Positions 1 to 14,437 of a DNA stretch of 14,437 nucleotides are shown here, one piece after another. Where the stretch lies: NCBI GenBank assembly GCA_022560555.1, contig JADFSZ010000021.1, forward strand, positions 1-14,437, given 5' to 3'. Each line of letters begins with the position of its first letter. Within the stretch, counting starts at the first letter, position 1. Under the pieces are notes generated by a model. The model made no database searches. It worked only from the letters and a program-made list of their open reading frames with translations, and was not told where the DNA came from. The position numbers were made by a program, and so were the translations under genes. The DNA is from PVC group bacterium. GTDB lineage: Bacteria > GCA-001730085 > JADFSZ01.

Positions 1-279
1 ATCAGCTGTCGCACCGGTAGTACCAAATGTTCCTACCGCAGCGCCAGCGTTCCAACCAATAACACCTGCCCCGAGTATATTCAGGTTTTCTTCCATCGCA
101 ACCTGCTCGATAGCTGAGGCAATAACCTTCATGTTATTGACACAGATACTGTCTCTGGAACGGTTTCTCGCCTTGATAAAGTTCGGAATAGCAAGAGCCG
201 CCAAAAGTCCGATGATCGCAACCACGATCATGATTTCGACCAGCGTAAAACCTTTTTCATTTCTTTGCAAATGCATCAT
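1..279 (-). CDS. Prepilin-type N-terminal cleavage/methylation-domain protein (type IV pilin / T2SS pseudopilin-like); C-terminal part lies beyond the window edge
   Basis: Open to the window edge, so absent from the ORF track. Reverse-strand translation from ATG 279 (alternative ATG 276): [10 protein letters not shown]|[83 protein letters not shown], 93 codons with no stop. It has a class III signal: short basic leader, G|FTLVE with Glu at +5, and a ~20-aa hydrophobic helix. GGAGGGAG Shine-Dalgarno at 284-291 (reverse strand). Clear paralog of the 604..1023 gene. Confidence 0.85.
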
Positions 280-327
280 AATTCTCCCTCCTTTTAAGGT
301 TTTTGTCTTCGATTTGAATTATAGAAC

Positions 328-342
328 GCAAACCAAATGCCA
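328..342 (-). promoter_or_regulatory. Sigma-54 (-24/-12) promoter for the truncated pilin-like gene
   Basis: The reverse strand reads TGGCATTTGGTTTGC, preceded by T and followed by G. GG and GC sit at the canonical spacing of the TGGCAC-N5-TTGC consensus. The site is intergenic, about 50 nt upstream of ATG 279 and downstream of the terminator at 469-497. Confidence 0.6.
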
Positions 343-427
343 AGACAGCATTATTGAAGTTACGCCTTTGAAATAAATGTGTTATACGATTCACTGTTTA
401 GTGATTTAGTTCAAATAGTCAAAATTT

Positions 428-460
428 CTTTACAATATGAGTAAAATTGTTTTTACATCA
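428..460 (-). promoter_or_regulatory. Conserved upstream element (candidate enhancer/UAS for a sigma-54 activator), copy A
   Basis: Plus-strand CTTTACAATATGAGTAAAATTGTTTTTACATCA. It matches 10481-10513 at 26 of 33 positions without gaps, including 12/12 at CTTTACAATATG. It contains the inverted repeat ACAAT-N9-ATTGT. It lies 85 nt upstream of the -24 element at 342. Confidence 0.4.
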
Positions 461-468
461 AGGCTCAC

Positions 469-497
469 ATAAAAACACCCGTCTCAAAAAACGGGTG
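469..497 (-). terminator. Rho-independent terminator of the 604..1023 pilin-like gene
   Basis: The reverse strand reads CACCCGT-TTTTTGAG-ACGGGTG-TTTTTAT: a 7-bp GC-rich stem, an 8-nt loop and a T5 tract. The T tract exists only in the minus-strand reading. Confidence 0.7.
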
Positions 498-603
498 CCT
501 GATACATTGATTTCAACGCGGTCCTGCCTTACCTCCCCATACCTGGAACCCAAAATATCTCGTGCCTGGATTTTGAGAAGCGCAGCTTATCGGAAGACCA
601 GGC

Positions 604-1023
604 CTACTGCATTTGCCAAAAAGCTCCCGCGTTGTAGAGAAATGTCAAACTGTGCCCTGTCCCGTCACAGGTCATCTGAATGTTCCCATTCGCGGCACCT
701 ACAGCCACATACGTCCCTCCTAAAGGACAAACAGGTGCGACTCTCAAGTAACTTAAAGCTCCGACGGTACCAAACGTTCCGGGCGCCGGGGCCGCATTCC
801 AGTTGATCACCCCTACTCCTGTCAAAGGTAAATCTTCTTCCATAGCAATTCCTTCTATGGCGCTGACAATTTGCCGAAAATTGTTCAAGCATCGGGCATC
901 TCCTGAACGGGCTCGTGACTTGATATAGTTCGGAATGGCTAAGGCCGCAAGGAGGCCGATAATCGCAACAACGATCATAATTTCCACCAAAGTAAACGCC
1001 TTTATATTTTTCATCTTTCGCAT
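604..1023 (-). CDS. Prepilin-type N-terminal cleavage/methylation-domain protein (type IV pilin / T2SS pseudopilin-like), 139 aa
   Basis: MRKMKNIKA|[36 protein letters not shown]..., with Glu+5 and a hydrophobic helix. Cys residues in the C-terminal part (VCPLGG, TCDGTG) are compatible with a pilin disulfide loop. GGAGG at 1028-1032 (reverse strand) sits 4 nt before ATG 1023. The track start at 1038 would put that Shine-Dalgarno inside the CDS and coincide with the predicted sigma-54 transcription start, so 1023 is preferred. Confidence 0.9.
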   Translation of the reverse strand: MRKMKNIKAFTLVEIMIVVAIIGLLAALAIPNYIKSRARSGDARCLNNFRQIVSAIEGIAMEEDLPLTGVGVINWNAAPAPGTFGTVGALSYLRVAPVCPLGGTYVAVGAANGNIQMTCDGTGHSLTFLYNAGAFWQMQ

Positions 1024-1050
1024 GATACCTCCTTGCATGACTTAATTGGC

Positions 1051-1065
1051 GCAATACCCATGCCA
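1051..1065 (-). promoter_or_regulatory. Sigma-54 (-24/-12) promoter for the 604..1023 pilin-like gene
   Basis: The reverse strand reads TGGCATGGGTATTGC, preceded by T and followed by G, with canonical GG/GC spacing. It lies in the 65-nt gap between the glycosyltransferase stop (1089) and ATG 1023. It is embedded in a 7-bp inverted repeat, AATTGGC (1044-1050) / GCCAATT (1062-1068). Confidence 0.6.
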
Positions 1066-1088
1066 ATTGAATTAAGCACGCACAATAC

Positions 1089-1997
1089 CTATGTCAACTT
1101 ATCTATAAAAGGGGTCTTTGTACAGTATTTTTTTATCAGCTGTATATAGCTATTCCCTTCATCTCTTTTGTCTCTTTTAAAACACCCATTCGCGAGGACA
1201 TATCCCTTACGGTCCAATTCCTGCTCGGCACACTGCCTTTGAGACTCCGTCAAGGAAGCTGACTCTATCAAATTGACAATAGAACGGATGCGGAATTGAT
1301 CCATCGATGGATACCGATGAGATAGTTGATCCGGATGCCCCCCCTGTTTAACCGTTAAGGCCTCCGGAATCAGCAGCACAGGATATTGAGATGTCGCCCT
1401 CAACCATAAATCATAGTCCTCACAGGCCGGTAACGATTCATCAAAAAGCCCGATTCGATGAAAAAGATTTTTACGAACCATAACTGTCGACATGCCGATG
1501 GAGCACATTTTTAAAGATTTACGAAAGAGATTCCCTCCTTTTTGCTGATGGCTCTTTTTTTGATTCAGAAAAACACCGTTTCGAAACCACTTCTCTTGGG
1601 TATGTGAAATTAAATAGTGAGGATTCGCGATCATTCGATCCATTTGCGTTTGAAGCTTGTGCTCCAACCAATAATCATCGGAATCAAGAAAGGCAATAAA
1701 TTCTCCTTGCGCGTGAGATATACCGATATTGCGCGCATGGCTGACTCCGCCGTGCTGCGTCATGATATATTTGAGACGATCATGATACGTCTGCCGAATC
1801 CAGGGCCCGGTGCCATCGCCGGAAGCGTCATCCACAATGATCAATTCGTAGTCTCTCCAAGACTGCCTAAAAACGGATTCAATAGCCGATTTGATCATGT
1901 CTCTGCGATTATATGTTGGAATTATGACACTGATCTTAACCACACGATATCCCTTTTTACGTTCATTATCTCCACAAATAAAGACCCCTGCAAACAT
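1089..1997 (-). CDS. Family 2 glycosyltransferase (GT-A fold)
   Basis: KISVIIPTYNRRDMIKSAIESVFRQSWRDYELIIVDDASGDGT ... FLDSDDYW: the typical GT2 N-terminus with DxD-type acidic motifs. The maximal ORF starts at ATG 1997. A more typical start is GTG 1943 (MVKISVIIPTYN) with AAGGGA 6 nt upstream. Confidence 0.9.
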   Translation of the reverse strand: MFAGVFICGDNERKKGYRVVKISVIIPTYNRRDMIKSAIESVFRQSWRDYELIIVDDASGDGTGPWIRQTYHDRLKYIMTQHGGVSHARNIGISHAQGEFIAFLDSDDYWLEHKLQTQMDRMIANPHYLISHTQEKWFRNGVFLNQKKSHQQKGGNLFRKSLKMCSIGMSTVMVRKNLFHRIGLFDESLPACEDYDLWLRATSQYPVLLIPEALTVKQGGHPDQLSHRYPSMDQFRIRSIVNLIESASLTESQRQCAEQELDRKGYVLANGCFKRDKRDEGNSYIQLIKKYCTKTPFIDKLT

Positions 1998-2100
1998 GAT
2001 TCAGAGAAATCTAAGGATTTTCTTTAGTTATCTTTTGTTCTATCAATTACTTATAGTTCTAACCGAGTTTGACAAAAAGCTAAATGTATGCTTATTTTTG

Positions 2101-2128
2101 TTGACATTTGTCGTTTTTTTGCTACACT
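2101..2128 (+). promoter_or_regulatory. Candidate sigma-70 promoter for the kinase/regulator/TPR operon
   Basis: TTGACA (2101-2106), a 16-nt spacer, then TACACT (2123-2128), about 40 nt upstream of ATG 2169. Sequence match only. The -10 element matches 4 of 6. Confidence 0.35.
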
Positions 2129-2168
2129 TATTAGTTCTCGTTTCACAAAATCAACAACACTCGCACTT

Positions 2169-4286
2169 ATGGTAAAAAAAATCAACATATTAGCTGTCGA
2201 TGAGGATAAAGGGATACAGCAATTTATCTCGGACATACTCACGGATGAAGGCTTTAATGTCCAAACAGCTAATAATGGTCTCGAAGCCCTGGAACGGCTC
2301 AACAAACACACCTTTGATTTCGTCTTAACCGATCTCGACATGCAACATATGAATGGGATGGAACTTTTGGAAGAAATACAATCCAAAAATTGCAAAACAT
2401 GCGTCATCATCATGACCGGGTCCGGCTCCATCACAAGCGCCGTACAAGCCATAAAAAAGGGAGCTTATGACTATTTAACCAAGCCTTTGGATGCCGCATC
2501 CATTCTTGTCACAATCAAAAACGCCCTCAATCAAATGGATCTGGAGAACAAAGACATCCATCTTGAAAGCGAGCTCAAAAAAACACGACACCTTGAATCC
2601 GTCAGTATCGAATTGAGCCGGCAAGTTGATAATTTATTTTACCTGAATTCTTTAACGTCTGCAATCAGCGCATTCACCGATATGTCCGAACTCCAAAATT
2701 TTATCCTGGAAAACTGCAAAAAAATTCTTGGTTCACAACTCGCGTCGATTTTCCTTATGGACGATCAAGATCCGGAATATCTCGTCCTCACAGCCGTCTC
2801 CGGGGAGCACGACCCTTCGGTGATCGGAACACGGCAAAAAGTCGGCCAGGGGATCTCTGGGCGTGTCGCATTAGAAAAGAAACCCCTTCTCGTGCGTGAC
2901 ATTGACAAGGAAGCCTCTCAAATTCAAAAAACATCCCCAAGATACGGATCGAAATCTTTTATGTGTGTGCCCCTTCTTACACAAAATAAATTAATCGGGA
3001 TCATCAACGTAACAAACAAAAAAGACGAAAAATCCTTCACCCCAAGCGACGTAAATCTACTAGCCATTTTAGCGGGGCACGCCGCTAGTGCGATTGCGAA
3101 TATTCGCCATTTTAATTTGCTTGATGATTTAAATAAGAATCTCACAAAACAGATCGATCATGCCACACAAGAACTTGTTCAAAAAAACCAGGACTTGTCA
3201 GCCTTAAAGCAGTACAACGAGAACATTATCAAAAGTCTTTCTATCGGTCTTATTGTTTTTAACAAAAAATTATCCATCACATATGCCAATAACGCCATCA
3301 AAACTTTGCTCAATCTTGAGAAATTTCTTCCTAAAGACTTTGCTATATCCGATTTAGGCTTGTTTGATGCGACAACATGGAATACTGTTTATCACCAGGT
3401 CATTCATAAGCAAACGACGAAACGTATAGGGCATTATGAATACACCCAAAAAAACCGCAACCCTCTTTACCTCGATTTTATCATCAGCCCTTTTTTCGAC
3501 GAAAAAGGCGAGCTGATCGGCGGGATTCTTGTTGTCAATAATGTCACGGAACAGATCATAATCGAGCAAAAACTGGCCCACTCTGAACGGCTCGCGATTG
3601 TCGGAAAACTCGCGGCAAAAGTGGCTCACGAGCTGAATAATCCTTTAGACGGAATTTTACGATTCGTCAACCTGACCCTCTCTAAAATTCCCAAAGACAC
3701 CTCTAACGAAGAGATACTGGACTACTTAAACGAGTCAAAAGCCGGACTGATTCGCATGGCGCAAATTATCAGTTCGCTCCTTGAATTTTCACGCGGCATG
3801 CAGCCGTCAAGCGAAAAAAACCAAATCAATGAAACAATCCGGGACGCTGTTAAGGCAATGAGCCCCACGGCCATGAGCCATAATATACGCATCATTACTC
3901 AACTAAGCGATGGGCTTCCAAAGGTTTTAACCGGAAATCTTTTTCAAGTGTTAACCAACTTAATTAAAAACGCCATAGATTCAATCGATAAAAACGGGAC
4001 GGTTACAATTCGAACAAGTTCGGCACAGGATGATATCCTCCTTGAGATTCAGGATACAGGCAAAGGCATTCCGGCTCATATTCTCAAACAAATTTTTGAT
4101 CCATTTTTTACCACAAAACCCAAGGGGAAGGGAAGCGGTCTCGGCTTATCCATTTGCATGGGAATCATTGAAAAGTGCCGCGGAAAAATAGAAGTAAAGA
4201 GCATTGAAAACGAAGGAACAACATTCACGATCATTTTGCCCGCGGATCATGCGGGAGTTCAAACACTAAAATCAGGAGTAAACTAA
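2169..4286 (+). CDS. Soluble hybrid sensor histidine kinase, REC-GAF-PAS-HisKA-HATPase_c
   Basis: Receiver: INILAVDED...VLTDLDM...IIMTGSGS...YLTKP. GAF-like block: GQGISGRVALEKKPLLVRD ... CVPLLTQNKLIGIINV. PAS-like block around SIGLIVFNKKLSITYANNA. H-box VAHELNNPL, N-box LTNLIKNAIDS, G1 DTGKGI, F FDPFFTTK, G2 GSGLGLSI. No hydrophobic transmembrane segments. Start moved to ATG 2169 (MVKKINILAVDED) because the track extension 2088-2168 overlaps the candidate promoter and reads as non-protein-like sequence. Confidence 0.9.
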   Translation: MVKKINILAVDEDKGIQQFISDILTDEGFNVQTANNGLEALERLNKHTFDFVLTDLDMQHMNGMELLEEIQSKNCKTCVIIMTGSGSITSAVQAIKKGAYDYLTKPLDAASILVTIKNALNQMDLENKDIHLESELKKTRHLESVSIELSRQVDNLFYLNSLTSAISAFTDMSELQNFILENCKKILGSQLASIFLMDDQDPEYLVLTAVSGEHDPSVIGTRQKVGQGISGRVALEKKPLLVRDIDKEASQIQKTSPRYGSKSFMCVPLLTQNKLIGIINVTNKKDEKSFTPSDVNLLAILAGHAASAIANIRHFNLLDDLNKNLTKQIDHATQELVQKNQDLSALKQYNENIIKSLSIGLIVFNKKLSITYANNAIKTLLNLEKFLPKDFAISDLGLFDATTWNTVYHQVIHKQTTKRIGHYEYTQKNRNPLYLDFIISPFFDEKGELIGGILVVNNVTEQIIIEQKLAHSERLAIVGKLAAKVAHELNNPLDGILRFVNLTLSKIPKDTSNEEILDYLNESKAGLIRMAQIISSLLEFSRGMQPSSEKNQINETIRDAVKAMSPTAMSHNIRIITQLSDGLPKVLTGNLFQVLTNLIKNAIDSIDKNGTVTIRTSSAQDDILLEIQDTGKGIPAHILKQIFDPFFTTKPKGKGSGLGLSICMGIIEKCRGKIEVKSIENEGTTFTIILPADHAGVQTLKSGVN

Positions 4287-4288
4287 AC

Positions 4289-5677
4289 ATGCATAAAAAT
4301 AAAATTCTCATAGTCGATGATGATTTGATTATCAGGAAATCTTTGGCAGCTATGCTGAATGAAGAGAACTACGAAACCCAAGTTGCCGCCGATAGTCACG
4401 AAGCTCTGGAGCACCTTAAAAACACCCAAATAGATCTTATTTTGTCAGACATCAGCATGCCGGGAATGTCCGGGATTGATCTCTTAAAGGAAGTTAAAAA
4501 GTTTCATTCACACGTTATCGTGATCTTGATCACGGGTTATGGAACGATTGAAAATGCCGTTGAGTCTATAAAATACGGAGCGTATGACTATATCACGAAA
4601 CCGCTTCTGGATGAGCAGGTCAAAGTGGTGATACAGCGATCTTTAGAACAACAAGCTCTCAAAAACGAAAACGAAAAATTAAAAGAACAAATTCTACAAA
4701 TCAGCGAATCGGGAGACTCCCTGCTTTTGGGCCAGGATTACAAATTCCAAAAGATTCTCGAACTGGTTCATACCGTGGCTGATTCCAACGCCACCATTCT
4801 TATTACCGGGGAAAGCGGAACCGGAAAATCAATGATCGCAAGATCCATTCATAAATTTTCCGGACGGGCAAGTCAGCCCTTTGTTGAAGTCAGCTGCGGG
4901 ATGCTCTCGGAAACTCTTCTTGAATCCGAGCTTTTCGGCCACGTCAAAGGATCCTTTACAGGGGCTCTCAATGACAAACTTGGCAAGTTTTCCATGGCAG
5001 ACAAAGGAACCATTTTTCTGGATGAAATTGCCGTAGCCTCCCCGGCGTTACAACTAAAGCTCCTTAGAGTTCTGCAGGATCAAAAATTTGAAAGTGTCGG
5101 GGGCACAGAAACTATTGAAGTAGACACACGCGTGGTCGCGGCAACCAACCACGACCTTCAAAAGGAAGTCCACGAAAATAGATTTCGCAAAGATCTCTTT
5201 TACCGGCTCAATGTGATATCCATTCATATCCCTCCCCTGCGTGAACGTATAACAGACGTCAAAATTCTTGCCCACCATTTTCTCGAAAAATTTTGCAAGC
5301 AGAACAATAAAGATATTCATGAATTTTCACCTGATGCTATGACGGAGCTTCATAATTATACATGGCCGGGAAATATCCGTGAGCTTGAGAACGTTGTTGA
5401 GCGTGCTGTTGTTCTTTGCAAAGAAAAGATAATCACCCAAAGCTATCTCTCCATCGTTAAAGAAACAAACTTAACGGACACTCTTTTGTCCTCAACCGAC
5501 AACATCAAATCCCTCGAAGACTCTCTCGCCGGACCTGAAAGGAAAATTATCAAAATGGCGCTGGACAAAAATCATTGGAACCGTCAAGGTACGGCCCATA
5601 TGCTCGGAATAAACCGCACTACTTTGTTTCATAAAATGAAAAAATACAATCTCCATAAAAACCAGGGGGACATATGA
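4289..5677 (+). CDS. prsR: Sigma-54-dependent response regulator / enhancer-binding protein (NtrC/AtoC family; PrsR-like)
   Basis: REC: ILIVDDD...ILSDISMPG...ILITGYG...YITKP. AAA+ sigma-54 interaction domain: Walker A GESGTGKS, ESELFGH, GAFTGA-type loop GSFTGA, Walker B GTIFLDEI, RFRKDLFYRL. C-terminal Fis-type HTH: NRQGTAHMLGINRTTLFHKMKKY. It starts 2 nt after the kinase stop. The symbol is assigned from context (adjacent PrsT-like lipoprotein, exosortase locus), not from a search. Confidence 0.93.
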   Translation: MHKNKILIVDDDLIIRKSLAAMLNEENYETQVAADSHEALEHLKNTQIDLILSDISMPGMSGIDLLKEVKKFHSHVIVILITGYGTIENAVESIKYGAYDYITKPLLDEQVKVVIQRSLEQQALKNENEKLKEQILQISESGDSLLLGQDYKFQKILELVHTVADSNATILITGESGTGKSMIARSIHKFSGRASQPFVEVSCGMLSETLLESELFGHVKGSFTGALNDKLGKFSMADKGTIFLDEIAVASPALQLKLLRVLQDQKFESVGGTETIEVDTRVVAATNHDLQKEVHENRFRKDLFYRLNVISIHIPPLRERITDVKILAHHFLEKFCKQNNKDIHEFSPDAMTELHNYTWPGNIRELENVVERAVVLCKEKIITQSYLSIVKETNLTDTLLSSTDNIKSLEDSLAGPERKIIKMALDKNHWNRQGTAHMLGINRTTLFHKMKKYNLHKNQGDI

Positions 5678-8652
5678 AAATCCGAATTCCGGCACGGATC
5701 AATCAAAAAACATTTATTTTGATACTCACCGGTCTTTTATGTTTTTCAGGGTGCTCGAAAAAAGCAAGCGGGTCCTTCAAAAGTCACATGGAAACAGGAA
5801 GAATTTATGCGAAAATTAAAAAATACAGTGAAGCGATTAGAGAGTACAAGTCAGCCCTTCTGCTCAGGCCCGAGTCCGCTGAAATCCTCTTTCTCATCGG
5901 CCAAGCGTTTCGAAACACCAACGACTTCACTGAAGCTCAAGAATATCTGGAAAAATGCTTAGAGTTAAGTCCCAGTCACTCCTTGGCCACACTTGAGCTG
6001 GGTTATTGCCACTTAGCCAAGGGGGAATCTGAAATGGCATCAGAAAGGGCTCTGCTGGTTATCCAAAACAATCCGGACAACGCGGATGCTTACATACTTT
6101 TAGGTCAAATCAACTTAAAACTTCAAAACAGCGGGGAGGCTACTAAATATTTCCAAAAGGCCGTGTCAATGTCCCCTCAACTCATCGATCCCCGACTCAG
6201 CCTGATTCGTTTGCATTCACTTGAACTTGATTACGACAAGGCTACTAAAGAAGCCTTGGCCATCATCAATGATATCGACAAGGAAAATCTCCAAGCCCGA
6301 TTTCTTCTCGCGGACATTTATGCCCTTCAGGAAAATTTTGAAGAGGCCTATAAAGTGGTTAATAAAATCCTGGAATTAGCGCCGGATAACCTTATGGCTC
6401 ATTTCAGCAAAGCCAACATGGCTTTCTTTCAAAAAAAATATGATACAGCTTTAGAAATTTCCGAAGAAATTCTCAGGAAAAATAGAAATTACATCCCCGC
6501 ATCCTACCTTAAAGGGAATATTTATTTTGAAAAGCAAGAATTTGATGAGGCTATCGTTATTTACCAACGTATCATTTCATCGAAACCTGATTGGTCAGAG
6601 GCGCATTTGCGTCTCGCTATCGCGTTGGCTAACACGGGGCAGATGCAGCAGGCTATTCGTGAATTCCGTCAAACATTAAACACAAATCCACAAAATATCC
6701 AAGCAGGATACTTTCTCACAAAGATATATCTTCAAAACAGCTGGCATGACGAGGCAGTAAGTTTAACAAAGGACTTGCTCGAATATTATCCGGACAATAC
6801 CAAACTTCTACGAACTCTCGCCATGACTTATATTGCCATGGGCCGTATTGATCAAGCTCAAGCCGTTTTTAAAGACATCATAGAGATTGATCCGGATTTT
6901 TCCAAAGGCTTTCTTAATCTTGCCGTTCTCGAACTTACGCAGAAAAATTCCGCAAGCGCTATTGACAACGCCAAAAAAGCAATTGATCGGGACCAAAATA
7001 ATCTCGGAGCCTATAATGTCTTGGGACTTGCCTATCTGCAGTCCGGGGATTCTCAACTTGCCATTGAAACTTTTAAAATCGCAAAGAATATCGACCCGGA
7101 TTTTATTCCTGCTTATATAAATTTAGCGCGCATCTACATCGCTCTGCGCGATTATAATTCAGCCAATGCCGAATACAAAGATGTCCTCAATCAAAATCCG
7201 AATGCCATCGAGGCTCTTTTCGGACTCGCCCTTATGAGCGAAAAGAATAGGGAATTTGATACAGCCATCAAAACCTACAACCAAATTCTTAAGATCAATC
7301 CGGACGCAGCTAACGCTCATTTCAAGCTTGCCACCCTTCACCATGAACGGAAACATCTCTCAGAAGCCCAAAGGCACCTTAAAGAGGTCACGAGAATAAT
7401 CCCGACAAACAATTATGCGCGCATGCTGCTTTCAAGCATTTACCTAAAGGAAAATCAGATTCCTCTCATGAAAGAACAGCTGGAGAGCATCATTCAAAAC
7501 GATCCAAATAATCAGACCGCTTTCATTCAATTGGGGCTCGCACATCTTTATCAGGGAAATATTGAGAACGCCGTTCAAGCTTTTCTTACAGCGGGACAAA
7601 ACCTTGGTAATCCCTACCAGGGACAAATTGACCAAGCCCTTGCCTGGCTTTCTTACATGCAAAATGATCTGGAAGCATCTCTTGATTTTAGTGAAAAAGC
7701 CATCCGTCGCCTCACTGACAAAGTTTATCCGGCCATCGTTAAAGCCAATATCCTTATGCTCAATGATCAGACGGACGAAGCCGTTAGTGAAATTTCTAAA
7801 AGCACAAGTATTTTACCCATGGATAAGGACTATTACTTGAAGTTTGCCGATCATTTAAAAGATCTCCCTCAAAATCAATCAAAAATTTTGGTGGCGACCA
7901 ACAATGCCATTACTTTTGCTTCATTTCAATGGTATGACCTCGCAACATCCAAATATCGGGAAGCTCTTGCTCTTGCGCCGGAACAACCTTTCCTTAAAAA
8001 AATGCTCGCGACAATCCTTGCCCTCACCGACAAAACAGATGAAGCTCTCAGTCTTTACAAGGATCTGTTATCCAGCGGTGAAACACCCCAGCTCCACCAA
8101 AATATCGGCAATATTTATATGACCCACGCGCTTCCGGCTAAAGCTATTCTTCATTTTAAAAAGGCCATCGAGCTCGCGCCGGACAACGCATCCGCGTGGA
8201 TGCAACTTGGCATGGTGTATGAGACTCAAAATGACCCGAAAAATGCGCTAGCTAGCTATGAGGAAGTCATTGAACTCGCCCCTAAAAATTCGGCCGCCCT
8301 CAATAATGCGGCTTGGCTTCTCGCGACAGACAATATTGATCTCGATAAAGCTTTGGAGCACGCGCTCGCGGCAGAAAGCTTCTCAAAAACGGAAGGAAGT
8401 ATTAAAGACACCCTTGGATGGGTTTATTATCTTAAAGGGGAAATGAGACGGGCCGAAAACAAAATGATCGAAGCTATTGAGCTTATGCCTGACCATCCTT
8501 CTCTTCATTACCACTTAGGAGCCATCCTTCATCATAAAGGCGATCTCAAAACCGCACGTCAAGAGTTAAATACCGCTTTGGGGATGGGGACCGATTTTGC
8601 CGACTACGATAAAGCCCTCGAGTTGATCAAGAGGATTGATCAGGCTCTCTGA
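5674..8652 (+). CDS. prsT: Large TPR-repeat lipoprotein (PEP-CTERM system PrsT-like)
   Basis: Lipoprotein signal MKIRIPARINQKTFILILTGLLCFSG|C. More than 20 TPR-like 34-aa repeats run throughout (recurring A..Y/F..AL...P.N..A patterns). Its ATG overlaps the regulator stop (ATGA at 5674-5677), and GGGGGA lies 4 nt upstream. The size and TPR-lipoprotein architecture next to a sigma-54 regulator match the described PrsT family. Confidence 0.88.
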   Translation: MKIRIPARINQKTFILILTGLLCFSGCSKKASGSFKSHMETGRIYAKIKKYSEAIREYKSALLLRPESAEILFLIGQAFRNTNDFTEAQEYLEKCLELSPSHSLATLELGYCHLAKGESEMASERALLVIQNNPDNADAYILLGQINLKLQNSGEATKYFQKAVSMSPQLIDPRLSLIRLHSLELDYDKATKEALAIINDIDKENLQARFLLADIYALQENFEEAYKVVNKILELAPDNLMAHFSKANMAFFQKKYDTALEISEEILRKNRNYIPASYLKGNIYFEKQEFDEAIVIYQRIISSKPDWSEAHLRLAIALANTGQMQQAIREFRQTLNTNPQNIQAGYFLTKIYLQNSWHDEAVSLTKDLLEYYPDNTKLLRTLAMTYIAMGRIDQAQAVFKDIIEIDPDFSKGFLNLAVLELTQKNSASAIDNAKKAIDRDQNNLGAYNVLGLAYLQSGDSQLAIETFKIAKNIDPDFIPAYINLARIYIALRDYNSANAEYKDVLNQNPNAIEALFGLALMSEKNREFDTAIKTYNQILKINPDAANAHFKLATLHHERKHLSEAQRHLKEVTRIIPTNNYARMLLSSIYLKENQIPLMKEQLESIIQNDPNNQTAFIQLGLAHLYQGNIENAVQAFLTAGQNLGNPYQGQIDQALAWLSYMQNDLEASLDFSEKAIRRLTDKVYPAIVKANILMLNDQTDEAVSEISKSTSILPMDKDYYLKFADHLKDLPQNQSKILVATNNAITFASFQWYDLATSKYREALALAPEQPFLKKMLATILALTDKTDEALSLYKDLLSSGETPQLHQNIGNIYMTHALPAKAILHFKKAIELAPDNASAWMQLGMVYETQNDPKNALASYEEVIELAPKNSAALNNAAWLLATDNIDLDKALEHALAAESFSKTEGSIKDTLGWVYYLKGEMRRAENKMIEAIELMPDHPSLHYHLGAILHHKGDLKTARQELNTALGMGTDFADYDKALELIKRIDQAL

Positions 8653-8659
8653 TCTTCTT

Positions 8660-8977
8660 TTAATCCTGATTGACAAGCTCTTCGATTTGATTTCGATGAG
8701 AATACTGCATGCCCTGAAACTGAATCCCGATTTTATACTGTTCGCCATATGGCATACTCGCGACCCAGGCTACACAAGTCATAAGCTTTACAGGATATTC
8801 AGAAAAATCAAAGGCAATGGTCATCGGAATTTTTAAGGATTTTGCCAAAAAATGATTGGCAATAAAACAGAGTCCGCCCACACTAAGGTCTTGGGTAAGC
8901 ACACCATGGACGACACTATCCAATTGATATTTGACGGGAATTTTGACGGGTTTTCTTAGGGCTTGACGTCTTTCCAT
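8660..8977 (-). CDS. Stand-alone PilZ-domain protein (predicted c-di-GMP receptor), 105 aa
   Basis: Both PilZ signature motifs are present: RRQALR (RxxxR) near the N-terminus and DLSVGG (D/NxSxxG) about 25 residues later. GAGGT lies upstream of ATG 8977. Confidence 0.85.
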   Translation of the reverse strand: MERRQALRKPVKIPVKYQLDSVVHGVLTQDLSVGGLCFIANHFLAKSLKIPMTIAFDFSEYPVKLMTCVAWVASMPYGEQYKIGIQFQGMQYSHRNQIEELVNQD

Positions 8978-9056
8978 AAGGGCTTACCTCATTCGCGTAT
9001 ATCATAACACAATCCACAAAGAGAGTAAATAACAGCAGAGAGACAAGCGCTTTGAT

Positions 9057-9791
9057 TTACACTCTCTGTGATGCAATTTTATTGTTTTTTCTTGAAAAAA
9101 CTTTTAATTTTCTCATTTTTTTATTCTTGCTAAACAGTCGATCTCCAAGAATCATTTTTAAACATGTTCTAATAGCAATCAAAAAATCCGTAAACCAACC
9201 GGCGCGCTTGATATAGGCCAGATCATACGTTAATTTATTCCTCGCGTCATCAAGAGTCTCATCGGCCTTTTGAAGCACCTGTGCCAGCCCCGTGATCCCG
9301 GGTTTAATCTGCATACGCTTCTGATAATCAGGCAAATCACGGGTTAATTTATTCACAAAGAACGGCCGCTCAGGCCGGGGTCCGATAATGCTCATGTCCC
9401 CAATGAGCACATTGTATAGCTGAGGCAATTCATCCAAATGAGATTTTCTGAGAAATTGGCCGAACTTTGTTATCCTAGGATCCTCCCCTACCGATGCCCA
9501 CACGGGGCCAGTTTTTTCTTCAGCGTCTAGGCGCATGCTCCTGAGCTTGTAAATGTGAAAGATCTCGCCATCCAATCCAACACGCTCCTGAGAATAAAAG
9601 GCGGCCCCGGGGCTTGTCTTTCTCACAATGAAAGCCAGAAGAAACGTCATCGGAACCGTTAACGGGAGCGTCAGAACAACAACCGCAATATCAACCGCCC
9701 GCTTGACATTCGCAAATTGCACCCGGACGTATCGAATGAGGATTCCGCCCAATCCGCTTGAAATTAATATAATGCTGCTTGGTTCCGGCAT
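9057..9791 (-). CDS. Small (monotopic-type) phosphoglycosyl transferase / bacterial sugar transferase (PF02397-like, polyprenyl-phosphate hexose-1-phosphate transferase)
   Basis: KRAVDIAVVVLTLPLTVPMTFLLAFIVRKTSPGAAFYSQERVGLDGEIFHIYKLRSM ... DELPQLYNVLIGDMSIIGPRPERP ... KPGITGLAQV: the canonical sugar-transferase core. AAGGGAA Shine-Dalgarno at 9797-9803 (reverse strand), 5 nt before ATG 9791. It also carries an unusual N-terminal PEP-TM extension and a basic C-terminal tail (see findings). Confidence 0.93.
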   Translation of the reverse strand: MPEPSSIILISSGLGGILIRYVRVQFANVKRAVDIAVVVLTLPLTVPMTFLLAFIVRKTSPGAAFYSQERVGLDGEIFHIYKLRSMRLDAEEKTGPVWASVGEDPRITKFGQFLRKSHLDELPQLYNVLIGDMSIIGPRPERPFFVNKLTRDLPDYQKRMQIKPGITGLAQVLQKADETLDDARNKLTYDLAYIKRAGWFTDFLIAIRTCLKMILGDRLFSKNKKMRKLKVFSRKNNKIASQRV

Positions 9792-9799
9792 GATCTTTC

Positions 9800-9941
9800 C
9801 CTTAAAATGGATTTTTTCCTTAAAACAGCTTTGTTATTAAAATGCTTTTTTATTGATTGAAATATTTTTCATTAAAAATAATTTGTCCTTAAAAAAGCTT
9901 TTTCATTAAAACAATTTATCCTTAAAAAAGAATTCTTAAAT
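9800..9941. repeat. Degenerate ~17-bp tandem repeat array (about 9 units, with a ~34-bp higher-order unit)
   Basis: Plus-strand units begin with CCTTAAAA at 9800, 9818, 9887 and 9920. Related variants are TATTAAAA at 9835, GATTGAAA at 9855, CATTAAAA at 9870 and 9904, and TCTTAAAT at 9934. Each is followed by 3-5 nt and a T tract. CCTTAAAAAAG is identical at 9887 and 9920. The array fills the gap between the PilZ stop (9922) and the sugar-transferase start (9791). Confidence 0.6.
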
Positions 9942-10314
9942 CTTCATCAAAACTCACGGCTATGCCCACTTTACGGGTCATGACATCGTTTTCTTGATCC
10001 TCCTCAACAACATCAGTAACTCTTACCACTTTGGCAACAGCTTCTAATTTTGGACTCTTGAAAACGTTATTCAGCCCAAACGAGTTCAGGCTCTCCGGAG
10101 TATCAAAAACGATCTTCAGCTTCATGTCCGGTTTGATTCGGGTATCTGAAATGGATTCAAAATACGCCCCGCCTGTGCTTACATTACGCGTTTTGGCAAA
10201 ATTGATAGAGCAATCACGCGTATCCTCTTCGAGAATTTCAAATGCAATCGGCAGATTCAAATCAAGCCTTCGGTATTTACGACGATCCTTTTCACTGGGT
10301 TTAGAATCAATCAT
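9922..10314 (-). CDS. Stand-alone PilZ-domain protein (predicted c-di-GMP receptor), 130 aa
   Basis: RRKYRR (RxxxR) followed by NVSTGG (D/NxSxxG) at the expected spacing. It is the first gene downstream of the sigma-54 promoter at 10409-10424. Confidence 0.85.
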   Translation of the reverse strand: MIDSKPSEKDRRKYRRLDLNLPIAFEILEEDTRDCSINFAKTRNVSTGGAYFESISDTRIKPDMKLKIVFDTPESLNSFGLNNVFKSPKLEAVAKVVRVTDVVEEDQENDVMTRKVGIAVSFDEDLRILF

Positions 10315-10408
10315 TCCCCATGTTCCTTTCCGATTCCCCTTCTGACACCCCCTACTACTTTTTCAGTCTATACTCATATGCTTTGCTTCTAATATTAGCT
10401 CATTCTAG

Positions 10409-10424
10409 TGCAATGATTATGCCA
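10409..10424 (-). promoter_or_regulatory. Sigma-54 (-24/-12) promoter for the PilZ / sugar transferase unit
   Basis: The reverse strand reads TGGCATAATCATTGCA, preceded by T, with canonical GG/GC spacing and a TTGCA -12 box. The site is intergenic, about 95 nt upstream of ATG 10314. Confidence 0.65.
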
Positions 10425-10480
10425 ACTCTGTATGGTGCTCTGATCAAGTTGAATTATCTATAATCTTTTATTTATAAGTA

Positions 10481-10513
10481 CTTTACAATATGCTAAAAAT
10501 TGTCGTAAAATCA
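10481..10513 (-). promoter_or_regulatory. Conserved upstream element (candidate enhancer/UAS), copy B
   Basis: Plus-strand CTTTACAATATGCTAAAAATTGTCGTAAAATCA, 26/33 identical to 428-460, with the same ACAAT-N9-ATTGT inverted repeat. It lies 56 nt upstream of the -24 element at 10424. Confidence 0.4.
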
Positions 10514-10670
10514 GATATACACTCTGAGTATGTTCACTTTAATGAACGTAGTGACTCCAAATATGGGTACAAATCATAGACATGACACTGCTTATATGTA
10601 AAATAGACCTCGTTTGATTTATTTAACATTTGTTGGCAGGGGCCTCCAAACTATAAGAAATACAAGCCTC

Positions 10671-11534
10671 TTAGGAAGTGTTTTTTGTCGCCATTAATGG
10701 GCGTAGCCACTTAATCCCTAAAAGGGATTCAAAGAAAAATAACAGAAGATACGCCACCCCAAAAATAAGGAGTCCCGAAAAGTCATGAAAAAAACCTGTC
10801 GCGGCCTCGACCCCCCAACGATTGGCAATGAGACAAAGAAGAACAATCCGTGCGACATTGGCAATAATGGCCGTAGGAAAGGACACAAAAAATATCAGGA
10901 TTTTTTTTAGTCCTGTCCCACGCGCTAAATAAGCAACAATGGCCCCTAAAGCTAGAAGGGAGATAAGAGACCGTAATCCGCTACACACGTTACCAACGGT
11001 TATCGAGGCATTCATAAAATGAATATGACTCCCATCCTGAACGCAGTAAACCCCCAATGTTCTTACCATACTTACGGCACAATCTGCCGCGAACATTTTG
11101 AGTTCCAGATTAAGCTTCGCAATAACATCAAGCGGCATGGGGATCATAAAAAACAGAAAAAGAACCGGGAAGAGAAGCTTCTTAACGACTCGCGGGGAAT
11201 AAAAAAACAATAAAGCTCCAAAAATCAGCAAGAGAAATGCCAAGGCCTGGGTAAAATAAATTCTCCACACGGCACTCATAATCTGGAGCACAAAAGCACT
11301 GCCCATAAATATCCAAGCCCAAAATGCGGGATTTTCTGTACTTATTTCTCGCAGCAAATGCTTTTTTTTCCAGACGATAAATCCGGAAACAAACGGAATA
11401 AGAAACCCATGAGAATAGTAGGAATCCGGAGCCGTCCAACGATCGACCATCCAGGAAAACGTCGGCAAAAAAATAACCGCGATAAGTGCCGAAAACCACA
11501 GCCCCGTTAAGATGCTTGTTCTTGAGAAAGTCAT
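10671..11534 (-). CDS. Exosortase (EpsH/Xrt family polytopic membrane transpeptidase), compact 287-aa form
   Basis: Polytopic hydrophobic protein carrying the exosortase signature residues: DSYYSHGFLIP near the N-terminus, catalytic-type Cys in VGNVCSGLRSLISL, Arg in IANVARIV, and His in FHDFSG. Subtype (XrtA or other) cannot be assigned by eye. Confidence 0.9.
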   Translation of the reverse strand: MTFSRTSILTGLWFSALIAVIFLPTFSWMVDRWTAPDSYYSHGFLIPFVSGFIVWKKKHLLREISTENPAFWAWIFMGSAFVLQIMSAVWRIYFTQALAFLLLIFGALLFFYSPRVVKKLLFPVLFLFFMIPMPLDVIAKLNLELKMFAADCAVSMVRTLGVYCVQDGSHIHFMNASITVGNVCSGLRSLISLLALGAIVAYLARGTGLKKILIFFVSFPTAIIANVARIVLLCLIANRWGVEAATGFFHDFSGLLIFGVAYLLLFFFESLLGIKWLRPLMATKNTS

Positions 11535-11535
11535 T

Positions 11536-12768
11536 TTAATTCCGATTATGGTAAAAGTGATTCAGTACGTTTTGAGATATGAAAGAGGATACGCGAACCC
11601 CTTCAGGCACATATTGAATTTTCAATATTCTACCATGCTTCTTAAAATAATCCAACCATTGCCCCTCATGAAACCCTAAGGTCACATCCACACGTGAAAA
11701 ACACTTCTCTGCTTCATTTATAAAGGCATTTGTCAGCTTTTTTAATCCAATTTTTTTAGTCGCGGATACAAAATAGGCATCGTTATAAACACCCTTGAGC
11801 TCACCGATTCGAAACCGCTCTTTAACAGCATCAATTTTATTAAAAACCGTTAAATACGGTTTATCGTGAGCTCCCAGTTCTTTTAGAACTGATTTAATTG
11901 TGTCGTATTGATTTTGAGGATTTCTTTCGTTAGCGCCAAGAACATAAACAAGCAAATCAGCATGATTAATTTCCGTTAATGTCGCGGTAAAAGAAGCCAC
12001 CAGATTATGGGGCAATTTATTGATAAATCCTACCGTATCGGTAATGACAATAGGAACGCCATTTTTAAATTTAATTTTACGCGAAACCGTATCAAGGGTG
12101 GCAAATAGTTTATCATCTACCAAAACATTAGCCCCTGTCAGATGATTCAGCAAAGTTGACTTACCCACATTTGTGTATCCAATGAGTACGATTTTAAAAC
12201 AATTTTCACGGGCCTGAACCTCTTGATCTGCCCGACGAGAAATAATTTTCAGTTTTTTTTCAAGACGGTTGATACGATCACTCAATCGACGCCGGTCGAT
12301 TTCAAGTTGTGTTTCCCCCAATCCTCCGCGCCCGCCTATGCCGCCGTGAATGCGTGAAAAATGCGTCCACATTTTTCTGAGTCGGGGCATTAAATATCGC
12401 AATTGAGCTATTTCAATTTGCAGTTTTGCCTGACTCGTTTTGGCATGCAAGGCAAAGATTTGTAAAATCAGTTCCGTTCGATCAACAACTACACATTTCA
12501 AACTCTTTTCAAGATTTTTATACTGGGCAGGAGTTAATTCATTGTCAAATACCACCGTATCCATCCTTCCGGCGAGGACACGTTCTTTTACTCTCTCTAA
12601 GCGTCCCGATGATAGCAGCGAATGCGCGCATATTCCCCTGAACTTAAATTCGACGGTCTCAACGGCTCTCATCCCTAATGTGTCCACCAAGCCTTTCAAT
12701 TCAGCCAGAGATTCTTTCTCAAAACCAACAATCAGGGCCTTCCATTTCTTATCCTGCTTTAATTTCAT
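11536..12768 (-). CDS. hflX: GTPase HflX
   Basis: HflX N-terminal domain with ELILQIFALHAKTSQAKLQIEIAQLRYLMPRL and the glycine-rich GGIGGRGGLGETQLEIDRR. GTPase motifs: G1 GYTNVGKSTLLN, G3 DTVGF, G4 NKID. Confidence 0.95.
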   Translation of the reverse strand: MKLKQDKKWKALIVGFEKESLAELKGLVDTLGMRAVETVEFKFRGICAHSLLSSGRLERVKERVLAGRMDTVVFDNELTPAQYKNLEKSLKCVVVDRTELILQIFALHAKTSQAKLQIEIAQLRYLMPRLRKMWTHFSRIHGGIGGRGGLGETQLEIDRRRLSDRINRLEKKLKIISRRADQEVQARENCFKIVLIGYTNVGKSTLLNHLTGANVLVDDKLFATLDTVSRKIKFKNGVPIVITDTVGFINKLPHNLVASFTATLTEINHADLLVYVLGANERNPQNQYDTIKSVLKELGAHDKPYLTVFNKIDAVKERFRIGELKGVYNDAYFVSATKKIGLKKLTNAFINEAEKCFSRVDVTLGFHEGQWLDYFKKHGRILKIQYVPEGVRVSSFISQNVLNHFYHNRN

Positions 12769-12795
12769 ATGTTTACTTGAAAGGGATTGATCAGA

Positions 12796-14437
12796 TTAGT
12801 TCTCTGAAATAACTTCATCGAATATTTGAGAATCCAAAAGGGAATCTGCCTCCGACGCATTCAAAGTTTTTCCATGAATCACATCCAAACCGGAAAGAAC
12901 AGATGTGTCATTCGGGTTGATTTTTAAGGCTATTTCAAGATTTTTGACAGCGAGACTATAGTTATTCAGTTTGTAATAGGCTAGCCCCAGGTTTTTGTAC
13001 GCAACAACATTTTGGGGATCAATTTTGGTCGCTTTTCGAAATTCTGATATCGCGGAGGAATACATTTTCTTTTTTAAATATGCAACTCCGAGATTAATCC
13101 GGGCTCCGATATTCAACGGATCCAATTTTGTCGCCGCGTAAAACTCTCTCATAGCGGTATTAAAATCTTCTTTTTCGAGATATCGATTCCCGTTGTCAAT
13201 ATGTTTTGCGACTTTTAATTGATCATAGGAGTTCAGACCGGATTCGGTCGGAGAATCATCCAGATTCGTTAGTTTACGCCGATTATGAACATTTTTCACC
13301 AATCTTTCTCGCCTCATTTGGGCAATTTGAGTGGACAAATACTTTCCTTGTTGCTGATACGACTCAATCTGTTGGGCCAGTTCCTTTTTAATTTGGCTCG
13401 ATTCTTTCGATGATGCACCCATAGGCTCATGGACGGGTTCATCCAACTCGTTTTTCTTAGACACCGCATGGGCCTTGAGGTTTTTCCTATCTTTCAAGGC
13501 AATGTTTAATCTATCAATTCTGCCTTTTAAATAGCTATTTTCCTTTCGAGTCACTTCCATGAGGTTTGTGATATCTTTTAAGCGAAATTCAAACATCTGC
13601 ACTTTTTGTTCGCTCCCAACCAAATCACTTGTCACTTCTTCAATTTGTCTTCTGAGAGACGCAATCTCTTGCTCACTTTGAAGCTTTTGCTGACGATGAC
13701 GTTCTTCAATTCTATTCAACAGCTCGTTTTGTCCCGCGATCGCTTGATCTTGCCGTTCATCCAGCGCAACAATGGATTGCTCCAATTCTTTGCTTTCGCT
13801 GAGCAATACGACATATTTCCCCTCAAGCTCAACATTCGCATCTTTCAACTCAAAATAATCCTGCGTCATTTTATTAAGGTTGACGGACATTTGCGTCTTC
13901 TCGCTTAAAAGATCTTGAGATGTCTTCTTTTCCTGCTCCAACAGATTGTTAACGTCACTCACCTTTAAAAACCACATCCTCTCAAGCTCTCCCTCTGCCT
14001 CTTCCAAGCCGGCAACCACAATTTTTGTGTTTTTGAGACGAAGGTCCTGGTCCCGGACCTTCCGGGTAAGATCACGCTTCTCTTCAAACAGCATATCCAG
14101 CCGGTGATTCAATTCCTTATTTTTCGCCTTAATCTCACCGGTTTCACTGACAAGCATTTGATACAGTCGGTCAAGATTCTTAAATTTTTCGCTTTGATCT
14201 TGGACTTTACCGCTTAATTCATTGTTTGCCTTTTGAGCAGCTAAAAGATCGGTTTGAAAATTCCGCTTATCCTCCGTGATCTTCATTTTTTCTTTGTCCA
14301 TAGTTGCATACTGGTCCTTCAGGATTTTTAGATCGATTTTGGCTTTTTCAATTTGTTGGATTTTCAGAGAAAGCTTATTCACATCCCGATCCTTTTTACT
14401 AATCTCTTCACGGAGCACGGCCATCTGTTTTTCATCT
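12796..14437 (-). CDS. Long coiled-coil protein with C-terminal TPR repeats, function unknown; reading frame is open to the window edge (probably 5'-truncated)
   Basis: About 400 aa of heptad-like, K/E/Q/L-rich sequence (EKAKIDLKILKDQYATMDKEKMKITEDKR ...). Roughly three TPR units follow (NTAMREFYAATKLDPLNIGARINLGVAYLKKKMYSSAISEFRKATKIDPQNVVAYKNLGLAYYKLNNYSLAVKNLEIALKINPND). Codons upstream of ATG 14424 (..DEKQ) continue without a stop to position 14437. Confidence 0.8.
   Translation of the reverse strand, partial: DEKQMAVLREEISKKDRDVNKLSLKIQQIEKAKIDLKILKDQYATMDKEKMKITEDKRNFQTDLLAAQKANNELSGKVQDQSEKFKNLDRLYQMLVSETGEIKAKNKELNHRLDMLFEEKRDLTRKVRDQDLRLKNTKIVVAGLEEAEGELERMWFLKVSDVNNLLEQEKKTSQDLLSEKTQMSVNLNKMTQDYFELKDANVELEGKYVVLLSESKELEQSIVALDERQDQAIAGQNELLNRIEERHRQQKLQSEQEIASLRRQIEEVTSDLVGSEQKVQMFEFRLKDITNLMEVTRKENSYLKGRIDRLNIALKDRKNLKAHAVSKKNELDEPVHEPMGASSKESSQIKKELAQQIESYQQQGKYLSTQIAQMRRERLVKNVHNRRKLTNLDDSPTESGLNSYDQLKVAKHIDNGNRYLEKEDFNTAMREFYAATKLDPLNIGARINLGVAYLKKKMYSSAISEFRKATKIDPQNVVAYKNLGLAYYKLNNYSLAVKNLEIALKINPNDTSVLSGLDVIHGKTLNASEADSLLDSQIFDEVISEN

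Follow-up and report, generated by a model that had tools for sequence, protein, structure and literature searches.

Why should an enzyme that places the first sugar of a polysaccharide begin with the sorting signal of an exosortase cargo protein? The question is raised by a gene in a 14,437-nucleotide stretch of DNA from a PVC group bacterium (contig JADFSZ010000021.1), hereafter the window, which encodes a small PglC-like polyprenyl-phosphate phosphoglycosyl transferase of 244 residues with an N-terminal PEP module (positions 9057..9791, minus strand). The translation opens MPEPSSIILISSGLGGILIRYVRVQFANVKRAVDIAVVVLTLPLTVPMTFLLAFIVRK..., in agreement with the preliminary description of this DNA, which recognized in it the tripartite layout of a PEP-CTERM signal. 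We propose that the module is a relocated helix for recognition by exosortase, through which the priming enzyme is tethered to the XrtA-like exosortase encoded nearby. We give this reading a probability of about 0.5; that the two proteins bind, that cleavage occurs and that activity is affected are inferences.

The enzyme domain of the protein is matched by PF02397 at 195.1 bits (gathering score 27) and by the NCBIfam model TIGR03025 at 259.8 bits. Its AF2 model has a mean pLDDT of 88, and Foldseek aligns it with PglC (8g1n/8e37) and WbaP (8t53) at E values of 1e-13 to 1e-11, with a TM score by target of 0.72-0.76 for the PglC structures. The predicted re-entrant membrane helix comprises residues 32-58 (9618..9698, minus strand), where D34 is invariant, P47 is at least 90% conserved and the fold matches that of PglC, and it is followed by the catalytic domain (9141..9617, minus strand), whose D120-E121 dyad and GPRPERP motif lie in PF02397 and in invariant columns of alignment A1. 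Judged by the invariant DE dyad and the PglC fold, the transferase looks enzymatically active. The PglC of Campylobacter, to which it is 35-36% identical, shares the re-entrant helix with its conserved Pro, the Asp-Glu dyad and the fold, and the nearest named relatives are proteins of Omnitrophota (40-54% identity). However, PglC starts only a few residues ahead of the re-entrant helix, whereas the window protein does not begin at that helix as its single membrane element: residues 5-19, an extra predicted membrane-spanning helix, come first with a periplasmic PEP in front, so that the protein would be bitopic plus re-entrant. A further comparison is with the large, WbaP-like glycosyltransferases of XrtA/PEP-CTERM systems (EpsB_2, TIGR03013), which have the same catalytic domain and a common role with the window transferase as priming enzymes of exosortase-linked polysaccharide loci. 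TIGR03013 is the second-best NCBIfam match (231.9 bits, far under its cutoff of 393.35) with an alignment confined to model positions 253-436 of 443, and in place of the multi-helix N-terminal region of those proteins the window transferase has one PEP-CTERM-type helix. The sole large exosortase-linked transferase seen in this analysis, in locus L007, is without a PEP motif.

The module itself comprises residues 1-31, MPEPSSIILISSGLGGILIRYVRVQFANVKR (9699..9791, minus strand; positions 9717-9791 are codons 1-25), and is laid out as MPEP, a 15-residue Gly-containing helix (S5-I19) and a basic stretch, the same order of PEP, Gly-containing hydrophobic helix of about 15 residues and basic residues that defines the PEP-CTERM domain of exosortase cargo (TIGR02595/PF07589). 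The PEP motif is encoded by codons 2-4 (9780..9788, minus strand), the predicted transmembrane helix with G13 and G16 by 9735..9779 (minus strand; AF2 helix from residue 4, pLDDT 86-91), and the basic linker of residues 20-31, which was read from the sequence (R20, R23, K30 and R31, of which R23, K30 and R31 are at least 90% conserved), by 9699..9734 (minus strand). The predicted N-out/C-in orientation is set by this linker. Since PF02397 is confined to residues 30-214, residues 1-29 form an additional N-terminal module before the KR..D motif and re-entrant helix, an extra element as had been suggested. TIGR02595 aligns with residues 2-20, bearing out the proposed HMM similarity, at 16.0 bits on the whole protein, which equals its cutoff of 16, and, when residues 1-31 are scored by themselves, at 21.9 bits (E 2e-4); PF07589 gives 13.8 bits on the whole protein and 18.2 bits on the module alone, and neither value reaches the gathering score, 20.7. 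Compared with that of cargo, the basic cluster is weaker and more dispersed (R..R, not RRKK). It should be noted that the PEP-CTERM domain of cargo ends within about ten residues of the C-terminus, with a median of 3 residues after it in canonical tails, whereas here the module is residues 1-31 of 244 and is followed by about 213 residues of cytoplasmic enzyme, so that by position the protein is no canonical PEP-CTERM member. The window protein, which begins M-PEP, also has neither the signal peptide nor the secreted domain that are both present in its long relatives and in the full cargo fusions.

The reality of the module depends on where translation begins. No start codon lies between the in-frame stop and ATG 9791, which is preceded by the Shine-Dalgarno-like sequence AAGGGAAAG. 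L174 and L175, the two closest relatives whose DNA could be compared, have AGGAGG or AAGGA ahead of the equivalent ATG, and their sequence further upstream is unrelated. Over codons 1-20, 12 synonymous and 4 non-synonymous changes separate the window from L174. The GTG at 9722 (codon 24), which the preliminary description named as the start that would undo its reading, is AGC in both relatives, and we reject it on that ground together with the synonymous excess upstream of it and the Shine-Dalgarno motifs before the ATG. The comparison indicates that ATG 9791 is the real start.

Conservation of the module extends through the family. In 109 of the 120 best homologues, from Omnitrophota, Planctomycetota and Brocadiia, a PEP stands exactly 58 residues ahead of the S.GP motif, which confirms the conservation in orthologues on which the first reading depended. 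Among sequences of only about 50% identity, P2, E3, P4, G13 and G16 show conservation of at least 90%; for the PEP residues this holds in A1 and A2, and they are invariant in A3. Rare variants of the motif are PEA, LEP, VEP and PQP. The family, counted at E ≤ 1e-10, comprises at least 79 clusters (50% identity); among the best 150, the full module is present in at least 44. Among 78 distinct family modules, 62 are matched by TIGR02595 at E ≤ 0.01, and all other NCBIfam families that match more than one module are PEP-CTERM protein families. The transferase modules and 31 genuine cargo tails of related loci have a common register, with T/S at PEP+5, L at PEP+8 and Gly at PEP+12 and PEP+15 (97% and 93% in the transferase modules, 90% and 81% in the cargo tails), and basic residues begin at PEP+19 in the window transferase and at PEP+20 in the tails. 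The BLOSUM score of modules against cargo tails is 22.6, compared with -7.3 against shuffled tails. A chance resemblance to PEP-CTERM is ruled out by the conservation across the family and the HMM matches. The conserved P2, E3, P4, G13 and G16 and the 12 versus 4 codon changes point to purifying selection on the module and, as far as sequence can tell, residues ~1-31 of the window transferase constitute a genuine domain of the PEP-CTERM type, the kind that exosortases recognize. Atypically placed PEP-CTERM copies have been regarded as probably non-functional (Haft 2006, PMC1569441); unlike those copies, the window-type module is strongly conserved.

Homologous transferases form a graded series, from proteins that start at MPEP, such as that of the window, through those with a signal peptide and a linker of 7-77 residues before an internal PEP module, to those with a full secreted cargo domain before the PEP. 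Among the 120 closest homologues roughly half have the exact M-PEP start, as do 13 of about 44 module-bearing representative clusters. The placement of the signal at the N-terminus, as first described, therefore applies to the window gene with its M-PEP start and does not extend to those relatives in which the module is internal, after a signal peptide and linker or a cargo domain. At the far end of the series, P0254 has a choice-of-anchor N domain (53.8 bits, cutoff 40), then PEP-CTERM, then the transferase, and P0287 has a PKD domain in the same place. In P0271 and P0266 the order is likewise cargo-like domain, PEP-CTERM and transferase, and the domain is 39% and 28% identical (E 1e-41 and 7e-20), respectively, to stand-alone cargo proteins encoded beside PEP-transferases. 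PF07589 scores above its gathering threshold in P0254, P0266 and P0271. From the full cargo fusions we argue that at least some family members are true exosortase substrates.

The window module is also encoded near genes for an exosortase, PrsT and a PrsR-like sigma-54 regulator. The exosortase (287 residues; 10671..11534, minus strand; PF09721, 209.8 bits) lies 879 bp upstream of the transferase on the same strand, matching the roughly 880 bp first given, with a PilZ-domain gene between them. It passes the general exosortase model TIGR02602 (156.8 bits, cutoff 105.55), has the TIGR04178 signature (65.8 bits) and is 40-48% identical to its closest named relatives, from Omnitrophota. PrsT, the TPR protein of XrtA/PEP-CTERM systems, is encoded at 5674..8652 on the plus strand (TIGR02917, 400.8 bits, cutoff 312.2). 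These two models of the XrtA/PEP-CTERM locus are over their cutoffs, and those for XrtA itself (TIGR03109; 180.1 bits, cutoff 208) and PrsR (414 versus 503) are under them. No PrsK-type kinase, EpsI or cargo gene is present in the 14.4-kb window, and a search of all six frames found no canonical PEP-CTERM cargo ORF, as had been noted. Linkage was assessed with 12 PEP-type loci ascertained through the transferase and, as controls, 156 loci with non-PEP transferases, mostly ordinary large ones, among the matches listed in genome and metagenome scans. An exosortase is encoded within 10 kb in 8 of the 12 PEP-type loci and in 6 of the 156 controls (Fisher p 1e-7), so that the suspected association with exosortases holds at the level of the locus, and a canonical cargo gene, usually the very next gene, is found in 9 of 12 versus 1 of 156 (p 9e-12). 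When loci were ascertained from exosortases instead, the order Xrt-EpsI-PEP-transferase-cargo was seen in all three Omnitrophota loci. Four PEP-type loci (L001, L085, L088 and L089) have no exosortase within 10 kb, and L088 and L089 are also without a cargo gene.

We now put forward a hypothetical mechanism for the window protein. In the predicted topology the MPEP N-terminus faces the periplasm, residues 5-19 cross the inner membrane and the basic stretch from R20 to R31 lies in the cytoplasm, leading straight into the re-entrant helix and catalytic domain. We propose that the PEP and the GxxG helix bind the site for cargo tails on the neighbouring XrtA-like exosortase, and that this binding would hold at the exosortase the enzyme that initiates the locus polysaccharide by making its first lipid-linked sugar. 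Because nothing lies upstream of the PEP in the window gene, its module would serve for docking or as a pseudo-substrate, not as a releasable signal, and the minimal M-PEP form, with nothing to release, fits the docking idea first put forward for this gene. Nevertheless, an extreme N-terminal PEP, with nothing before it, may be ill-suited to a site that evolved for an internal motif. This counts against docking, as do the subthreshold Pfam score and the weaker basic cluster of the window module, the four PEP-type loci with no exosortase within 10 kb and the missing co-variation signal with own-locus cargo tails described below. In relatives with a signal peptide or cargo domain, cleavage of the module by the exosortase is probable and would free the periplasmic part and leave the helix-anchored transferase behind.

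The foremost alternative, which we consider rather unlikely, is that the module is a true cleaved substrate: a cut by the exosortase at or near the PEP would mature, activate or inactivate the transferase and couple priming one-to-one to the processing of cargo, the window M-PEP form being trimmed by a few residues or representing a “pre-processed” version. The relatives with an AxA-site signal peptide and periplasmic stub, or a whole cargo domain, before the PEP have the layout of a substrate, three of them exceed the PF07589 threshold as described above, and the short forms resemble what would remain after cleavage. However, the M-PEP starters release nothing and yet keep the PEP under strong selection, and a mere cleavage motif should decay when nothing is freed.

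It is unlikely, in our assessment, that the module is only a membrane anchor, a relic left behind when the 3' end of a cargo gene recombined with the 5' end of the adjacent transferase gene, and kept as a stabilizing helix with no exosortase contact. Such an origin would suit the cargo genes that adjoin the transferase and the unrelated cargo domains fused at one junction, which point to recombination at the PEP-coding segment, and a helix without an exosortase partner is consistent with the four of 12 loci that lack a nearby exosortase. The comparison of modules with the cargo tails of their own loci leans the same way: the modules are no closer to own-locus than to other-locus tails (permutation p 0.28-0.33, n=7 loci), and thus give no co-variation signal of shared recognition. 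An anchor, however, needs neither an invariant periplasmic Pro-Glu-Pro nor Gly at two fixed positions of the helix, and the PEP and Gly residues are kept as strongly as many near-invariant catalytic positions, at about 50% divergence and across three phylum-level groups. Moreover, PglC and other small transferases do without an extra helix, and the linkage to exosortase and cargo is far over the control rate.

A more speculative possibility, which we consider unlikely, is that the exosortase reaction has the priming transferase as an integral participant, with the PEP helix of the transferase occupying the substrate site and the lipid-linked glycan that it initiates serving as the long-sought acceptor for cargo. 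The glycan would then be made, and after flipping presented, at the sorting enzyme, and in the cargo-PEP-transferase fusions a single cleavage would free one cargo and leave or license one transferase. If true, this would explain why exosortase systems always lie inside exopolysaccharide loci and would name a candidate acceptor pathway. In the sortase/LPXTG and PorU/T9SS systems we know of no biosynthetic enzyme that bears the sorting signal itself, unlike the window transferase. Both systems transfer cargo to a lipid-linked glycan, which is lipid II in the case of sortase and the A-LPS linking sugar in the case of PorU (PMC7468200), and the exosortase locus may follow a similar logic, with the sorting enzyme functionally coupled to the pathway for a lipid-linked sugar acceptor.

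Two further explanations can be set aside more firmly. That a Met-free Pro-Glu-Pro helix resembles the leaving group of the sorting reaction, and fills the leaving-group site or attacks the acyl-enzyme so as to modulate or reverse sorting, is highly improbable: Pro at position 2 allows removal of the Met by methionine aminopeptidase, the short forms start exactly M-PEP in many divergent lineages and exosortases are suspected transpeptidases, but the long forms have no free PEP N-terminus. Least credible is an annotation artefact in which the PEP-like stretch is an untranslated leader with a chance likeness, since the PglC-like N-terminus that a GTG start would give (six residues ahead of KR) and the subthreshold Pfam score of the window module are outweighed by the start-codon evidence above, the fixed distance of the module across the homologues and its place inside the open reading frame of the long forms.

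Our preferred reading, in which an exosortase-recognition helix holds the priming enzyme at the exosortase, bears on a long-standing feature of these systems. To our knowledge the C-terminal placement of the signal and the constant location of exosortase systems in exopolysaccharide clusters have not been connected mechanistically since 2006, and a full-text literature search found no mention of a PEP-CTERM/transferase fusion, in line with the earlier impression that the arrangement is undescribed. A sorting signal fused to the very enzyme that initiates polysaccharide synthesis, and conserved family-wide, suggests that the sorting of proteins and the making of polysaccharide may be physically connected; in the PEP-transferases, the portion that an exosortase normally discards is the enzyme. 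The fusion offers a testable handle both on a complex of exosortase and polysaccharide machinery and on exosortase recognition, with natural constructs for such work supplied by the graded series from full cargo through stub to no stub. Annotation rules that demand a C-terminal domain will miss or misname these proteins.

The PilZ-domain gene between exosortase and transferase (130 residues; 9922..10314, minus strand; PF07238, 24.0 bits) is matched by an orthologue at the equivalent site of L174 and L175; in L085, too, a PilZ-like protein is encoded upstream of the transferase. A second PilZ-domain gene (105 residues; 8660..8977, minus strand; PF07238, 44.9 bits) lies directly downstream, again at a position conserved in L174 and L175. 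The PrsR-like, sigma-54-dependent response regulator is encoded at 4289..5677 on the plus strand (TIGR02915, 414 bits, cutoff 502.6; its best match is an AtoC-type model) and adjoins a hybrid sensor histidine kinase (receiver-GAF-PAS-HisKA; 2088..4286, plus strand), which matches NCBIfam histidine-kinase models and has no match to TIGR02916 (PrsK). The 130-bp AT-rich gap directly upstream of the window transferase contains no sigma-54-type site. One promoter-like site of this type, TGGCATAATCATTGCA (10409..10424, minus strand), is an exact match to TGGCAYN5TTGCW, of which 0.06 are expected per window, and by this consensus match alone precedes the PilZ-transferase-PilZ gene run. By the same kind of consensus match, 8 related loci have candidate sigma-54-type sites at a distance of 35-150 nt ahead of the transferase, compared with 1 control locus.

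The first 31 residues of the window's transferase (9699-9791, minus strand; the module) are a conserved PEP-CTERM-type domain, set in the register of a cargo signal and linked to exosortase genes and genes for cargo, that is, PEP-CTERM-tailed secreted proteins. The ORF (9057-9791, minus strand; 244 residues, translation starting MPEPSSIILISSGLGGILIRYVRVQFANVKRAVD) encodes a small monotopic phosphoglycosyl transferase, apparently active, with about 29 additional N-terminal residues, since Bac_transf (PF02397) matches residues 30-214 at 195 bits, the AlphaFold2 model (36 family members as input, mean pLDDT 88) resembles Campylobacter PglC (8g1n and 8e37, E 1e-13, 35-36% identity) and also the WbaP core (8t53), and the Asp-Glu dyad (D120-E121), the GPRPERP motif and the re-entrant-helix proline (P47) are kept in the family. 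Its top NCBIfam models, the polyprenyl glycosylphosphotransferase families TIGR03025 and TIGR03013, align only to the C-terminal catalytic half and score below their full-length cutoffs. The protein differs from small phosphoglycosyl transferases in having more than their single membrane element. Omnitrophota are the nearest named relatives of both this enzyme and the window exosortase (40-54% identity).

By the sequence evidence, translation begins at ATG 9791, the first start codon past the in-frame stop, which is preceded by AAGGGAAAG. In the two closest relatives with DNA obtained (L174 and L175, 74-75% protein identity), the equivalent ATG is preceded by AGGAGG or AAGGA, and the DNA upstream bears no relation to that of the window. 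Of codons 1-20, 16 are not the same in the window and L174, and in 12 of these the change is synonymous. The GTG at 9722, which the preliminary description had held open as the true start, is AGC in both relatives and, with 12 of 16 codon changes synonymous upstream of it, is ruled out. On these grounds the extension is translated and under purifying selection.

The same description had read the extension as an extra PEP-CTERM-like signal ahead of the re-entrant helix, and profile matches, family conservation and cargo-tail register bear this out. TIGR02595, the NCBIfam PEP-CTERM model, aligns to residues 2-20 and scores exactly its curated cutoff of 16.0 bits on the entire protein and 21.9 bits on residues 1-31, while PF07589 of Pfam stays below its gathering score of 20.7 (13.8 bits for the whole protein, 18.2 for the module). 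The window gene by itself would give a borderline call, and it is the family evidence that decides. Among 78 distinct 31-residue modules, 62 match TIGR02595 at E ≤ 0.01, and the other families matched by more than one module are all PEP-CTERM protein families. A position-wise comparison set 75 transferase modules against 31 true cargo tails of the fetched loci: both had T/S at PEP+5 and L at PEP+8, with Gly at PEP+12 (97% of modules, 90% of tails) and PEP+15 (93% and 81%) and the first basic residue at a median of +19 and +20, respectively. The mean BLOSUM score of module against tail is 22.6, versus -7.3 with shuffled tails, so the likeness is positional rather than compositional. By its place in the protein, the window module falls outside the PEP-CTERM domain family. 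The 2006 description of the domain (PMC1569441) suggests that long-tailed copies may be non-functional.

Orthologues conserve the extension: PEP lies exactly 58 residues ahead of the S.GP catalytic-core motif in 109 of the 120 best homologues (≥48% identity), the source-named members of which are Omnitrophota or Planctomycetota, family size and phyletic range both being lower bounds. The other 11 are mostly truncated gene calls or PEA, VEP and PQP variants. Conservation reaches 90% or more at P2, E3, P4, G13 and G16, though overall identity is only about 50%. Variants with exosortase and cargo genes still adjacent occur in otherwise typical members (LEP in L092 and L093, PEA in P0102 and L173, VEP in P0112, PQP in P0108 and P0113) and may be usable as a natural mutational series. 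As had been supposed, the architecture is, as far as we found, undescribed: full-text literature on PEP-CTERM or exosortase with sugar or phosphoglycosyl transferases, or on Omnitrophota, yielded no account of it. It is visible in databases, some entries of which already hold both Pfam domains, and is best filed as assembled from known parts.

The N-terminal placement stands for the window and other proteins starting M-PEP, about half of the close homologues, and does not extend to the remainder, in which (A/V)PEP comes after a typical signal peptide, complete with AxA site, and a linker of 10-60 residues, and the module is internal. A profile built from the module and the re-entrant helix, searched against 1.84 billion representatives, gave at least 79 clusters at E ≤ 1e-10. 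In at least 44 of the best 150 matches, the start of the transferase comes after the module; upstream of PEP there is nothing in 13, 7-77 residues in 25 and 134-265 in at least six. The window's form is one end of a spectrum, at the other end of which stand entire secreted-protein domains, such as a choice-of-anchor N domain in P0254 (NF038141, 53.8 bits, cutoff 40) and a PKD domain in P0287. All the way from its signal peptide to PEP, the upstream domain of P0271 (39% identity, E 1e-41) and P0266 (28%, E 7e-20) aligns with free-standing cargo proteins encoded beside PEP-transferases of other loci; this cargo family has about 77 members that are stand-alone PEP-CTERM proteins, whereas its transferase fusions number only four. 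The fusions at the PEP junction show that the module and the PEP-CTERM domains of cargo are homologous. On more than one occasion it has been joined to an unrelated cargo body, for which recombination between the PEP-coding stretches of adjacent genes would be the simplest route.

In Omnitrophota-type loci, glycosyltransferases are followed by an exosortase, EpsI and the PEP-transferase, in that order, and then by one to five cargo genes and the genes for a TPR protein, a kinase and a sigma-54 regulator. Twelve distinct PEP-type loci, all ascertained via the transferase and counting the window and two LEP variants among them, were compared with 156 loci with ordinary transferases at a radius of 10 kb. 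An exosortase lies within reach in 8/12 against 6/156 (Fisher p 1e-7) and a canonical cargo gene in 9/12 against 1/156 (p 9e-12), a contrast that is indicative, not exact, because the controls are from other phyla and on somewhat shorter contigs; ten of the twelve have one or the other. Co-occurrence with exosortases, anticipated earlier, therefore holds at the level of loci. From three Omnitrophota exosortases as starting point, all three loci had a PEP-type (or PEA) transferase, then cargo. Linkage is looser for the Planctomycetota and Brocadiia short forms, and no exosortase was found within 10 kb in L001, L085, L088 and L089. The next gene in L001 and L085 is a cargo gene, and L088 adjoins a deacetylase with DUF3473 (PF11959) and an AMP-binding enzyme, both kinds often exosortase-associated. 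EpsI follows the exosortase, directly or a few genes on, in 7/7 Omnitrophota loci (L081, L083, L087, L090, L171-L173); it is absent from the window, its position being occupied by a 356-bp non-coding gap (10315-10670) and a PilZ gene.

What the module does can be proposed from these data. In the window protein, Lys and Arg are absent ahead of the helix and number four after it, a charge distribution from which we infer that the N-terminus is outside and the enzyme inside, the orientation of canonical PEP-CTERM proteins and one that fits the cytoplasmic start of the re-entrant helix in PglC. We propose, at a probability of roughly 0.5, that the exosortase recognises PEP and the GxxG helix, and that this recognition tethers the priming enzyme to it. 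With nothing upstream of PEP, the window's module would act as a dock or pseudo-substrate; in stub- and cargo-bearing relatives it would probably be cleaved, leaving the same helix-anchored enzyme. Such cleavage could itself be the regulatory event, which we consider possible but unlikely. Somewhat more doubtful is that the helix, left by recombination, is now a mere anchor, a view consonant with the fusions but one that poorly explains why a periplasmic tripeptide is invariant and two glycines are fixed. A role as acceptor or product mimic is improbable, and an annotation artefact, given the conserved ATG, scarcely credible. Transferase modules and cargo tails of the same locus showed no co-variation (p ~0.3, n = 7), which counts against all interaction models, tethering to the exosortase included.

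Promoter-like sigma-54-type (-24/-12) sites precede the PEP-transferase gene in many loci, as sequence matches: TGGCAYG-N5-TGCT occurs exactly, 35-150 nt upstream, in eight related loci (e.g., L001, L083, L087, L090, L171-L173) and before the transferase of only one other fetched locus. The window's 130-bp gap before the transferase contains only AT-rich repeats and no such site; one (TGGCATAATCATTGCA, 10409-10424, minus strand) lies about 95 nt upstream of the PilZ gene ahead of the transferase, against 0.06 such sites expected per window. A second exact match lies within the exosortase gene (11227-11242). The window also encodes a sigma-54-dependent regulator (4289-5677) and PrsT (5674-8652). 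The repeats, five copies of TTTTCCTTAAAA / TTTTCATTAAAA at 16-17 nt spacing (9797-9930), are a lineage-specific insertion, since the gap between PilZ gene and transferase is only 35 nt in L174 and 15 nt in L175, without repeats. A small PilZ-domain gene lies on either side of the transferase (9922-10314 before it and 8660-8977 after it, both on the minus strand), an order kept in L174 and L175, and the Planctomycetota locus L085 has a PilZ-like protein ahead of its PEP-transferase, which suggests c-di-GMP control of priming.

Several further features were observed. The periplasmic stub of one long subfamily (P0029, P0076, P0084, P0097, P0117, P0120, L171) opens with a conserved A-(T/N)-(V/I)-S-(F/L)-(V/I)-K-P-(Q/D)-D-A just past the predicted signal-peptide cleavage site, suggesting that the stub itself serves some function. 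Cargo-fused and some stub-bearing transferases (P0254, P0255, P0266, P0271, P0272, P0291) share an Arg/Lys-rich insertion of 20-35 residues past the first beta-hairpin of the catalytic domain (e.g., VGEDRRRSGERKKVKKCKEERRK), which the window transferase lacks. A conserved small leader ORF, recognisable by the motif E-(V/I)-D-x-(Y/F)-L-x-I-(R/Q)-R-Y, directly precedes the transferase as a separate 38-aa ORF in L081 (9880-9996), in frame with one stop codon between in L087 (~9911-10000), and fused in frame at the N-termini of P0019 and L091; the motif is absent from the window's clade. Predicted polyproteins (P0242, 2500 aa; P0295, 1011 aa; P0288; P0292) string together 4-10 full units of signal peptide, domain and PEP-CTERM without stop codons, each basic cluster being joined directly to the signal peptide that follows. 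Either genuine tandem fusions or errors of gene calling, e.g., from a wrong genetic code, could account for them. At the edge of the window's exosortase locus lies a type IV pilin or T2SS pseudopilin-like gene with an N-terminal methylation motif (604-1038, minus strand), with a one-mismatch sigma-54-type site just upstream (1050-1065) and a GT2 glycosyltransferase gene beside it (1089-1997).

Follow-up and report, generated by a model that had tools for sequence, protein, structure and literature searches.

Gene content and sigma-54 promoters of the contig

The window, by which we mean the whole stretch of DNA that was analysed, is a complete contig of 14,437 nt with a GC content of 42%. Its genes, promoters and terminator are given below; minus-strand genes are written in the direction of transcription.

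279 to 1, minus strand: prepilin-type (pilin-like) gene A, with an ATG at about 279, truncated by the left end of the window
328..342, minus strand: sigma-54 promoter P1, TGGCATTTGGTTTGC, exact consensus, which drives pilin-like gene A
473..500, minus strand: intrinsic terminator of pilin-like gene B, a hairpin of -17 kcal/mol (z = -4.36) with a U run
1023 to 604, minus strand: prepilin-type gene B
1051-1065, minus strand: sigma-54 promoter P3, exact consensus, which precedes a prepilin-type gene
1997 to 1089, minus strand: family-2 glycosyltransferase
2088-4286, plus strand: histidine kinase (REC-GAF-PAS-HisKA), putatively soluble
4289..5677, plus strand: NtrC-family sigma-54 activator, the first candidate binder, with REC, AAA+ (Sigma54_activat) and Fis-type HTH (HTH_8) domains
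5674-8652, plus strand: PrsT-like TPR lipoprotein (TIGR02917, 400.8 bits, above the cut-off of 312.2)
8977 to 8660, minus strand: second PilZ protein of the P2 operon
9791 to 9057, minus strand: priming sugar transferase
10314 to 9922, minus strand: first PilZ protein of the P2 operon
10410..10424, minus strand: sigma-54 promoter P2, TGGCATAATCATTGC, exact consensus, which drives the genes for PilZ, the sugar transferase and the second PilZ
11228-11242: a fourth exact consensus, inside the exosortase open reading frame
11534 to 10671, minus strand: exosortase, which passes the cut-off of the generic EpsH model and not that of XrtA
Minus strand: HflX and a coiled-coil/TPR protein

The plus-strand genes for the kinase, the activator and the TPR lipoprotein make up one operon, in which stops and starts overlap. 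By domain and NCBIfam annotation, the window encodes no DNA-binding regulator other than the activator at 4289..5677. The sigma-54 promoters had originally been described with a spacer of 6 nt; this needs correcting, as the actual spacing is TGGCAT-N5-TTGC. Both P1 and P2 are on the minus strand, and the two copies of the repeated element described below are therefore upstream of their promoters. The terminator of gene B ends 12 nt upstream of the first copy in the direction of transcription, and all 28 of its 28 nt are conserved in the diverged relative L036 (see below). Since copy 1 starts 12 nt past a strong terminator, it lies in promoter-upstream DNA, outside the upstream transcript.

A 33-nt element in two copies and a probable 17-bp box

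The original prediction paired the segments 428-460 and 10481-10513 as copies of one element with 26 of 33 positions identical and no gaps, and these sequences and coordinates were confirmed:

428..460, minus strand: copy 1, in the direction of transcription TGATGTAAAAACAATTTTACTCATATTGTAAAG
10481..10513, minus strand: copy 2, in the direction of transcription TGATTTTACGACAATTTTTAGCATATTGTAAAG

Likewise borne out were their equal orientation relative to a downstream sigma-54 promoter and their distances of 85 nt (copy 1) and 56 nt (copy 2) from TTGGCAT, and alignment agreed that the flanks of the two copies are unalignable. When both intergenic regions were shuffled 300 times (Markov-1), the best 33-nt window matched at no more than 23 of 33 positions (mean, 20.4), and none reached 26. 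The 20-base core CTTTACAATATGNNNAAAATTGT occurs at just these two sites in the window when up to 3 mismatches are allowed (expected, 0.00). A proposed third copy at 1116-1146 did not survive comparison with shuffled sequence, its best local score of 7 falling below the shuffle mean of 8.8, with 99% of shuffles scoring at least as high. The TCACT/AGTGA pair that had been noted in both regions does exist, but in 14% of shuffles, too, the regions have one or more inverted-repeat 5-mers in common, and L036 does not conserve the pair.

Folding of both copies is weak and dissimilar (z from -0.4 to -1.2), Rfam gave no matches for the element, and no IHF-like WATCAANNNNTTR was seen in it by eye. A metagenome scan for the exact core CTTTACAATATGNNNAAAATTGT returned 15 matches, none with a sigma-54 promoter downstream; most are in apparent unrelated coding sequence, and several represent one conserved gene family.

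A cis-acting site upstream of PEP-CTERM genes, to which the original prediction alluded from the literature, is described as motif 1 in Haft 2006 (PMC1569441). This motif, aligned there over 99 sites, is 17 nt long, ends in TTTACA and lies 32-92 nt (mean, 63) upstream of a sigma-54 motif; it was predicted to be the PrsR site of proteobacterial PEP-CTERM genes and was found in Proteobacteria only (PMC1569441). Its sequence is given as a figure only, and the box was therefore reconstructed from a Vibrio alfacsensis plasmid carrying a bona fide PrsK/PrsR/PrsT/XrtA locus, of which 173 kb were examined. TGTC-N6-TTTTACA is found three times in these 173 kb, each time followed at 62-92 nt by a sigma-54 promoter; annotated PEP-CTERM genes lie downstream of two of these sites and a gene for a hypothetical protein downstream of the third. 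The N8 spacing is seen at a fourth Vibrio site (TGTTGTAATATTTTTAC), 34 nt ahead of a further sigma-54 promoter, and the protein made from that promoter is PEP-CTERM-like at its C terminus. The PrsK/PrsR loci of Photobacterium and Alteromonas yielded no further clean examples of the box within 20 kb on either side.

A related pattern, TGT-N8-TTTTAC, can be recognised at both promoters of the window that carry the element:

441..457, minus strand: box 1 (copy 1), TGTAAAAACAATTTTAC, exact, with a 98-nt spacer to TGGCAT
418..434, minus strand: box 2 (tandem to box 1 at copy 1), TGTAAAGAAATTTTGAC, one mismatch, with a 75-nt spacer to TGGCAT
10505..10521, minus strand: box A (copy-2 region), TGTATATCTGATTTTAC, exact, with an 80-nt spacer to TGGCAT
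10471..10487, minus strand: a possible degenerate box (copy 2), TGTAAAGTACTTATAAA, weak, with 3 mismatches in its 3' half

Exactly two matches to TGT-N8-TTTTAC were found in the 14.4 kb when both strands were searched (0.15 expected), both on the minus strand with TGGCAT following at 98 and 80 nt; the pattern had been defined after viewing the Vibrio sites and copy 1, so the copy-2 match is its sole independent test. Other spacings from N5 to N11 gave no promoter-adjacent match, save one N10 match beside the sigma-54-like site in the exosortase open reading frame. No recognisable box is present at the third promoter (1051-1065). Altogether, the evidence on the box comprises two sites and one informative orthologue.

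The recognised unit is probably this 17-bp box and not ACAAT-N9-ATTGT, the dyad emphasised originally. The dyad is indeed present in both copies, but one of its arms is broken in L036 (4/5), and TGT-N8-TTTTAC fits better. The boxes also carry symmetries of their own: GTAAAA-N4-TTTTAC is seen in copy 1 only, within box 1, and GTA-N10-TAC in both box 1 and box A. Boxes 1 and 2 are 23 bp apart, and box 2 extends the conserved footprint past the 33 nt. At the other promoter, box A shares 9 nt with copy 2, at the distal end of the latter, and does not follow the register of the 33-nt alignment; the distance from the box to CATATTGTAAAG is greater in copy 2 than in copy 1 by about 11 nt, one helical turn.

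Tandem boxes are clear in copy 1 only, and the degenerate box at 10471..10487 has just its TGTAAAG start in common with box 2. In the box model, the pilin promoter would carry two tandem boxes, and the promoter of the PilZ operon would carry an exact box with a TGTAAAG half-box 34 bp off. The 33-nt identity would then take in box 1 together with the beginning of box 2 in copy 1 and, in copy 2, the 3' part of box A, what is left of a decayed box, and TGTAAAG. The shared CATATTGTAAAG is explained only partly by this model, as the start of a second box.

Conservation in related contigs

Scanning genome contigs with the activator revealed no close relative, the best being 42% identical, and an exact-protein look-up with the activator at 4289..5677 gave no match. 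Four useful metagenomic contigs were reached through homologues of pilin B; two of them, L033 and L035, are 98% and 96% identical to the window. A third, L036, is more diverged (about 90% identity by eye in the pilin B C terminus), and the fourth, L037, spans the glycosyltransferase-pilin junction of another species.

Copy 1 is identical in L033 and L035. In L035, there is no substitution relative to the window in the 199 nt at 280-478, compared with 5/97 and 18/276 in the flanks. In L036, 29 of the 33 nt of the element are conserved, against 33/59 (about 56%) in the spacer at 344-402 and 6/12 in the nucleotides between terminator and element. Box 1 is kept at 16 of 17 positions and box 2, there TGTAAAGAGATCTTGAC, at 15 of 17, so that identity is 31/34 for the boxes together and 39/71 for the non-box DNA next to them (Fisher p = 1.5e-4). 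None of the four substitutions within the 33 nt hits a specified box position, and one of them is the change that breaks the ACAAT arm. The P1 promoter of L036 keeps GG and GC, and variation is confined to the spacer and non-consensus bases (TGGCACCCGGTTTGC).

For copy 2, an orthologous region was found in L039, in which the PilZ protein is 71% identical. Its 15-mer at P2 is identical amid diverged flanks, and the orthologue of copy 2 has decayed to TGA-N9-ATTTAC. Copy 1 is better conserved than its non-coding surroundings in L036, and copy 2 is not in L039, which is the more distant relative.

Two distant contigs of 68-71% GC, L025 and L029, keep the gene order histidine kinase, activator and TPR protein, then EpsI-exosortase, a sigma-54-like promoter and PilZ, and their activators have a near-identical recognition helix (NRTTLF.KMKKY). 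The regions upstream of the PilZ promoters in L025 and L029 contain no similar box and no shared dyad. Across the orthologous loci compared, exact dyads of 4 nt or longer were never common to four or more upstream regions.

Candidate activators and predicted enhancer function

The element had been put forward as a binding site for an encoded PrsR-like activator. The protein at 4289..5677 is indeed an NtrC-family sigma-54 activator, but it scores 414 bits on the PrsR model TIGR02915, below the cut-off of 502.6, whereas a true Vibrio PrsR reaches 665.6 bits. Its best NCBIfam match is AtoC, which ranks above the PrsR model. For the kinase at 2088-4286, PrsK (TIGR02916) is absent among the best 25 of the 158 NCBIfam families matched.

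Beyond the left edge of the window, L035 and L036 show pilin A followed by a terminator, a small transmembrane histidine kinase and a second activator. The latter (2141-3487 in L035) is a PilR-like protein of 448 aa with REC-AAA+-HTH_8 architecture; it scores 370 bits on the PrsR model, compared with 414 for the window activator. A hand count of the HTH against Vibrio PrsR, with 17/39 and 15/39 identical residues for the two candidates, does not discriminate between them. With a second kinase-activator pair adjoining pilin A, proximity does not single out the regulator encoded in the window. Of the original proposal, the part that places a shared element at enhancer distance from two genuine-looking sigma-54 promoters is supported.

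On balance, we lean towards reading the shared element as a predicted enhancer (UAS) for an NtrC-family activator that would co-regulate pilin A and the operon for PilZ, the sugar transferase and the second PilZ. Each box lies on the same strand as a GG/GC promoter, the spacers are 75-98 nt, and an enhancer-binding protein with an HTH is encoded. An element of this kind would be a plausible but ordinary class of regulatory site. As the predicted binder, the activator at 4289-5677 is slightly favoured over the second one from its linkage to the PrsT-like protein and exosortase, its conserved synteny with sigma-54-driven PilZ and its higher PrsR score.

That the same kind of enhancer is bound instead by the second, PilR-like activator (L035 2141-3487) is a serious alternative, given its PilS/PilR-like position beside pilin A, even if we think it rather less than likely. 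The order of pilin A, terminator, transmembrane kinase and activator is found directly left of the window in L035 and L036, pilin genes under sigma-54 control classically have a PilS/PilR-type pair beside them (PMC8657755), and pilin-family homologues elsewhere have sigma-54 promoters too (L034, L037). Copy 2, however, sits within the exosortase/PrsT-like cluster that holds the other activator, which is suggestive without being decisive; the succession of exosortase, sigma-54 promoter and PilZ co-occurs with orthologues of the window activator in L025 and L029, and the box resembles that of PrsR, on whose model the window activator has the higher score.

Readings in which the element is not an enhancer fare less well. 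A site for some other DNA-binding protein at both promoters, such as a repressor or anti-activator, a nucleoid or bending protein or a c-di-GMP-responsive factor, seems unlikely: the way in which the element is placed and oriented at sigma-54 promoters, together with its resemblance to the PrsR box, suits an activator site, reading by eye showed no IHF-like match in the element, and no further DNA-binding regulator was found in the window. Conservation and recurrence nevertheless indicate constraint and not the identity of the binder, CATATTGTAAAG and the ACAAT-N9-ATTGT dyad are incompletely covered by the box model, and the element is absent at the third sigma-54 promoter. It is quite unlikely that the copies are a functionless relic, derived from a short duplication or recombination between AT-rich intergenic regions or from a lineage-specific repeat. 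There are two copies only, the metagenome matches to the core lack the sigma-54 promoter context, and the L039 orthologue of copy 2 has decayed; against this, the element is far better kept than the adjacent spacer in L036, the box match in copy 2 is independent and out of register, and no larger duplication is visible, as flanks and promoter cores are without other similarity. A plus-strand promoter of sigma-70 type, antisense to the genes for exosortase and pilin B, or an RNA element is highly improbable. Although the plus strand of copy 2 reads TTTACA-N18-TAAAAT, a 10/12 fit to the consensus, the -10 position is just TTACAT (3/6) in copy 1 and L036, a promoter scan found nothing there, and promoter-like matches in both regions are no commoner than in shuffles. 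The promoter was rejected as inconsistent between the copies, fitting copy 2 only, and the RNA element because the folds are weak and differ and Rfam has no match.

Taking the enhancer reading, the partner histidine kinase would phosphorylate the activator, dimers of which would occupy the boxes, at about -80 to -130 relative to the start site, and assemble into an active AAA+ ring. DNA looping would bring this ring to the sigma-54 holoenzyme at -24/-12, ATP hydrolysis would open the promoter, and the pilin-like gene would be switched on jointly with the exosortase-adjacent operon for PilZ, the priming sugar transferase and PilZ. If so, an uncharacterised two-component/sigma-54 circuit of an uncultured PVC-group bacterium would gain a testable cis-element with defined mutable bases in two boxes, and pilin-like proteins, PilZ c-di-GMP receptors and exosortase/EPS machinery, usually separate subjects of study, would be linked. 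Were the enhancer reading wrong, the cost would be small, the enhancer sites of sigma-54 activators being a familiar class.

In its likeness to the PEP-CTERM box, the window box starts with TGT, ends in TTTTAC(A), has the same orientation to the sigma-54 promoter and is sometimes tandem. The spacers are 34-92 nt in Vibrio, 32-92 nt in Haft 2006 and 75-98 nt in the window, where boxes A (80) and 2 (75) are within the published range and box 1 (98) is just outside it. Both loci have an exosortase, EPS glycosyltransferases, a PrsT-type TPR lipoprotein and a pair of kinase and sigma-54 activator. The window box, TGTA-N7-TTTTAC followed by T or G, differs in being 1 bp longer than the main Vibrio form and in lacking C4 and the final A; the boxes of the window do not have the 17-nt form ending in TTTACA and thus resemble motif 1 without matching it. 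The downstream products bear no PEP-CTERM tails, being a prepilin-type protein with the end ...AFWQMQ or ...STAFVLQ and a PilZ protein. Of the PrsK/PrsR/PrsT set, the PrsT model passes, the PrsR model fails and PrsK is absent from the 25 best matches of the kinase, and the host is a PVC-group bacterium, in contrast to the Proteobacteria of the Haft motif. Given these differences in motif length and ends, targets, protein models and taxon, the element was filed as an enhancer of sigma-54 promoters with possible kinship to the PrsR box.

A bolder suggestion, which we make tentatively and regard as possible but doubtful, is that PVC bacteria have a diverged PEP-CTERM box system, with an AtoC-like activator tied to a PrsT-like lipoprotein and an exosortase, a box 1 bp longer and co-activation of pilin-like, PilZ and sugar-transferase genes. 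Such a system would place pilus-like fibres, c-di-GMP sensing and an exosortase-associated polysaccharide in one regulon, and would suggest that the idea of the PEP-CTERM box extends past Proteobacteria and past PEP-CTERM genes.

Among better-known systems, the NtrC, AtoC and ZraR regulators have the same REC-AAA+-Fis HTH architecture as the window activator, and their upstream sites are comparable in their distance of about 80-130 bp from a downstream -24/-12 promoter and perhaps also in partial dyad symmetry and tandem copies. The NtrC site is TGCACC-N5-GGTGCA, and the sequence of the window element is one that we take to be unrelated to the NtrC or AtoC sites. The targets in the window have surface or biofilm functions, whereas those of NtrC, AtoC and ZraR belong to nitrogen, acetoacetate and zinc responses. 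As in PilS/PilR systems, a sigma-54 promoter precedes a prepilin-type gene (P1, P3) and a kinase-activator pair adjoins pilin A (L035, L036). Sigma-54 promoters preceded by palindromes are also seen at pilin homologues of other lineages (L034), although the L034 palindrome (TTGTGAAATAGGCAA / TTGCTTATTTCACAA) differs in sequence from the window element. The locus has the sigma-54-dependent pilin gene and adjacent kinase/activator pair of a PilS/PilR system and departs from it in that the same element also precedes a PilZ/sugar-transferase operon beside an exosortase gene.

Regulatory DNA around the pilin genes

Across the entire stretch 280-478, from the terminator up to the start codon, no substitutions separated the window from the 96%-identical strain when it was compared with the metagenomic contigs L035 and L033, and the flanking coding DNA of that same strain was 5-6.5% different. 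This pattern indicates that constraint, or recent recombination, spans far more than the 33-nt element shared by the two sigma-54 promoter regions. L035 also continues the window beyond coordinate 1, where the following lie directly downstream of pilin A.

L035 735-3487, and L036 (a more diverged contig) 1035-1392: terminator, small membrane histidine kinase and second sigma-54 activator

The second activator (448 aa) shares 39% identity with the activator encoded in the window, and together with its kinase it forms a PilS/PilR-like pair, which cannot be seen from the window alone.

Two further pilin promoter regions were located.

1051-1065 (-): sigma-54 promoter of pilin B, 23 nt past the stop codon of the family-2 glycosyltransferase gene
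L034 9936-9950 and 9745-9780: sigma-54-like promoter TGGCACGAAAAATGC and a palindrome, upstream of a pilin homologue

No recognisable copy of the element or of the 17-bp box TGT-N8-TTTTAC was found upstream of the pilin B promoter, as far as about 1300 within the glycosyltransferase coding region. The order glycosyltransferase, sigma-54 promoter, pilin is identical at the homologue in another species (L037). In L034, another low-GC MAG, the pilin homologue (55% identical) is the first gene of a type IV pilus/MSH-like operon, and the palindrome (TTGTGAAATAGGCAA/TTGCTTATTTCACAA, with 15-nt arms) about 150 nt upstream appears to be a distinct enhancer serving this pilin gene family.

Kinase input and other motif matches

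The kinase partnered with the window's activator (2088-4286, +) has a receiver domain at its N-terminus plus GAF and PAS domains, and no obvious membrane-spanning stretch was found in our own reading of its sequence. Its input is probably another kinase or a cytoplasmic signal, in contrast to PrsK, which is membrane-bound. Motif matches were also found at the following positions.

L038 (Vibrio alfacsensis plasmid) 17585-17840: GTTTTACAATGGATTGTA, upstream of prsK
11228-11242 (-): fourth exact TGGCAT-N5-TTGC, within the exosortase ORF
11251-11267 (-): one-mismatch box TGGAGAATTTATTTTAC, just 8 nt upstream of the preceding site

The prsK upstream sequence includes TTTTACAAT, a 9-mer identical to one in the window element (plus-strand reading), which could reflect autoregulation or coincidence. 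The pairing inside the exosortase ORF is probably due to chance; alternatively, 11228-11242 could be an internal promoter.

PilZ genes

8660-10314 (-): apparent single operon, with the priming sugar transferase between two PilZ-domain proteins
L025 17516-17697 and L029 17353-17663: small PilZ-like protein gene after EpsI-exosortase, preceded by a sigma-54-like promoter (CGGCACCGGTGTTGC, GGGCACTCAGCTTGC)

Because the latter arrangement is found in L025 and L029 as well, relatives with 68-71% GC, an exosortase-linked, sigma-54-driven PilZ gene seems to be conserved across this lineage. Within the window, the gene order PilZ, priming sugar transferase, PilZ suggests that c-di-GMP controls the first step of polysaccharide synthesis.
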